Shown here: positions 1-64,000 of the stretch, piece after piece
Layout: the number at the start of each line of letters is the position of its first letter
Numbering within the stretch: position 1 is the first letter of the stretch
Made by a program: the position numbers and the translations under genes
Source of the DNA: Candidatus Sericytochromatia bacterium
Lineage (GTDB): Bacteria > Cyanobacteriota > Sericytochromatia > S15B-MN24 > UBA4093
DNA length: 64,000 nt
Reading direction: 5' to 3'
Assembly (NCBI GenBank): GCA_036676985.1
Contig: JAKFBU010000026.1
Span: 128,001-192,000 of the forward strand
Notes under the pieces: model-generated
What the model saw: the letters and a program-made list of their open reading frames with translations, nothing else
What the model was told of the DNA's origin: nothing
The model's database searches: none

Positions 1-67
1 CGAAAGCCGGGGTCCAGGGCATGCGCCCCGTGAGCCGACCCTGGATCCCGGCTTTCGCCGGGATGAC
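1..67. repeat. REP/REPIN-like inverted repeat (truncated at window edge)
   Basis: Arm 1-19 CGAAAGCCGGGGTCCAGGG pairs 18/19 with 39-57. The right arm contains the hairpin TCCCGGC-TTTC-GCCGGGA followed by TGAC, as in the GTCATCCCGGCGAAAGCCGGG-type REP family. Confidence 0.7.
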
Positions 68-111
68 GGGCTGGACTTGCTGAACGGGTGACTGAAGGAC
101 GGTTTGACCGC

Positions 112-777
112 CTAAAAGAGGCGCAGCTGTTGCGGAGCTGTGGCGCGCGCGGCCGTCGGCCGTGGAGCCGCCGGCTCTTTGGCTACCGATCTTTCGAGCA
201 GGGGCTTTGCGGGCGGTTCGGTGGCAGGAGCTGCGAACAGGGGCTCGTTCACCGGCTCGGCCGCGCTGCTCGCGAGCTGGAAGTGCCGCTGGGCGACCTG
301 CCGCTGGTGCCGGAAGTCCGGCATGTGCGTGCCGACCAGTGCCCAGAAGGCCTTGGAGTGGTTGGGCACGAGGAGGTGGCTCAGCTCGTGCAGGATGAGG
401 TAGCGCAGGGCGCGCTCGGGCATCCCGTCGATGGCGTACTTCGAGAAGGTGAGAATCTTGGTCTTGAGGTTGACCTGCGCGAGCCGGGTGTAGCGGGCCT
501 GTCCGATGCGCACGCCGGCGTAGGAGACGTTCAGCGTCTCGCGGTTGACCCGGGCGACGAGCTCCGTGAGCTCGGAGAGGCTCATGGCCGGACCCTGGGG
601 CAGGGCGGGCAAGGCGGCGAGGGTCGCGGTCTGCTTGTGGCCCCAGCGCGTGAACTTGGCGATCGCCTCTTGCTGCTCCGAGCGCGGCCAGTGCCGTGGA
701 ATGGTCATCACCAGGCACGAACCTCGGAGACGAGCCCTTGCCGTGCGACCTGTGGTGTAGGTGATCTGCGTCTCCAC
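112..777 (-). CDS. YgjP/DUF45 (SprT/WLM-like) HEXXH zinc metallopeptidase-family protein with C-terminal QLRLF motif
   Basis: YLILHELSHLLVPNHSKAFWALV motif; GTG start with GAGGAGG RBS; Pro/Ala-rich tail. Confidence 0.85.
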   Translation of the reverse strand: METQITYTTGRTARARLRGSCLVMTIPRHWPRSEQQEAIAKFTRWGHKQTATLAALPALPQGPAMSLSELTELVARVNRETLNVSYAGVRIGQARYTRLAQVNLKTKILTFSKYAIDGMPERALRYLILHELSHLLVPNHSKAFWALVGTHMPDFRHQRQVAQRHFQLASSAAEPVNEPLFAAPATEPPAKPLLERSVAKEPAAPRPTAARATAPQQLRLF

Positions 778-937
778 GGCGTCCCTCCTCGATCCTCCGT
801 GATTGTACCACAGTCGTTTTGGCGTCCGTACGACCTCCTAGCCCGCCGATCCTTTTTGGTCGATTCTGCCAAGGCGCCTAAGACAACATGGCCTTACGAT
901 GGGAAGGTCCCATTCTCATGCGAAGGAGCGCCACTGG

Positions 938-2101
938 ATGCACTGGCTCGAAGCCGCGTTCTGGACCTCGGTGGCCGTCGCCGCCTATACCTATGGAGGC
1001 TATGCGCTCGTCGTCTCGGTGCTGGCCAAGGCGGCGCCGCGGCCGCACAGGATGCAGCCCATCACGCCCAAGGTCACGCTGCTGGTGCCGTCCTACAACG
1101 AGGAGGACGTGATCGAGGCCAAGCTGGACAACTGTCTGGCCCTGGACTATCCGCACGATCGCCTCGAGATCATCGTGGTGGCGGACGGCAGCACGGATCG
1201 CACGCCGGAGCTGGCCGCGCGCTACCGCTCGCGAGGCGTCCGGGTCGAGTACCGGCCCGAGCGGCGGGGCAAGATCCACGCCCTCAACCGGGTGATGCCC
1301 CTGGTCGAGGGGGACATCGTCGTCAGCTCGGACGCCAACTCCCTGCTCAACCCCGAGAGCCTGCGGATGCTGGTCAGGCACTTCGCGGACCCCGAGGTGG
1401 CCTGCGTGGCCGGTGAAAAGCGCATCACGCGCCGAGACGGCGACGTGAGCGTGGGCGAGGGGCTCTACTGGCGATACGAGTCCTACCTCAAGCGCTGCGA
1501 CTCCGAGCTGAGCTCGGTCATGGGGGCGGCGGGCGAGCTCATCGCCCTGCGCCGGGACTGCTACGAGCCCATCGAGGAGGACACCATCATCGAGGACTTC
1601 GTGGTGTCCATGCGCCTGGTGCACCAGGGCCACCGGGTCATCTACGAGCCCGAGGCCTACTCGATGGAGGAGGCGTCGCCCTCGATCGACGAGGAGTTCA
1701 AGCGCAAGACCCGCATCGTGGCGGGCGGCTGGCAGGCCGTCGTGCGGCTGAGCCGGCTGTTGGTCCCGAGCCGCCCGCTCATCACGTTCCAGTACGTGTC
1801 GCACCGGGTGCTGCGCTGGGTGCTGGTGCCCTACGTCCTGATCCTGGCGTTTGTCGCGAACGGGTTGCTCGCCATGTCGGGAGAGCCCCTCTACGGCATG
1901 CTCTGGCTCGGTCAGCTGCTCTTCTACGGGCTCGCGGCCTACGGCTGGCGGCGCCAGGCCCAGGGTGGGCGCAATCCCCTGTACTACGTCCCCTTCTACT
2001 TCGTCTTCCTCAACTACGCGGCCTTGGTGGGGTGCGTGCGCTTCATGCGCGGCCGCCAGCCGGTGACCTGGGAGAAGGTGCGGCGCGCGACCCCCATCTA
2101 G
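938..2101 (+). CDS. Glycosyltransferase family 2 (PgaC/CesA-like, membrane-bound)
   Basis: VPSYNEE, DGSTD, SDAN, IEDF and RKTRIVAG motifs; N- and C-terminal TM helices; ATG 938 preceded by GAAGGAG. Confidence 0.9.
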   Translation: MHWLEAAFWTSVAVAAYTYGGYALVVSVLAKAAPRPHRMQPITPKVTLLVPSYNEEDVIEAKLDNCLALDYPHDRLEIIVVADGSTDRTPELAARYRSRGVRVEYRPERRGKIHALNRVMPLVEGDIVVSSDANSLLNPESLRMLVRHFADPEVACVAGEKRITRRDGDVSVGEGLYWRYESYLKRCDSELSSVMGAAGELIALRRDCYEPIEEDTIIEDFVVSMRLVHQGHRVIYEPEAYSMEEASPSIDEEFKRKTRIVAGGWQAVVRLSRLLVPSRPLITFQYVSHRVLRWVLVPYVLILAFVANGLLAMSGEPLYGMLWLGQLLFYGLAAYGWRRQAQGGRNPLYYVPFYFVFLNYAALVGCVRFMRGRQPVTWEKVRRATPI

Positions 2102-2102
2102 C

Positions 2103-2135
2103 AAAAAGGCCCCGGCGATCGATCGCCGGGGCCTT
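2103..2135. terminator. Intrinsic terminator between convergent GT2 and trxA
   Basis: AAGGCCCCGGCGATC/GATCGCCGGGGCCTT palindrome with an A-tract on the left. Confidence 0.8.
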
Positions 2136-2150
2136 GGAGTGCTCGGTGGT

Positions 2151-2474
2151 TTAGAGCTTGGGCATGATCCGCGACTCGAGCTGGGCCTTGGGCATGTAGC
2201 CGACGAGGCGCTCGACGGGCTCACCGTTCTTGAACAGGATGAGGGTCGGGATGCTCATGACGCCGAACTTCTGGGCGTTGGCGCCGTTGGCGTCGATGTC
2301 GATCTTGGCGATCTTCAGCTTGCCGTCGTGCTCGACGGCGAGCTCCTCGAGGATCGGGGCGATCATGCGGCAGGGGCCGCACCAGGTGGCCCAGAAGTCG
2401 ACCAGGACCGGCTGGTCGGCCTGAAGCACTTCCTTCTCGAATTCGGCGTCGCTGACGGGAATGGGCTTGCTCAT
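2151..2474 (-). CDS. trxA: Thioredoxin
   Basis: WATWCGPC active site, MSIPT; AAGGAGG RBS. Confidence 0.97.
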
Positions 2475-2645
2475 GTGTTCCTCCTTGAATTGGCCCCCCA
2501 TTGTACCCTCCCTCTCGTCTTCTTTCCAGGCGATTGCCCGCAAGACCGCGTCCCGGCGTCATCTGGGCGGTCGCATCGGTCGATGAGTGGGGCCAAGGCG
2601 TTGATCTTTGCACGTCGCCTGTGGTAGGATGTGAGCCTCACACCT

Positions 2646-2735
2646 GGAGAGGTGGCTGAGCGGCTGAAAGCGCCTTCCTGCTAAGAAGGTATATGGGCTA
2701 AACCTGTATCGGGGGTTCGAATCCCCCCCTCTCCG
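2646..2735 (+). tRNA. tRNA-Ser(GCT)
   Basis: GGAGAGG/CCTCTCC acceptor stem, CCTTC-CTGCTAA-GAAGG anticodon arm, long variable arm, GGTTCGAATCC T-loop; CCA not encoded. Confidence 0.97.
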
Positions 2736-2760
2736 CCTCAATCCCCTATACGCCCAACGC

Positions 2761-2789
2761 TTGCAAGGGCACGGTTCCTGTGGTATAGT
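2761..2789 (+). promoter_or_regulatory. sigma70-type promoter for tRNA-Arg
   Basis: TTGCAA-N17-TATAGT with extended TG. Confidence 0.75.
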
Positions 2790-2831
2790 GGATTTCAGTT
2801 CGGCTCGAGGCGCGAGTTTCGGGTTGATTAC

Positions 2832-2905
2832 GCGGCCGTAGCTCAGTTGGATAGAGTATCTGGCTACGAACCAGAGGGTCGGGGGTTCGAATCCCTCCGG
2901 CCGCG
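2832..2905 (+). tRNA. tRNA-Arg(ACG)
   Basis: GCGGCCG/CGGCCGC acceptor stem, TCTGG-CTACGAA-CCAGA anticodon arm, GGTTCGAATCC; CCA not encoded. Confidence 0.97.
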
Positions 2906-2907
2906 CT

Positions 2908-2950
2908 AACCGGAAGGGCCCCAGCTTTCGCTGGGGCCCTTCCGGTTTTT
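2908..2950 (+). terminator. Intrinsic terminator after tRNA-Arg
   Basis: AACCGGAAGGGCCCCAGC-TTTC-GCTGGGGCCCTTCCGGTT followed by further Ts. Confidence 0.9.
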
Positions 2951-2983
2951 GGGCATGGGTCGCGGCGGCGCCCCGCGAGCGGG

Positions 2984-3012
2984 AAAAAGGGCTCGCGCAG
3001 CGCGCGAGCCCT
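2984..3012 (-). terminator. Intrinsic terminator after ATP-grasp gene
   Basis: AGGGCTCGCGC/GCGCGAGCCCT hairpin with U-tract on minus strand. Confidence 0.7.
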
Positions 3013-3031
3013 ACTGTGAAATGGCGGATGC

Positions 3032-4291
3032 CTACATCGAGGAGTTCTGGTGCTCCTTGGTGGGCGAGTGGGCCATCAGCTCGTTGGCGAAGCGACGGGC
3101 ATACTCGTTGACCAGCTCCTCGACCCGCTTCGGATCGTCCGAACGCACGATGATGCCGGCATGCCACTCCTTCTTCTGACGCCACGTCACCTCGGGCGCG
3201 TCGAAGGAGCTGAGGTCGGGCCACTGCTCACGGGCCAGGCAGATGATGGCGCCGGCGTAGCCCTCCCGGAAGGGGGCGAGCTTGTAGTCGGCCCCGAAGG
3301 TCTCGATCTTGGCCCACTCGAACCACAGGCAGATGTCCGTCGCCGTCCACGCCACGTCGGGGATCTTGGCGGCGCCGACGCGCGCGGCCGCTTCCAGGAA
3401 GTAGAACTTGCCGGTCTCGCGGTCCTTGATGTACTCGATGTGGGTCACGCCGCGGACCAGGCCGAGGCTCTTGATGACGTCCTGGTTGATCTTCTGCAGC
3501 GCCTTCCAGTCGTCGCTCTTGCGGTCGATGAGGCGGGTGGTGAAGACGCCGCCCTTGACGTTCAGGTCGAGCATCGGCGTGCCGTACTGCGACACCGTGC
3601 CGAAGAGCACTTCCTTCTCCGAGACCACCGAGTCGACGTGGAAGACGTCGCCCGGCGTGTACTTCTCGAGCAGGTAGCCGGACTGCTTGTCGCCCAGCTC
3701 CATGATCCGCTTCCAGACCTCCTGGTCGTTGTGCAGCACCTTGATGCCCATGGAGGCCGCCGCGAGGCGCGGCTTGATCACCCAGGGCGCCGGCACGCGC
3801 TGCATGTACTCGTGGACGTCGTCATGGTTGAGGATGTGCACGAACTCGGGAACGGGGATGCCGTCCTCCTGGGCCTTCATGCGCATGGCGAGCTTGTCGC
3901 GGAAGTAGCGCATGGTCGTCTCGCCCATGCCGGGCACGCGCATGTGCTCGCGCAGGAAGCAGCTCATCTCCACTTCCCAGTCGCCCATGGGCACGATGCG
4001 GTCGATCTTGCGTCGCTGGGAGATCCAGGCGATGGTGTTCTTCACCTCGGTCTCGTCGTCGAAGTTCTTGACGGCGATGACTTCCTCGAGGATGTCGCGG
4101 GGCCAGTCCGCCTTGAGGCCCTTCTCGCTCGTCAGGACGATGACCTTGTGCCCCATGGCAGCCGCCTGCTTCATGAAGGGGCGGCCGGAGACCATGCCGG
4201 CGATGCACAGGAACCGTAGGGGCTTGTCCACCTTGGGAGTCTCGGTCGCCTGGGTCGCGGGGGCTGGGGGCGTCGCTGCTTTTTTGGGCAC
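3032..4291 (-). CDS. ATP-grasp domain protein
   Basis: FRDKLAMR, WVIKPR..AASMGI, LLEKY, HIEYI..FLEAAARVG motifs; GTG start at 4291 after AGAGAGGT. Confidence 0.85.
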   Translation of the reverse strand: MPKKAATPPAPATQATETPKVDKPLRFLCIAGMVSGRPFMKQAAAMGHKVIVLTSEKGLKADWPRDILEEVIAVKNFDDETEVKNTIAWISQRRKIDRIVPMGDWEVEMSCFLREHMRVPGMGETTMRYFRDKLAMRMKAQEDGIPVPEFVHILNHDDVHEYMQRVPAPWVIKPRLAAASMGIKVLHNDQEVWKRIMELGDKQSGYLLEKYTPGDVFHVDSVVSEKEVLFGTVSQYGTPMLDLNVKGGVFTTRLIDRKSDDWKALQKINQDVIKSLGLVRGVTHIEYIKDRETGKFYFLEAAARVGAAKIPDVAWTATDICLWFEWAKIETFGADYKLAPFREGYAGAIICLAREQWPDLSSFDAPEVTWRQKKEWHAGIIVRSDDPKRVEELVNEYARRFANELMAHSPTKEHQNSSM

Positions 4292-4591
4292 TGTTCTTAC
4301 CTCTCTGCCGCATGGTGCCGATCGTCCTGGCACCCTGGCCAGGAACACGTCGTATCTCATATGCCCGGTAGCTTGGGTTTTGAGTAGATCCCTCGCTATC
4401 TTTTCGAGTCCGATTTCAATCACCCGGGTGGTCGGCGTTGCCCCCCGCCTCCAACCCGCCCTTCGGCGGCCTTCCGGGCTTGCGTGGTATCGGTAGTTTC
4501 CTCGCTAGGACAGGCCGGTAGGGTATGCCAGGATAGCTCAGGCCTCGAACGGCCGCGTACACTGATTTTCGCTCAGGAGGCTTTGCGGGCC

Positions 4592-6691
4592 ATGTTGCAG
4601 CGTCTCGTCTCCCTCATCCGGCGCTACCTCGTAGTGCGCATTGCCCTGGTCATCTTCGTCGTCTTCGGCATCTTCCTGACCGCCTTCAGCTCCGTCTTCA
4701 TCGTGCAGGCCACGAACGCCAACGAGCAGGCGGCCCTCGAGCGCGCGCAGGCCATGGCCCGCCAGGGGGCGGCCTCGGTCCAGTACGCCTTCGAGACGGC
4801 CCTGCGGGATCAGCGCCTGACGGAGGCGGCCCTCTTCGACGAACGGCTGCAGGAGCTGCCCGGCACCACGCCCAAGCGTTACCGCTCGGCGTTCGACGCC
4901 TTCACCGACGCGGCCTTCCCGTCCCTCCAGGAGGCCCCGTTACGGGTGAGCGACGTGGTGTTCGCCATCGCGGTCACCCGCAACGGCTACGTGCCGACCC
5001 ACAACGCGGCCGAGCGCTCCAAGCGCCTGTTCGACGATCCGGTCGGCCTCGCGGCAGCCCGCAACACGGACGATCTCCTGGTGCAGGACTACCGCCGGGA
5101 CACCGGCGAGGCCATCTTCGACGTGTCGAGCCCCATCACGGTCAACGGCCGCCACTGGGGCGCCTTCCGGATCGGTCTTGCGAAGGCGGAGCTCAACCGG
5201 AAGGCCCTCGCCATCTGGCTCACCATGGGCTCGCTCGGCACCTTGGTCGTCCTGATCGAGAGCCTGCTCATCGCGTGGCTGCTGCGCCGGGCCCTGCGGC
5301 CGCTCGCGGACATGGAGCGGGTGGTCGCGCGGATCGCCGAGGGCGACCTGGACCAGCGGATTGACGTCTCGGGCACCGACGAGGTCGGCCGCATCGGCCG
5401 CAGCCTCGAGGCCATGGTCACGGCCCTGCGCGGTGTGCTGCACGGCGTCCGACAGGCTGCCGAGGTCTTGCAGGGCAACGTGCAGGTCATCGGCACCAGC
5501 GCCCACCAGCTGAGCGCGAACGCGGCGACCCAGACCGAGGTGGCCGCCCAGACCTCCGGCTCCATGGAGGCCATGGCCGACCGGATCCGCCAGGTGGCCG
5601 CCCACTCCCAGACGCTCGCGGCGGGCGTGGAGGAGACCTCGAGCGTGATCGAGGAGATGGCGGCGAGCAGCCGTCAGGTCGCGCAGAACGCGGGCACCCT
5701 GGGGGCGACCGTCGACGAGACGTCCGCCGCCATCGAGGAGATGGCCTCGAGCATCCGGCAGGTCGCCCGCAACGTCGAGGAGACCACCGCCGTCGCGAAG
5801 ACGGCCACCGCGGCCGCCCATGACGGACAGTCCGCCGTCTCGCAGACGGTCGCGGGCATGAGCCGGATCGACCAGACCATGCGCGAGGTGATCTCCGCCA
5901 TCGATCGCCTGGGCGAGTCCTCCGAGGAGATCGGCAGCATCATCGAGGTGATCGACGACATCTCGGCCCAGACCAACCTGCTGGCGCTCAACGCCGCCAT
6001 CGAGGCGGCGCGTGCCGGAGAGGCGGGCCGGGGCTTCGCGGTGGTCGCCGACGAGGTGCGCAAGCTCGCCGAGCGCTCGGCCAAGGCCACCGGCGAGATC
6101 GCCACCCTCATCAAGGGCATCCAGCAGGAGACCGGCCAGGCCATTCGCTCCACCCAGCAGGGCGACGAGGCCATCCGGCAGGGCACCCGGCTCGCGGAGG
6201 TGGCGGGCCGCTCCCTGGAGGCCATCGTCACCTCGGTGGATCAGGTGGGCGAGCTGATGAACCACGTCTCCCAGGCCACCCACGAGCAGGCGCGGGCCGC
6301 CGGCCAGATCACCCAGGCCGTGGGCCGCATGAGCGGGCTTGCGTCAGAGGTCACCCAGGCCACGCGCGAAGAGGCCACCGGGGCCGCCCAGATCATCCAG
6401 GCCGTGGACCGCATGAACGCCATGACCCACGAGGTCTCCCAGGCGGCGAGCGAGCAGCAGAAGGGCTGTGAGCGAACGGTCCAGGCGGCCGACGCGTTCC
6501 TCGCGGCGAGCCGCGAGACGGCCCAGGCCTCCGTCTCCATCGCCGCATCCGTCGAGGACGTGCAGGCCCAGATGCAGGCCCTCATGCGCTCCATCGCCTA
6601 CTTCAAGGACGGCGCGCCACAGCGCGAGGTCGAAACCCACCTCATGCCCGCGGAGCGCCTGCTGCCTCCCGCTACGCTGGCCAGCCGCTAG
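4592..6691 (+). CDS. Methyl-accepting chemotaxis protein (TM-sensor-TM-HAMP-MA)
   Basis: QTNLLALNAAIEAARAGEAGRGFAVVADEVRKLAERS signalling hairpin; HAMP (DEVGRIG); AGGAGG RBS. Confidence 0.95.
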   Translation: MLQRLVSLIRRYLVVRIALVIFVVFGIFLTAFSSVFIVQATNANEQAALERAQAMARQGAASVQYAFETALRDQRLTEAALFDERLQELPGTTPKRYRSAFDAFTDAAFPSLQEAPLRVSDVVFAIAVTRNGYVPTHNAAERSKRLFDDPVGLAAARNTDDLLVQDYRRDTGEAIFDVSSPITVNGRHWGAFRIGLAKAELNRKALAIWLTMGSLGTLVVLIESLLIAWLLRRALRPLADMERVVARIAEGDLDQRIDVSGTDEVGRIGRSLEAMVTALRGVLHGVRQAAEVLQGNVQVIGTSAHQLSANAATQTEVAAQTSGSMEAMADRIRQVAAHSQTLAAGVEETSSVIEEMAASSRQVAQNAGTLGATVDETSAAIEEMASSIRQVARNVEETTAVAKTATAAAHDGQSAVSQTVAGMSRIDQTMREVISAIDRLGESSEEIGSIIEVIDDISAQTNLLALNAAIEAARAGEAGRGFAVVADEVRKLAERSAKATGEIATLIKGIQQETGQAIRSTQQGDEAIRQGTRLAEVAGRSLEAIVTSVDQVGELMNHVSQATHEQARAAGQITQAVGRMSGLASEVTQATREEATGAAQIIQAVDRMNAMTHEVSQAASEQQKGCERTVQAADAFLAASRETAQASVSIAASVEDVQAQMQALMRSIAYFKDGAPQREVETHLMPAERLLPPATLASR

Positions 6692-6702
6692 CCTTGCACC
6701 AA

Positions 6703-6730
6703 GCCGGGGCCCCCGCACGGGGGCCCCGGT
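6703..6730 (+). terminator. Hairpin/terminator after MCP
   Basis: GCCGGGGCCCCC-GCAC-GGGGGCCCCGGT. Confidence 0.6.
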
Positions 6731-6866
6731 TCGGCATGCGTGATCAGCGCCGCGGCGACCGGCCGGCCCCTTCGGTCAGGACCGCCAAGTGCGGTCGGCC
6801 TTTTGACCGAGCCCTGCGCGCCGATCGGCCCTATGCTGATGACGGATCCAGGTGAGGGAGGGGGCG

Positions 6867-7703
6867 ATGCTCGACTACCAGCCATCCGCCGGCGTGTCCG
6901 AGATCCGGGACCACTACGACCGGATCTCGGTGTTCTACCGCGCCCTGTGGGGCGACCACATCCACCACGGCTACTTCGAGGACCGCGAGTCCCCCGAGCG
7001 GGCCCAGCTCAAGCTCATCGAGCGGCTGGCCGAGATGGCCGGGATCCCGGCGGGGGCGAGCGTGCTGGACGTGGGCTGCGGCGTCGGGGGATCCGCGCGC
7101 TGGCTCGCCAAGGAGCTCGACTGCACGGTCCTCGGCATCACGCTGAGCCCGGTCCAGGCTCGCATGGCCGCCGAGGCCGCGGCCCGCGAAGGGCTCGGCG
7201 ATCGCGCCCGCTTCGCCGTCAAGGACGCCCACCGGCTCGACTTCCCGGCCGGTAGCTTCGACGTGGTCTGGGTGATCGAGTGCAGCGAGCACCTGCAGGA
7301 CAAAGAGGCCTTCATCCAAGCTTGCCAGCGGGTGCTCAAACCGGGCGGCACGCTCGCGCTCTGCGCCTGGCTCTCGGCCGAGCGTTTCGTCTCGGCGGCC
7401 CACGAGCGCCTCGTCGCTCAGGTCTGCGAGGGCATGCTCTGCCCATCCTTGGCGAGCATGGGCGACTACGTCGGCTGGCTGCGCGCGGCGGGCTTCGACG
7501 CGATCCGGACCGAGGACGTCACCGAGCGGGTCAAGGCCACCTGGACGGTCTGCGGCAAGATCGCCGAGCGCCCTGAGGTCAAGCTGCTCACCAAGATGAG
7601 CGATCAGGCCACCCGCGACTTCGTCACGGCCTTCGGAGCCATCCGGCGGGCTTACGACGAAGGGGCCATGGCCTACGGCATGCTCACGGCCAAGAAGCCC
7701 TAG
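6867..7703 (+). CDS. Class I SAM-dependent methyltransferase (gamma-tocopherol/sterol MTase-like)
   Basis: WGDHIHHGY, VLDVGCGVGG, GITLSPVQ, FDVVW, LKPGG. Confidence 0.85.
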   Translation: MLDYQPSAGVSEIRDHYDRISVFYRALWGDHIHHGYFEDRESPERAQLKLIERLAEMAGIPAGASVLDVGCGVGGSARWLAKELDCTVLGITLSPVQARMAAEAAAREGLGDRARFAVKDAHRLDFPAGSFDVVWVIECSEHLQDKEAFIQACQRVLKPGGTLALCAWLSAERFVSAAHERLVAQVCEGMLCPSLASMGDYVGWLRAAGFDAIRTEDVTERVKATWTVCGKIAERPEVKLLTKMSDQATRDFVTAFGAIRRAYDEGAMAYGMLTAKKP

Positions 7704-9523
7704 GTCAGGACTTCCTTCCGCTCGTCCGCCTTGCCCAGGTGGAACTCCTGGTTCTCGCGGAACTCCCGGATGGAGCCGACGACCGCGGCCTCGAGGGCCG
7801 GCATGAGGCTGCGGGCCGAGTCGAGGCGGGTCAGGAAGACGTAGTCCGCCCCCGCGTCGTAGAGGGCCTTCACGTCCGAGACCTGTACGGCGTTGGTCAC
7901 GATGGCGGCCTCCGGGCACATGGTCCTGAGCGCCTTGGTGAGGGCCACGTTGTTGGTGCCCTTGAGGATGTCGTCCGGGATGGTGCAGACGATGACGCGG
8001 GCCTTGTCCACGCCCGCATGCTGCAGCGTCTCGAGGTTGGCGATGTCGCCGTAGTGGGCGGTCGCGCCCCGGCGCTCGATCTCGGGGTGCAGGGCCACGT
8101 TGAAGTCCACCACCAGCGTCTTCTTGAGGAGGTCGGGGTCGTTCTGCTCCAGCTCGTAGAAGAGCGAGGAGGCGACCCGGTGAAAGCCCAGGAGCACGAG
8201 CTCGTAGTCCTCTTCGGCCTCCTCGGCCTGCTTGGCGTTGGCCGGGGCCTTGAAGCCGAGGACCCCCAGCACGGGCGCCAGGCGGTGGTAGAGGTCGTCG
8301 CTCTTGGCGAAAAGCCAGGGGTAGAGGAGCGCGGTGATGACGAAGGCGAAGATGACAGCACCCACGGTCTCGGCGCTCAGGTGCTCGAAGCCGAGGCCCA
8401 GGTAGGCGATGACCAGGCAGAACTCGGAGATGGGGACGAGCCGCGTGGCGGAGACCACCGCGCTGCGGCGGTCGAAGCCCGTCGCGTAGAGCAGGGGCAA
8501 GAAGATCAGGTAGCGTGAGGCGACGGCGAGGCCCGCCATGAGGCCCGCGAGCAGGAGCACGTCGGCGCCGTTCGGCATGGGGATGCCCATGCCGAGGCCC
8601 ACGAAGAAGAGGGTGACGAAGAAGTCCCGGACCGAGGTGACCTTGGTCAGCACCTCGTAGCTGTACGGGAAGGACGCGATCGTCGCCCCGGCGATGAGCG
8701 CCCCCATCTCCAGCGACACCGAGATGGGCAGGTGCAGGCCGAAGAGCCCGAGGATGGTGCCGAGGTTCTGCCCCAGGAGGCCCACGCCGAAGCACCAACC
8801 GGTCGCCGTCACGAGCATGAGCTCCGGGGCGCGCGCGATCCAGTGGAAGGCCGTGGGCAGGATGTAGCGGGCGAACAGGGAGGCTACGCCCACCAGGATG
8901 GCGATGCCCAGCAAGGTCAAGAGGATGGGCTGGAGGTCGGGCTTGGCGAAGTTGGGCTGGATGGCCAGCACGACCATGGCCCAGAGGTCCTGGAAGATCA
9001 GGATGCCGAGCACCATGCGGCCGACGGCCGTGTCGAGTTGGAACTTCTCCTGGAACAGCTTGACGATGAGCAGGGTGGACGAGGCCGCCACCACGATGCC
9101 CACGTAGAGGGGCGTGAACGTGCCCTGCAGGGGCCCCCAGCCGGTCTTGGAGAGCAGGTAGGCCGCACCCGTGCCGAGGGCGACGCACAGCGGGAACTGC
9201 AGGAGGCCCGTCAGGACGAGGGTTTTGCCGGAGGCCAGGAGCTTCTTGAGGTTGATCTCGAGGCCGATGAGGAAGAGCAAGAGCACCAGCCCCAGGTGGG
9301 AGATGGTCTCGATGCTCGCCTTCTCCGTGACCAGCTGCGTGCCGATGGGACCGATGAACACGCCCGCGAACAGGAAGGCCGCGATGGTCGGGACCTTGAA
9401 CCGGGTGAACAGGGCGGCCAGGAGGCCCGCCACCAGCAACGAAAGGCCGATGTCGAAGACCAGGGACTGACCCATCGCCGAATCGGCATGGGCCGCCGCC
9501 GACAGCAAGACCGTAGAGTACAC
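7700..9523 (-). CDS. CPA2/Kef-type cation:proton antiporter with C-terminal RCK_N (TrkA-N) domain
   Basis: Many TM helices, LFLIGLE, ILIFQD, DFFVTLFFVGLG, HYGDIAN..LQHAGVDKA; start approximate (GTG 9523). Confidence 0.9.
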   Translation of the reverse strand: MYSTVLLSAAAHADSAMGQSLVFDIGLSLLVAGLLAALFTRFKVPTIAAFLFAGVFIGPIGTQLVTEKASIETISHLGLVLLLFLIGLEINLKKLLASGKTLVLTGLLQFPLCVALGTGAAYLLSKTGWGPLQGTFTPLYVGIVVAASSTLLIVKLFQEKFQLDTAVGRMVLGILIFQDLWAMVVLAIQPNFAKPDLQPILLTLLGIAILVGVASLFARYILPTAFHWIARAPELMLVTATGWCFGVGLLGQNLGTILGLFGLHLPISVSLEMGALIAGATIASFPYSYEVLTKVTSVRDFFVTLFFVGLGMGIPMPNGADVLLLAGLMAGLAVASRYLIFLPLLYATGFDRRSAVVSATRLVPISEFCLVIAYLGLGFEHLSAETVGAVIFAFVITALLYPWLFAKSDDLYHRLAPVLGVLGFKAPANAKQAEEAEEDYELVLLGFHRVASSLFYELEQNDPDLLKKTLVVDFNVALHPEIERRGATAHYGDIANLETLQHAGVDKARVIVCTIPDDILKGTNNVALTKALRTMCPEAAIVTNAVQVSDVKALYDAGADYVFLTRLDSARSLMPALEAAVVGSIREFRENQEFHLGKADERKEVLT

Positions 9524-9628
9524 GCCACTTTCCTTTCGCACGCGCCGACCGGCCCCAAGAGGCCTGTTGCTACTTTATGCCAAGGAGGGGGCCAAGCGTA
9601 ACGTTGGCCCGGAACCCGCGGAAGGGAG

Positions 9629-9657
9629 TTGACGGGAACCAAATTTAGAGTTATTCT
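9629..9657 (+). promoter_or_regulatory. sigma70 promoter of perR-trxB-ahpC (likely leaderless)
   Basis: TTGACG(9629)-N17-TATTCT(9652-9657); ATG begins 8 nt after the -10 and has no SD. Confidence 0.7.
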
Positions 9658-9661
9658 AAAT
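9643..9661. promoter_or_regulatory. Per box (PerR operator)
   Basis: ATTTAGAGTTATTCTAAAT palindrome; core TTAGAGT-T-ATTCTAA matches TTATAATnATTATAA at 11/14; overlaps the -10. Confidence 0.8.
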
Positions 9662-9664
9662 CTT

Positions 9665-10084
9665 ATGCAGTTCAAGCCCTCGTGCCTAACCCCCAGCGAG
9701 ATCGAGGCCGTGCTCAAGCGGGCCGGGATCAACCCCACCGCGCAGCGCATCGCCATTTGCCGCTTCGTGCTGTGCGAGGCGGATCACCCGAGTGCCGAGA
9801 CGATCAAGCAGTGGGTCGACGCCAACTTCCCCAAGATGAGCCTCGCGACCGTCTACAACACCCTGCGCGTGCTGGTGGAGGGCGGGCTCCTCAAGGAGCT
9901 CAAGCTGCCCCACACCGATAGCGTCCTCTACGACAACAACCTCGACGAGCACTACCACTTCCTCGACGAACGCACCGGCGAGCTCCTCGACATCGATCCG
10001 GCGGCCTTGAGCCTGTCGCCCAAGCTGGGCGAGGGTTTCCGCATCACCGGGGTCGAGGTGCTCGTCCGCGGCACCCGCACCTAA
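9665..10084 (+). CDS. perR: Fur-family peroxide regulator (PerR/Irr-like, no CXXC Zn site)
   Basis: TAQRIAI, DHPSAE, SLATVYNTL, DEHYHF; first gene before trxB-ahpC. Confidence 0.85.
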   Translation: MQFKPSCLTPSEIEAVLKRAGINPTAQRIAICRFVLCEADHPSAETIKQWVDANFPKMSLATVYNTLRVLVEGGLLKELKLPHTDSVLYDNNLDEHYHFLDERTGELLDIDPAALSLSPKLGEGFRITGVEVLVRGTRT

Positions 10085-11050
<966 letters not shown>

Positions 11051-11107
11051 CCGTCCGGCCCCACTAGGCGGGGCCTCTCGCCTGCCACCCACCATCAAGG
11101 AGGAACG

Positions 11108-11710
11108 ATGCTTCAACCCACCAACGCCGCCCCCCAGTTCAAGGCCACCGCGGTCGTCGACGGCCAGTTCAAGGAGATCTCCCTTGCCGACTACAAGGGC
11201 AAGAACGTCGTCCTGTTCTTCTATCCGCTCGACTTCACCTTCGTCTGCCCCACCGAGATCCTCGGCTTCTCGGATCGGATCGCGGAGTTCCGTCAGCGCA
11301 ACACCGAGGTGATCGGCATCTCGACCGACTCCAAGTTCTCCCACCTCGCCTGGACCAACACGGCGCGCGCCGAGGGCGGCATCGAGGGGCTGAGCTACCC
11401 GCTGGTCGCCGACTTCACCAAGGAGATCGCCCGCAGCTACGGCGTCCTCAAGGATGACGAGGGCGTGGCCTTCCGCGGCCTGTTCCTCATCGACAAGAAC
11501 GGCGTGATCCAGCACATGGTCGTCAACAACCTGCCCCTGGGCCGCTCGGTCGACGAGACCCTGCGCATGGTCGACGCCTTGACCCACTTCGAGACCCACG
11601 GTGAGGTCTGCCCCATCGACTGGAAGCCCGGCAAGGACACGATCGTGCCCGACGTCGCCAAGTCGAAGACCTTCTTCCAGAAGACCGCCAAGACCCCCGC
11701 GACCGTCTAG
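11108..11710 (+). CDS. ahpC: Typical 2-Cys peroxiredoxin
   Basis: [12 protein letters not shown] and EVCP motifs. Confidence 0.95.
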
Positions 11711-11722
11711 GACGGAACCCTG

Positions 11723-11749
11723 CGCCCCGCCTCTTCAAGAGGCGGGGCG
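11723..11749 (+). terminator. Hairpin terminator after ahpC
   Basis: CGCCCCGCCTCTT-C-AAGAGGCGGGGCG. Confidence 0.7.
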
Positions 11750-11853
11750 TTCGCGTGCGCGCCGCGATCGCCGATCCCCCGCCGAAACCGCTAGTTGAGG
11801 CTAGGACTCCGCGGACCTCGCCGCTACAATCACCCCCGAGAGGAGGTGGCACG

Positions 11854-12174
11854 ATGGCAGCAATCGGTGTGGGCCTGGAGACGTTCGCGGACCTCAAGCG
11901 CCGCCTGGAGCGGGCGGTGCAGGACGACTTCGACCGGGAATTGCTCGGTTGCCTGAACCAGCTGGACGAGGCGAAGTACAACGCGCTCGTGAGCCGGGCC
12001 AGGGGCGTGGTGGGGGCCATCCGCGAGCGCATGCGGCACCCCGGTCGCATCGGCAACGAGATCATCGAGCGCTACCACACGCCGTGCGAGCAGGCGGTGC
12101 TGTCCTACCTGATCCTGGCCCAGGGCGTGGGCGAAGACAACCTGTTCCGCTACGTGACGTTCGCGGGCTTCTAG
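11854..12174 (+). CDS. Hypothetical helical protein (106 aa)
   Basis: AGGAGGT RBS, upstream TACAAT, GC3-rich codons. Confidence 0.75.
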   Translation: MAAIGVGLETFADLKRRLERAVQDDFDRELLGCLNQLDEAKYNALVSRARGVVGAIRERMRHPGRIGNEIIERYHTPCEQAVLSYLILAQGVGEDNLFRYVTFAGF

Positions 12175-12361
12175 GGGCCGTCCGCTCGCCGGTATCCCGA
12201 GCGCATGGGCTTCTGGTCGTCGAAGCGGCGCTCCCCGGGCGGGGAAGCGCCCGTTGTGCGCGGGCGATTTTTGCTCCCTCATGGAGAGGCATGGCGGCAA
12301 ATCCTCGATCGGCTGAGCGTCTGCCGTTCGATCGGGTCTTGCGGCTACGAAGGAGGGAGAC

Positions 12362-13471
12362 ATGCTCAGAGGCTTGAGCCTGCTCGGATTGGGTGCCGGG
12401 CTGATGTACATGCTGGACCCGGATCGCGGCACCAGCCGACGGGCGCTATTCCGGGACAAGGCGATCGGCATGGCGGACTCCGCCGCCGACGGGCTGGAGG
12501 TGGCGACCCGCGACCTGAATCATCGGGCGATCGGAGTGGTCTCCGAGCTGCGCTCGCGCTGGAACCCGATCGAGGTCACGGACGACCTGCTGGCACAGCG
12601 GGTCCGCTCCAAGCTGGGGCGCTGGGTCTCGCACCCACGGGCCATCCAGGTGCAGACCGAGAACGGCAAGGTGATCCTCATGGGGCTCATCCTGCGCCAT
12701 GAGGTCGAGCCGCTGATCGTGGCCGTGAGTCGGGTGTCTGGCGTCCATGAGGTCGAAAACGCCCTGGAGGTGCACGACACGGCCGACCACGTCCCGAGCC
12801 TGCAGGGCGGCGAGCCGCGCATGGAGGTGCCCGAGCTCGCGCAGGAAGCGTGGACGCCGGCCGTGCGCCTGCTGGCCGGCACGGGCGGCGGCCTGCTCGC
12901 CGTGAGCGGTCTGGCCCGCCGCGGGATCGTGGGCACGCTCCTGTCGATCGCAGGGGCGGGACTCCTGGCCCGGGCCGCCTCCAACCGGCCGCTGGATCGC
13001 CTCATCGGCGCAGCGGCCGGGAGCCGGGGGATCGTGGTCCAGAAGACCGTCACCCTCGACGTGCCCATCGAGCAGGTCTTCGACCTGTGGGATCACCCGG
13101 AGCACTTCCCGCGCTTCATGGACCACATCCTCGAGGTGCGGCCCCTGGGCGAAGGCCGCTACCACTGGGTCGTGGCGGGCCCCGCGGGCGTGCCCGTGGA
13201 GTGGGACGCCGTCGTCACCCAGCGCGACGAGAATCGCCTGATCGCCTGGAAGAGCACCGAGGACCAGCTGATCGAGAATGCGGGCCTGGTGCACTTCGAG
13301 CGCGCGGGCGAGAACGCCACGCGCCTCAACATCCGCCTGACCTACAACCCGCCCGCGGGCATCCTGGGGCACGCGGTGGCGAACTTCTTCCGGGCGGATC
13401 CCAAGCACGAGATGGACATCGACTTCGTGCGGGTCAAGCAGCTCCTGGAGTCGGGGGCGACCTGGCAGTAA
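12362..13471 (+). CDS. BON domain + SRPBCC (cyclase/dehydrase) domain protein
   Basis: D..LAQRVRSKL...IQVQTENGKVILMG...VSGVHEVENAL (BON); FPRFM..ILEV...HW.V.GPAG..VEWDA (SRPBCC). Confidence 0.85.
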   Translation: MLRGLSLLGLGAGLMYMLDPDRGTSRRALFRDKAIGMADSAADGLEVATRDLNHRAIGVVSELRSRWNPIEVTDDLLAQRVRSKLGRWVSHPRAIQVQTENGKVILMGLILRHEVEPLIVAVSRVSGVHEVENALEVHDTADHVPSLQGGEPRMEVPELAQEAWTPAVRLLAGTGGGLLAVSGLARRGIVGTLLSIAGAGLLARAASNRPLDRLIGAAAGSRGIVVQKTVTLDVPIEQVFDLWDHPEHFPRFMDHILEVRPLGEGRYHWVVAGPAGVPVEWDAVVTQRDENRLIAWKSTEDQLIENAGLVHFERAGENATRLNIRLTYNPPAGILGHAVANFFRADPKHEMDIDFVRVKQLLESGATWQ

Positions 13472-13472
13472 G

Positions 13473-13504
13473 AAAGGGGGCGGTCCCGCGGGACCGCCCC
13501 CTCT
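13473..13504. terminator. Bidirectional terminator
   Basis: AGGGGGCGGTCCC-GC-GGGACCGCCCCCT between convergent genes. Confidence 0.8.
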
Positions 13505-13516
13505 ACTTGGGGTGGA

Positions 13517-15476
<1,960 letters not shown>

Positions 15477-15520
15477 GGTGCGGAACCTCCTAGAGGCAAT
15501 GATGAAATATGGGTGGCACG

Positions 15521-15553
15521 CTGTTAGCACTCCTCTGGGGTGAGTGCTAACAG
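15521..15553. promoter_or_regulatory. CIRCE element (HrcA operator)
   Basis: Perfect TTAGCACTC-N9-GAGTGCTAA (15524-15550), extended by CTG/CAG. Confidence 0.97.
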
Positions 15554-15557
15554 CGAA

Positions 15558-15586
15558 ATTCTAATCAAGCCTCCGGCGCTTGGCAA
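15558..15586 (-). promoter_or_regulatory. sigma70 promoter of groESL
   Basis: TTGCCA-N17-TAGAAT immediately upstream of CIRCE. Confidence 0.85.
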
Positions 15587-15607
15587 GGGGGATCGGAGGG
15601 CCCGTCG

Positions 15608-15674
15608 AAAAAATTCACGTCCCAGCGGACACCCCCTCGCCACTTAATGGCGAGGGGGTGTCCGCTGGGACGTG
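15608..15674 (-). terminator. Very long-stem (27 bp perfect) terminator-like hairpin after bcp
   Basis: 15616-15642 is the exact reverse complement of 15648-15674; AAUUUUUU follows on the minus strand. Confidence 0.75.
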
Positions 15675-15680
15675 GTGGGG

Positions 15681-16148
15681 CTAGAGGCTCGCCAGGACCG
15701 CCTGGGCGTGGCCCTTTACCTTGACCTGGCGGTGCGCCTGGCGGACGGTGCCGTCCGGGGCGATGACGAAGGTGGAGCGCAGGACGCCCATGTGAACCTT
15801 GCCGTAGAGCTTCTTCTCGCCCCACGCGCCGTAGGCCGTGAGCACCTGGTGCATGGGATCGCTCAACAGGAAGAAGTTGAGCTGGTGCTTGGCGAGGAAC
15901 TTCTGGTGGCTCGAGACGGGGTCGGGGCTCACGCCCACGACGACGGCGCTTTCCGCGTAGGCGGGCGAGAGGTCCCGGAAGTCGCACGCCTCGTTGGTGC
16001 AGCCCGGGGTGTGGTCCTTGGGATAGAAGTAGAGCACGACGTGCTTGCCGTCCTTGAGGAGGTCGGACAAGCGCACTTCCCGCTCGGCGCCCGTGGGGTC
16101 GATGCCCGGGAGCGCGAAGTCGGGGGCCTGGGATCCGAGAGCGAGCAT
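15681..16148 (-). CDS. bcp: Peroxiredoxin Q / BCP
   Basis: LYFYPKDHTPGCTNEACDFRD. Confidence 0.95.
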   Translation of the reverse strand: MLALGSQAPDFALPGIDPTGAEREVRLSDLLKDGKHVVLYFYPKDHTPGCTNEACDFRDLSPAYAESAVVVGVSPDPVSSHQKFLAKHQLNFFLLSDPMHQVLTAYGAWGEKKLYGKVHMGVLRSTFVIAPDGTVRQAHRQVKVKGHAQAVLASL

Positions 16149-16343
16149 GGGGTCTCCTTTGCAAAGAGGCGATCCCTTCCAGCAAGCCATGACTCCGCGC
16201 GTCTGGCAAGTCGGGGCCGCGCGCACAGCGCATGCCCAGTCTCCTTCCCGGGTTCGGGCTGACGACCGCCTCCGGGCGTCGGTTGGGAGCGGAGTTCATA
16301 ACTGTTAACATGGCGCGTGCCGCCACGAGCAAAGGGGGAGACC

Positions 16344-16685
16344 ATGAGCGACGACCGAAAGACGCGCCAAGCGCGCATGGACACCAAGGAGAACCTGTCG
16401 CGTACGGGGGCTAGGCCCGAGCCGCTGTCGGGCGAGGCCAAGGGCGCGCTGGGTGGGGATGCGGGCTACATCACGGCCGAAGACGTCCGGCGCAGCGCGG
16501 TGGCGCCCTCCGGCGCGCGGCCCGCGCCCTCCGGCACCGGAGCCCCCGAGGGGACGAGCGGTGGCAACACCGGCAACGTCGCCTACAGCCCGCAGCCGGG
16601 CCCGACGACCGCCGCATCCGCCGAGACCGGGGCGACCGCGACCCACCGGGAGCAAGGGGTGGATGCCGGGCGCCGGCTCGACTAA
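16344..16685 (+). CDS. Small Gly/Ala/Thr-rich, probably disordered hypothetical protein
   Basis: GGGGAG RBS; hydrophilic low-complexity sequence; 18 bp before next gene. Confidence 0.65.
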   Translation: MSDDRKTRQARMDTKENLSRTGARPEPLSGEAKGALGGDAGYITAEDVRRSAVAPSGARPAPSGTGAPEGTSGGNTGNVAYSPQPGPTTAASAETGATATHREQGVDAGRRLD

Positions 16686-16703
16686 GGTCCAAGGAGGCGC
16701 TCT

Positions 16704-17372
16704 GTGACCCACCAGACCAGCTTCGAGATGCGCCTCGACGCCTTCGAGGTCGGCACGGAGCGCGAGGGCTATCGGCCCGTCCGGGCCCGCACCAGCCGCG
16801 GGGACCTGCACTTCCGCTGGTACCCCGCGGTGGGCGCCACCCGGGCCGTCGTCTGGATCGGCGGGGTCGGAGGCGGCTGGGACACGCCGGCCTCCGACCT
16901 CTACCCCACGCTCGCCCGGGAGCTTGCCGGGCAGGGGATCTCCTCCCTACGCGTCCGGTTCCGGCATCCGGGACGCCTCGAGGAGTGCGTGCTCGACGTG
17001 CTCGCGGGGATCGGCTTTCTCGCGAACGAAGGCATCGAGCGGATGGGCGTGGTGGGCCACAGCTTCGGTGGGGCCGTCGCCATCCAGGTCGGGGTGCAGT
17101 CCGATCGGGTCCGCACGGTGGCGACGCTCGCCACCCAGAGCTACGGCGCCGAGTGCGTGGATCGCCTCCCGCCCGCGACCTCGCTCCTGCTCATGCATGG
17201 CAGGGACGACCCGGTCCTGCCGACGTTCTGCTCCGAGCACCTGGCGGAGCTGGCGCATGATCCGAAGCGGCTGGTAATCTTCGAAGGAGCCGGCCACTGC
17301 CTGGAGGAGGTCGCCCCCGAGGTCCGCACGACGGTGCGGAACTGGCTGACGGCCGAGCTCGGCGAAGCCTAG
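16704..17372 (+). CDS. Alpha/beta hydrolase
   Basis: GHSFG nucleophile elbow, HGRDD, GAGH. Confidence 0.9.
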   Translation: MTHQTSFEMRLDAFEVGTEREGYRPVRARTSRGDLHFRWYPAVGATRAVVWIGGVGGGWDTPASDLYPTLARELAGQGISSLRVRFRHPGRLEECVLDVLAGIGFLANEGIERMGVVGHSFGGAVAIQVGVQSDRVRTVATLATQSYGAECVDRLPPATSLLLMHGRDDPVLPTFCSEHLAELAHDPKRLVIFEGAGHCLEEVAPEVRTTVRNWLTAELGEA

Positions 17373-17384
17373 AAAGGACGCACC

Positions 17385-18362
17385 TTGTCCTGGATCGACA
17401 CCCTCGCGGTCCTCCTGATCGCCTTTCACCTGGTGGGGGGCTATCAGGCGGGCCTCGTCCGCAGCATGTTCAGCCTGCTCGGCCTCGCGGTGGCGCTGGT
17501 CGCCGTGCTCCTCGGGGCGCCGTGGCTCGCGGCCATGGCGGCGCCCGGGCGCTCCACCTGGCAGGCCTGGCTGACGCTCGCCCTGGCGATCGTGCTGCCT
17601 CTCCTCTTCGGCCGCCTGTTGCGGGCAGGCTTCGCGCGCCTGGAGCCCCGCATGCGGGTGGAGCGCTGGCGGCACGCGAACCGCTGGCTCGGCCTCTTGC
17701 CGGGGGCCCTGTGGGGCGGCCTCGGGGCCCTGGTGCTCACCTGGCTCTACGCCTCCTTCGTGGCGCCCCTGCCCGCGAGCTCGGTGGTGGCCGCGCGCCT
17801 CCTGGAGGCGGGCGGAGCCCCGCTGGAGCATGCGGTGTCGGTGGCCCAGCAGGGGTTCCCGAAGATCCTCGTCACCGAGGAGGGCTGGGAGGTCCTGCCG
17901 GCCCAGGCCCGGACGGCGACGGCGGTCGCGCCGACCAAGCTGGAGCAGGACATGCTCGCCCTGGTGAACCGGGAGCGGAAACAGCGGGGGCTGACGTCCC
18001 TGCGCTGGGACGGGGCGCTGGCGGAGGTGGGCCGCGCGCACTCGCGCGACATGCTCGCCCGGAGCTACTTCGCCCACGAGGACCCGGAGGGGCGGAGCGC
18101 CGCGGACCGCGCGGCGCGCGCCGGGGTGTCCTACCTCATGCTGGGGGAGAACCTGGCGTTCGCGCCCAACCTGCGCGTCGCCCACCAGGGGCTCATGAAG
18201 AGCCCGGGGCACCGGGAGAACATCCTGCGGCCGCAGTTCCGGCGCCTGGGCGTCGGCATCGTGCGGATTCCCGCCGACGCGCGGTTCCACCCCAAAGGGC
18301 AGCGGGTGCCGCCGGGACGGTACGGCGGGTATCTGATCGCGACGCAGGTGTTCGCGAAGTAG
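17385..18362 (+). CDS. CvpA (colicin V production)-CAP/SCP domain fusion
   Basis: N-terminal WID..GYQAGL TM block; LVNRER..GL, HSRDM..YFAH, GENLA, LMKSPGHRENIL. Confidence 0.85.
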   Translation: MSWIDTLAVLLIAFHLVGGYQAGLVRSMFSLLGLAVALVAVLLGAPWLAAMAAPGRSTWQAWLTLALAIVLPLLFGRLLRAGFARLEPRMRVERWRHANRWLGLLPGALWGGLGALVLTWLYASFVAPLPASSVVAARLLEAGGAPLEHAVSVAQQGFPKILVTEEGWEVLPAQARTATAVAPTKLEQDMLALVNRERKQRGLTSLRWDGALAEVGRAHSRDMLARSYFAHEDPEGRSAADRAARAGVSYLMLGENLAFAPNLRVAHQGLMKSPGHRENILRPQFRRLGVGIVRIPADARFHPKGQRVPPGRYGGYLIATQVFAK

Positions 18363-18379
18363 GGCCGAGACCTCCGGAT

Positions 18380-19702
18380 CTACGTCTCGACGGCCTCACC
18401 GGACTCCGCGGCCTCGGTCTCGGGCGCCCGCGGCTCCATGCGCACGCGCACGATCCGCAGGTGGTCCACCTCCGTGACCTGGAAGACCATCCCGTTCTCC
18501 TCGATGCTGTCGCCCACCAGGGGCGCGCGGCCGAGACGGGAGTAGAGCCAGCCGCCGAGCGAATCCTCCTCGGCCTCGATCTCCCAACCGAAACGCTCGT
18601 TGAGCTCCACGAGCAGCATCCGGCCATCGATGGAGTAAATCTCGCCGTCCAGCTCGATGCTCGGCCGCTCATCGTCGAACTCGTCCTGGATCTCGCCCAC
18701 GATCTCCTCGAGGATGTCCTCGATGGTGAGCATGCCCGCCGTGCCGCCGTACTCGTCCATGACCAGCGCCAGGTGCGCGCGGGCCTTCTGCATCTGCTTG
18801 AGCACCGCGCTGATCTCGAGGCTCGCGGGCACGGCCAGGATCTTGCGGGTGATCCGGTCCAGGTTGTGCTCCTTGGTCGTGTAGAGGTCCCGGATGTGGA
18901 TGAAGCCGACGATGTCGTCCTTGCTGGCGTTACAGACCGGGTAGCGGGTGTGCTGCTCCTGCTCCGCGATGGCCACGTTCTCGGCGAACGGGTCGTTGCG
19001 GTCCAGGCAGATCATGTCGACGCGCGGCACCATGATCTCGCGGGCGACCCGCCCCGAGAAGTGGAACATGTTGTCGAACATGGCGAGCTCTTCCGCGTCG
19101 ATGAGGCCGCTCTTGGCGCTCTCCTTCATCAGGATGCGGATCTCCTCTTCCGTGTGGGCCGACTCGCTCTCCGAGACCGGGTCGATGCCGATCAGCTGCA
19201 TCAAGCGGTTGGCCATGCCGTTCATGAGCCAGATGGCCGGGAAGAAGAGGGTGTGGAAGAAGCGCAGCGGCATGGCCGCGAACAGGGTCGTGCCCTCCGA
19301 CTTGCGGATGGCGAGCGACTTGGGCGCGAGCTCCCCGATGACGATGTGCAGGAAGGTGATGACCGTGAACGCGACCGCAAAGGCGATCGTGTGGGTCACG
19401 CTCGCCGGCACGCCCAGCGATTGCATGGCCGGCTCGATCAGACGGGCGATGGCGGGCTCGCCCAGAGCACCCAGGGCCAGGGAGGAGAGGGTAATGCCGA
19501 GCTGGCATGCCGACAGGTAGGCATCCAGGTGGGTGACGACGTGGTGGGCCATCTTGGCCCGCGAGTGGCCTTCTTCCACCAGCTGGTGGAGGCGGCTGGG
19601 CCGGACCTTGACCATGGCGAACTCGGCCGCCACGAAAAAGCCGTTGAGAAGCGTGAAGAAAACGACGAGGAACAGGCTCAGGCCTATACTGGGAACGTCC
19701 AT
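18380..19702 (-). CDS. Hemolysin-family/CNNM-CBS-CorC membrane protein
   Basis: NGFFVAAEFA, QLGIT, GELAPKS, MVPR, DEYGGTAG, EEIVGEIQDEFD. Confidence 0.95.
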   Translation of the reverse strand: MDVPSIGLSLFLVVFFTLLNGFFVAAEFAMVKVRPSRLHQLVEEGHSRAKMAHHVVTHLDAYLSACQLGITLSSLALGALGEPAIARLIEPAMQSLGVPASVTHTIAFAVAFTVITFLHIVIGELAPKSLAIRKSEGTTLFAAMPLRFFHTLFFPAIWLMNGMANRLMQLIGIDPVSESESAHTEEEIRILMKESAKSGLIDAEELAMFDNMFHFSGRVAREIMVPRVDMICLDRNDPFAENVAIAEQEQHTRYPVCNASKDDIVGFIHIRDLYTTKEHNLDRITRKILAVPASLEISAVLKQMQKARAHLALVMDEYGGTAGMLTIEDILEEIVGEIQDEFDDERPSIELDGEIYSIDGRMLLVELNERFGWEIEAEEDSLGGWLYSRLGRAPLVGDSIEENGMVFQVTEVDHLRIVRVRMEPRAPETEAAESGEAVET

Positions 19703-19806
19703 AAGTTGGTCGCCGGAGCGACGGTTCTTTCTTCCTTTCAGGTCAAACGGGGCCCGTCTCGACGCGCCCCGCCCTCATTATAGCAAATCGATCGAGGCGG
19801 CCTCGG

Positions 19807-20955
19807 TCACGCGCTCGTCTGGGATGCCTGCGCGGCCTCCGCGATCGGCTCGACGGGCACCAGGACCGTGGCGTCGCGGGGCGCCGGGGTCATCACCATC
19901 TGGTAGATGAAGCTCAACAAGGCGCGCACGATGGCCGCGAGCGGGACGGCGAACAAGAGCCCGATGGCGCCGCCGTAGTGCTCGCCGACCAGGAGCGCGA
20001 AGAGCACCAGCACCGGGTGGATCTCCGAGTGGTGCCCGAGCACGTTGGGGTTGAGGAAGTTGGCCTCGATCAGGTGGATGACGCAGATGAGCAGCACCAC
20101 CTCGACGGCCACCCACCAGCCCTGCGTGAGGGCGATGAGCACCGCGGGGATCGTGGAGAGCACCGTGCCGAAGATGGGAATCAGGCTGAAGAAGCCCGCA
20201 ATGATCCCGATGGTCATGGCGAACTTGATCTGGAGCGCCATGAGGCCGAGGGTCGTGAGCACGCCGTTGATGAGGCAGACCATGAGCTGGCCGCGGATGG
20301 CGCCCGCCAGCCCCCGATCGATGCTCTGGCCGAGCCTGGCCGCCGCCTCCCGGTAGGCCTCGGGGAAGAGCGCGAGCATGTTCGCCTTGATGCGGTGCCA
20401 GTCCAGGAGCAGGAAGATCGTCGCCATGAAGACGAGCACCACCGAGAAGATGGTGGAGAAGACGCCCTTGACGAGCGCCTGTCCCTTCTTGAGGAGGCTC
20501 GCCGTGTGCCCCTCGCCGGACTGCATGACCTCGGCGTAGAGGCCGTCCAGGTTCTCGCGGGCGTTGACGGGGATCCCCGAGCTGTCCAGGACGCCCTGGA
20601 CGCTCACGACGAGCGGGTCGACGACCTTGTGCTCGAAGTCGCGGACCAGCTCGGGCATCTCGCGGGTGAGCCTCGCTCCCTCGGCGTAGACGTGCGGCGC
20701 GAGCAGGAGGCCGCCCAGGCCGAGCACCGCGAAGATGCCCGCCACTACGAGCGTGACCGCCCCCTTGCGCCCGAGAGCCCAGCGCGCGACGCGTTGCACG
20801 GCGAGCCAGTCCACCAGCGGGTTGAGGATGTAGACCAGGAGGAGCGCCACCAGGAAGGGCGCGAGCACATGGTGGATGACGTACAGGAAGGCGAGGACGC
20901 CGAAGACGAGGGCCACGGCGACGATGCGCTTGGTTCGGGTGGAAAGTGGGGGCAT
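19807..20955 (-). CDS. AI-2E family transporter (UPF0118)
   Basis: YILNPLV, IRGQL, IPIFG, EANFLNP..G, GLLFAVP. Confidence 0.92.
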   Translation of the reverse strand: MPPLSTRTKRIVAVALVFGVLAFLYVIHHVLAPFLVALLLVYILNPLVDWLAVQRVARWALGRKGAVTLVVAGIFAVLGLGGLLLAPHVYAEGARLTREMPELVRDFEHKVVDPLVVSVQGVLDSSGIPVNARENLDGLYAEVMQSGEGHTASLLKKGQALVKGVFSTIFSVVLVFMATIFLLLDWHRIKANMLALFPEAYREAAARLGQSIDRGLAGAIRGQLMVCLINGVLTTLGLMALQIKFAMTIGIIAGFFSLIPIFGTVLSTIPAVLIALTQGWWVAVEVVLLICVIHLIEANFLNPNVLGHHSEIHPVLVLFALLVGEHYGGAIGLLFAVPLAAIVRALLSFIYQMVMTPAPRDATVLVPVEPIAEAAQASQTSA

Positions 20956-21004
20956 GAGGTCTTTCTGTAGGGGGACGAAGCATGGCCATTATACCCGGAG
21001 CGCG

Positions 21005-22429
21005 CTAGCGAGATGCAGGAAGCAGGCGTTTGAACCCGCTCCGCGGGACGCGGCCCCACCATGCCGCCAACTTGCGCGCGAGGCGCAGGTTGTGGCGGCA
21101 TGCGGGGTCATCCCTCAGGAGCCTCCGGGCGCGCCGGAGGGCGGCGACGGCGTCGGACGCCAGCCCGAGCCGGGCCTGGAGGGTGCCCAGGTTGAACCAG
21201 GCGCTTCCGTCGTCCGGGGCGATCGCCACGAGCTCCCGGTAGACGACGAGGGCTTCGTAGGGGCGTCCCGCGTCTGCGAGCAGCCGAGCGAGGTTGTAGC
21301 GCGCCTCCCGATGGATCGGGTCGAGCCGGACGACCGTCCGGTACGCCGTTTCGGCCAGCGGCGAGCCCGCCAGGTGCCATGCGAGCCCCAGGTTGTAGAC
21401 CATCCGCGGGGTCGGGGCCTGGCGGTAGGCGGCGAGCATGGTCTCGGTGCCGAGCGCGACCTCTCCCGCCTGCACGAGCCGGATGGCGTGCAGGCAGCAC
21501 TCGACGGCCGCCATGGGCCCGTTGCCCGGCGTCAGCGGCTGGAAGCGCGCGAGCGGCTTCTCCTCCTGCCAGCCGGCTGGGACCTCCCGGCGCTGCCAGA
21601 GGACGCCCGCCACCAGGGTGAAGAACATGCCCATGGCCCCGTAAAAGGCCATGTGCTTCCAGGGCAGCGGCTCGGGCGCGGGCGGCCGCACGGGGACAAG
21701 CGGCACCGGGCTCATCGCGCCGCGCGGCGTCACTGGCTCGGGGCGCACGACCTCGGGCCGCCTGGGGGCGCCCGGGGGCGCGGTAACGACCGTGGGCGGG
21801 GCCAGTCGCTTGGCCGCGACCTTGGGGGCTATTGCCGGCACGGGAGCTTGACGGGGGCGTTCTGTCGGCCGCACGGCTCGGGGGCGGGGCGGCTGCGCGG
21901 GCGCCTTGGGGGCCGGGCGTGCGGCGACGTTCGGGGCGCGCAGGGCTCCCAGCGGGACATGACGCACGGTCGCGAGGTCGGCAACCACGCGGACCGTCCG
22001 CGTGCCGTCCCGGTAGCCGGGGCGCCGCAGCACCACCCGGTGGTCGCCGGGCGCGACGCGGCGCAGGTGCAGGGGCGTCCGTCCCACCGGCCGGCCGTCC
22101 AGGAGCACCTGGGCACCGGCGGGCTCGCTCGTGACGCGCAGCTCGCCGGAAGCCCCCAGTCGCCGCAGCTGGAGCTGACGCCGCGTCGTGAGATCCGGCA
22201 GCACCTGGACCGTCAGGTGCCCCGACTGGTAGCCCTCGCGGCGCACCACCACCTCGTGCGATCCGTCGGGGATCTCCGCTGCCAAGAGCGGCGTCCGGCC
22301 CAGGACGCGGCCGTCCAGGACGACCTCGGCGCCGGACGGCTCGGATTCGAGGAGGAGCTGGCCGTTGCCGTAGGCCGGCGTCGCGATGAGGAGGAGGAGG
22401 AGCGCCGCGAGGGCGCTAGAGCGTGCCAA
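21005..22429 (-). CDS. PEGA x2 + Pro-rich linker + TM + TPR protein
   Basis: Signal peptide; two SEP.GA.V.LDG..GRTPL repeats; TM (FYGAMGMFFTLVAGVLW); YNLG/YNLA/WFNLG TPR repeats. Confidence 0.85.
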   Translation of the reverse strand: MARSSALAALLLLLIATPAYGNGQLLLESEPSGAEVVLDGRVLGRTPLLAAEIPDGSHEVVVRREGYQSGHLTVQVLPDLTTRRQLQLRRLGASGELRVTSEPAGAQVLLDGRPVGRTPLHLRRVAPGDHRVVLRRPGYRDGTRTVRVVADLATVRHVPLGALRAPNVAARPAPKAPAQPPRPRAVRPTERPRQAPVPAIAPKVAAKRLAPPTVVTAPPGAPRRPEVVRPEPVTPRGAMSPVPLVPVRPPAPEPLPWKHMAFYGAMGMFFTLVAGVLWQRREVPAGWQEEKPLARFQPLTPGNGPMAAVECCLHAIRLVQAGEVALGTETMLAAYRQAPTPRMVYNLGLAWHLAGSPLAETAYRTVVRLDPIHREARYNLARLLADAGRPYEALVVYRELVAIAPDDGSAWFNLGTLQARLGLASDAVAALRRARRLLRDDPACRHNLRLARKLAAWWGRVPRSGFKRLLPASR

Positions 22430-23228
22430 CGAAGTACCCTCGACGAATGCTCTCGGTGCTCGCCGTGATCCGCCCCTCGGCCGTCCGGCCGTTGGCCGAG
22501 ACCCGGGTGACGCGGAGCTTGGCGATCTTGATGGGCCCCCCTGCGCGGTAGTAGACGACGAGGGTGTCGCCTGGCCGGACCCGGTAGGGCAGATCGTCCA
22601 CGGCCACGTACACCATGTCCCCCGAACGCTCGATCACCGAGCCGACCTTGGTGAAGAGCCCCTCGGGCAAGGGCGGCTTCTCGAAGCTGGGGGGTGCTGC
22701 CGCGCGATCGGGCAGGCGGGTGCTCAGCCCCAGGCTGAGGCCGAGCGCCAGGTAGCGGATGTCGTGGAGCAGGCCGCCCTGGGCCTCCATGCGCAGGCTG
22801 TAGGTCTCGTGGATCCGGTAGCCGAAGCCGAGGGCGCCCGTGGGCCCGAGGCCCGCCTGCGGGCCACCGGGACCTCCGAACAGGGTCATGGCGCTGGCGC
22901 CCGCTCCCCAACTCAGAAAGGGCATCCATGCGGCGCCCGGAGGTCCCACGGGGATCTCCTGGCGCAGCATGAGGGGCACGATGGCGAGCCCGTAGGCCGC
23001 GCTGCCCCACTCCTTGCGCAGGAAGGTTCCCTCGAGCGAGAGGCTCCAGCCCGGGTGCAGGCTCAGCTCGGCCGCGCCGCCAAAGCGGGCGCCGTCGGGA
23101 AAGAGCCTGCCGACCGAGCCGGACAGGTAGGCCGGGGCGGATAGGCGCACCGTCAGGGACGGCGCCGCCTCGGCGGGAAGGGCCACGAGCCCCGCCAACA
23201 GGACGGGAAGCATGCCGCGAACTCGCAT
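22416..23228 (-). CDS. Exported protein: small OM beta-barrel-like domain plus C-terminal beta domain
   Basis: Signal peptide (AEA), alternating beta-strand pattern (PFLSWGAG, LGFGYR); overlaps next gene by 14 bp. Confidence 0.65.
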   Translation of the reverse strand: MRVRGMLPVLLAGLVALPAEAAPSLTVRLSAPAYLSGSVGRLFPDGARFGGAAELSLHPGWSLSLEGTFLRKEWGSAAYGLAIVPLMLRQEIPVGPPGAAWMPFLSWGAGASAMTLFGGPGGPQAGLGPTGALGFGYRIHETYSLRMEAQGGLLHDIRYLALGLSLGLSTRLPDRAAAPPSFEKPPLPEGLFTKVGSVIERSGDMVYVAVDDLPYRVRPGDTLVVYYRAGGPIKIAKLRVTRVSANGRTAEGRITASTESIRRGYFVGTL

Positions 23229-23237
23229 GAGCGCCTC

Positions 23238-23561
23238 CTAGCGTGCCGGGAACGGGTACCCGTCGAGCTCCTCCGCGTCGTCCTCGACGAACGCGCGTCG
23301 GGGCGGCCGGGTCGGCTTCGGGGTGGGCCGCGGCGACGCGGTCGGCGTGGGCCTCGGAGTCACGGTCGGACTGGGACGGGGAGTGGGTTCGACCGGTGCG
23401 ATGCTCGGTTGTGCCCCGGGGGCTGGGAGTCGGGCTTGTCGCTGGGGGGGCTCGGGTAGCTCCTTGAGGTTACCGCAGCCTGGTCCCAGGGTGGCGAGCG
23501 AGAGGGCGACGATCGAAAGGGCCGCCGGGAACGGCCTTTTGAGTGTCCTCATTGGCTTCAT
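23238..23561 (-). CDS. Small Pro/Thr-rich putative lipoprotein
   Basis: Basic N-terminus, hydrophobic core, GPGC lipobox-like motif, PTP repeats; start 23561 or 23552. Confidence 0.6.
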   Translation of the reverse strand: MKPMRTLKRPFPAALSIVALSLATLGPGCGNLKELPEPPQRQARLPAPGAQPSIAPVEPTPRPSPTVTPRPTPTASPRPTPKPTRPPRRAFVEDDAEELDGYPFPAR

Positions 23562-23680
23562 CGTAACAAGCCCGCACCGGCGTGGGGTGGTCGCCGCCCA
23601 CAAAGGGTTTTGGCCGATCCGGCGACTAAGAACGGCTAGAATGGAGCCGTCACCTGGTCGATCAAGCGATCGGAGGGCCC

Positions 23681-24355
23681 ATGGGTAGGCATCTTGGCGT
23701 TCAGGTCGTGATGGGCCTCGCGTGCCTGGCCATGGCCCTCTTTTGGCAGAGCGTCTGGGTCTACCCCCTGCTCTGGGCGGCCGCCGGGCTCATGGGGGTC
23801 GTGGGGCGCGATCGCCTCGATCTGGGCTTCTACGCCATCGGGTTGACGGCCGGGGCGAGCATCGACGTGGCCCAGTCGGGCACGGGCGTGACGGCCTACG
23901 CCGCCCCGGCCCAGCTCCTCTTCCTGCCGCTCTTCGTCTTCTTCTACTGGGGGCTGGCGTTCGTGGCCGTGCGCCACCTGGCGGCGCTGCTGCCGCCCCG
24001 GGCGTTCCACGTCTCCGACGCGGGGCTGCTCGCGGGGGCCGTCGGGCTATCCTTGCTCGCGAACCAGGCGCCGGAAGGCGTGGCGCTCGCCATGCTGGCG
24101 CTATTGGTCGTGCGCCTCGCTTGGCTGCGGCGGCGCTCCGACCTGGTGGCGGCCGTGGCGGGGATGATCGTGGGGCCCGGCACCGAGAGCCTGCTCTTGA
24201 TGCATGGGCTCTACCACTTCCCGAGCGCGCACGGGGCGCTGGTGCCCGCGTGGCTCGTGGTCCTCTACGCGTGCGTCGGCGTGGCCGCCCCGGGGCTCGT
24301 TGGTTGGGCGTCGCAGGAGCTGTCGCGCGCCATGGCCAGGCGCGCGCCGGCCTAG
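23681..24355 (+). CDS. Integral membrane protein (DUF2878/INSIG-like internal repeat)
   Basis: Two similar halves (G..G...D/E...G...Y/F....P.F/W...Y); GGAGG RBS. Confidence 0.7.
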   Translation: MGRHLGVQVVMGLACLAMALFWQSVWVYPLLWAAAGLMGVVGRDRLDLGFYAIGLTAGASIDVAQSGTGVTAYAAPAQLLFLPLFVFFYWGLAFVAVRHLAALLPPRAFHVSDAGLLAGAVGLSLLANQAPEGVALAMLALLVVRLAWLRRRSDLVAAVAGMIVGPGTESLLLMHGLYHFPSAHGALVPAWLVVLYACVGVAAPGLVGWASQELSRAMARRAPA

Positions 24356-24537
24356 GACTTGGGCACGGCGGCGAGGAAGGCCACCCGCACCTCGGGCTTC
24401 CATTCGGTCGTTTTCTGCGGGTAGTGGAGCTCGCACTCGATGTCCTCCTGCGTGAGGTGGAAGTCGAGCGGGCGCTCCTCGCGGGCCGTGAGGCCCAGGT
24501 GCCCGAACAACCGGTTGACTCGCTTGATAAGTTTCAT
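24352..24537 (-). CDS. Small hypothetical protein (61 aa) downstream of TetR
   Basis: GGGAGGT RBS, 11 bp after the TetR stop. Confidence 0.6.
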   Translation of the reverse strand: MKLIKRVNRLFGHLGLTAREERPLDFHLTQEDIECELHYPQKTTEWKPEVRVAFLAAVPKS

Positions 24538-24548
24538 GGCCACCTCCC

Positions 24549-25151
24549 TTAAGGTCGCAAGTAGCTCAACAGGGCCTTCACACAGTGGTCCCGGTAGGGG
24601 CCGAAGGCCTCGGGGTTATCCTCGAAGAGAACCTGGATGCTCATGCCGTCGATGAGGGCCCGGCTGACCTCGGCGGCCTCGGTCAGATCCACCGGGCGAA
24701 ACACGCCCTGCCGGATGCCCTCGGTGACGATGGCGTGGTTGAGCTCCCGGCAGTGGGCGTAGAAGGCCGTGTTGATCCGGCCAAACGCCGCATGCCGGGC
24801 GCCCAGGCTCAGGAAGTCCAGGTAGATGGTGTAGAAGCCCTTGAGGTCGCGCACGTCCGTGAAGACGCTGTCGACCACGGCCTCGACCGCGGAGACGGGG
24901 TCCGGGGCTGCCGCCACGCGCGCCCTGAGCCGGGCGCTGATCCGCGCGATCAGCCAGTCCCAGCAGGCGAGGAAGATCTCCTCCTTGGTGCGGAAGTAGT
25001 AGACGGTCACGCCCTTGCTCACGCCGGCGCGCTGGGCGATGTCCTCCAGCGTGACGTCCTTGTAGGGCTTGTCGAGCAGCACCTGGTAGGTCGCCTTCAG
25101 GAGGGCTTCGCGGCGCTCGGCTTGCTGTTCGGGAACGACCTTGCGGGCCAT
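24549..25151 (-). CDS. TetR/AcrR family regulator
   Basis: VTLEDIAQRAGVSKGVTVYYFRTKEEI HTH. Confidence 0.95.
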   Translation of the reverse strand: MARKVVPEQQAERREALLKATYQVLLDKPYKDVTLEDIAQRAGVSKGVTVYYFRTKEEIFLACWDWLIARISARLRARVAAAPDPVSAVEAVVDSVFTDVRDLKGFYTIYLDFLSLGARHAAFGRINTAFYAHCRELNHAIVTEGIRQGVFRPVDLTEAAEVSRALIDGMSIQVLFEDNPEAFGPYRDHCVKALLSYLRP

Positions 25152-25163
25152 GGGACACCTCTT

Positions 25164-25208
25164 TATCTGACCGTATAGATAGTTTATTCCATGGGCCGGC
25201 CCTGTCAA
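25164..25208 (-). promoter_or_regulatory. TetR gene promoter with candidate autoregulatory operator
   Basis: TTGACA-N16-TAAACT on minus strand; imperfect palindrome TATCT-N8-AGATA at 25164-25181. Confidence 0.55.
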
Positions 25209-25245
25209 GCGTAGTCGCAACGGAGTTTCCTGATAGAGTAGGGGC

Positions 25246-25758
25246 ATGGCGGAGCGCATTTGGCTGGACGGCATGCTCACCCTCGAGGACCTCGTCCGGG
25301 CGGACCTGGACGTCCTGTTCGTGGGCTACAACCCCAACCCGCTCGCGGTGGAGGCGGGTCACTACTACTACCGCCGCGCCAACCGGTTCTGGGAGGACCT
25401 CCACGAGTCGGGCCTGGTGCCGCGGGTGCTGCGCGGTCCCGGCGAGGACCGCGAGCTGTTGCGCTACGGCCTGGGCGTCACGGACGTCATCAAGCGCCCC
25501 ACCCCCACCATCGACGGGCTGACGGCCGAGGACTTCCGGGCGGGCTTCCGGCGCCTCGACGGCCTCCTGCACCAGTATCGGCCCCGCATCCTCTGCTTCA
25601 ACGGGCTGGGGTTGCGCGATCGCTACGCCCGCCTCGGCCACCCGCCGGAGGCCCTCGTAATCCACGCCGTGCCCTCCACGAGCCCGCGCAACAACGGCCT
25701 GAGGGCCCAGCGCCTCGAGGCATTCCGGGCGCTCAAGGCCATGGTGGAGGCACGCTAG
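25246..25758 (+). CDS. mug: Mismatch-specific uracil/thymine DNA glycosylase (Mug/TDG family)
   Basis: LFVGYNP, GHYY...NRFW, GLGVTD, VPSTS. Confidence 0.9.
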   Translation: MAERIWLDGMLTLEDLVRADLDVLFVGYNPNPLAVEAGHYYYRRANRFWEDLHESGLVPRVLRGPGEDRELLRYGLGVTDVIKRPTPTIDGLTAEDFRAGFRRLDGLLHQYRPRILCFNGLGLRDRYARLGHPPEALVIHAVPSTSPRNNGLRAQRLEAFRALKAMVEAR

Positions 25759-25769
25759 GGAGCGAGGCC

Positions 25770-26492
25770 ATGGGCGAGATTCGGATCGGCACCTCGGGCT
25801 GGCACTACGCGCACTGGCGCGGGACGTTCTACCCGGAGGAGCTCGCCCCCTCCGCGTGGCTCGCTCATTATTGGCAAGTCTTCGACACCGTCGAGATCAA
25901 CAACAGCTTCTACCGCCTGCCCGCGGAGAGCACGCTGGCCGCCTGGCGCGAGGCCGTTCCCGAGGGGTTCCTGTTCGCCGCCAAGGCGAGCCGCTACCTC
26001 ACCCACATGAAGAAGCTCCTGGATCCCGAAAGCGCCCTCGACACCTTCCTGCCCCGGATCGAGGTCCTGGGGCCAAGGCTCGGACCCATCCTCTTCCAGC
26101 TGCCGCCCCGCTGGCACCGCAACGTGGAGCGTCTCGCCGCCTTCCTGGAGGTCCTGCCCAGCACCCATCGCTACGCCTTCGAGTTCCGGGATCCGAGCTG
26201 GCACCACCCGGAGGTCTACTCCCTCCTGGAGCGCCACGGCATGGCGTTCTGCGCCTATGACCTGTCCGGCTTCCAGTCGCCGGTGGTGTTGACGGCCGAC
26301 TTCGCCTACGTTCGCCTGCATGGTCCCTCGGCGAGCGCGTACCAGGGCTCTTATGACAGCGCGCAGCTTGCGCGCTGGGCCGAGCGAATCCAAGGCTGGA
26401 GCGAGACCCTCGCGGCCGTTTACGTCTACTTCGACAACGACCAGGCGGCTTATGCGGCCCACAATGCTCGCGCCCTGAAGGCCTTGCTCTAG
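25770..26492 (+). CDS. DUF72 (YecE) family protein
   Basis: IGTSGW.Y..W...FYP, TVEINNSFY, LFQLPP, EFRDPSW, YVRLHG, YFDND. Confidence 0.95.
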   Translation: MGEIRIGTSGWHYAHWRGTFYPEELAPSAWLAHYWQVFDTVEINNSFYRLPAESTLAAWREAVPEGFLFAAKASRYLTHMKKLLDPESALDTFLPRIEVLGPRLGPILFQLPPRWHRNVERLAAFLEVLPSTHRYAFEFRDPSWHHPEVYSLLERHGMAFCAYDLSGFQSPVVLTADFAYVRLHGPSASAYQGSYDSAQLARWAERIQGWSETLAAVYVYFDNDQAAYAAHNARALKALL

Positions 26493-26544
26493 CGGAACGC
26501 TTGTCGATTAAAAAACGCTCATAATCGCCTGATTTTTCGTGCTT

Positions 26545-26563
26545 ATTGAGATTGATTAGCAAT
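26545..26563. promoter_or_regulatory. Fur-box-like operator
   Basis: ATTGAGATTGATTAGCAAT; core matches TGATAATnATTATCA at 11/14, in an AT-rich island upstream of an OM barrel gene. Confidence 0.55.
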
Positions 26564-26653
26564 ATCAGTAGTTCGATCGCCTTGATTTGGGAGGGACCGT
26601 CCCTTAAAACGAGGGAGGGTTGTGGAGTTACGATCGAGCAAGACGAGAGGCAG

Positions 26654-27487
26654 ATGGTGCAACGCGGTTGGCTGGGGATGATCGGGTGGCTGCTGGTGAC
26701 GGGCCCCGCCTGGGCGGGCAGCGTGGCCATCGAGGATCACGCGCTCTTGGCGCCTGGCGCCTGGCAAATGAACTCCATCTTCAGCCTCTACCCCAACACC
26801 CAGAGCGTCGATGGAGTGAGCGTCTCGGCCCTCGGGCCCGAGGAGTCCTCGTGGCTGGGGCAGTTCGCCCAGGAGTTTCGGTACGGCCTGACGGATCGCC
26901 TCATGATCCGCTCGACCGTTCCCATGAGCCTCTTGCGGGCAGGCACGGGCGATGTGAGCGCTGGGGTGGGCGACTTGGAGGTCTTCCTAAAGGCCGGACT
27001 GCTGACCGACACACCGGTCTGCGCGTCAGTCGGCTTGCAGCTCATGGTGCCGACCGGCCGGCCGGAGGCCTTCAGCGTCAACGGGAGCGTCAACCTCGTG
27101 CCGAGCCTCATGCTCAACGCCGCCGTCGGGCCCGGCGACCTTACGGCGAGCCTGGGCTACGCCCATGCGCTGGGCTATCGGGCCGAGGGCAAATTCGTTC
27201 AGCCCTCCGATGCGCTCTGCCTCGCGCTCGGCTACGGCCTGGATCTCGGGTCCGGCTGGTGCGTCGCCTGCGAGGTCCTGGAAACCGAGACGCTGGCGAG
27301 CCAGGTGGACGGCCTTCCCGATGCCACGAGTACCGGCCGTCAACTCAGCGCGGGGCCGGCCGTGACCTGGAGCCTCGACGCAAGCCGGGCCCTGTCAGTC
27401 GCGCTGCAGGCCGCCGTCTGGCGCGAGGGCCGACTCCCCGCCAGCCAGCCCCTCTTCGGCCTGGTCCAGTACTCCTGGGACTTCTGA
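26654..27487 (+). CDS. Putative outer-membrane beta-barrel channel (SphA/Phenol_MetA_deg-like)
   Basis: Signal peptide (AWA), RYGLTDRL..R..VP, GVGDL.V.LK, VPTG, C-terminal Phe (YSWDF). Confidence 0.75.
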   Translation: MVQRGWLGMIGWLLVTGPAWAGSVAIEDHALLAPGAWQMNSIFSLYPNTQSVDGVSVSALGPEESSWLGQFAQEFRYGLTDRLMIRSTVPMSLLRAGTGDVSAGVGDLEVFLKAGLLTDTPVCASVGLQLMVPTGRPEAFSVNGSVNLVPSLMLNAAVGPGDLTASLGYAHALGYRAEGKFVQPSDALCLALGYGLDLGSGWCVACEVLETETLASQVDGLPDATSTGRQLSAGPAVTWSLDASRALSVALQAAVWREGRLPASQPLFGLVQYSWDF

Positions 27488-27958
27488 TCCGCCCGCGAAC
27501 AGGGGGGACGTGTCCGGCTGCCGGACGTAGACGATGGCGTCCATCCCCTCGTCGAGCGTGGGCGGATGGAGCCGCAGCTTGTGGGCCATGTGCCGGATGA
27601 CCGCGGGATCCACGGGCTTGGCGCGGGTCGCGTTGCGGGCGATGCAGGTCTCGGGCCCCACGTCGTAGACCTGGACCTCGACATGGTAGCCGAGGCACTT
27701 GAGCAGCTGGATGAGGCGGCGGCGGTAGCGGCGCACGGCATTGGTGTCCGAGATGACGAGGTCGCGCCCCTCGGCAGCGGCCTGGCGGATGCGCTGGGCG
27801 TGACGGCGGCTCACGAGGCCTTCGTGCTCGAAGTTCACGTAGGAGCCCGTCAGCTCGCGGCGCAGGTTGTCCCGGTTGACCTCGACCGCGTCCGCACGGA
27901 CCGTGGCCGCGGTGCTCTTGCCGCACCCGGGGATGCCGACCATCACGATTGCCTGCAC
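27395..27958 (-). CDS. AAA_33 / T4-PNK-like polynucleotide kinase domain protein
   Basis: GIPGCGKST, NRDNLR, VISDTN, RNATR..V...VIR.M; GGAGGT RBS. Confidence 0.85.
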   Translation of the reverse strand: MQAIVMVGIPGCGKSTAATVRADAVEVNRDNLRRELTGSYVNFEHEGLVSRRHAQRIRQAAAEGRDLVISDTNAVRRYRRRLIQLLKCLGYHVEVQVYDVGPETCIARNATRAKPVDPAVIRHMAHKLRLHPPTLDEGMDAIVYVRQPDTSPLFAGGSEVPGVLDQAEEGLAGGESALAPDGGLQRD

Positions 27959-28143
27959 GTCGCCACCTCCGCGCCCAGCTTAGGCCGTCCCGGGCCCCGG
28001 TACAAGCGGCCGAGCGGCCCAAATGCCTCGCTCAACTGGTCGCGCAAGGGATCTTTGGCCGCGACGACGCATGCCGTGACCCGGGAGAATTGCTAGGGTT
28101 AGCCTATCAATCGCCTGCCCTTGCTTAACAAGAGAGGTCCCCC

Positions 28144-28911
28144 ATGCGATACATGGCGCCTGTTCTTCTGGGTGTGGCAATCGCCGGCTGCGCCCATCCG
28201 ACCCGCTTCGCCATTCTCGCCCCCGATCCGGCGAGCCGCTATCCCGACCTCATGCCCTTGCCGCCAGCCTCGCTGTACCTCAAGCCCAACGGCCAGGACA
28301 TCGAGCTGCGTTTCAGCAACACGATCGCGAACGTCGGTGGCGGTCCTTTGCGCCTCACGGCACGGGTGCAGGGCGGTCGTTCGATCGCGACCCAGGAGAT
28401 CGTCGACGGCGCGGGCAACGTCCTGGCCACCCAGTACGGAGGTTCTTTCGAGTACCACCCCACGCACCATCACACCCATGTGGACAACATCGCGCTGTAC
28501 GAGCTGCGGCGGGGCGACCGGAACGGCCCGGTGGTCGGGCAGTCCAAGAAGGTCAGCTACTGCATGGAGGATTCGATCCAGTACGGCAGCCAGTGGTCGC
28601 CGCGCGACTATGCCAAGTGCACGCCGACGCTGCAGGGCATCTCCGCCGGCTGGGCGGACGTCTACGGCGCGGACGTGCCGGACCAGTTCCTGTCGGTCGC
28701 GGGCCTGCCGGCCGGGCAGTACACGCTCATGACCACGGTGGATCCGAGCCGCAAGTTCCTGGACTCGAACGTCGGCAACAACACGTCCTGGGTGCAGATC
28801 TACCTGGATACCAACAACTGGCGGGTCCAGCGCGTGGACGAGTCCATGCGGGCGCCGGCCTCGGTGACGGGTGAGGGCCAGTACTGGCGACCGTTCTGGC
28901 AGGGGGTGTAG
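28144..28911 (+). CDS. Lysyl oxidase-like lipoprotein
   Basis: IAGC lipobox; YHPTHHHTH Cu motif; KVSYCMED and QGISAGWADVY (LTQ Lys/Tyr contexts); DSNVGNN. Confidence 0.85.
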   Translation: MRYMAPVLLGVAIAGCAHPTRFAILAPDPASRYPDLMPLPPASLYLKPNGQDIELRFSNTIANVGGGPLRLTARVQGGRSIATQEIVDGAGNVLATQYGGSFEYHPTHHHTHVDNIALYELRRGDRNGPVVGQSKKVSYCMEDSIQYGSQWSPRDYAKCTPTLQGISAGWADVYGADVPDQFLSVAGLPAGQYTLMTTVDPSRKFLDSNVGNNTSWVQIYLDTNNWRVQRVDESMRAPASVTGEGQYWRPFWQGV

Positions 28912-28952
28912 GGAGGACGGCTCGGCCCCCTACGCGCATGCTACACTTCGGT

Positions 28953-29650
28953 ATGCCGAAACGAGAGACTGTGAACGTTCCTAGCGTCACGGAGATCCTG
29001 GCCGATCTGGTGGCCAAGGGCTCGGAGACGACGCGCAAGATTTACGTGAAGCAAGGGGCCGGCGCCCAGATCATGGGCGTCAAGATGGGCGACCTGCGGG
29101 CGTTGGCCAAGCCCCTCAAGAAGCAGCATGCCCTGGCCCTCGAGCTCTGGGAAACGGGCTGGTTCGAGGCGCGGGTCCTGGCGACCTTGCTGCTGGATCC
29201 GAAGCTGCTCTCGGAAGGCGAGTGCATCCGCCTGGCCGAGAGCTGCGAGTCGTCCGCCATCCTGGACAAGCTGACGGACTATGTCCTGGCGGAGTCGACG
29301 CTGGCCGAGGCCTTGCGGGATCGGTGGCTCGATTCGGACGATCCCTTGCTGGGCCGGGCCGGGTGGAACCTCATGATCGCCGCCGTGCAGGCGGACAAGC
29401 AGGGCGGGCCCGATCTGGAGGCCCTGATGGCCAAGATCGAGGCGGAGCTGCCGGCGGCTCCGCTGCCCAAGAAGGAAGCCATGAACCAGTGCCTGGTGAT
29501 GATCGGGGTGTACCACGCGGCCTACACCGACCAGGCCATCAAGGTCGGCGAGCGGCTGGGCCGCTGGGATGATCGGCCGGTCCCCAAGGGGTGCTACTCC
29601 AGCTATCCGCCGGAGTGGATTCCGGCGGCCATTCGGCTGCGGAAGCGGGG

Positions 29651-29654
<4 letters not shown>
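28953..29654 (+). CDS. DNA alkylation repair protein (AlkD-like HEAT repeat)
   Basis: GVKMGDLRALAK, LALELWETG.FEAR.LA, MNQCL..IG, C.S.Y.PEWI; start uncertain (28938/28953/28971). Confidence 0.88.
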
Positions 29655-30430
<776 letters not shown>

Positions 30431-30444
30431 GGCACCACTCCTCC

Positions 30445-31890
<1,446 letters not shown>

Positions 31891-32106
31891 TTCGGGGGGG
31901 TACCTCCTGGGCGGGCGGTTGCAAGCACGAGTGAGACTATACCCGGAATCGGCCAACCTCTTGCAGGCGCGGCGCGGCCAAGGATGGCGGCCGGACCCGA
32001 TTAGCCCCGTTTGGCGATTGGTTTCGCCCGGCCCATGGACTATGCTCCCGGGTGACTCGGACCAGCATCCAGGCAGCGGCTCAGTTTCGGCCAAAGGAGG
32101 AGAACC

Positions 32107-33327
32107 GTGAAAGCAGTCGTCTTCCACGCCATCGGGGACATCCGCCTCGAGGAGGTGCCGGATCCCCGGATCGAACGTCCCACCGACGCCGTCGTACGCC
32201 TGACGGCGAGCGCCATCTGCGGGACGGACCTGCACATGGTCCGGGGGACGATGGTCGGCATGCAGCCCGGCACCATCCTGGGCCACGAGGGGGTGGGCGT
32301 GGTCGAGGAGCTGGGCGCGGACGTCCGTAACCTGCGCGTGGGCGATCGCGTCGTCATTCCCTCCTCGATCGGCTGCGGCAACTGCTCGTACTGTCGGTCG
32401 GGCTACTTCGCCCAGTGCGACGTGGCGAACCCCAACGGCAAGCGGGCGGGCACGGCCTTCTTCGGCGGACCCAAGGAATCGGGCCCCTTCAACGGCCTGC
32501 AGGCCGAGAAGGCGCGCATCCCGTTTGCGAACATCGGGCTCGTCAAGCTGCCCGACAACGTCTCCGACGAGCAGGCCCTTCTGCTGTCCGACATCTTCCC
32601 GACGGCCTACCAGGCCGCCGAGATGGCCGAGATCAAGCCCGGTAACACGGTGGCGGTGTTCGGCTGCGGGCCGGTGGGCCTCTTGGCCATCGAGAGCGCC
32701 AAGCTCCTGGACGCGGGCCGCATCCTCGCGGTGGACTGCATCCCGAGCCGGCTCGAGATGGCCCGCCGCCTCGGCGCCGAGGTCATCAACTTCGAGGAGG
32801 AGGACCCGGTCGAGACCATCCTGCGCCTCACGGACGGCATCGGCGTGGACCGGGCCATCGACGCGGTGGGGGTGGACGCCAACCACGCGCACCGGGGTCC
32901 GGCGGCCCAGGAGGCGAAGCGGCTGGAGCCGGTGTTCAAAGAGGAGCTCGCGCAGGTGGCCCCCGAGGCGAACCGGGTGGGCGACAACTGGCACCCCGGC
33001 GACGCCCCGTCCCAGGCCCTCATCTGGGCGGTCAAGGCTCTCGACAAGGCGGGCACCCTGTCCGTCATCGGCGTCTACCCGAAGACGGTGCAGCTCTTCC
33101 CCATCGGCGAGGCCATGAACAAGAACCTCACCATCAAGATGGGCAACTGCAACCACCGCAAGTACATCCCCATGCTCATCGACCTGGTGCAGGCCGGCGT
33201 GGTCGATCCGGCCGCCATCCTCACGCAGCACAAGTCCCTGGAAAGCGTCATAGACGCCTTCAAGGCCTTCGACCGGCGCGAGGAGGGCTGGACCAAGGTG
33301 GAGCTGAAGCCCGCCGCGGCCAAGTAG
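32107..33327 (+). CDS. Zinc-dependent alcohol dehydrogenase (formaldehyde dehydrogenase-like)
   Basis: ICGTDLH, GHEGVG, CGNCSYC..C, SDIFPT, GCGPVG. Confidence 0.95.
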   Translation: MKAVVFHAIGDIRLEEVPDPRIERPTDAVVRLTASAICGTDLHMVRGTMVGMQPGTILGHEGVGVVEELGADVRNLRVGDRVVIPSSIGCGNCSYCRSGYFAQCDVANPNGKRAGTAFFGGPKESGPFNGLQAEKARIPFANIGLVKLPDNVSDEQALLLSDIFPTAYQAAEMAEIKPGNTVAVFGCGPVGLLAIESAKLLDAGRILAVDCIPSRLEMARRLGAEVINFEEEDPVETILRLTDGIGVDRAIDAVGVDANHAHRGPAAQEAKRLEPVFKEELAQVAPEANRVGDNWHPGDAPSQALIWAVKALDKAGTLSVIGVYPKTVQLFPIGEAMNKNLTIKMGNCNHRKYIPMLIDLVQAGVVDPAAILTQHKSLESVIDAFKAFDRREEGWTKVELKPAAAK

Positions 33328-33337
33328 AGGAGGACCC

Positions 33338-33688
33338 ATGGCAGACATCGTCTTCAAGCTGAAACCCGCACCCACCGAGGCGGATGCCGAGCGCCTGGTG
33401 GAGGCGGTCGAGAACATGAACGGGGTGACGGAGGCGACCCTCGATACCGCGACCTGCCGGCTCTTCGTCACCTTCGACACCATGCGCATGGGGGACATCG
33501 AGCTCGAGCGGACCCTCAAGGACAACGGCTTCGAGGTCGCCACCGAGGACGAGGTCGGCTTCATGAGCGACGTGCCCGGCTATACGCAGGACGCGGACAA
33601 GCAGGAGCAGGACCAGGCGGCCGCCACGGACATGACCCGGATGAACGAGATCGACCTGAACGGAGGGCTCGGGGCGGAGTCGACGTAG
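33338..33688 (+). CDS. HMA-fold-like protein lacking CXXC, with acidic tail
   Basis: GV..A.LD.....V.FD...L...LKD.GFEV pattern; GAGGAGG RBS. Confidence 0.7.
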   Translation: MADIVFKLKPAPTEADAERLVEAVENMNGVTEATLDTATCRLFVTFDTMRMGDIELERTLKDNGFEVATEDEVGFMSDVPGYTQDADKQEQDQAAATDMTRMNEIDLNGGLGAEST

Positions 33689-33768
33689 TTAGCCCCAGGC
33701 GGTTTAGCTGAGCCCCGGGCGGCAGCTATGGCCTTGCTCCGGGCGGGTGGGGACCGTAAGATGAGGGC

Positions 33769-34986
33769 GTGAACCCGCTTTCGCGCCTCCGCGCCCTCTT
33801 GCCCAACTTGCCGCGCGGCCCCGAGGGCCTCGTCTGGTACCTCGTCCTCCTGCAGTCGATCGGCGTGACGGCCGTCTTGCCGGTCTTGCCGCTGTACGCC
33901 CAGGAGCACGGGGCGGACCTCGCCTTCATCGGGTGGATGGTCGGCGCCTACATGGCGGCCAACCTGGTCGCCACCTACCCCGCGGGCTGGCTCTCGGACC
34001 GGGTGGGCCGGCGCAGCCTCATGGCCGCGGGGATGGCCCTCTACGGCCTCGCGTCCCTGGGCTTCCTCGTTTTCGGGCAGCCCTGGGCCTTCGTGTTGTT
34101 GCGGGCCATCGAGGGCGTCGCGGGGGCATGCTTCGTGCCGACGGCGATCGCCTACGTGGCCGATCGCAGCTCTCCCGCGGAGCGGGGCGCGCGGCTCGCC
34201 GAGCTCACGGCCGCCCAGTACGTGGGGCTCTTGGCGGGACCTGCCATCGGGGGAGTGCTCGCCACGGCCTTCGGCTTCGCGGCGCCCTTCTGGGTGCTCG
34301 CGGCCCTCTGTCTGCTCTCCTCCGGCTTCGTCGCCAAGCTGCCCGGGGCGGGCCGCGCGGCGGCGGCCGACCGAGCGGCGGCCCCCGGGGGCTGGGACGG
34401 CGTCGTGTGGCCCGTCATCCTGGGCCTGGGCGCCCGTGCCCTGGCGGGCGGCTTCGCCGTCGGCCTCTACGAGACGGTCTGGGCCATCTACCTGAAAGAC
34501 CTGGGGGCCACCACCTGGGAGATCAGCCTGAGCTGGACCCTCTTCGCCATCCCCCCCATCGTGCTCGCGGGCGCGGCCGGCCGGCTCATCGACCGCGCGG
34601 GGCCGCGCGGGCCGCTCCTCTGGGGGACGGCCTTCAGCGGCGTCATCGTCGCCACCTACTCCCTCACCCGCCGCGTGGAGCTGCTGCTCCTGCTCGGCGT
34701 CGTCGACGGCATCGGCTTCGCCTTCGCCTACCCCGCCCAGAACGCCCTCATGGTGGCCGCGGCTCCCGAGGCCCTGCGCGGCCGGGTCATCGCCCTCGTC
34801 ACGGCCCTCGGCACGGTGGGCTCCCTGGTGGGCGTCTTCGTCGTCCCCCGGCTCTATCCCCTCGGCCCCCACTGGGTCTTCGGCGTCACCTCCGTCCTCC
34901 TGCTCGCCTCGGTCGGCGTGCTCGCCATGGTCCGCTTGACCGATCCGGCGATCCGGGTTACACCGACACCCGAGCACGTTGTCTGA
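33769..34986 (+). CDS. MFS transporter
   Basis: GWLSDRVGRR motif A, GPAIGG motif C, about 12 TM. Confidence 0.92.
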   Translation: MNPLSRLRALLPNLPRGPEGLVWYLVLLQSIGVTAVLPVLPLYAQEHGADLAFIGWMVGAYMAANLVATYPAGWLSDRVGRRSLMAAGMALYGLASLGFLVFGQPWAFVLLRAIEGVAGACFVPTAIAYVADRSSPAERGARLAELTAAQYVGLLAGPAIGGVLATAFGFAAPFWVLAALCLLSSGFVAKLPGAGRAAAADRAAAPGGWDGVVWPVILGLGARALAGGFAVGLYETVWAIYLKDLGATTWEISLSWTLFAIPPIVLAGAAGRLIDRAGPRGPLLWGTAFSGVIVATYSLTRRVELLLLLGVVDGIGFAFAYPAQNALMVAAAPEALRGRVIALVTALGTVGSLVGVFVVPRLYPLGPHWVFGVTSVLLLASVGVLAMVRLTDPAIRVTPTPEHVV

Positions 34987-34999
34987 GGCAGGAGGACGC

Positions 35000-35734
35000 A
35001 TGGATCTCGGATTGACTGGCAAGCGCGCCCTGGTCATGGGGGGCTCGACGGGCCTCGGCAAGGCGATCGCCCGCGCCCTGGCGGCCGAGGGCGCCCAAGT
35101 CGCCCTCTGCGCCCGGGGCCGGGAGCGCCTGGAGGCGGCGGCCCGGGAGCTCGGGGCCGTGCCGCTCGTCTGCGATCTCTCGAAGCCCGGTGCCGGAGCG
35201 GCCGTGGTCAAGCAGGCCATCGAGCGCCTGGGTGGCCTGGACATCCTCGTTTGCAACACGGGCGGCCCTCCCACCGGGGCCTTCGAGTCGCTCTCGGCCG
35301 AGCAGTGGCAGACGGGCTTCCAGGGCCTCTTCCTGAGCGCCGCCGAGGCCATGCGGGCCGCGTTGCCCGCCATGCGCGCCCAGGGCTTCGGTCGGATCCT
35401 GCTCGTGACCTCGGTGGCGGCCCGCGAGCCCATCGCCAACCTCACGGTCTCCAACGCCCTCCGGGCGGGCCTCTTGGGCCTCGTGAACACCGTGAGCCGC
35501 GAGGTGGCCGCCGCGGGCGTCACGGTCAACGCCCTCTTGCCGGGCTACACCAAGACCGAGCGGCTCGAGGAGCTGGGCGTCACGGACGAGCAGCTCGCGA
35601 GCCAGATCCCCGCCGGACGTCTCGCCAAGCCCGAGGAGCTGGGGGCGCTCGTGGCCTTTCTAGCCTCCGAGCCCGCGGCGTACGTCACGGGGCAGGCGAT
35701 CGCCTGCGACGGGGGCTACCTGCGGAGCATCTGA
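35000..35734 (+). CDS. SDR family oxidoreductase
   Basis: GGSTGLG, NTGGP, SN..R (atypical YXXXK), VNALLPG. Confidence 0.93.
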   Translation: MDLGLTGKRALVMGGSTGLGKAIARALAAEGAQVALCARGRERLEAAARELGAVPLVCDLSKPGAGAAVVKQAIERLGGLDILVCNTGGPPTGAFESLSAEQWQTGFQGLFLSAAEAMRAALPAMRAQGFGRILLVTSVAAREPIANLTVSNALRAGLLGLVNTVSREVAAAGVTVNALLPGYTKTERLEELGVTDEQLASQIPAGRLAKPEELGALVAFLASEPAAYVTGQAIACDGGYLRSI

Positions 35735-35843
35735 TCCGCCCCTTGCGTTCGACGCGAAATGCCCCATCATGGAGGCCTGCTGCCCCTGCCGGCAGCAGGC
35801 CTCATGCTTGCTGAACCACAGCTGAACCACACAAGGAGTAACG

Positions 35844-36161
35844 ATGGAGCTCAAGACCAAGCGCTGCATTCCCTGCGAAGGGGGAGTGCCCAAGCTCGAC
35901 GCGCAGCAGACGCAAGACATGCTGACGAAGGTGCAGGGCTGGGAAGCGCGTGACGAGAAGATCCACAAGACGTTCGAGTTCAAGGACTTCGTGACCGCCA
36001 TGCAGTTCCTGAACCAGATGGCGGACGTCGCCGAGGCCGAGGGCCATCACCCGGACTTCTCCGTCCACTACAACCGGGTGGATGTGACCATCTGGACGCA
36101 TGCCCTCGACGGGCTTTCGGAGAACGACTTCATCCTCGCCGCGAAGATCGACGCCCTTTAG
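35844..36161 (+). CDS. phhB: Pterin-4-alpha-carbinolamine dehydratase
   Basis: CIPCEGG, AEAEGHHPD, WTH..GLSENDFILAAKID. Confidence 0.93.
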   Translation: MELKTKRCIPCEGGVPKLDAQQTQDMLTKVQGWEARDEKIHKTFEFKDFVTAMQFLNQMADVAEAEGHHPDFSVHYNRVDVTIWTHALDGLSENDFILAAKIDAL

Positions 36162-36179
36162 CGCCATCGCACGATAAAG

Positions 36180-36211
36180 CGCCCCCGCCGGAAGCGTTTC
36201 CGGCGGGGGCG
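36180..36211. terminator. Hairpin between convergent genes
   Basis: CGCCCCCGCCGGAA-GCGT-TTCCGGCGGGGGCG. Confidence 0.75.
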
Positions 36212-36295
36212 TGACGTTTGGCGCCGTTCGGCGCCATCAGGAACGATTCAGCAGTGACTCACGGGTCAACCGCCGCCGCTAGCCGAGTCGCGCGC

Positions 36296-36634
36296 TTACT
36301 TGCCCTGCTTGAGGGCCTTGCGCAGCAAGGACTGCTGGGTGCGCAGCGCTTCGAGCTCCTTGGCGAGCTCTTCGGGCGAACGGCTCGCGAGCAGCTCGGA
36401 AACCTTGATCTTGTGCTCATGCTTCGACTCGAGCGACTCGATGCGCTGATCGAGCTTCGCGATGCGCGACTCCATGCTCTCGCGCAGCTTGTCACGCTTG
36501 ACCTTCAGCTCCTGCACCAGTTCGTAGGGCGAACGGCGCGTGCGCTTGGACGCGCTGGCCTTGGCCTTCGCCGCGGCGGAACCGCCGGCGGCTTTCTTCG
36601 CCTTAGTCGAACCAGCAGCTTTGGTACGGGCCAT
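36296..36634 (-). CDS. Small basic Lys/Ala-tailed coiled-coil protein (candidate nucleoid-associated)
   Basis: GGAGGAGG RBS; MARTKAAGSTKAKKAAGG...KRTRRSP followed by heptad repeats. Confidence 0.8.
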   Translation of the reverse strand: MARTKAAGSTKAKKAAGGSAAAKAKASASKRTRRSPYELVQELKVKRDKLRESMESRIAKLDQRIESLESKHEHKIKVSELLASRSPEELAKELEALRTQQSLLRKALKQGK

Positions 36635-36960
36635 GAATCCTCCTCCATCCAATCCAAATCGTAAGCCGACACTTTCAATCGATCGGCAAAAACACTATGA
36701 AGATTGGGCCTACTGTAGCAAAGCAGATGGAGCTGCGCAATAATCTCGGACGGTAAATTGGCGAAATTTATCCCATCTTTATGCCAATTGACCTATAAAC
36801 TCCCCGGCTCTAACGTGCCTTCCCCGTTGCTCGCCCCATGAGGGCCTCCTGGACGGGGTACGGGTTCCCCCGCCCCTTCCGGCACCGGGCGGGCGCCATC
36901 GCCGCGCGCCGACCGCGCGAGCCGCCGCGGCGGACGCGTGCCGGGCCGGGGCGCCCCACC

Positions 36961-37512
36961 TCAGGCGGGCTGGCCGGAAAAGATGAGTTCCGTGAGGGCT
37001 TGTTCGTAAACGTCGAGGTCGGACGGCCGGAAAAGGATCATTTGGACCTCGCGCAGGCCGGATCCGGCCTTTAGATGGCGAATGATGGTTTCCAGCGCGA
37101 TCTTCGCCGCAGGTTCGAGCGGATAGCCATAGGCGCCGGTGCTGATCGACGGAAAGGCGATGGTGCGCACTTGCCGCTCGTCGGCGGCCCGCAAGCTGCT
37201 CTCGTAGGCGGAGGCCAGCTGTGCGGCCTCGTTGCGGCCACCCCCGCCCCAGATGGGACCGACGGCGTGGATGACGTAGTGCGCGGACAGCTTGCCGGCG
37301 CCCGTGACGCAGGCCGAACCGGTGGGACACTGGCCGATCTGGCGGCACTCCTCCATGATGGCGGGGCCCCCGGCCTTGTGGATGGCGCCGTCCACGCCGC
37401 CTCCGCCCCGGAGCTGGCTGTTGGCCGCGTTGACGATGGCGTCGACGTTGCAGCGCGTGAGGTCCCCTTGGCGCAAGCGGAGCCACGCCGATCCGATTCG
37501 AATGTCTCGCAT
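36961..37512 (-). CDS. Macro domain O-acetyl-ADP-ribose deacetylase (YmdB-like)
   Basis: GDLT, AIVNAAN..L.GGGGVDGAIH, HAVGP, FPSISTGAYGYP. Confidence 0.95.
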   Translation of the reverse strand: MRDIRIGSAWLRLRQGDLTRCNVDAIVNAANSQLRGGGGVDGAIHKAGGPAIMEECRQIGQCPTGSACVTGAGKLSAHYVIHAVGPIWGGGGRNEAAQLASAYESSLRAADERQVRTIAFPSISTGAYGYPLEPAAKIALETIIRHLKAGSGLREVQMILFRPSDLDVYEQALTELIFSGQPA

Positions 37513-37540
37513 GGCTACCATCTACCCGGTGGCCCGCTCC

Positions 37541-38278
37541 TTACACGTAGGTCGGGAAGGGGGCGCACCCCTGCATGAAGACGCTCGCGGGCGTGAGCAC
37601 CTCGTCGGGCGTGAGGATCTCGTGCCGCGTCAGCCAGTCCAGCCGCCCGGTGGAGAGGGTCCCCCCCTGGGGTCTCAGCGGCTCGTGCGGGGAGTGCATC
37701 AGGCCGAAGCGATCGTCGGGCAGCGGGAAGTAGGCGTCCGCCACGTCGCCCAGCACCTGAACGGCCGCCTCGGCGCTCGCGAAGCCCGGGGTGACGGGGG
37801 TGGGGCCGGCGTACTCGAGGAAGAGCTCCAGCTCGTCTCCCGCCTTCGCTTCCACCCGTGCCAGCTGCTCGTCGGCCCATGTCAGGTCGTAGGTCACGTC
37901 CACGCCGTGCGCCGGGAGGCCCGGCAGGATGCGCAGCCCCTGCGCGTACAGGGCCGGACCGATCAAGCTGCGGAAGATGTAGAGGGCGTGGCCCTCGTCC
38001 TGCACGATGTAGGTCCGGTAGTTGATCTGGTGGAGCTGGATCGGCACGGCGGGCATGCCGCCCACCCGCCGCAGCAGGAGCCGGCCCATGAAGACCGAGA
38101 GCCACGCGCGCTCGTGACCCTCCACGCGGCGGGTGAGGGGGATGAAGTAGTCAGGCAGCACGCCCTGGAGGCGCGCCGGCGGCACGGCGTAGTTGAGGAG
38201 CGTGAAGCCCTCGATGTCGAAGTCGACCGAAAAGGGCAGGACGGGGGGCCGGATGCGCGCCTGGGGTAGCGTGAGCAT
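37541..38278 (-). CDS. DUF2071/YqjF-like (acetoacetate decarboxylase-like fold) protein
   Basis: LNYAVPP..L...LP, AWLSV, QINYRTY; AAGGAGG RBS. Confidence 0.75.
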   Translation of the reverse strand: MLTLPQARIRPPVLPFSVDFDIEGFTLLNYAVPPARLQGVLPDYFIPLTRRVEGHERAWLSVFMGRLLLRRVGGMPAVPIQLHQINYRTYIVQDEGHALYIFRSLIGPALYAQGLRILPGLPAHGVDVTYDLTWADEQLARVEAKAGDELELFLEYAGPTPVTPGFASAEAAVQVLGDVADAYFPLPDDRFGLMHSPHEPLRPQGGTLSTGRLDWLTRHEILTPDEVLTPASVFMQGCAPFPTYV

Positions 38279-38396
38279 GCTCGCCTCCTTCGGGGATCGC
38301 TGCGGCGCCATCATAGCCGTCTGGTCCGAGATCGCAACCATCCGTTCCCTGCGGTCAAGGCCCGGCAGGGATGCTAGAATAGGGCGCACGTCCCCC

Positions 38397-38822
38397 ATGG
38401 AGCCGACTCCCCCCGTGATCAAATCCTGCACCACTTATCTTCAGAATGCGTCCGCCTTGTTGCTCGGCTCGGGGGTGCGCTACGCGCTGGTCGGCGTCCT
38501 CAACACGGCCGTCGGCTACGCGGTCTTCTACCTCTGCCTGCGCCTCGGCATGGGCCACCTGGTGTCCCTCGCCCTCTCCTACGCGGTGGGCGTCGTCCAC
38601 AGCTTCCTCTGGAACCGGCTGTGGACCTTCAAGGCGCAAGGGGCCGTGGCACGCCAGGTGCCCCGGTTCGTCGTCGTGACGGGCCTGACCTTCGCCCTCA
38701 ACGCCGCCATGCTGCAGGGCCTGGTTCATGTGGGCATGCGGCCCGACCTGGGGCAGCTCATGTGCCTGGTGGTGACCACGGTCGTAGGGTATTTCGGGCA
38801 TCGGCTCTGGAGCTTCCGGTGA
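38397..38822 (+). CDS. GtrA family protein
   Basis: RYALVGVLNTAV, SFLWNRLWTF, RLWSF. Confidence 0.9.
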   Translation: MEPTPPVIKSCTTYLQNASALLLGSGVRYALVGVLNTAVGYAVFYLCLRLGMGHLVSLALSYAVGVVHSFLWNRLWTFKAQGAVARQVPRFVVVTGLTFALNAAMLQGLVHVGMRPDLGQLMCLVVTTVVGYFGHRLWSFR

Positions 38823-39865
38823 CGCTCGCCCTCTTGGGGGATGCCCGGAGCGTGCACGTCGTGCGCTGGGCCTCGTACTTCGCCGCGCGGGGCTGGGACG
38901 TCCACGTGATCTCCTTGCGGCCGGGCGACATCGCGGGGGTGACGGTCCATCACCTGAAGCCGCTGTGGCCGGGGCGGCTCGGCTATCCGACCGTGATTCC
39001 GGTCCTCCGGTCCCTCCTGGCCAGGCTCCGTCCCGCGCTCGTCCACGCGCACTACGCCACGAGCTATGGGCTCCTGGGAGTGCTCGGCGGCCGGCGGCCC
39101 CTCATCATCTCCTTGTGGGGCAGCGACGTCTTCGAGTGGCCCACGAAAGGCCCCTTGCACCGGGCCATGCTCGCGTTCAACCTGAAACATGCCAGCTTGC
39201 TGTGCGCGACCAGTCGGGGGCTGGCCGAAGCCGCGCGACCCTATGCGCCCCCGGGGCGGTTCATCGAGGTGACGCCCTTCGGGGTGGATCTCGGGCGCTT
39301 CGACCTCGCCCCCGAGCATGAGGGGCCGGTCGTGATCGGGACGGCCCGGGGGCTGGAGTGGCGATACGGGATCGACCTCTTGATCCGGGCCTTCGCCCTC
39401 CTGGAACCCTCGGTGGCCCGCCTGGTGATCGTCGGGGCGGGGCCGCAACGTGCGGAGTACGAGGCGCTCGTCCAAGAGCTCGGCCTGCAGGGACGCGTGG
39501 AGTTTCCGGGCTGGGTGGACCCGGCCGAGATTCCGCGCACGTATCGCGCGTTCGACGTCTTCGTCGCTCCGTCGCGGATCGAGGCCTTCGGAGTCGCGGT
39601 GCTCGAGGCGGCGGCCTGTGGGCTACCCGCCGTGGTGACCAAGGTCGGGGGCCTGCCCGAGGTGGTCGAGGACGGCGTGACGGGCCTGGTGGTGCCGCCG
39701 GAGGACCCCGTGGCCCTGGCCGAGGCCCTGCGCCGGCTGGTGGCGGATCGCGAGGGGCGCCGCCGCATGGGCGCGGCCGCCCGACGCTTCGTCGCCGCGC
39801 GCTATCGCTGGGAGGATACGGCGGAGCGCATGGAGCAGCTCTACCGCCAGGTGATCATGCGCTAA
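38819..39865 (+). CDS. Glycosyltransferase family 4
   Basis: HAHYATSYG, WGSDV, EAFGVAVLEA; GTG overlaps gtrA stop. Confidence 0.92.
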   Translation: MTLALLGDARSVHVVRWASYFAARGWDVHVISLRPGDIAGVTVHHLKPLWPGRLGYPTVIPVLRSLLARLRPALVHAHYATSYGLLGVLGGRRPLIISLWGSDVFEWPTKGPLHRAMLAFNLKHASLLCATSRGLAEAARPYAPPGRFIEVTPFGVDLGRFDLAPEHEGPVVIGTARGLEWRYGIDLLIRAFALLEPSVARLVIVGAGPQRAEYEALVQELGLQGRVEFPGWVDPAEIPRTYRAFDVFVAPSRIEAFGVAVLEAAACGLPAVVTKVGGLPEVVEDGVTGLVVPPEDPVALAEALRRLVADREGRRRMGAAARRFVAARYRWEDTAERMEQLYRQVIMR

Positions 39866-40017
39866 GCGATTGGCCGGCCGGCACGAGCGCCGGGGCGAGG
39901 CCGAGCTCTCTTGTGGGCGGCCGTGACGTGGCGCTTGCCCAGCTTGCTTTAAATCCACGCGCTCGGCCAAAGGTGCTAGAATGGGGGGTGACGCCCCGCC
40001 TCGATACAAGGTCTCAG

Positions 40018-40839
40018 ATGGTCCAGCCACCCAAGCCGCTCGTGAGCGTGGTCACCCCCACCTTCAACAGCGAGCGCTACCTCGAACGGACGATTCTTTC
40101 GGTCCTCGAGCAATCCCACGAACCCGTCGAGCATCTCATCGTCGACGGCGGCTCCACCGACGGCACGCTGGCCATCGTCGCGCGCTACCCGCATCTCACG
40201 CTCATCCAGGGCCGCGATCGCAACATGTACGACGCCCTCAACAAGGGCCTCAAGGCCGCCCAGGGCGAGATCATCGGCTGCCTCAACTCGGACGACCAGT
40301 ACGCCCCGGGGGCGCTCGCGGCCGTCGTGGCGGCCTTCGAGCGGGACGCCGCCAGCGACGTGGTCTTCGGCCACGCCACCTTCGTGGACGAGGCCGATCG
40401 CCGCCTCTTCGACCTGGCGGCCCTGCCCTTCAGCTGGCGGCGGTTCGCGGCGCTCGACTTCAGCTCCCTGTGTTTCTCGAGCGTCTTCTGGCGCCGCGGC
40501 ATCCACGAGCGCGTGGGCTACTTCAACGACGACTACTCGCTCGCCGCGGACTTCGACTTCTACCTGCGCTTCAAGCCCCTGCGCCTGCGCCGCCTGCCGC
40601 GCGTCCTGAGCCTGTTCCGCAATCACGCCGAGGCCCAGACCTACACCAAGCAAGGCAAGAGCCGCGAAGAGGTCGCCCGGATCCTCGCCGCCATCGGCGT
40701 CCACGACTCGCCCCTGCAGCGCCTGAAGTGGCAGATCGGCAAGGTCCTGTTCATCCTGGTCTGCTACCGCCCACCCCTCGTCATGCTGCGCCGCGGCGTG
40801 CGCAAGCTGGGCCGTCGCCTCGCCGGAGCCCGCCCATGA
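40018..40839 (+). CDS. Glycosyltransferase family 2 (WcaE/WfgS-like)
   Basis: SVVTPTFN, DGGSTDGT, YDALNKG, LNSDD, AADFD. Confidence 0.92.
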   Translation: MVQPPKPLVSVVTPTFNSERYLERTILSVLEQSHEPVEHLIVDGGSTDGTLAIVARYPHLTLIQGRDRNMYDALNKGLKAAQGEIIGCLNSDDQYAPGALAAVVAAFERDAASDVVFGHATFVDEADRRLFDLAALPFSWRRFAALDFSSLCFSSVFWRRGIHERVGYFNDDYSLAADFDFYLRFKPLRLRRLPRVLSLFRNHAEAQTYTKQGKSREEVARILAAIGVHDSPLQRLKWQIGKVLFILVCYRPPLVMLRRGVRKLGRRLAGARP

Positions 40840-42110
40840 TCGACGCGACCGCCTCCGCCGCCCCCGCGCTTTCGAAGAGACCGCCCATGCGCCTCCTGTT
40901 CGTCACGCCCTACTTCCCGCCCGAGGTGGGAGCCCCCCAGTCGCGCCTCTACGAGCTCGCCGTGCGCCTGGTGCGGCGCGGCCACGCGGTGACGGTCCTG
41001 ACGGGCTTTCCCAACTACCCGTCGGGCGTGATCCCCCCCGAGTACCGGGGCAAGCGCCGCATGGACGAGGACATGGACGGCATCCGGGTGGTCCGCACCT
41101 GGATCTACGCCACGCCCAACCGCGGCTTCCTCAAGCGCATCCTCAACCACCTCTCCTTCATGGTGAGCGCCACCTGGACCGGGCTCGGCCTCGGCAAGAC
41201 GGACGCCCTCTTCGTGGAGAGCCCGCCCCTCTTCGACGGCCTGGCGGGCTGGGTGCTGTCGGTCGCCAAGCGCGCGCCCATGGTCTTCAACGTCGCCGAC
41301 CTCTGGCCCCAGTCGGCCGTGGAGCTCGGCATGGTCAAGAACCCGTTCCTCATCAAGGTGGCCGAGGGCATCGAGGAGTTCATCTACGCCCGCTCGGCCC
41401 GCATCGCGGCCGTCACGCGCGGCATCGAGCGCATCCTCGGCGAGCGGGGCTTCAGCCAGACGGTCTTCCTTCCGAACGGGGTGGACCTGGACCTCTTCAA
41501 GCCCGGCGATTCGGGGGCGGCGTTCCGGGCCCGGCACGGGCTGGAAGACCGCTTCCTCGTGGTCTACGCGGGCACCCACGGCCTCTCGCAGGGCCTGGAG
41601 GTGCTGGTCGAGGCCGGCCGGATCCTGGAGGCCAAGGGACTGCCCGTCACCTTCCTCCTGGTGGGCGACGGCTCCGAGAAGCCGCGCCTCATGGACCTCG
41701 CCAGGGGCGTTTCGGCGGTGCGGTTCCTCGACTCGCTGCCCAAGCGCGAGATCCCCGAGGTGGTGGCCGCCGCGGACGTCTACGCCGTGACGCTGAAGGA
41801 CCTGCCGCTCTTCCGGGGCGCGGTGCCCTCCAAGCTCTACGAGGCCATGTCGGCCGCCAAGCCCGTGGTGCTCGCCGCCTACGGCGAGGCCCCCGCCCTC
41901 TTGGCCGAGGCCGACGCGGGCCTGTCGGTGCCCCCCGAGAACCCGCCGGCCTTCGCCGAGGCCGTCGAGCGCCTCATGAACGACCCCGAGCTCGGACGCC
42001 GGCTCGGCGCCAACGGGCGTCGCCTGGTCGAGGAGCGCTACGACCGGGAGAAGCTCGCGGATCGCTTCGAGGCCGCGCTACAGGAGATCGTCCCCCATGC
42101 CGTCGGATGA
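40836..42110 (+). CDS. Glycosyltransferase family 4 (WbuB/WcaI-like)
   Basis: YFPPE.GA, PNYPSG, DLWP, YAGTHGLSQGL, PSKLYEAM. Confidence 0.92.
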   Translation: MIDATASAAPALSKRPPMRLLFVTPYFPPEVGAPQSRLYELAVRLVRRGHAVTVLTGFPNYPSGVIPPEYRGKRRMDEDMDGIRVVRTWIYATPNRGFLKRILNHLSFMVSATWTGLGLGKTDALFVESPPLFDGLAGWVLSVAKRAPMVFNVADLWPQSAVELGMVKNPFLIKVAEGIEEFIYARSARIAAVTRGIERILGERGFSQTVFLPNGVDLDLFKPGDSGAAFRARHGLEDRFLVVYAGTHGLSQGLEVLVEAGRILEAKGLPVTFLLVGDGSEKPRLMDLARGVSAVRFLDSLPKREIPEVVAAADVYAVTLKDLPLFRGAVPSKLYEAMSAAKPVVLAAYGEAPALLAEADAGLSVPPENPPAFAEAVERLMNDPELGRRLGANGRRLVEERYDREKLADRFEAALQEIVPHAVG

Positions 42111-42807
42111 GGTCGAGCGCATCCAGCGCGTCTACTCCGAGCGGGAGCGCAGCCTGCCCGCCGATCGCTACTCGTTCATGCGCTCGGGCAACCTGTACCG
42201 GGCCCAACGCCGCGAGCGGGCGCTCTTGGACCTCTTGGTGGCCGAGGGCTTCGAGGACCTCTCGGAGGCGACTGTCCTGGACGTGGGCTGCGGCACGGGC
42301 GACGACCTGCGCCAGCTCATCCGCTACGGGGCGAGCTCCGAGCGGGTCGTGGGCGTCGACGTGCTCACGGAGCGGCTCTCCCGGGCCCGGGACCTGTCGC
42401 CCCACATGCGCTTCGAGCTCATCGACGGCACGGCCCTGCCCTTTCCCGACGCGACGTTCGACCTGGTCATGCAGGCCACCGTCTTCTCGTCCATCCTCGA
42501 CCCCCACGTGCAGGAGCGGCTCGCCCAGGAGATGCGGCGCGTCGTCAAGCCCCTGGGGATGATCGTGTGGTACGATATGCGGGTCACCGACCCCCGAAAC
42601 CGGGATCTGGTGCCGATGAGCGGGGATCGCGTCCGCGCCCTCTTCCCCGACTGCGACGTGCGCCTGCACGCGACCACGCTCATGCCACCTCTCGCGCGCC
42701 GGCTGGCTCCTTTCAGCTGGACGCTCTGCCGGGCCCTCGAGGCGATTCCCGCCCTGCGCGGCCACTACCTGGGAGCGATCAGACCGCATGGAACGGCTCG
42801 TCCGTAA
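42097..42807 (+). CDS. Class I SAM methyltransferase in glycan operon
   Basis: VLDVGCGTG, LPFPDATFDLV, VFSSI. Confidence 0.9.
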   Translation: MPSDEVERIQRVYSERERSLPADRYSFMRSGNLYRAQRRERALLDLLVAEGFEDLSEATVLDVGCGTGDDLRQLIRYGASSERVVGVDVLTERLSRARDLSPHMRFELIDGTALPFPDATFDLVMQATVFSSILDPHVQERLAQEMRRVVKPLGMIVWYDMRVTDPRNRDLVPMSGDRVRALFPDCDVRLHATTLMPPLARRLAPFSWTLCRALEAIPALRGHYLGAIRPHGTARP

Positions 42808-44653
42808 CCTAAGACCCCTCGTCCCGATCCTCGACCTGGCGGTCGCTGCCCTCGCCTACTGGCTCGGGTTCTACCTGCGTTTCGACGGGGTCTTCCCGGA
42901 CGCCCACCTCACCCAGTTCTGGACCTTCTTCATCGTCATGCCCTTGATCCGGGTAGCGGCGAACGGCTTGTGGGGCCTCTACCGCCACGTGTGGCGCTAC
43001 ATCGGCGTGCGCGAGGCCATGGCCATCACGCTCGCCGTGACCACGGGCAGCGCCATCTTCTCCCTCCTGCTCTACGCCACCTCCAACGCTAGCTTCCCGC
43101 GCTCGGTCGTGTTCATCGAGGCGCTCCTGAGCCTGCTCCTCCTGGGCGGCGTGCGCTTCGCCATGCGCTTCTGGGCCGAGATGGGCCCGGCGCCGAAGTC
43201 GACCGCCGCCACCCGCACCCTCGTGGTGGGGGCGGGCGATGCGGGCGAGATGCTCGTCCGCGACATGGTGCGCCACCCCGATCGGGGCCTCCTGCCGGTC
43301 GGCTTCGTGGACGATCGGCCCGAGAAGCGCGGCCTGCGCATCCACGGCGTGGAGGTGCTGGGCACGCGCCACGACCTGCCCGCCCTGGTCGAGCGCCTCA
43401 AGGCGGACCTCGTCGTGGTGGCCATGCCGAGCGCGCCCCAGCGGGACCAGAAGGAGATCCTGCGGCTCGCCACTGCGACCCCCGCGCGGGTCCAGATCAT
43501 CCCGGCCCTGCACGAGATCCTGCGCGGGACCGTCTCCATCAGCCAGCTGCGCGACATCTCCATCGAGGACCTCCTGGGCCGCGACCCGGTGGTGGTCGAC
43601 GCGGAGCTGTTGACCTACCTCATGGGCCGCCGGGTGCTCGTCTCGGGTGCGGGCGGGTCCATCGGCTCCGAGCTGTGCCGCCAGGTGGCCGCCCAGGGGC
43701 CCGAGCGCCTGGTGCTCTTCGACCACGCCGAGAACCTCATCTACCAGATCGAGCAGGAGCTCTCGGGGCGCCATCCGGACCTGAACCTGGTGCCCGTCAT
43801 CGGGGACATGCGCGATCGGGTCCGGGTGGAGGCCGTCTTCGCCGAGCACCGCCCCGAGGTGGTGCTGCACGCGGCCGCGCACAAGCACGTGCCCCTCATG
43901 GAGCACAACCCCGTCGAGGCGGCCGCCAACAACGTGCTCGGCACCCGCAACCTGGTCCAGGTCGCGGACGAGACGGGGGTCGCGTACTTCGTCGTCATCT
44001 CGACGGACAAGGCCGTGCGGCCCACCTCGGTGATGGGCAAGACCAAGCGCCTGAGCGAGCTGGTGGTCCAGGACGTGGCCGCCCGGAGCCAGACCAAGTT
44101 CGTGGCGGTGCGCTTCGGCAACGTGCTCGGCTCCAGCGGCAGCGTGGTGCCCCTCTTCCGCAAGCAGATCGCCCAGGGCGGCCCCATCACGGTCACGCAC
44201 CCGGAGATGACGCGCTACTTCATGACCATCCCCGAGGCCGTGACGCTGGTGCTGCAGGCGGCCACCCTCGGCCATTCGGGCGAGGTCCTGATGCTCGACA
44301 TGGGCGAGCCCGTGAAGATCCTCGACCTCGCGCGCAACATGATCAAGCTCTCGGGCCTCACCGAAGACGACGTGGAGATCGTCTTCAGCGGCATCCGCCC
44401 GGGCGAGAAGCTCTTCGAGGAGCTGCTCATCACCTCGGAAGGAACCCGGCCCACCGAGCATCCCCAGGTCTTCGCGGCCAAGGCTCCCCTGCCGCCCGAG
44501 CCCACGTGGTGGTCGGGCGTGCTCGGGGATCTGTCGGAGGCCATCCGCAGCCAGGACGGCCCGGTGGTCCGCCGCATCCTCGACTCCGTCATCGAGCGGG
44601 ACGGCCCCGCGCCCGCCGAGCGTCCCACCACGTCCGAACTGCGCCCGTCCTAG
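42788..44653 (+). CDS. UDP-GlcNAc 4,6-dehydratase (PglF/CapD/WbpM family)
   Basis: N-terminal TMs, GAGDAG, GAGGSIGSEL, HAAAHKHVP, ISTDKAV, RFGNVLGS. Confidence 0.95.
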   Translation: MERLVRNLRPLVPILDLAVAALAYWLGFYLRFDGVFPDAHLTQFWTFFIVMPLIRVAANGLWGLYRHVWRYIGVREAMAITLAVTTGSAIFSLLLYATSNASFPRSVVFIEALLSLLLLGGVRFAMRFWAEMGPAPKSTAATRTLVVGAGDAGEMLVRDMVRHPDRGLLPVGFVDDRPEKRGLRIHGVEVLGTRHDLPALVERLKADLVVVAMPSAPQRDQKEILRLATATPARVQIIPALHEILRGTVSISQLRDISIEDLLGRDPVVVDAELLTYLMGRRVLVSGAGGSIGSELCRQVAAQGPERLVLFDHAENLIYQIEQELSGRHPDLNLVPVIGDMRDRVRVEAVFAEHRPEVVLHAAAHKHVPLMEHNPVEAAANNVLGTRNLVQVADETGVAYFVVISTDKAVRPTSVMGKTKRLSELVVQDVAARSQTKFVAVRFGNVLGSSGSVVPLFRKQIAQGGPITVTHPEMTRYFMTIPEAVTLVLQAATLGHSGEVLMLDMGEPVKILDLARNMIKLSGLTEDDVEIVFSGIRPGEKLFEELLITSEGTRPTEHPQVFAAKAPLPPEPTWWSGVLGDLSEAIRSQDGPVVRRILDSVIERDGPAPAERPTTSELRPS

Positions 44654-44716
44654 TCCCCACAACCCTTCCGTTCGCCTTGAGCCTGGTCGAAAGGTGAACG
44701 GTTCCTTGGAGGCCCC

Positions 44717-45895
44717 ATGCTGGAGACGACCCACGAGACCATTCCCTTCGCCCTGCCGCTGGTCGGCGAGGAGGAGATCCAGGCGGTGACCGAGGTCCTG
44801 CGGAGCGGCTGGTTGACGACCGGGCCCAAGACCAAGGAGTTCGAGGCGGCGATCGCCTCCTACGTGGGAGCCCCGCACGCCATCGCCCTCAACTCCTGCA
44901 CCGCCGCCCTGCACCTGGCCCATGCCGTCACGGGCGTGGGCCCCGGCGACGAGGTGGTGACGACCCCCCTCACCTTCTGCGCGACCCTGAACACGGTCAT
45001 GCACGTGGGGGCCAAGCCGGTGCTCGCGGACGTGGATCCCCTGAGCCTCAACCTGTCGGCCGAGGGCGTGGAGCGGGTGCTCACGGCCGACACCAAGGCC
45101 GTGGTGCCCGTGCACTACGCGGGCAACCCGGTGGACCTGGATCCGCTCATGGAGCTTTCGCGCGCCAAGGGCCTGATGGTCACGGACGACGCGGCGCATG
45201 CCATCGGCACCAAGTACAAGGGCCAGCTGGTGGGGGCGCTGACGGACTTCACGGCCTTCTCGTTCTATGCGACCAAGAACCTCGCGACGGGCGAGGGCGG
45301 CATGCTGACGACCCGGCATGCGGAGCTTGCCGACCGCGCGCGGGTGATGGGCCTGCACGGCATGAGCCGCGACGCGTGGAAGCGCTACAGCGGCGCGGGC
45401 AGCTGGTTCTACCAGGTCGAGGAGGCCGGCTTCAAGTACAACATGACGGACCTCGCGGCGGTGATCGGGCTCGCGCAGCTGGCGCGGTTCGAGGCCATGC
45501 AGGCGCGCCGCGAGGCGATCGTGGCGCGCTACATGGAGGCCTTCGCGGGGCATCCGGCCCTGCAGCTGCCGCCCGTGGCGGACGCGGCCCGCGGGGACGT
45601 CCATGCCTGGCACCTGTACGTGCTGCGGATCCGCCCCGAGGCCCTGACCATCGGACGGGACCAGTTCATCGAGGAGCTGAAGGCGCTCGGGGTGCTGACG
45701 TCGGTGCACTTCATCCCGGCGTCGTACCACCCGATCTACCAGCGGGAGCTCGGGCTGAAGCCCGGGGACTTCCCGGTGGCCGAGGACGCCTACCTCCGGA
45801 TGGTCTCGCTGCCGCTCTACCCGGGCCTCACCGACGCCCAGGTGGAGGCCGTGTGCGAGCGGGTGCTCGCGGTGGCCGAGCGGTTCCGCCGCTAA
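44717..45895 (+). CDS. DegT/DnrJ/EryC1/StrS sugar aminotransferase
   Basis: NSCTAALH, DAAHA, FSFYATKNL.TGEGGM. Confidence 0.95.
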   Translation: MLETTHETIPFALPLVGEEEIQAVTEVLRSGWLTTGPKTKEFEAAIASYVGAPHAIALNSCTAALHLAHAVTGVGPGDEVVTTPLTFCATLNTVMHVGAKPVLADVDPLSLNLSAEGVERVLTADTKAVVPVHYAGNPVDLDPLMELSRAKGLMVTDDAAHAIGTKYKGQLVGALTDFTAFSFYATKNLATGEGGMLTTRHAELADRARVMGLHGMSRDAWKRYSGAGSWFYQVEEAGFKYNMTDLAAVIGLAQLARFEAMQARREAIVARYMEAFAGHPALQLPPVADAARGDVHAWHLYVLRIRPEALTIGRDQFIEELKALGVLTSVHFIPASYHPIYQRELGLKPGDFPVAEDAYLRMVSLPLYPGLTDAQVEAVCERVLAVAERFRR

Positions 45896-46467
45896 TGTAC
45901 CGGGCGATCAAGCGACTGGTCGACATCCTGGGGGCGCTGGCGCTCCTGGTGGTGCTCGGGCCGATCATGATCCTGGCGGCGATCGCCATCCCCCTCGACT
46001 CGCCGGGCAGCCCCCTCTTCACCCAGGCGCGCGTGGGCCGGGGCGGCCGCCCCTTCCGGATCTACAAGTTCCGCTCCATGCGCCCGGACGCCCCGAGCGC
46101 CGGCCCCGTCCTCACGCAGGTGGGCGACCCGCGCATCACCCGGCTCGGGCGCTTCCTGCGCCGGACCTCCATCGACGAGTTCCCGCAGCTCTTCAACATT
46201 CTCAAGGGCGACATGAGCTTCATCGGGCCCCGGCCCGAGGTGCCCTCCATCGTCGAGGCCGAGTGGAGCGAGGACGACAAGGCCAAGGTCCTCTCGGTGC
46301 TGCCGGGGCTTTCCGGCTGGGCCCAGATCCACGGGCGCGACGACCTGGACATCCCCACCAAGCTCCGCTTCGACCGCGAGTACTCCGAGCGGATCTCGCC
46401 CTGGCTCGACCTCCAGATCCTCGTCCGCACCCCGCTCCTCCTGCTCACCGGGCGCGGCATCAAGTAA
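45895..46467 (+). CDS. Monotopic undecaprenyl-phosphate phosphoglycosyltransferase (PglC/WcaJ-C-like)
   Basis: KRLVD, KFRSM, DPRIT..G..LR..SIDE.PQ, GDMS..GPRP. Confidence 0.95.
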   Translation: MYRAIKRLVDILGALALLVVLGPIMILAAIAIPLDSPGSPLFTQARVGRGGRPFRIYKFRSMRPDAPSAGPVLTQVGDPRITRLGRFLRRTSIDEFPQLFNILKGDMSFIGPRPEVPSIVEAEWSEDDKAKVLSVLPGLSGWAQIHGRDDLDIPTKLRFDREYSERISPWLDLQILVRTPLLLLTGRGIK

Positions 46468-46499
46468 AAAGGCCCGGCACCCCAGGGTGCCGGGCCTTT
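46466..46499. terminator. Bidirectional terminator between the two glycan operons
   Basis: AAAAAGGCCCGGCACCC-CA-GGGTGCCGGGCCTTT. Confidence 0.85.
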
Positions 46500-46502
46500 C
46501 CC

Positions 46503-48020
46503 TCACTCCGCCTCGATGGCCGGCGCCCGCCGCCCGAAGGGCAGCTTGGCCCGAACGGCTCCGATGAGCGCTCGATCCTCCGGCGTGAGCATGCCCGCGC
46601 CCGTGAGCGTCATGACAAAGGCCACGAGCCCCACCAGGGGCCCCAGGAAGAGGGCCACCAGGGGCGGCGTCCAGTGGGTCACGGCGTAGACCGGCACCCC
46701 CATCACCAGCGCCGCCATCAGGATCTGCAGCACCACGGCCACCGGAGCCCGGGCCCCGATCTTGTCGTGCGCGGCCCGCAGGCCCGGCAGGAGGCTCGCG
46801 AGCTGGGCCGCGGCACAGCTCGCCACCGCCCCCCACGCCCCGAAGCGCGGGATCAAGAGGAAGCCCATCAGGACGTTGAGCGCCGAGATCCAGAGCCCGA
46901 TCTTCACGAGCCGCGTCTGGCCGTCGGTCGCATACAGCACGCTCGAGGCCGGAAAGCCGTAGATCATCACGAGCGCGTTGGCCGCGAGCAGCACGCCCAA
47001 GAGGGCCGCCACGGGCTCGTAGCCCGGGCCGTAGAGGACGTTCACCAGGGCCGGCGCGACGAGGGCTCCGCCCACGGCCACCGGCAGGGCCAGCATGGCC
47101 ATGTACCGGCAGCTCAGGGCGAAGATGCGCCGCACGCCCTCCGCGTCGCCGGCCCCCACCGAGCGCGAGAGGTTCGGGATCAACAGCCCGATCAGCGTCC
47201 CGGGGATGAGCTTCATGGCCATGTTGGCGAGCGTGAAGGCCATGCCGTAGAAGGCGACCTCCTTGGCCGGAGCGTAGGCCCCGAGGAAGAAGACCTCCGA
47301 GCGCTGCCAGACGATGGCGTCCAGCATCAGCATCACGAAGACCGGCCCCTGGTAGGTCCGCATGGCGCGCATGTGCTCGGGCGTGAGCGTGGCCCGGTAC
47401 CAGTCCGGCCGCCAGCGGGTCAGGAGGATCATGTAGGCGAGCGCGCCGATGCCCGCGCTGAAGCCCGTCGCGGACAGCAATCCGACGATGCCCCAGCCGT
47501 TGACGATGGCGACGCCCGTGCCCGCGAGCGTGCAGCCCACGGTGATGCCCGTGACGAGCGCCACCTGGTCGTAGCGCTGCAACGCCTGGCAGGCCGCCAT
47601 GTAGAGCGAGACGAGCGCCGTCGGGATGACGGCCACGGCGCCCGCCATGAGCGCGAGCCCCAGGTCCGGCTCGTTGAAGTGGCGCGTGGCCCAGGGGGCC
47701 GCCAGGATGAGCAGCCCCGAGACCAAAAAGCCGAACACGAGCACCTGGCGGCTCGAGAAGGCGAGCACGCCCGCGGCCTCGGCGGGATCGTCGCGCCCCA
47801 GGCTCTCGGCCATGTACTTCATGGTGGCCGTGACGTAGCCCAGGTTGGCGAAGAGCCCGGCGATGCCGATGAGCCAGGTCAAGAGGGTGTAGTGGCCCAT
47901 GCCGTCCGGGGACAGCACGCGGGCCACCAGGGCCGTGACGCCCACCCCCAATAAGGAGGTGAGCGCGATGGTCACGAAGTTGAAGAGGGTGTGGCGGGCG
48001 ACCTTAGTCGGTGCAGGCAT
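46503..48020 (-). CDS. Wzx-type oligosaccharide flippase
   Basis: ARVLSPDGMGHY, 12-14 TM, LIPRFGAWGA. Confidence 0.9.
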   Translation of the reverse strand: MPAPTKVARHTLFNFVTIALTSLLGVGVTALVARVLSPDGMGHYTLLTWLIGIAGLFANLGYVTATMKYMAESLGRDDPAEAAGVLAFSSRQVLVFGFLVSGLLILAAPWATRHFNEPDLGLALMAGAVAVIPTALVSLYMAACQALQRYDQVALVTGITVGCTLAGTGVAIVNGWGIVGLLSATGFSAGIGALAYMILLTRWRPDWYRATLTPEHMRAMRTYQGPVFVMLMLDAIVWQRSEVFFLGAYAPAKEVAFYGMAFTLANMAMKLIPGTLIGLLIPNLSRSVGAGDAEGVRRIFALSCRYMAMLALPVAVGGALVAPALVNVLYGPGYEPVAALLGVLLAANALVMIYGFPASSVLYATDGQTRLVKIGLWISALNVLMGFLLIPRFGAWGAVASCAAAQLASLLPGLRAAHDKIGARAPVAVVLQILMAALVMGVPVYAVTHWTPPLVALFLGPLVGLVAFVMTLTGAGMLTPEDRALIGAVRAKLPFGRRAPAIEAE

Positions 48021-48621
48021 AGGACCTCTCGTCGATGGGGAGCTGCTGGATGACGCGGGCGGGCACTCCGGCGAGCACGCAGCCCGCGGGGAAGGAGCGG
48101 GTGACGACGGCGTTGGCCCCGACCACGCACCCGTCGCCCAAGGAGACGCCCTTGAGCAGGGTGACGCCGGCGCCGAGCCAGACGTTGTTGCCGAGCCGGA
48201 TGGTCGAGACCCGGTAGCCCTGATCGGCCACCGGCACGTCCGGATGCTCGAAGCGGTGGTCGTGGTCGCGGATGCTCACGCGCTCGGCCAGGAGGCAGTC
48301 ATCCCCGATGATGACCTCCTCGAAGACGGACAGCGTCGACCAGGCCCCGATGAGGACGCGCTTGCCGATGGTGAGCTTGCCGTCCACCTTGAGCTCGGCG
48401 CCCGTGCGGATGGTGCTCATCTCGCCGACGCGCACCCGGCCCGTCGAGCCGATCCGCCAGATGACGCCACGCTCGACCCGCGTGCCCTCGCCAATCGTCA
48501 GGCGATCGCCGAGCTCCGCCTGCAGGAGCATGAGCTGCGCCCGGTCTCTCCAGGCGGCAACCCGGCGATCCCAGTAGGCGATGCCGGTGATGACAGGAAC
48601 CATGGGGGCGGGGATGTTCAT
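48004..48621 (-). CDS. Hexapeptide-repeat (LbH) acyltransferase
   Basis: Repeated IG..(T/V/C) hexapeptides, DHDH, GANAVVT, AGVPAR. Confidence 0.92.
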   Translation of the reverse strand: MNIPAPMVPVITGIAYWDRRVAAWRDRAQLMLLQAELGDRLTIGEGTRVERGVIWRIGSTGRVRVGEMSTIRTGAELKVDGKLTIGKRVLIGAWSTLSVFEEVIIGDDCLLAERVSIRDHDHRFEHPDVPVADQGYRVSTIRLGNNVWLGAGVTLLKGVSLGDGCVVGANAVVTRSFPAGCVLAGVPARVIQQLPIDERSYACTD

Positions 48622-49847
48622 GCAAGCGTCCTCCGACTAGGCGATGTGTGGGGGAACCGGGTGGCGATCGCCCGCCCGTAGCACTCCACGGTGCGCCGGG
48701 CGATCGCCGTGTTTTCGAAGGAGGTGGCCACGTGCTCCCGCGCGCGGCTGCCCATCATGCGGCGCATGGTGCCGTCTGACGCCATGCGCACGAGCATGCG
48801 CGCGAGGTCATGGGGATCCTCCGGTCGAACCAGAAAGCCGTGCCGTCCCTCCTCGACGATCTCGGGCACGCCGCCCGAGCGACAGCCGATGACAGGACGA
48901 CCGCAGGCCATGGCTTCGAGGTAGACGAGCCCGAAGGGCTCGAGGCGACTGGGCGCCACCAGGAAGTCGGAGCCGGCGTAGAGCGCGGGCAGCTCGCCGT
49001 GGGGCCGGGCCCCGAGCCAGTGCACCCGATCCGCGAGGCCCGCTGCGGAGAGCTCGGCCTCGAGCCGGTCGCGGAGGCTCCCGCCGCCGTCGGCCGTCTG
49101 GGTGTCCGCGCCCGCCACGGCCAGGTGCAGGTAGGGTACCTGCGCGCTCGCGGCCTGGAAGGCCGCCACCAGCGTGTCGATGCCCTTGCGCCGCTCGATG
49201 CGGCCCGCAAACAGGCCGAGCACGTGGTGGGCGGGCACGCCCAGGCGCTCCTTGAGATCGGCGCCGCGCCGCGGCTTGAAGCGCTCCAGGTCCACCCCCA
49301 GGGGCAGGACCTCGATCCGCGAGCGCGGGATGGCATAGTCTTCGGCCAAGGTGTCCGCCAGGCTGCGGCTGTTGGCGAGGAGCATGGCCGCGCGCCGCAG
49401 GGCCCGGGCCTCCAGGAAGGCGGCGAGCCGGGCGTCGGCCGTCATGGGCAGGCCGTTGAGGCGGCGCACCAGGGCGAGATGGGTGTGCAGGCGCAAGACC
49501 AGGGGCGGCAGGCCGCCCCGGTCCATGAAGAGCGCGCCTGCCATCCACTCGGGCACCTCGACCACGTCGAAGGGCCGCTCGGCGTGGAGGCTCCGGAGCG
49601 CACGCCCGGCAGCGACCGCCCAGGGCAGCATGCCCATGGTCACGCCCCAGAAGCGGTTGAAGGCGGGAAGCCGGTAGCTCCGGGGCACGTCGAGCCGGAC
49701 CTCGTCGGGCTCTTCGGGCTGGTCGGAGGAGGGCAGGAGGATCTGGACCTCATGCCCGAGGCCGCGTAGGCCTCGGGCGAGGTTCCCGGTATAGGTGCCG
49801 ATCCCCCCGACGCCGATGGGCTCGGGGGAGAGGAGGGCGACGCGCAT
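48618..49847 (-). CDS. Glycosyltransferase family 4
   Basis: GGIGTYT, GRIERRKG, EPFGLVYLEAMACG. Confidence 0.93.
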   Translation of the reverse strand: MRVALLSPEPIGVGGIGTYTGNLARGLRGLGHEVQILLPSSDQPEEPDEVRLDVPRSYRLPAFNRFWGVTMGMLPWAVAAGRALRSLHAERPFDVVEVPEWMAGALFMDRGGLPPLVLRLHTHLALVRRLNGLPMTADARLAAFLEARALRRAAMLLANSRSLADTLAEDYAIPRSRIEVLPLGVDLERFKPRRGADLKERLGVPAHHVLGLFAGRIERRKGIDTLVAAFQAASAQVPYLHLAVAGADTQTADGGGSLRDRLEAELSAAGLADRVHWLGARPHGELPALYAGSDFLVAPSRLEPFGLVYLEAMACGRPVIGCRSGGVPEIVEEGRHGFLVRPEDPHDLARMLVRMASDGTMRRMMGSRAREHVATSFENTAIARRTVECYGRAIATRFPHTSPSRRTLA

Positions 49848-51337
49848 CAGCTCACCCCGGCGAGGTTCTGGTTCGCCGGGTTGCGCTTGGCGGCCTCGCG
49901 GGCGTACTGGAACGTCCAGTTGGTCGGCGCGTGCCAGGCGGCATGCTTGGCCACCTTGAGGGCCTCGATGGCCTTGGCGAAGAAGCCGCGCGCCTCGGAG
50001 TAGCCTCGCGTGCGGCGGGTCAGCTCGAGCTCGCCCTGGGCCCACTTGTAGGCGAGGCGCACCATGGGCTTGTCGAGGTAGCGGGTGCGCACCACGCAGG
50101 CCGTGCCGCCCAGGTCGTGGTAGTCGGTCTTGCGGTCCACGTGCCCCATGGTCTCGGCCTCGGTGCGGTAGACCGTGCCCAGGTACGGCGTCATCAAGGA
50201 GACGGAGTAGTTCATGGGCAGGTGCTGGGCGAGCCGCACGGTCGCGACCACGCTCTCGAAGGACTCGGAGGTCGAGCCCACGACCATGAAGCCCGTCAGC
50301 TCGATGCCGAGCTCCTTGCAGAGCTCCACGTTCTTGAGCGTGAGCTTGAGGGCGTCGGGGTGCTGGTGGATCTCGCGGAGGATGGTGGGATCCGCCGACT
50401 CGATGCCCGTCATGAGGCGCTTGAGACCGCCCTTGGCGAGGAGCTTGATGGTCTCGGCGTCCAGGCTCTCGAGGTCGGTCTCGATGACCCACTTGAAGCC
50501 GTACCGGCGCTCGGACATGGCCTCGGCGATGGCGCGCAGGCGCTTTTTCACAAGCCCGATGTTCGGGTCGCGGGCCTGCAGGAAGACGGCCCCCATGGTC
50601 TTGAGGTAGTCGAGCTCAGCGAGCACGCTCTCGAGGGACCGGGCACGCCACGGGCCGCCCTGGTGCACGTAGTACGGGCACATGGAGCAGGCCTTGGGGC
50701 AGCCGCGGCTCGAGAGGATGTAGTAGGTCGCCCCCTCGGCGGTGCCGTCCGGGCTGTAGCGTCGCATGTCGACCAGGTGCCAGGCCGGGAAGGGCAGGCT
50801 ATCCAGGTCCTTGGCATCCTGGAGGAGCCAGCCCACGGGCGCGAAGGGCACCTGTGGGGTCCAGACGTGCATGTTGTGGGTGCCCGCAAGGAAGTCGCCG
50901 ATGAGCGCCTCGGGCTCGCCGAAGAACACGCCGTCCAGCCCGCAGTCCTGGATCCACTGCTCGTGGGTGGTCTGGACGACGTTGCCGAACACGAAGACCC
51001 GGCGCTCCGGGTGCGCGCTCTTGATGAGCCTGGCGAGCGTGAGGTCCTCTTGCAGGCTGGGCAGGCTGAGCCGCACGCCGATCACGTCGGGGGCGGCCTG
51101 GTCCAGCTTGAGCAGGAGGGCCGTGCGCTTGATCTTCTCGGCGCAGGCGTCGGTGATGGCGACCTCGGCTCCCGCCTTCTCGGCGACCGCCGCGGCGTAC
51201 ATGAGGTCCATGGGCGGAGTGAAGGCCCGGTACCGGTAACGGCGGTTGATGGGGAACATGGTGCCGAGGCCGCCGGCCTTGTCCCGGTCGCTGATGTAGC
51301 CCGGAATCTCGGGAGGGTTGATCAGGTGGACGCGCAT
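49847..51337 (-). CDS. B12-binding domain radical SAM protein (BchE/HpnJ-like, class B)
   Basis: N-terminal LINPP...PP..L.Y.AA, LDSLPFPAW, SRGCPKACSMC, GIES. Confidence 0.88.
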   Translation of the reverse strand: MRVHLINPPEIPGYISDRDKAGGLGTMFPINRRYRYRAFTPPMDLMYAAAVAEKAGAEVAITDACAEKIKRTALLLKLDQAAPDVIGVRLSLPSLQEDLTLARLIKSAHPERRVFVFGNVVQTTHEQWIQDCGLDGVFFGEPEALIGDFLAGTHNMHVWTPQVPFAPVGWLLQDAKDLDSLPFPAWHLVDMRRYSPDGTAEGATYYILSSRGCPKACSMCPYYVHQGGPWRARSLESVLAELDYLKTMGAVFLQARDPNIGLVKKRLRAIAEAMSERRYGFKWVIETDLESLDAETIKLLAKGGLKRLMTGIESADPTILREIHQHPDALKLTLKNVELCKELGIELTGFMVVGSTSESFESVVATVRLAQHLPMNYSVSLMTPYLGTVYRTEAETMGHVDRKTDYHDLGGTACVVRTRYLDKPMVRLAYKWAQGELELTRRTRGYSEARGFFAKAIEALKVAKHAAWHAPTNWTFQYAREAAKRNPANQNLAGVS

Positions 51338-51349
51338 GGGGCCTCCTTC

Positions 51350-52720
51350 TTACCGGCCGATGCCGGAATACGCGAACCCGGCGGCCTGGGCCGCCTCCGG
51401 CAAGAGCGCATTACGTCCGTCGAGCAGGAAGGGCGTTCGGACCACCCCCCTCAGCCGTGCGAGGTCGAGGGTCGTGAACTCGGGCCACTCGGTGGCGATG
51501 ACCACGGCGTCGGCCCCGGTCGATGCCTGGTAGGGACAGGGAAAGGTCAACAGCGCCGGCAGCTGGGCCTTGGCGGCCTCTCCGGCCACCGGGTCGTACG
51601 CCCGGACCTTGGCCCCCAGGCGGATGAGCTGCATGGCGAGCGTCATGGCGGGCGCATCGCGCAGGTCGTCGGTGTGGGGCTTGAACGAGAGCCCCAAGAG
51701 GGTGATGGTCTTGCCCTTGAGGACCTTGAGCTGGTGCTGGAGCTTGGCGAGCGCGAAGTGGCGCTGGCGCAGGTTGGTCTCCTGCACGGACTTGAGGAGC
51801 TGGGCGTCGTAGCCGTACTCCTTGGCGATGTGGATCAGGGCCGAGACGTCCTTGGGGAAGCAGCTGCCGCCCCAGCCGAGCCCGGCGTTGAGGAACTGGG
51901 TGCCGATCCGGGCGTCGAGCCCCATGCCGAGGGCCACACGGGTCATGTCGGCGCCCACCCGCTCGCAGAGGTTCGCGATCTCGTTGGCAAAGGAGATCTT
52001 GGCGGCGAGAAAGGCGTTGGCCGCGTACTTGATCATCTCGGCCGAGGTGAGGTCCGTGACGACAAACGGGATCTCGGGGCCGCCCTCGGGCAGCTGGCCC
52101 GGCAGATGGCGCCGGATGATGGGCTCGTAGAGCTCGCGCATGAGCGCCACGGCCCGGGAGCTCTGGCTGCCCACCACGATCCGGTCCGGGAAGAAGGTGT
52201 CGTGGATGGCGGAGCCCTCGCGCAGAAACTCCGGGTTGGAGACCACGTCGAAGGGCGCGTCCTGGAGGGCGAGGCCGCCGCCCGCCGTGGCGAGCTGCAT
52301 GGCGCCCATGCCGTCCTGGACGAGCATGGCCACCCAGTCGCCCGAGCCCACGGGCACCGTGCTCTTGTTGACGATGACCTTGTAGCCGTTGAGGGCACCA
52401 CCGATGGCACGGGCCACGGCCTCGACGGCCGAGAGGTCCGGCTCGCCCGAAGGCATGGCGGGCGTGCCCACGGTGATGAAGACGATCTCGGAGCGCTGGA
52501 CCGCCTGGTGGAGGTCCGTGGTGAACGCGAGGTGACCGGTGAGGCTGTGGATGCCTACGAGTTCCTCGAGCCCAGGTTCGTAGATGGGGATCTGACCCTG
52601 TTCCAATCGGGCGATCTTGGTCTGGTCGTTGTCGACGCAAACGACGTCGTGGCCGATTTCCGCGAGGCAGGCTCCCGTTACCAGCCCAACGTAACCGGTC
52701 CCGATCACACAAACGTGCAT
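51350..52720 (-). CDS. ugd: UDP-glucose 6-dehydrogenase
   Basis: GTGYVG, KSTVP, SNPEFLREG, GGSCFPKD, FKPHTDDLR, DGRN. Confidence 0.95.
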   Translation of the reverse strand: MHVCVIGTGYVGLVTGACLAEIGHDVVCVDNDQTKIARLEQGQIPIYEPGLEELVGIHSLTGHLAFTTDLHQAVQRSEIVFITVGTPAMPSGEPDLSAVEAVARAIGGALNGYKVIVNKSTVPVGSGDWVAMLVQDGMGAMQLATAGGGLALQDAPFDVVSNPEFLREGSAIHDTFFPDRIVVGSQSSRAVALMRELYEPIIRRHLPGQLPEGGPEIPFVVTDLTSAEMIKYAANAFLAAKISFANEIANLCERVGADMTRVALGMGLDARIGTQFLNAGLGWGGSCFPKDVSALIHIAKEYGYDAQLLKSVQETNLRQRHFALAKLQHQLKVLKGKTITLLGLSFKPHTDDLRDAPAMTLAMQLIRLGAKVRAYDPVAGEAAKAQLPALLTFPCPYQASTGADAVVIATEWPEFTTLDLARLRGVVRTPFLLDGRNALLPEAAQAAGFAYSGIGR

Positions 52721-52890
52721 GTCGGCCTCCGCATGACGAGCGAGGGGGGATGTCCGGGGCAATGTTGCGGGGCATGATGGGTCAAACGTTACAATAATTC
52801 ACGTTGCGGGCGATCGGCGTGAGCGCCTAAAGATCCGGTGCGTCTCGTCCATGCCCCTTGCGGCACGCGGCTCGGCCGGAGGACCCTCGC

Positions 52891-52919
52891 TTGACCGGCT
52901 GCCCCGGCGCCCGTAGGAT
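52891..52919 (+). promoter_or_regulatory. sigma70 promoter for thrB-lysC
   Basis: TTGACC-N17-TAGGAT. Confidence 0.65.
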
Positions 52920-52955
52920 CGAGGCCGCTTTGCCTGCTTTCTGGAGGGGGCCCGC

Positions 52956-53879
52956 TTGAACGCGTTCGAGATCTTCGTCCCGGCCACCTCGGCCAACCTG
53001 GGCCCCGGCTTCGACTGCATGGGCCTCGCCCTGCCCTTCGGCAGCCGCTTCCGGGTGCAGGTGGCCCCAGATGGCCGATCCTCGTACCGCATGGACGGCG
53101 TGGAGTCCGACCTGCCTCCCGAGCGCAACCTGTTTCTCGTGGCGGCCCAGCGCATGGCCGACGTGTTGCACGCGGAGCTGCCCGCCCTGGACGTCGCGGT
53201 CCAGTCGGAGATCCCGCTGGCGCGCGGCCTCGGCTCGAGCGCGAGTGCGGTGGTCGCGGGCCTCAAGGCGGTGGACCACCTGTTTTCGGCGCGCTGGGAC
53301 CAGAGCGACTTCCTGCGACTCGCCACCGAGCTCGAGGGCCATCCCGACAACGTGGCCCCGGCCATCTACGGGGGGCTGTGCGTGGCCGTGGGAGGCCGTG
53401 AGGGCCCGATCTGCGCCCCCCTCCCCCTGCACGAGCCGCCGAGCCTGGTGGTGGCGATCCCCGAGTTCGAACTTTCGACCGCAAAGGCCCGCGCTGCCTT
53501 GCCCGCCGTTGTATCTCTGCAGGATGCGGTCTATAATGTGGGGCGCGCAGCCCTGTTGACTGCCGCTTTGGTTTCGGGGTGGCGCGAGTGCTTGCCCGAA
53601 GCCCTCTCGGATCGCCTCCACCAACCCTACCGCGAGGCCCTCATCCCCGGCATGCCGCAGGTGGTCGCTGCGGCCAAGGCGGCGGGCGCCTGGGGCGTCA
53701 CGCTCTCGGGGGCGGGGCCGACCTTGCTGGCCTGGTGTCGTGAGGACGTCCGGGAACAAGTGGCGGAAGGCATGGTGGCTGCTTGGGCCGGGGCCGGCAT
53801 CGCGGCCTATGCCCGGGCGGCGGACATCAGTCGACGCGGCATGACCATAGGTCCGGCCTCCGGGTCGGCAAGAGGATAG
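52956..53879 (+). CDS. thrB: Homoserine kinase
   Basis: VPATSANLGPGFD, IPLARGLGSSA, EGHPDN, LSGAGPT. Confidence 0.97.
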   Translation: MNAFEIFVPATSANLGPGFDCMGLALPFGSRFRVQVAPDGRSSYRMDGVESDLPPERNLFLVAAQRMADVLHAELPALDVAVQSEIPLARGLGSSASAVVAGLKAVDHLFSARWDQSDFLRLATELEGHPDNVAPAIYGGLCVAVGGREGPICAPLPLHEPPSLVVAIPEFELSTAKARAALPAVVSLQDAVYNVGRAALLTAALVSGWRECLPEALSDRLHQPYREALIPGMPQVVAAAKAAGAWGVTLSGAGPTLLAWCREDVREQVAEGMVAAWAGAGIAAYARAADISRRGMTIGPASGSARG

Positions 53880-53881
53880 CC

Positions 53882-55126
53882 ATGGCATTGATCGTTCAAA
53901 AGTTCGGCGGCTCGTCGGTCGGCGACGTCGAGCGGATCCGCAACGTGGCCCGGCGCGTGGCCCAGACCCGGCGCGAGGGCAACGACGTGGTCGTCGTCGT
54001 CTCGGCGATGGGCAAGACCACCGACGGCCTCGTGAAGCTCATGAGCGACATCTCGGCGGACCCCAACCCCCGCGAGGTCGACATGCTGCTCGCCACCGGC
54101 GAGCAGGTCTCCATCGCCCTGCTGGCCCAGGCGCTCATGGAGCTCGGCGTGCCTGCTGTTAGCCTGACGGGCTGGCAGGCCGGCATCGTCACGGATCCCG
54201 TGCACAAGAACGCCCCCATCAAGCGCATCGACACCACCAAGCTCAAGGAGCTCCTGGGCCAGGGCTACGTGGTCGTGGTCGCGGGCTTCCAGGGGGCGAC
54301 GGAGGCGGGCGCCATCACGACCCTGGGCCGCGGGGGCTCGGACACGACGGCCGTGGCCCTGGCTGCTGCCCTCAAGGCCGACTTCTGCGACATCTTCACG
54401 GACGTGGACGGGGTCTACACCGCCGACCCGCGGGTGGTGCCCCAGGCGCGCATGCATGCCGAGATCTCGTACGACGAGATGCTCGAGCTCGCGAGCCTCG
54501 GCGCCAAGGTCCTGCATCCGCGATCGGTCGAGTACGCCAAGCATGCCAACCTGTTCCTGCGGGTCCGCTCGAGCTTCAACGAGGGATACGGGACGGTGGT
54601 CAAGGGAGTGGAACAGTTGGAAAAGCAGAACCCGGTCAGCGGGGTGGCCGCCGACCTCAAGCAAGCCAAGCTCGCCGTGCTGCGCGTCCCCGATCGCCCG
54701 GGGGTGGCGGCCCAGCTCTTCAACGCGCTGGCAAGCAAGCACATCGACGTGGACATGATCATCCAGAGCGCGCACGCTCAGGACACCAACGACATCGCCT
54801 TCACCGTGAGCGAGGATGACCTCGGCCGCGCCAAGCAGGTGGTCAACGAGGTGGCCGACGCGCTGGGGGCCGCGGGCGTCATCGCCGCGGGTGGGGTGGC
54901 CAAGGTCTCGATCGTGGGGGCCGGCATGATCAACCATCCCGGCACGGCGGCGACCATGTTCGCGGCCCTGGCCGACGCGGGCATCAACATCCATATGATC
55001 TCGACCTCCGAGATCAAGGTCTCGTGCGTCATCGACCGCGAGCAGGCCAACGAGGCCGTGCGCGTCATCCACGAGCGCTTCGCCCTGGACGCGGAGAACG
55101 CTCCGGTCGTGACGGGACAGAGCTAA
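53882..55126 (+). CDS. lysC: Aspartate kinase (alpha2beta2 type, two ACT domains)
   Basis: VQKFGGSSV, TLGRGGSDTTA, TDVDG, STSEIK. Confidence 0.97.
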   Translation: MALIVQKFGGSSVGDVERIRNVARRVAQTRREGNDVVVVVSAMGKTTDGLVKLMSDISADPNPREVDMLLATGEQVSIALLAQALMELGVPAVSLTGWQAGIVTDPVHKNAPIKRIDTTKLKELLGQGYVVVVAGFQGATEAGAITTLGRGGSDTTAVALAAALKADFCDIFTDVDGVYTADPRVVPQARMHAEISYDEMLELASLGAKVLHPRSVEYAKHANLFLRVRSSFNEGYGTVVKGVEQLEKQNPVSGVAADLKQAKLAVLRVPDRPGVAAQLFNALASKHIDVDMIIQSAHAQDTNDIAFTVSEDDLGRAKQVVNEVADALGAAGVIAAGGVAKVSIVGAGMINHPGTAATMFAALADAGINIHMISTSEIKVSCVIDREQANEAVRVIHERFALDAENAPVVTGQS

Positions 55127-55128
55127 AG

Positions 55129-55158
55129 CTTAAGTCGCACTTAATCGGGGCTTAAGAA
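55129..55158. promoter_or_regulatory. Three CTTAA direct repeats with 11-bp period (OmpR/PhoB-type box)
   Basis: CTTAAG 55129, CTTAAT 55140, CTTAAG 55151, just upstream of TTGACC at 55165. Confidence 0.5.
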
Positions 55159-55219
55159 CCTCCCTTGACCACTCCCGGGATAACGGGAGTGGTTAAGCTT
55201 TCTTTAGGAGGTGCATGGG

Positions 55220-56296
55220 ATGAAGTCCCTTCGTCATATGGCCCTGGCGCTGGCGGCGGCGGTGGCGCTCGCAGGCTGCGGCGCGAGCCCCGCGACCCCG
55301 AACGTGAACCGGCAGGCGTCCCAGCAGGTGGATGCCCAGAGCCAGGAGGGCCTCAAGGCGGCCCTGAAGGTGTACCTCACCAACCTCTACCGGCGCCTCG
55401 ATCAGAATGGGGACGGCAAGCTCACGCAGGCGGAGGCGTCGGCCTTCTTCACGCCGGAGCAGTTCGCGAACCTGAACCTCAACGGCAACCCGTACCTGAC
55501 GTTGAACGAGCTGCTCAACAACCGGACGTTCTTGACCAAGGCGATCGCGAAGCTGCGCGACTACGCCAAGGAGACGATGGCCCTTCTCGACGGGAACCAG
55601 GACGGCCGGGTCTCGTGGCCCGAGTACCTGGCGTCGATCAACGCGAACGCGACCATCACGACCGGCGAGAAGACCTACGCCCAGCTGGCCTTCAACCTCT
55701 CGGACCGCAACCATGACGGTTACCTCGTGCTCGACGAGTACGAGGACATGGTGAGCATGGCGCAGGCCCAGGCGGCAGGCACGGCCGCGACGATCATGGA
55801 CGCCTTCGGCAAGGCGCAGGCGCACGTGGCCGCGAAGTACGGTGCGGGACTCATTCCCATGGGGCTCTCGGTGCGGTGGATGAACAAGTACGGGCAGTTC
55901 ACCCGCGACGAGGGGGCCTACGGCTTCATCTACTGGAGCCCGCTCGAGGGTCAGGGGAACCGGTACAACGAGATCCTGGTCAAGGTCTACCAGGACAAGG
56001 AGCCCGCGTCGGCGCGCGACGTGAAGGCCGTGCACACGGTGGACGCTCCGCCCGCGGCCATCGACTACGGCAAGCTGATCACCCCGACGCAGGCCATCGA
56101 AGCGGCTTTGAAGGCGGGGGTGCCCACGGTGGGCGATCGCACGAGCTACTTCATCCAGTACGTGGCGGCTTCGGGGGGCATGCCGGATCGGATCTACGTG
56201 GATTCGTACCAGGTGCTGTCGAGCGGGGACAACCGCCTGGGCGGCATCACGCTGGAGGCCGCGACCGGGGCGGCGATGAGCGCGGTGACGAAGTAA
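55220..56296 (+). CDS. Lipoprotein with four EF-hand loops and C-terminal PepSY-like region
   Basis: LAGC lipobox; DQNGDGKLTQAE, NLNGNPYLTLNE, DGNQDGRVSWPE, DRNHDGYLVLDE. Confidence 0.85.
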   Translation: MKSLRHMALALAAAVALAGCGASPATPNVNRQASQQVDAQSQEGLKAALKVYLTNLYRRLDQNGDGKLTQAEASAFFTPEQFANLNLNGNPYLTLNELLNNRTFLTKAIAKLRDYAKETMALLDGNQDGRVSWPEYLASINANATITTGEKTYAQLAFNLSDRNHDGYLVLDEYEDMVSMAQAQAAGTAATIMDAFGKAQAHVAAKYGAGLIPMGLSVRWMNKYGQFTRDEGAYGFIYWSPLEGQGNRYNEILVKVYQDKEPASARDVKAVHTVDAPPAAIDYGKLITPTQAIEAALKAGVPTVGDRTSYFIQYVAASGGMPDRIYVDSYQVLSSGDNRLGGITLEAATGAAMSAVTK

Positions 56297-56308
56297 CGAT
56301 TATGGTCG

Positions 56309-56345
56309 AGGCCCTCCGGCGATTGCCGGAGGGCCTGTTTTTTTT
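56309..56345 (+). terminator. Intrinsic terminator
   Basis: AGGCCCTCCGGC-GATT-GCCGGAGGGCCT-G-T8. Confidence 0.9.
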
Positions 56346-56347
56346 CT

Positions 56348-56535
56348 AAGGAGGACCCCTCCGGCCCCCCCTCTAGAGGGGGGGAGGGGTCATGGGTGGG
56401 GGAGAGCAGGGCTACTCCTTAGGATCTCGGGTGAAACTTCCCCTCCCGCGGGCTTCGCCTTAGGATCTTGGGTGAAACTTCCGCTCCCGCGGACTTCCCC
56501 CCCTCTAGAGGGGGGGCTAGGGGGGGTACCTCCTT
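56348..56535. repeat. REPIN/MITE-like element with two C7-TCTAGA-G7 palindromes and an internal 41-bp tandem duplication
   Basis: Ends AAGGAGG.../...CCTCCTT are inverted; palindromes at 56365-56384 and 56497-56516; 56417-56457 vs 56458-56498 are 37/41 identical. Confidence 0.75.
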
Positions 56536-56544
56536 GTTCCCTAC

Positions 56545-57075
56545 CTAGCGTCCGGCCCGCTGGTCCACGATCGGCGCGAAGGTCACGGGCTTGTCCGACC
56601 GCGCCATCGCCACGTAGTGCGTCGGATAGCCGATGTCGTCCGTCACCGCGGCGTCGCTCGCCGGCAGCCGGCGCACGGCATGCACCACGAAGCGACTGGG
56701 CTCTTCCTCGATGGAGACGATCTCCACGCGGATGGCCCCGGTGGGCTGCGCCCCCAGCTGCACCAGCACGCCCTGCTCCCGCGCGAAGTCCAGCTGGATG
56801 GTCCCCGGGTCGTTGTGGGGATGCCGCGAGAGGAAGCCTTCCCAGTCGGCCTGCGAGCGGATCACCGCGTTCTCGGCTGCACCGTCGTACATGATGTGCA
56901 CGCCCTGCAAGACCGTCCGGAACGGCACCGCCTGGGTGGCGTAGGGCTTTGTCGCCGGCGTCGGAGAGGTCACGGCCGCGGGGTTCGCGGACTCACGGCT
57001 CGCGGCCTGATCCTTCTGGTGGTGACAGCCCGCGATCGCAAGGGCCAGCAGGACGAACAGCATGGGATGCGGCAT
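56545..57075 (-). CDS. Lipoprotein with PrcB C-terminal-like domain
   Basis: IAGC lipobox; LDF...V.LG.QPTG...V.I, TDDIGYPTHYV. Confidence 0.75.
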   Translation of the reverse strand: MPHPMLFVLLALAIAGCHHQKDQAASRESANPAAVTSPTPATKPYATQAVPFRTVLQGVHIMYDGAAENAVIRSQADWEGFLSRHPHNDPGTIQLDFAREQGVLVQLGAQPTGAIRVEIVSIEEEPSRFVVHAVRRLPASDAAVTDDIGYPTHYVAMARSDKPVTFAPIVDQRAGR

Positions 57076-57145
57076 CGGAAACCCTCCTCTCGAGGTCCCT
57101 CGATCATGCCACAGGCGTCGCTTGTTCGGCTTGGGCCCCGCAACC

Positions 57146-57173
57146 AAAAAGTGCCCGGCATTCGCCGGGCACT
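57146..57173 (-). terminator. Intrinsic terminator
   Basis: AGTGCCCGGC/GCCGGGCACT stem with A5 on the plus strand. Confidence 0.8.
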
Positions 57174-57192
57174 CGCAGGTCGTCGGGAGGCG

Positions 57193-57699
57193 CTACCACT
57201 CCAGCATGACGCCGACGGTGCCGCCCGGCTCCAGGGTCGGCGAGCGGCGGTTCGAGTGGAACGACAGCGTGTAGCCCAGGCCGAAGTTGATCGAGAGGTT
57301 CTCGCCCCAGAACCAATCCACGCCGCCGCCGACGGGGATGCCCAGGTCCATGCCGCTGGCGCCGTAGGTGCTGCCGTACATGGCGGCACCCACCCCGGAG
57401 AGGGCGTAGGCCCGCAGGTTGCCGTTGCGGAACAGCTCCTTCATGACCTGACCGCCCGGGTTGAAGAAGTAGTAGTCCGTCAGGACGAGAGGGAACGCCG
57501 CGACCTGGAAGCCCCAGCCGTTATCCAGCCAGCGCCGGTAGGCAAAGCCCGAGCCCGAGAGCCAGGACATCTGGATGCCCACCCCCTGGGTGCCGGCCTT
57601 GGTCTGCCCGGGCGTCTGGGCGGGCACCTGGGCATAGGCGGGCAAGGTCGTTCCAGCGAGCAGAGCGAGTGTTGCGGCGGTCAAAAGGCTGCGTTTCAT
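57193..57699 (-). CDS. Small outer-membrane beta-barrel protein (hypothetical)
   Basis: Signal peptide (AYA), Gly/aromatic alternating strands, C-terminal Trp. Confidence 0.75.
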   Translation of the reverse strand: MKRSLLTAATLALLAGTTLPAYAQVPAQTPGQTKAGTQGVGIQMSWLSGSGFAYRRWLDNGWGFQVAAFPLVLTDYYFFNPGGQVMKELFRNGNLRAYALSGVGAAMYGSTYGASGMDLGIPVGGGVDWFWGENLSINFGLGYTLSFHSNRRSPTLEPGGTVGVMLEW

Positions 57700-57766
57700 G
57701 GGGTTCTCCTCGTGACAAAGGGCCTGTGCCCTGCTTGTACCCAGAACCCTTGCTCGGTAACGCGCC

Positions 57767-58687
57767 CTAGAAGGGCACCGCGTCGTTCACCGTCGCCTGC
57801 ACCACGCGCACGATCTCGTCCACCGCCTCGCGGCGGTCGGCGATGCCCATGACGCGCAGCTCGGAGACCAGACCCTCGAGTCTCGTGCGCCAGTCCTCGT
57901 GGGAGAGCGTCATCTCCGGAGCACGCTCGGCGGCCACCACCGTCGCGTAGGCCGCGGCGTTCTGCGTGCCGGGCAGCTGGCCCGAGCCCTTGAAGGCCGG
58001 CTCCGGCATGGGGTCGTAGGCCGGGCCGATCTTGGGGGGGATGCCCAGGGCCTCGTTCACCGCCGCGTTGAGCTTCTTGGTGGGCACGGTGTTGAGCTCG
58101 AACTCCTCGTCGAGCCCGCTGTCGTTCTTGAGCGTGATGCGGCCCGTCTCGAGCACCTTGCGGTGGACCTCAGGATCCGGCAGGCGCGAGATCTGCGCGA
58201 GCTTGGAGATCTGGAGATCCTGCGCGGCAGGAGTCTGATCCAGGTCCACGCCCGCCTTCTCGATGACCTCGCCGACCTTGGCGAGCTGGTAGATGAAGCT
58301 GCGGCTCATGCGCAGCTCCTTGCTCTTGATGTAGGCTTCGAAGGTGTCGTACCCGAGGTTGCGGTAGAGGGCCTGCGAGCGGATCCGGTGCACCAGCTGC
58401 GCGATCTTGGTGACGTGCTCCTGGAAGATCGTCAGGAGATCGTTGAGCTGCTCGTCCGCCTCCTTGGCCGGCGTGTCGTTGGCCGGATCGATGGGCGGCA
58501 GCTCGCGGCCGAAGGGCGCGGGCTTCTTGGCCGGCGTGGCCTCGACCTCGAAGGGATCGGGCATCGAAAACGGGTCGCCGAGCGCTTCCGGTGCTGCTTC
58601 CTCGGGCGCTTCGGGCTCCTGGGGAGTCTCCGAGCCTTCGGGGACCAGGTTGATGGTCTCGATTTCCAGCGCGTCGTCGTCAAGCAT
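57767..58687 (-). CDS. Hypothetical DNA-binding protein with plasmid-partition (Borrelia PFam49)/DUF3102-like HTH core
   Basis: IRSQALYRNLGYDTFEAYIKSKELRMSRSFIYQLAKV; acidic, Pro-rich N-terminus. Confidence 0.7.
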   Translation of the reverse strand: MLDDDALEIETINLVPEGSETPQEPEAPEEAAPEALGDPFSMPDPFEVEATPAKKPAPFGRELPPIDPANDTPAKEADEQLNDLLTIFQEHVTKIAQLVHRIRSQALYRNLGYDTFEAYIKSKELRMSRSFIYQLAKVGEVIEKAGVDLDQTPAAQDLQISKLAQISRLPDPEVHRKVLETGRITLKNDSGLDEEFELNTVPTKKLNAAVNEALGIPPKIGPAYDPMPEPAFKGSGQLPGTQNAAAYATVVAAERAPEMTLSHEDWRTRLEGLVSELRVMGIADRREAVDEIVRVVQATVNDAVPF

Positions 58688-58828
58688 CTAGGAGATCCTT
58701 CCAAGGTGGGGCTTTTCCGCCTCCATCTTAGGTTTTGACGCGCACTTCGGCAAGCTCTCCCACTTCCATGCGGCCCCATTGGCCTTTAGAATCGATCGCA
58801 TTCCTGCTTACTGGAAAGGCTGCTGCTG

Positions 58829-60229
58829 ATGACCACCGAGACCGCCCCCGCGATCGCCTCCTTGGAGGCGGAACACGACTACACCACCGAGATCGTTCCT
58901 CTCTCCGAACGCAAGGGCCCCCTCTTCATGGGCCTGCTCTGGATCACCATGGTGACTGGCCTGAGCACCCTGAGCCTGGGCGTGGGCTTCTACCAGAAGG
59001 GCCTCACGCTCATGCAGACCCTGCAGGGCTGCCTCGGCGGCGCCTTCATGCTGCTCGGCTACACGGCGGGTGCCGCCTACCTGGGCGCCAAGACGGGCCA
59101 GACCTACGCCCTGCTCACCCGCTCGATCTTCGGACGGCTGGGCTCCTACGTCGTCTCGGCCATCATGGTCGTGATCTCGCTCGGGTGGTTCGGCTTCCAG
59201 GCGGAGTTTTTGGCCAAGCTGCTGGATCCTCTGCTCGGCTTCGGCGGGCACCTGCTCGTGCCGACCATCGTCTGCGCCCTCCTGATGGGCGTCACCAACT
59301 ACTTCGGCTTCACGGGCGTGGCGGGCTACGCGCGCTTCGTGGCGGCGCCGGTCCTCCTGGTGCTCGTGCTCTACACGGTGGGCAAGGCCTTCGGCACCGC
59401 GCCCGCGGCCATCTTGTGGGGCCCCTCGACGGCTCCGGTGACGACCAGCGTGCTCGCGGCCGCCGGCGTCGTCATGGGCTTCGGGATCTGGGGCAACGAG
59501 CCCGACTTCTGGCGCTTCGGACGCCCGAAGTTCCACGAGCCGATCCTGCCCCTGGCGGTCGCCATGGCCCTCGGCCTGGTGCTCTTTCCCGCTGCGGGCT
59601 GGGCGCTCGCCGCCATCGGCGGCGCCACCGACGAGGGCTCGGCCGCGGCCTTCCTCACGCAGTTCGCCCTGGGCGGCATGAGCCTCTTGGCGGTGGCGGT
59701 CTTCGCCATCGCGCAGGTCAGCAACAACGACCCCAACCTCTATGAGGCCGTCAACGCCTTCGAGAACGTGACGCAGTGGCCCCGGCGCCCCGTCGTCATC
59801 CTCCTGTGGGTACTCGGCATCGCCACGGCCGTCCTGCTCAGCCGCCTCGCCGACGCCCTCTTCCTCGTCAGCGGCATCACCAGCGTGCTCGTGCCCACGG
59901 CCACCGTCATCATGCTGGCGGAGGTCTTCTGGGTGCCGCGGCTGTTCGGGATCCGCCGCCCGGTCGATCGGGTTCCGACCTGGCAGGAGACCGCCTGGGC
60001 CAACTGGCCCGCCATCGGGGCCCTCCTCGTCGGGGCCCTGGTCGGTGTCTACACCAACGGCACCTTCCCGGGCTTCGGGCCCGGCTTCGTGGGCATTCCC
60101 CCCCTGCAGGCCTGGGGCGCTGCGCTTGCGTGCTATCTGGTTGCGGTGGCCCTCCTCAAGCGTCGTGCGGGATGGCTGGGCCTCCCCGAGCGCTCCCTTC
60201 CCCCCTCGGGAGAGAGCGCCGCGGGCTAG
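58829..60229 (+). CDS. Purine-cytosine permease family (NCS1/CodB-like)
   Basis: DY...VP..ERK, G.KTG....L.R..FG..GS, GWFGFQ, PDFWRF, NN..NLY. Confidence 0.9.
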   Translation: MTTETAPAIASLEAEHDYTTEIVPLSERKGPLFMGLLWITMVTGLSTLSLGVGFYQKGLTLMQTLQGCLGGAFMLLGYTAGAAYLGAKTGQTYALLTRSIFGRLGSYVVSAIMVVISLGWFGFQAEFLAKLLDPLLGFGGHLLVPTIVCALLMGVTNYFGFTGVAGYARFVAAPVLLVLVLYTVGKAFGTAPAAILWGPSTAPVTTSVLAAAGVVMGFGIWGNEPDFWRFGRPKFHEPILPLAVAMALGLVLFPAAGWALAAIGGATDEGSAAAFLTQFALGGMSLLAVAVFAIAQVSNNDPNLYEAVNAFENVTQWPRRPVVILLWVLGIATAVLLSRLADALFLVSGITSVLVPTATVIMLAEVFWVPRLFGIRRPVDRVPTWQETAWANWPAIGALLVGALVGVYTNGTFPGFGPGFVGIPPLQAWGAALACYLVAVALLKRRAGWLGLPERSLPPSGESAAG

Positions 60230-60432
60230 GAGGCCGCTTTGATGCGTCGGACGAGCTGGACTTGCTCGTCCGGCGTGTTGCCGGGAGCCTGGATGATGGG
60301 TGGATAGCTGACGGGTTTCCGGATGGGACGCTCCTTCTCGTCCACCAGGACGCTCGTCTTCTTCGCCAGGATCACGAAGGCCACCGCCCCGAGCGTCTGC
60401 AGAGCGAGCCAACCGATGAAGATGCTGCTCAT
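60226..60432 (-). CDS. Small single-TM hypothetical protein (68 aa)
   Basis: AAGGAG RBS; hydrophobic N-terminus followed by KK. Confidence 0.55.
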   Translation of the reverse strand: MSSIFIGWLALQTLGAVAFVILAKKTSVLVDEKERPIRKPVSYPPIIQAPGNTPDEQVQLVRRIKAAS

Positions 60433-60695
60433 CACGTCTCCTTGAGCTCCTCTTCTTGCGAACGGTTCCCGGCCCCCCTCGCCGGGTTGATGTGAGGTCA
60501 CTGGATGTGAGTCGCATCATGTCGTGGTCGTATCATCTCACGGCCGCTCCCTCCGATCCTCGGCCAAACTTCCGGTTGCTCCCGTCCTTTCGGCCAACCG
60601 AGACAACTGGGTTGGACGCGTGTTAAGATCGGCATGAGGGCCTCACGATCGCCTGCTGGCCTGGTGTCGGCCCCGTTCACCGAGGAAGAGGTAGC

Positions 60696-61892
60696 ATGGA
60701 GACGATCTTGCCGGACGCGGGGGGACACTTCGGTCCCTTCGGGGGGCGCTTTGTGCCCGAGACCCTGATGGCCGCCCTGGAGGAGCTCGAGGGCGCCTAT
60801 CGCGCGGCCCTGGCCGATCCGGAGTTCCACCGAGAGCTCGCCTACTACCAGGCCCACTACGTCGGCCGTCCCACGCCCCTCTACTTCGCCGAGCGCCTGA
60901 CCGAGCACTACGGCCGCGCCCGGATCTTCTTCAAGCGCGAGGATCTCAACCACACGGGCGCCCACAAGATCAACAACGCTCTCGGCCAGATCCTCCTTGC
61001 CAAGCGCATGGGCAAGGAGCGGATCATCGCCGAGACGGGCGCCGGCCAGCACGGCGTGGCCTCCGCGACGGTCTCGGCCCGCTTCGGCCTCGCATGCGTC
61101 GTCTACATGGGCGAAGAGGACGCGCGGCGCCAGGCCCTGAACGTGTTCCGCATGAACCTCATGGGGGCTACCGTGCGCACGGTCGACAGCGGCACCAAGA
61201 CCCTCAAGGATGCCCTCAACGAGGCCCTGCGCGACTGGGTGGCGAACGTCCGTAACACCCACTACATCATCGGCACGGTGGCGGGCCCGCACCCCTTCCC
61301 GGAGCTCGTCCGCGAGTTCCAGTCGGTCATCGGCAAGGAGGCCCGCCGCCAGTGCCTGGAGCAGGCGGGCGGCCTGCCGGACTACGTGGTCGCGTGCGTG
61401 GGCGGCGGCTCCAACGCCATGGGCATCTTCCACCCCTTCCGGAACGACGCGGGCGTGCGCCTGGTGGGCGTCGAGGCGGCGGGCGAGGGCGTCGACACCG
61501 AGCGCCACGCGGCGACCCTGACGAAGGGCTCGGTGGGCGTGCTGCACGGCAACCGCACCTACATCCTCCAGGACGACGAGGGCCAGATCCTGCCCGCTCA
61601 CTCGGTGTCCGCGGGCCTCGACTACCCGGGTGTGGGCCCCGAGCACGCCTACCTCAAGGACTCGGGCCGCGCGACCTACGAGGCCATCACGGACCAAGAG
61701 GCCCTGGACGCTTTCCAGCGCATGTGCCGCCTGGAGGGCATCATCCCGGCGCTGGAGTCGGCCCATGCGATCGCCTACCTGGAGCGCCTGATGCCCGAGA
61801 CGACCCAGGACCAGGTGGTGCTCGTGAACCTGTCGGGCCGGGGCGACAAGGACGTCATGCAGGTCTCGGACATCTTGAAGGGGGAAGGCTAG
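60696..61892 (+). CDS. trpB: Tryptophan synthase beta chain
   Basis: [45 protein letters not shown]. Confidence 0.99.
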
Positions 61893-62689
61893 TGGGACGG
61901 ATCGAGACGGCGTTCGCCCGTGAGGGCGTCAAGCTCATTCCCTTCGTGACGGTGGGCGACCCGGACAACGACGCCACCGCGCGGATCATCGTCGAGATGG
62001 CCGAGCAGGGGGCGGATCTGGTGGAGCTCGGCATCCCCTACTCGGATCCGGTGGCGGACGGCCCGGTCATCCAGGCCTCCAGCCAGCGCGCCCTCGACCG
62101 CGGCGTGCGGCTCGCCGACGTCTTCGGGGTGGTCCGGGCCGTGCGCGCGCACTCGGAGATCCCGCTCATCCTCTTCACCTACTGCAACCCGGTCTTCCGC
62201 TACGGCCTGGAGCGCTTCGTGCGCGAGGCCGCCGAGGCCGGGGCCGACGGCCTCCTCATGCCGGACATCCCCCCCGAAGAGGCCGCCGAGATCCGCGCGG
62301 CGGCCGGTCGCTACGGCCTCGCCACCGTGTTCCTGGTGGCCCCCACGACCACCGAGGAGCGGATCGGCCTCTTGTGCGAGGCCTCCGAGGGCTTCGTGTA
62401 CCTGGTGGCCGCCACCGGGGTGACGGGTGTCCGATCCGAGCTCGCCGCCGATCTCTCGGACTACCTCGCCCGGGTCAAGGCCAAGAGCCGCCTGCCGGTC
62501 GCCGTGGGCTTCGGGGTCTCGACCCCCGAGCATGCCGCGGAGCTTGCGCGCATGGGCGCGGATGCGGTCGTGGTCGGCAGCGCGCTGGTCGATCGGATCG
62601 GACGCTGGGCCAGTGAGCCGGATCTGGTCGCGCGAGTGGGCGCTTTCGTGCGTGAGCTCAAGGCCGGCGCCCAGCTGGCGCGGGCATGA
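61892..62689 (+). CDS. trpA: Tryptophan synthase alpha chain
   Basis: ELGIPYSDPVADGPVIQ, GVTG, VGFG, VVGSA; GTG overlaps trpB stop. Confidence 0.97.
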   Translation: MGRIETAFAREGVKLIPFVTVGDPDNDATARIIVEMAEQGADLVELGIPYSDPVADGPVIQASSQRALDRGVRLADVFGVVRAVRAHSEIPLILFTYCNPVFRYGLERFVREAAEAGADGLLMPDIPPEEAAEIRAAAGRYGLATVFLVAPTTTEERIGLLCEASEGFVYLVAATGVTGVRSELAADLSDYLARVKAKSRLPVAVGFGVSTPEHAAELARMGADAVVVGSALVDRIGRWASEPDLVARVGAFVRELKAGAQLARA

Positions 62690-62827
62690 GCCGCCCGCCT
62701 CTGCCCCGATCTTTGAACGAACTTTAACCTGGAATTAACTGGTTCGCCGCAACCCCGTCCCGCCTCCCCCCGATATAACACTAACGATACGCAGTCTCGT
62801 GGTGGACATGGGAAAGGACGGGGAGCT

Positions 62828-63799
62828 ATGAGGACGAACGGAGCACCGAGGCAGATGGGCGCCTTGGCGATCGCCGCGACGGTCCTGATGACGGTGGCCA
62901 CGGCTGGCTGCGGCACGCAGGTGCCCGGCCCCGACACCGGCTCGACCGGCTCCACCAAGACCGTCACCAAGGACACCGGCCGCGAGGATCTGCCCCGCAC
63001 GATCGCCGACGATCCGCAGGACGTCCCGACCAACATTCCCCAGCCCATCCCCGATCCCGAGAAGCCCGCCGACCCCAAGTCGCTGGCCGTCAAGGCGATC
63101 GCCAACACGATCAACTCCACCGCCCTCCAGGTCTTCAGCCCCAACATGCCGAGCCGCGTGTCGGTCTACGCCGACCTCGTGTGGAGCAAGGTGGACGGGG
63201 CTGCCCAGTTCCGCGTGAGCCGGAACGACGACGGTGGCGACAAGTACTACCCCCTCTACAACGTGCCCGCTTCGTTCCGCGGCTACCGCGACGGCGCGGT
63301 GATGAACCTGCGCATCGACACCGAGTACTCGTACCTGGTCGAGGCGCTCGACTCGAGCGGCAACGTGCTGGCTCGCGGCACCGACAAGACCAAGGCCCTC
63401 TACCCCCTGCCCGTCCCCAAGACCACCGAGCCCGCCAACAACGCGGAGAACATCGGCATCACCCCCAAGTTCACCTGGGAGACCGGCGGCAACACCAAGG
63501 CCGAGGGCTACTACGTCGAAGTCTTCTCGGGCGTCTACTTCACGCCGATGTGGCGCGGCTACCGCCAGGACGGCGAGTTCGGCACGAGCATCACCTACGG
63601 CACCCAGGTCGACATCCAGGCCGGCACCAAGCCCGCCGTGTGGCCCCCGATGGTCCTCCAGCCGGCGGCCAACTACACCTGGTCGGTGACGGCCATCAAG
63701 ACGGATACGGGCAACGCGGCGACCGCCAAGGCGTGGGCCAAGAGCAACTCGCCCGCCTCGCGTTTCTACTGCGGCAAGAAGCCGGTGGGAGGCAACTAA
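62828..63799 (+). CDS. Lipoprotein with fibronectin type III-like beta-sandwich domains
   Basis: TAGC lipobox; W..V.GA..F.V.R, Y.D....DTEYSY.V.A, PKFTW, YTWSV.A. Confidence 0.75.
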   Translation: MRTNGAPRQMGALAIAATVLMTVATAGCGTQVPGPDTGSTGSTKTVTKDTGREDLPRTIADDPQDVPTNIPQPIPDPEKPADPKSLAVKAIANTINSTALQVFSPNMPSRVSVYADLVWSKVDGAAQFRVSRNDDGGDKYYPLYNVPASFRGYRDGAVMNLRIDTEYSYLVEALDSSGNVLARGTDKTKALYPLPVPKTTEPANNAENIGITPKFTWETGGNTKAEGYYVEVFSGVYFTPMWRGYRQDGEFGTSITYGTQVDIQAGTKPAVWPPMVLQPAANYTWSVTAIKTDTGNAATAKAWAKSNSPASRFYCGKKPVGGN

Positions 63800-63800
63800 G

Positions 63801-64000
63801 ATGAAGCGTCTTACGATTGGCCTTCTGTCCCTCTTGCTCGCGGCCGGCCTCACGGGCTGCGGTCGCAACCCCGTCGTCAAGGGCGGCGGCGGCGACGGCG
63901 CGCTCGTCGTGACGGTCCAGGACGCCGAGGGTCCTGTTGCCGGCGCCAACGTCGAGGTCCTCAACTCGGGCGGCCAGTCGGCCGGCACCGGCCAGCAGGC
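63801..64000 (+). CDS. Lipoprotein, carboxypeptidase-regulatory-like domain (5' part, runs off window)
   Basis: MKRLTIGLLSLLLAAGLTGC lipobox; VTVQDAEGPVAGANVEV. Confidence 0.75.
   Translation, partial: MKRLTIGLLSLLLAAGLTGCGRNPVVKGGGGDGALVVTVQDAEGPVAGANVEVLNSGGQSAGTGQQ

Follow-up and report, generated by a model that had tools for sequence, protein, structure and literature searches.

The beta clamp of bacteria is a dimer with two pockets, and its established clients include Pol II, Pol III alpha, Pol IV, Pol V, MutS, MutL, Hda and delta. A consensus for clamp binding, QL[SD]LF or QxxLxF, was reportedly set out by Dalrymple in 2001. We know of no peptidase or zincin among the known clamp clients, and to our knowledge bacteria have no established protease dedicated to replication-coupled crosslink removal. 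SPRTN carries a PIP box for PCNA, and Wss1 has a catalytic motif of HExxHx5H spacing. The annotation of E. coli YgjP is that of a UTP pyrophosphatase, and we are not aware that peptidase activity has been demonstrated for any member of PF01863. According to a 2018 review (PMC6219452), DNA-protein crosslinks were long assumed, from data on bacteria and yeast, to be repaired via nucleotide excision repair and recombination. Searches of the open-access literature yielded no description, in the main texts, of a bacterial architecture that joins a zincin to a clamp hook. Nothing was found there on YgjP with the clamp, on a clamp-binding motif with a metalloprotease or on DnaN with a peptidase. Among the open-access matches listed, the titles on YgjP included no work on its function, those on crosslinks with the beta clamp and a protease were reviews, and those on DNA-protein crosslinks with a bacterial SprT protease were eukaryotic work or reviews.

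Sericytochromatia are non-photosynthetic Cyanobacteriota. The gene described here lies in a 64,000-nucleotide stretch of DNA from this group (the window), and its product is a zinc metallohydrolase that belongs to the YgjP-like (PF01863) superfamily (Table 1). Tethering of this YgjP-like zincin to the sliding clamp is well supported, and the protein is very probably a real clamp client. The full proposal, a clamp-tethered zincin that also degrades proteins bound to DNA, is put forward more tentatively, as a reading that may well be correct and yet falls a little short of probable.

Table 1. Features of the zincin gene and its upstream region, in window coordinates.
Feature	Position	Strand	Remarks
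YgjP-like zincin CDS	112..777	(-)	221 aa; GTG start 775-777, TAG stop 112-114
Folded catalytic domain, residues 1-172	262..777	(-)	N-terminal three-stranded sheet and long helix, then zincin core
Zinc-binding/catalytic motif HELSHLLVPNH (H130, E131, H134, H140)	358..390	(-)	read from sequence
Disordered Pro/Ala-rich linker, residues 173-213	139..261	(-)	pLDDT blocks 52-60, low identity
Additional short motif EPLFAAP, residues 178-184, closely following the domain	226..246	(-)	from alignment A1 and tails
Clamp-binding-type peptide APQQLRLF, residues 214-221 (C-terminus)	115..138	(-)	core QLRLF 115-129, stop codon directly next
Shine-Dalgarno-like GAGGAGG (784-790) and GGAGG (794-798)	784..798	(-)	read from sequence, upstream of GTG

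The GTG start is supported by the Shine-Dalgarno-like GAGGAGG and GGAGG, the former spaced 6 nt from the start codon, and by an N-terminus (METQITY...) that is conserved among orthologues. A promoter scan at the gene found no consensus sigma-70 site. An extended -10-like string, TGGTACAAT, was noted at 802-810, by eye only. One terminator-like hairpin lies within the last codons (140-124, minus strand), a count (n = 1) not above the shuffle expectation of 0.5.

The Pfam profile PF01863 (YgjP-like) matched the protein with 62.9 bits (cut-off 26, E = 5.6e-17), aligning residues 69-161 with positions 115-203 of the 207 in the profile. The zincin core claimed by the sequence-only reading proved intact: the HExxHx5H string LHELSHLLVPNHSKAFW is present with H130, E131, H134 and H140, and the HExxH is followed by the NHS..FW segment (HELSHLLVPNHSKAFW). 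None of the four varies among the 29 orthologues aligned (alignment A1), nor do the corresponding columns among 26 classical members of the superfamily. The same reading had named SprT and WLM beside YgjP, and of these affiliations only the YgjP-like one stood. The SprT-like profile (PF10263) scored 18.9 bits, where the cut-off is 25.6, and the WLM profile (PF08325) 14.7 bits, where it is 26; membership of either family was rejected because both scores fall below the gathering threshold. The N-terminal half, left uncovered by the Pfam match, is also homologous to classical YgjP-like proteins. Comparison of A1 with the classical alignment A3 by hhalign gave a probability of 99.9, an E-value of 5.5e-37 and 32% identity over 165 columns, with query positions 5-172 placed on template positions 13-239 and a single deletion of about 60 columns. 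NCBIfam has no family for the protein, PADLOC matched neither it nor two classical YgjP-like members, and PHROGs returned one match, to a family of unknown function (E = 3.2e-5). No fused or longer forms were found among proteins of 388-2000 aa, which is weak evidence by the tool's own rating. The domain of this protein has a pI of 10.9 and a net charge of +13 (orthologue medians, 11.0 and +13); such a very basic domain would fit proximity to nucleic acid.

The AlphaFold2 model has a mean pLDDT of 87. Residues 1-172 are folded, with 10-residue blocks over residues 1-170 averaging 84-99, and the blocks covering residues 181-221 average 52-60. The top structural matches were peptidases, namely selecase (4qhf, Z 12.9), abylysin (4jiu, Z 12.8) and jannalysin (4jix, Z 12.0), and the solved folds with Z of at least 8 were exclusively peptidases. 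SPRTN (6mdx) was matched with Z 8.7 and an rmsd of 3.7 over 106 residues, Wss1 (5xbn) with Z 7.1 over 92 residues, and 5ln5 with Z 6.9; these values are well under those of the minigluzincins (Z 12-13) and inside the range usual for zincins generally. Foldseek E-values were 3.3e-5 for 4jiu, 0.029 for Wss1 and 0.057 for SPRTN.

Behind this domain, the Pro/Ala-rich linker and the ending in QQLRLF directly before the stop codon, both described in the sequence-only reading, were borne out, with a Pro/Ala fraction of 0.45 in the tail. QLRLF (residues 217-221) fits the clamp consensus as it is generally quoted, QL[SD]LF or Qxx[LM]xF. The tails of orthologues are also rich in Pro and Ala and vary in length between 24 and 82 aa. 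In a set of 58 distinct close homologues, 38 carry Q[LM]x[LM]F no more than 20 residues from the C-terminus, 25 of them at the very end; the others have PFGxL[FY]xF (17), QLSFF (1) or no such motif (2). Position 3 of the pentapeptide is Arg, Lys or Ser among these homologues. At 26 orthologous genome loci the strict motif was found 16 times, the alternative motif six times and QLSLW once; one locus is cut by a contig end, and the two motif-less orthologues are from genomes G010 and G015. The expectation that the terminal motif would be kept while the linker diverged agrees with these counts and with the mean pairwise identities (domain 0.57, linker 0.14, five motif columns 0.60). About 30% of the homologues, from one family of genomes, have HPFGPLF[AS]F instead of QLxLF, a peptide without Gln. 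SRAP proteins in the genomes with this form of the zincin retain Q-x-x-L-F. The EPLFAAP site reads [PST]L[FL]xxxP in relatives, and EQLGLF in P0018-P0020.

The terminal motif is more than chance, given its frequency in the genome and its conservation in orthologues with a diverging linker. Across the stop-to-stop frames of this genome that reach 100 aa (5.4 million residues), Q[LM]x[LM]F turns up 38 times, and 3 of the 20,956 frames end exactly in it, against about 0.15 expected. Nine frames have the motif within their last 20 aa, among them MutS (an established clamp client, here with QLPLF near its C-terminus), an SRAP/YedK-like protein and an RNase_T exonuclease. The hook is conserved in SRAP at 18 of 23 related loci and in the exonuclease at all eight loci of the window's own family, that of G000 included. 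A paper on YedK (PMC3765255) does not mention the clamp in its main text.

When the protein was co-folded with the organism's own DnaN, the score was 0.65 (runs of 0.64, 0.67 and 0.65), and the best of three controls reached 0.37. For solved complexes the mark used for such co-folds was attained in 58 of 80 cases, and for mismatched pairs in 2 of 110. Contact agreement between runs was at least 97%, and the pLDDT of the partner was low, at least 42 (43-45). On the partner side, the interface modelled with confidence consists of residues 214-221 alone; EPLFAAP lay inside the co-folded piece, yet outside that interface. On the DnaN side the interface comprises residues 172, 174-177, 241, 243, 246, 277-278, 280, 318, 320, 344, 346, 360 and 362-366, and no variation was seen among 19 DnaN orthologues at T172, G174, R176, L177, P241, N320, M362 and P363. 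The contacted residues are those that we take to match the peptide-binding cleft of E. coli beta. The docking on the host DnaN that had been anticipated was seen in the model, with the peptide in the cleft between domains II and III; clamp-peptide complexes have been solved many times, and the pass may reflect memory of these textbook structures.

A sample of 301 genomes of the phylum yielded orthologues (E <= 1e-25) in 27. Twenty-five of these 27 (G000 not counted) belong to the window's own order, whose other genomes number 26, and the YgjP-like zincin is a core gene of this Sericytochromatia order. Matching DNA came from soil, groundwater and rhizosphere metagenomes among the runs listed, and the 23 runs listed included no RNA data. 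The gene lies between a divergent GT2 glycosyltransferase gene and a convergent gene for a peptidoglycan-binding-domain protein. Clustering and Pfam scanning of the flanks of 41 orthologous loci gave only a GT2 glycosyltransferase, a thioredoxin and a peptidoglycan-binding-domain protein as recurrent neighbours, with no recurring DNA-repair genes. In genome G003 the SRAP and zincin genes are 2.2 kb apart, with an M14 carboxypeptidase gene between them; the arrangement was not seen elsewhere and was taken as chance. In G000, inspection by eye showed GAAC-N4-GTTC-like boxes upstream of one recA-like and two lexA-like genes. No such box was found in 778-898 with one mismatch allowed, and the whole window holds 13 matches against 17.2 expected.

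In the mechanism proposed, the tail would tether the enzyme to sliding clamps, both at replication forks and on DNA that has just been copied or repaired. A zincin held by the clamp beside DNA would most likely be a peptidase acting on stuck proteins. Its candidate substrates would be DNA-protein crosslinks, possibly including abasic-site adducts of the SRAP/YedK-like protein, a possible adduct source that bears the same clamp hook in this lineage. The peptidase-like fold, the presence of SPRTN and Wss1 among the structural neighbours and the very basic domain are compatible with the replisome-tethered DNA-protein-crosslink protease that the sequence-only reading suggested as one possibility. 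In favour of this explanation were counted the invariance of the active site, the peptidase folds, the conservation of the motif and its rarity in classical YgjP, the hooks on repair proteins, the co-fold and the basic domain. Against it were counted the want of a PF01863 member known to us as a peptidase, the pyrophosphatase annotation of E. coli YgjP, the lone position of the gene, the lack of an SOS-type box, the HPFGPLF[AS]F form, the two motif-less orthologues and the sub-threshold SprT and WLM scores, together with possible memory in the co-fold, the one control at 0.37 and the low pLDDT of the partner.

The evidence for the clamp hook applies equally to a DnaN-docked regulatory peptidase that would act on other clamp clients or on the clamp itself, and not on covalent DNA-protein crosslinks. 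Such an enzyme might clear polymerases, SRAP or MutS left on clamps, or recycle abandoned clamps. A docked enzyme would adjoin the occupant of the clamp's other pocket, repair proteins of the genome bear the same hook, and the gene looks like a constitutive core gene without an SOS box. However, the very basic domain suggests contact with DNA in preference to acidic clamp surfaces, and we consider this explanation unlikely. The tail might also concentrate a sanitising enzyme at the fork, where non-canonical nucleotides or ribonucleotides would be hydrolysed. Full-length homology to classical YgjP-like proteins, the common HELxHLxxxNHSxxFW core and the pyrophosphatase annotation of E. coli YgjP are in line with a nucleotide hydrolase. 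The nearest solved folds are nevertheless peptidases throughout, the loss of the insert of about 60 residues and of RWGSC in the subfamily means that the chemistry need not be conserved, and free nucleotides diffuse, so that a clamp tether would bring little obvious gain. A hydrolase of this kind is distinctly improbable.

The clamp itself drops out if the terminal peptide, as a conserved short linear motif, serves a different partner, for instance an adaptor or a chaperone, or acts as a degradation signal, its likeness to QLxLF being coincidental. HPFGPLF[AS]F departs from the clamp consensus while SRAP in the same genomes retains QxxLF, position 3 is Arg or Lys where the textbook residue is Ser or Asp, and the co-fold may owe its score to memory. 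On the other hand, MutS, SRAP and the exonuclease of the genome bear the same hook, exact terminal occurrence is rare, and the modelled contacts are exactly the conserved residues of the cleft. A coincidental likeness has a slim chance of being right.

If the proposal of a clamp-tethered peptidase is true, it would provide a first functional handle on one branch of the widespread YgjP-like (COG1451) superfamily, and a peptidase would join the clamp clients, beside the conserved clamp hook on SRAP/YedK-like proteins. In any case, a zincin with a conserved sliding-clamp hook is a concrete candidate for a bacterial replication-coupled crosslink protease. A broader picture can be drawn, although as a whole it is doubtful. 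In Sericytochromatia and some Vampirovibrionia, replication-coupled removal of proteins from DNA would have converged on the logic of PCNA, with a YgjP-family zincin in the role of SPRTN and SRAP/YedK in that of HMCES, both on the beta clamp via a C-terminal QxxLF. Crosslinks, including SRAP-abasic-site adducts, would then be cleared at the fork. Taken further, this picture would make the YgjP/COG1451 superfamily, which is large and poorly understood, one of DNA-associated peptidases and not of nucleotide pyrophosphatases.

Among solved structures, the best match in both sequence and fold is with the minigluzincins and selecase (4jiu, 4jix and 4qhf), which are archaeal minimal zincin peptidases. 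A profile search gave E-values of 8.4e-7 and 2.6e-6 for matches in this group, and model residues 63-172 superpose on it with Z 12.0-12.9 and an rmsd of 2.1-2.3 over 99-105 residues. In contrast to the present protein, these enzymes are stand-alone proteins of about 105-112 aa, without the N-terminal sheet-helix unit and without a clamp-type tail, and the identity is 16-22%. Classical YgjP-like proteins (COG1451, PF01863; E. coli YgjP) are homologous to it over the whole folded domain and share both the strand-helix unit at the N-terminus and the core HELxHLxxxNHSxxFWxxV. They contain a middle insert of about 60 residues that is missing from the Sericytochromatia subfamily, and their near-invariant RWGSC (W170, G171 and C173 in A3) is replaced by RLAQV in this protein. 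The disordered tail with its terminal clamp-type motif is an addition relative to the classical proteins, whose tails are no longer than 15 aa in 29 of 40 representatives and bear the motif, not in terminal position, in only one of 40.

Like established beta-clamp clients, the zincin has a Q-L-x-L-F pentapeptide at a disordered terminus, placed by the model in the same DnaN cleft. Position 3 is Ser or Asp in the textbook peptide and Arg, Lys or Ser in the zincins. SPRTN and Wss1 resemble the protein in their small zincin core and in their architecture, a protease core (putative in the present protein) with a disordered region and a short peptide of the sliding-clamp-binding type. The zinc-binding or basic DNA-binding subdomain and the SHP, UBZ and SIM modules of these proteases are absent from it. 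Under the proposed mechanism the zincin would be a functional analogue of SPRTN-PCNA and not a homologue in the family sense, with bacterial DnaN as its predicted clamp partner where SPRTN has PCNA.

The C-terminal tail of the clamp-hook zincin probably binds DnaN, the bacterial sliding clamp, and a sliding-clamp client is the best-supported reading of this protein. The zincin core, linker and QQLRLF-stop ending that the sequence-only reading had described were all found in its product, which contains LHELSHLLVPNHSKAFW and ends ...APQQLRLF. The start codon is sound because the N-terminus M-E-T-Q-I-T-Y is kept in the alignment of orthologues; GAGGAGG lies six bases 5' of it. Pfam assigns the protein to the YgjP-like family PF01863 (E 5.6e-17; 62.9 bits, cut-off 26), and no NCBIfam model matches it. 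In an AlphaFold2 model built from an alignment of 29 orthologues (mean pLDDT 87, pTM 0.72), residues 1-172 are folded as three strands and a long helix, followed by the zincin core. The model indicates that residues 181-221 are disordered, with 10-residue blocks averaging pLDDT 52-60. The domain of about 172 residues is markedly basic among the 29 orthologues, with a median net charge of +13 and a median pI of 11.0, compared with 9.9 in classical YgjP-like members. A second short motif, EPLFAAP, stands immediately after the domain. Relatives carry [PST]L[FL]xxxP at this position, the database proteins P0018-P0020 carry EQLGLF, and in another, P0084, QINLF occurs alongside a terminal QLKLF. The clamp dimer offers two pockets, so the motif at this position might make a further, weaker contact with it.

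The hook, Q[LM]x[LM]F, was conserved among orthologues while the linker diverged, which passes the test that the sequence-only reading had proposed. Mean pairwise identity over 29 aligned orthologues was 0.60 in the five motif columns and 0.57 in the domain, against 0.14 in the linker, and tail length varies between 24 and 82 residues. Among 58 distinct close homologues in the protein database, 38 have the strict motif among their last 20 residues (exactly terminal in 25), 17 have PFGxL[FY]xF, usually as HPFGPLFAF with some four residues after it, one has QLSFF and two have neither kind. The 26 orthologous loci read directly from relatives' genomes gave 16 strict motifs, six of the HPFG type and one QLSLW; two lack a motif (the G010 protein is a short form, and the G015 tail does not contain it) and one ending is lost at a contig end. 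When 1.84 billion representatives were searched with a profile, 100 proteins reached E <= 1e-30. Together with the next row, P0160 (n = 101), these comprise 19 with the strict motif, 14 with a less exact match (roughly nine of them Q-type variants close to the terminus, for example QLLLW and QLRFF, the others looking like chance), three of the HPFG type and 65 with neither, including short forms and a separate acidic-tailed branch. This sister branch (P0119-P0155) consists of short YgjP-like zincins without the N-terminal unit, in whose long, acidic tails the peptide G-[IV]-x-x-G-G-[SD] recurs (e.g. GIVCGGS, GIISGG, GTMSGGDE), a linear motif not familiar to us. Only one of 40 classical YgjP-like representatives (~240 aa) contains the hook motif, in a non-terminal position, which argues that the hook is a trait of the clamp-hook subfamily and not of the YgjP-like superfamily.

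The same motif was found on other proteins of the genome. In 20,956 stop-to-stop frames that are 100 aa or longer (5.4 million residues), Q[LM]x[LM]F occurs 38 times; it is exactly terminal in three frames and within the last 20 residues in nine. These nine are the zincin, MutS (QLPLF), a SRAP/YedK-like protein, an RNase_T-type exonuclease and five frames that match no Pfam family. Of these five, L034 and L036 resemble genuine small proteins; L035, L037 and L038 have codon-position GC as in a wrong reading frame. By their endings, L034, L036 and the terminal ~110 residues of L037 are possible further uncharacterized clamp clients. The SRAP loci of relatives have a [QE]xxLF ending in 18 of 23 cases (including QLSLF, ELRLF, QPRLF, QLGLF and QTSLFDA), none in four and no usable frame in one, and all eight exonuclease loci of the window's own family, its own genome included, end in QM[SG]LFG. 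MutS is a textbook clamp client. The hooks on SRAP, exonuclease and MutS, conserved in relatives for the first two, suggest that a C-terminal QxxLF is a mark of DNA-repair proteins in this lineage.

Coordinates of the clamp-hook zincin and associated features (window positions, or genome:contig:positions)
Feature	Location	Strand	Remarks
Clamp-hook zincin ORF	112..777	-	221 codons, GTG start, TAG stop
EPLFAAP motif	226-246	-	zincin residues 178-184
Imperfect palindrome	2-56		55 bp
L032, SRAP/YedK-like	G000:C23:116497-117186	+	PF02586, E 4e-70; outside window; ends GQLSLF
L039, RNase_T/DnaQ-like exonuclease	G000:C75:14075-14683	-	~200 aa; outside window; ends QMSLFG
L036, no Pfam match	G000:C38:5209-5520		ends DQLRLF; gene-like codon-position GC
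L034, no Pfam match	G000:C27:124228-124842		ends RQLSLFDVG
L037, no Pfam match	G000:C41:77703-79106		ends HQLSLFPS; last ~110 residues protein-like
L121, YgjP-like and SRAP genes	G003:C26:70000-80000		2.2 kb apart, divergent, M14 carboxypeptidase gene between

Contigs with related genes are labelled Candidatus Sericytochromatia (S15B-MN24, LC031 and others) and, more distantly, Vampirovibrionales and Melainabacteria; one tail-bearing 50%-identity representative is labelled Vampirovibrionales. Of 301 genomes sampled across the phylum, 27 encode the subfamily at E <= 1e-25: the window's own, 25 of the other 26 in its order (the exception, G026, is 64% complete) and the single genome of family f5. 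At this threshold it was found in none of the remaining 273. With the zincin of this genome as query, each genome has a single copy. This occurrence almost throughout the order makes the zincin a lineage-specific core gene.

The genomic context calls for caution. The gene stands alone, with a divergent GT2 glycosyltransferase and then a thioredoxin upstream and a convergent peptidoglycan-binding-domain gene downstream. No recurrent repair-related neighbour was found across 41 loci; the YgjP-like/SRAP proximity of L121 was seen in no other genome. The genome has three lexA-like genes (L116, L117 and L118, matching LexA_DNA_bind) and two recA-like genes with long RecA matches (L119 and L120), some of which may be foreign given an assembly contamination of 5.09%. 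Cheo-like GAAC-N4-GTTC boxes are visible 5' of two lexA-like genes and the second recA-like gene, and the zincin promoter has none. No defence-system model matched the zincin, no fused forms were found and no RNA run was among the runs listed for its DNA. Between the two convergent genes lies a palindrome, GAAAGCCGGGGTCCAGGG...CCCTGGATCCCGGCTTTC, whose three genome copies (C26, C38 and C76) fit a REP-like element.

The tail could serve a partner other than the clamp, which is quite improbable. In the orthologues of family f3 (L015, L016, L018, L021, L025 and L027), HPFGPLF[AS]F plus about four residues stands in for QLxLF. This tail is strongly conserved, also in the 17 database proteins (e.g. 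P0041-P0058), and the SRAP proteins of the same genomes are still end-tagged QPRLF or QLKLF. It may be a divergent clamp hook retaining the Leu-Phe anchor, or a change of partner. The sequence-only reading had proposed a co-fold with the host DnaN (366 aa), and the resulting model supports binding, short of showing it. DnaN (19-orthologue alignment) with zincin residues 176-221 (29-row alignment) scored 0.65 (runs 0.64, 0.67 and 0.65), against 0.37 for the best of three controls; of 80 solved complexes, 58 attain the mark used, as do two of 110 mismatched pairs. The runs share at least 97% of contacts, with a partner pLDDT of at least 42. The confident interface comprises only residues 214-221 of the zincin and DnaN residues 172, 174-177, 241, 243, 246, 277-278, 280, 318, 320, 344, 346, 360 and 362-366, which by E. 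coli numbering make up the canonical cleft where peptides dock, between domains II and III. T172, G174, R176, L177, P241, N320, M362 and P363 are invariant among the 19 DnaN orthologues. Because clamp-peptide complexes have been solved many times, the pass may mirror likeness to these rather than provide independent evidence for this copy.

For the sliding-clamp client, the chemistry of the catalytic domain has to be weighed. A clamp-tethered nucleotide hydrolase agrees with the annotation of E. coli YgjP as a UTP pyrophosphatase, and no PF01863 member is known to act as a peptidase. Profile-profile alignment with 26 classical YgjP-like proteins spans zincin residues 5-172 (probability 99.9, E 5.5e-37); about 60 columns are missing from the zincin in one deletion, and RLAQV replaces the signature RWGSC. 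Among solved structures, the profile matched projannalysin (8.4e-7) and proabylysin (2.6e-6), with a weak match to Wss1b (0.12). Foldseek placed abylysin, selecase and jannalysin at the top (E 3e-5 to 8e-4), then IrrE (7e-3), Wss1 (0.029) and SPRTN (0.057). A second, independent structure search gave selecase (Z 12.9), abylysin (12.8), jannalysin (12.0), SPRTN 6mdx (8.7, 106 residues aligned), Ste24 (8.1), Wss1 (7.1) and YbeY (6.5). As all neighbours with Z of at least 8 are peptidases, the model favours peptidase chemistry, without proving it, and nucleotide hydrolysis has only a slight chance. A clamp-docked peptidase directed at other clamp clients or at the clamp itself would share the hook and this chemistry, and is judged unlikely. 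In the preferred reading, the catalytic domain would be a minimal, basic zincin kept on DNA by the clamp, where it would most plausibly cleave proteins stuck on DNA; this whole chain is put forward tentatively, at slightly below an even chance.

The literature search covered open-access articles and returned no YgjP, metalloprotease or peptidase joined to a clamp-binding motif. No bacterial replication-coupled crosslink protease was found in the open-access literature searched, which included PMC6219452, and no description of a YedK-like protein with a clamp-binding tail was found in the literature searched. The hook of the SRAP/YedK-like protein would be a bacterial parallel of the PCNA-binding tail of eukaryotic HMCES. 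The zincin itself combines two known kinds, clamp clients and YgjP-like zincins, in a combination new in the literature searched. The earlier proposal of a bacterial SPRTN/Wss1 analogue, possibly a DNA-protein-crosslink protease tethered to DnaN, is compatible with the place of both proteins among the structural neighbours. SprT-like and WLM, like PhageMetallopep, each fall under their own Pfam cut-offs. Although the zincin is thus not a member of the SprT or WLM family, the proposed logic of its clamp tethering resembles that of SPRTN with its PIP box.
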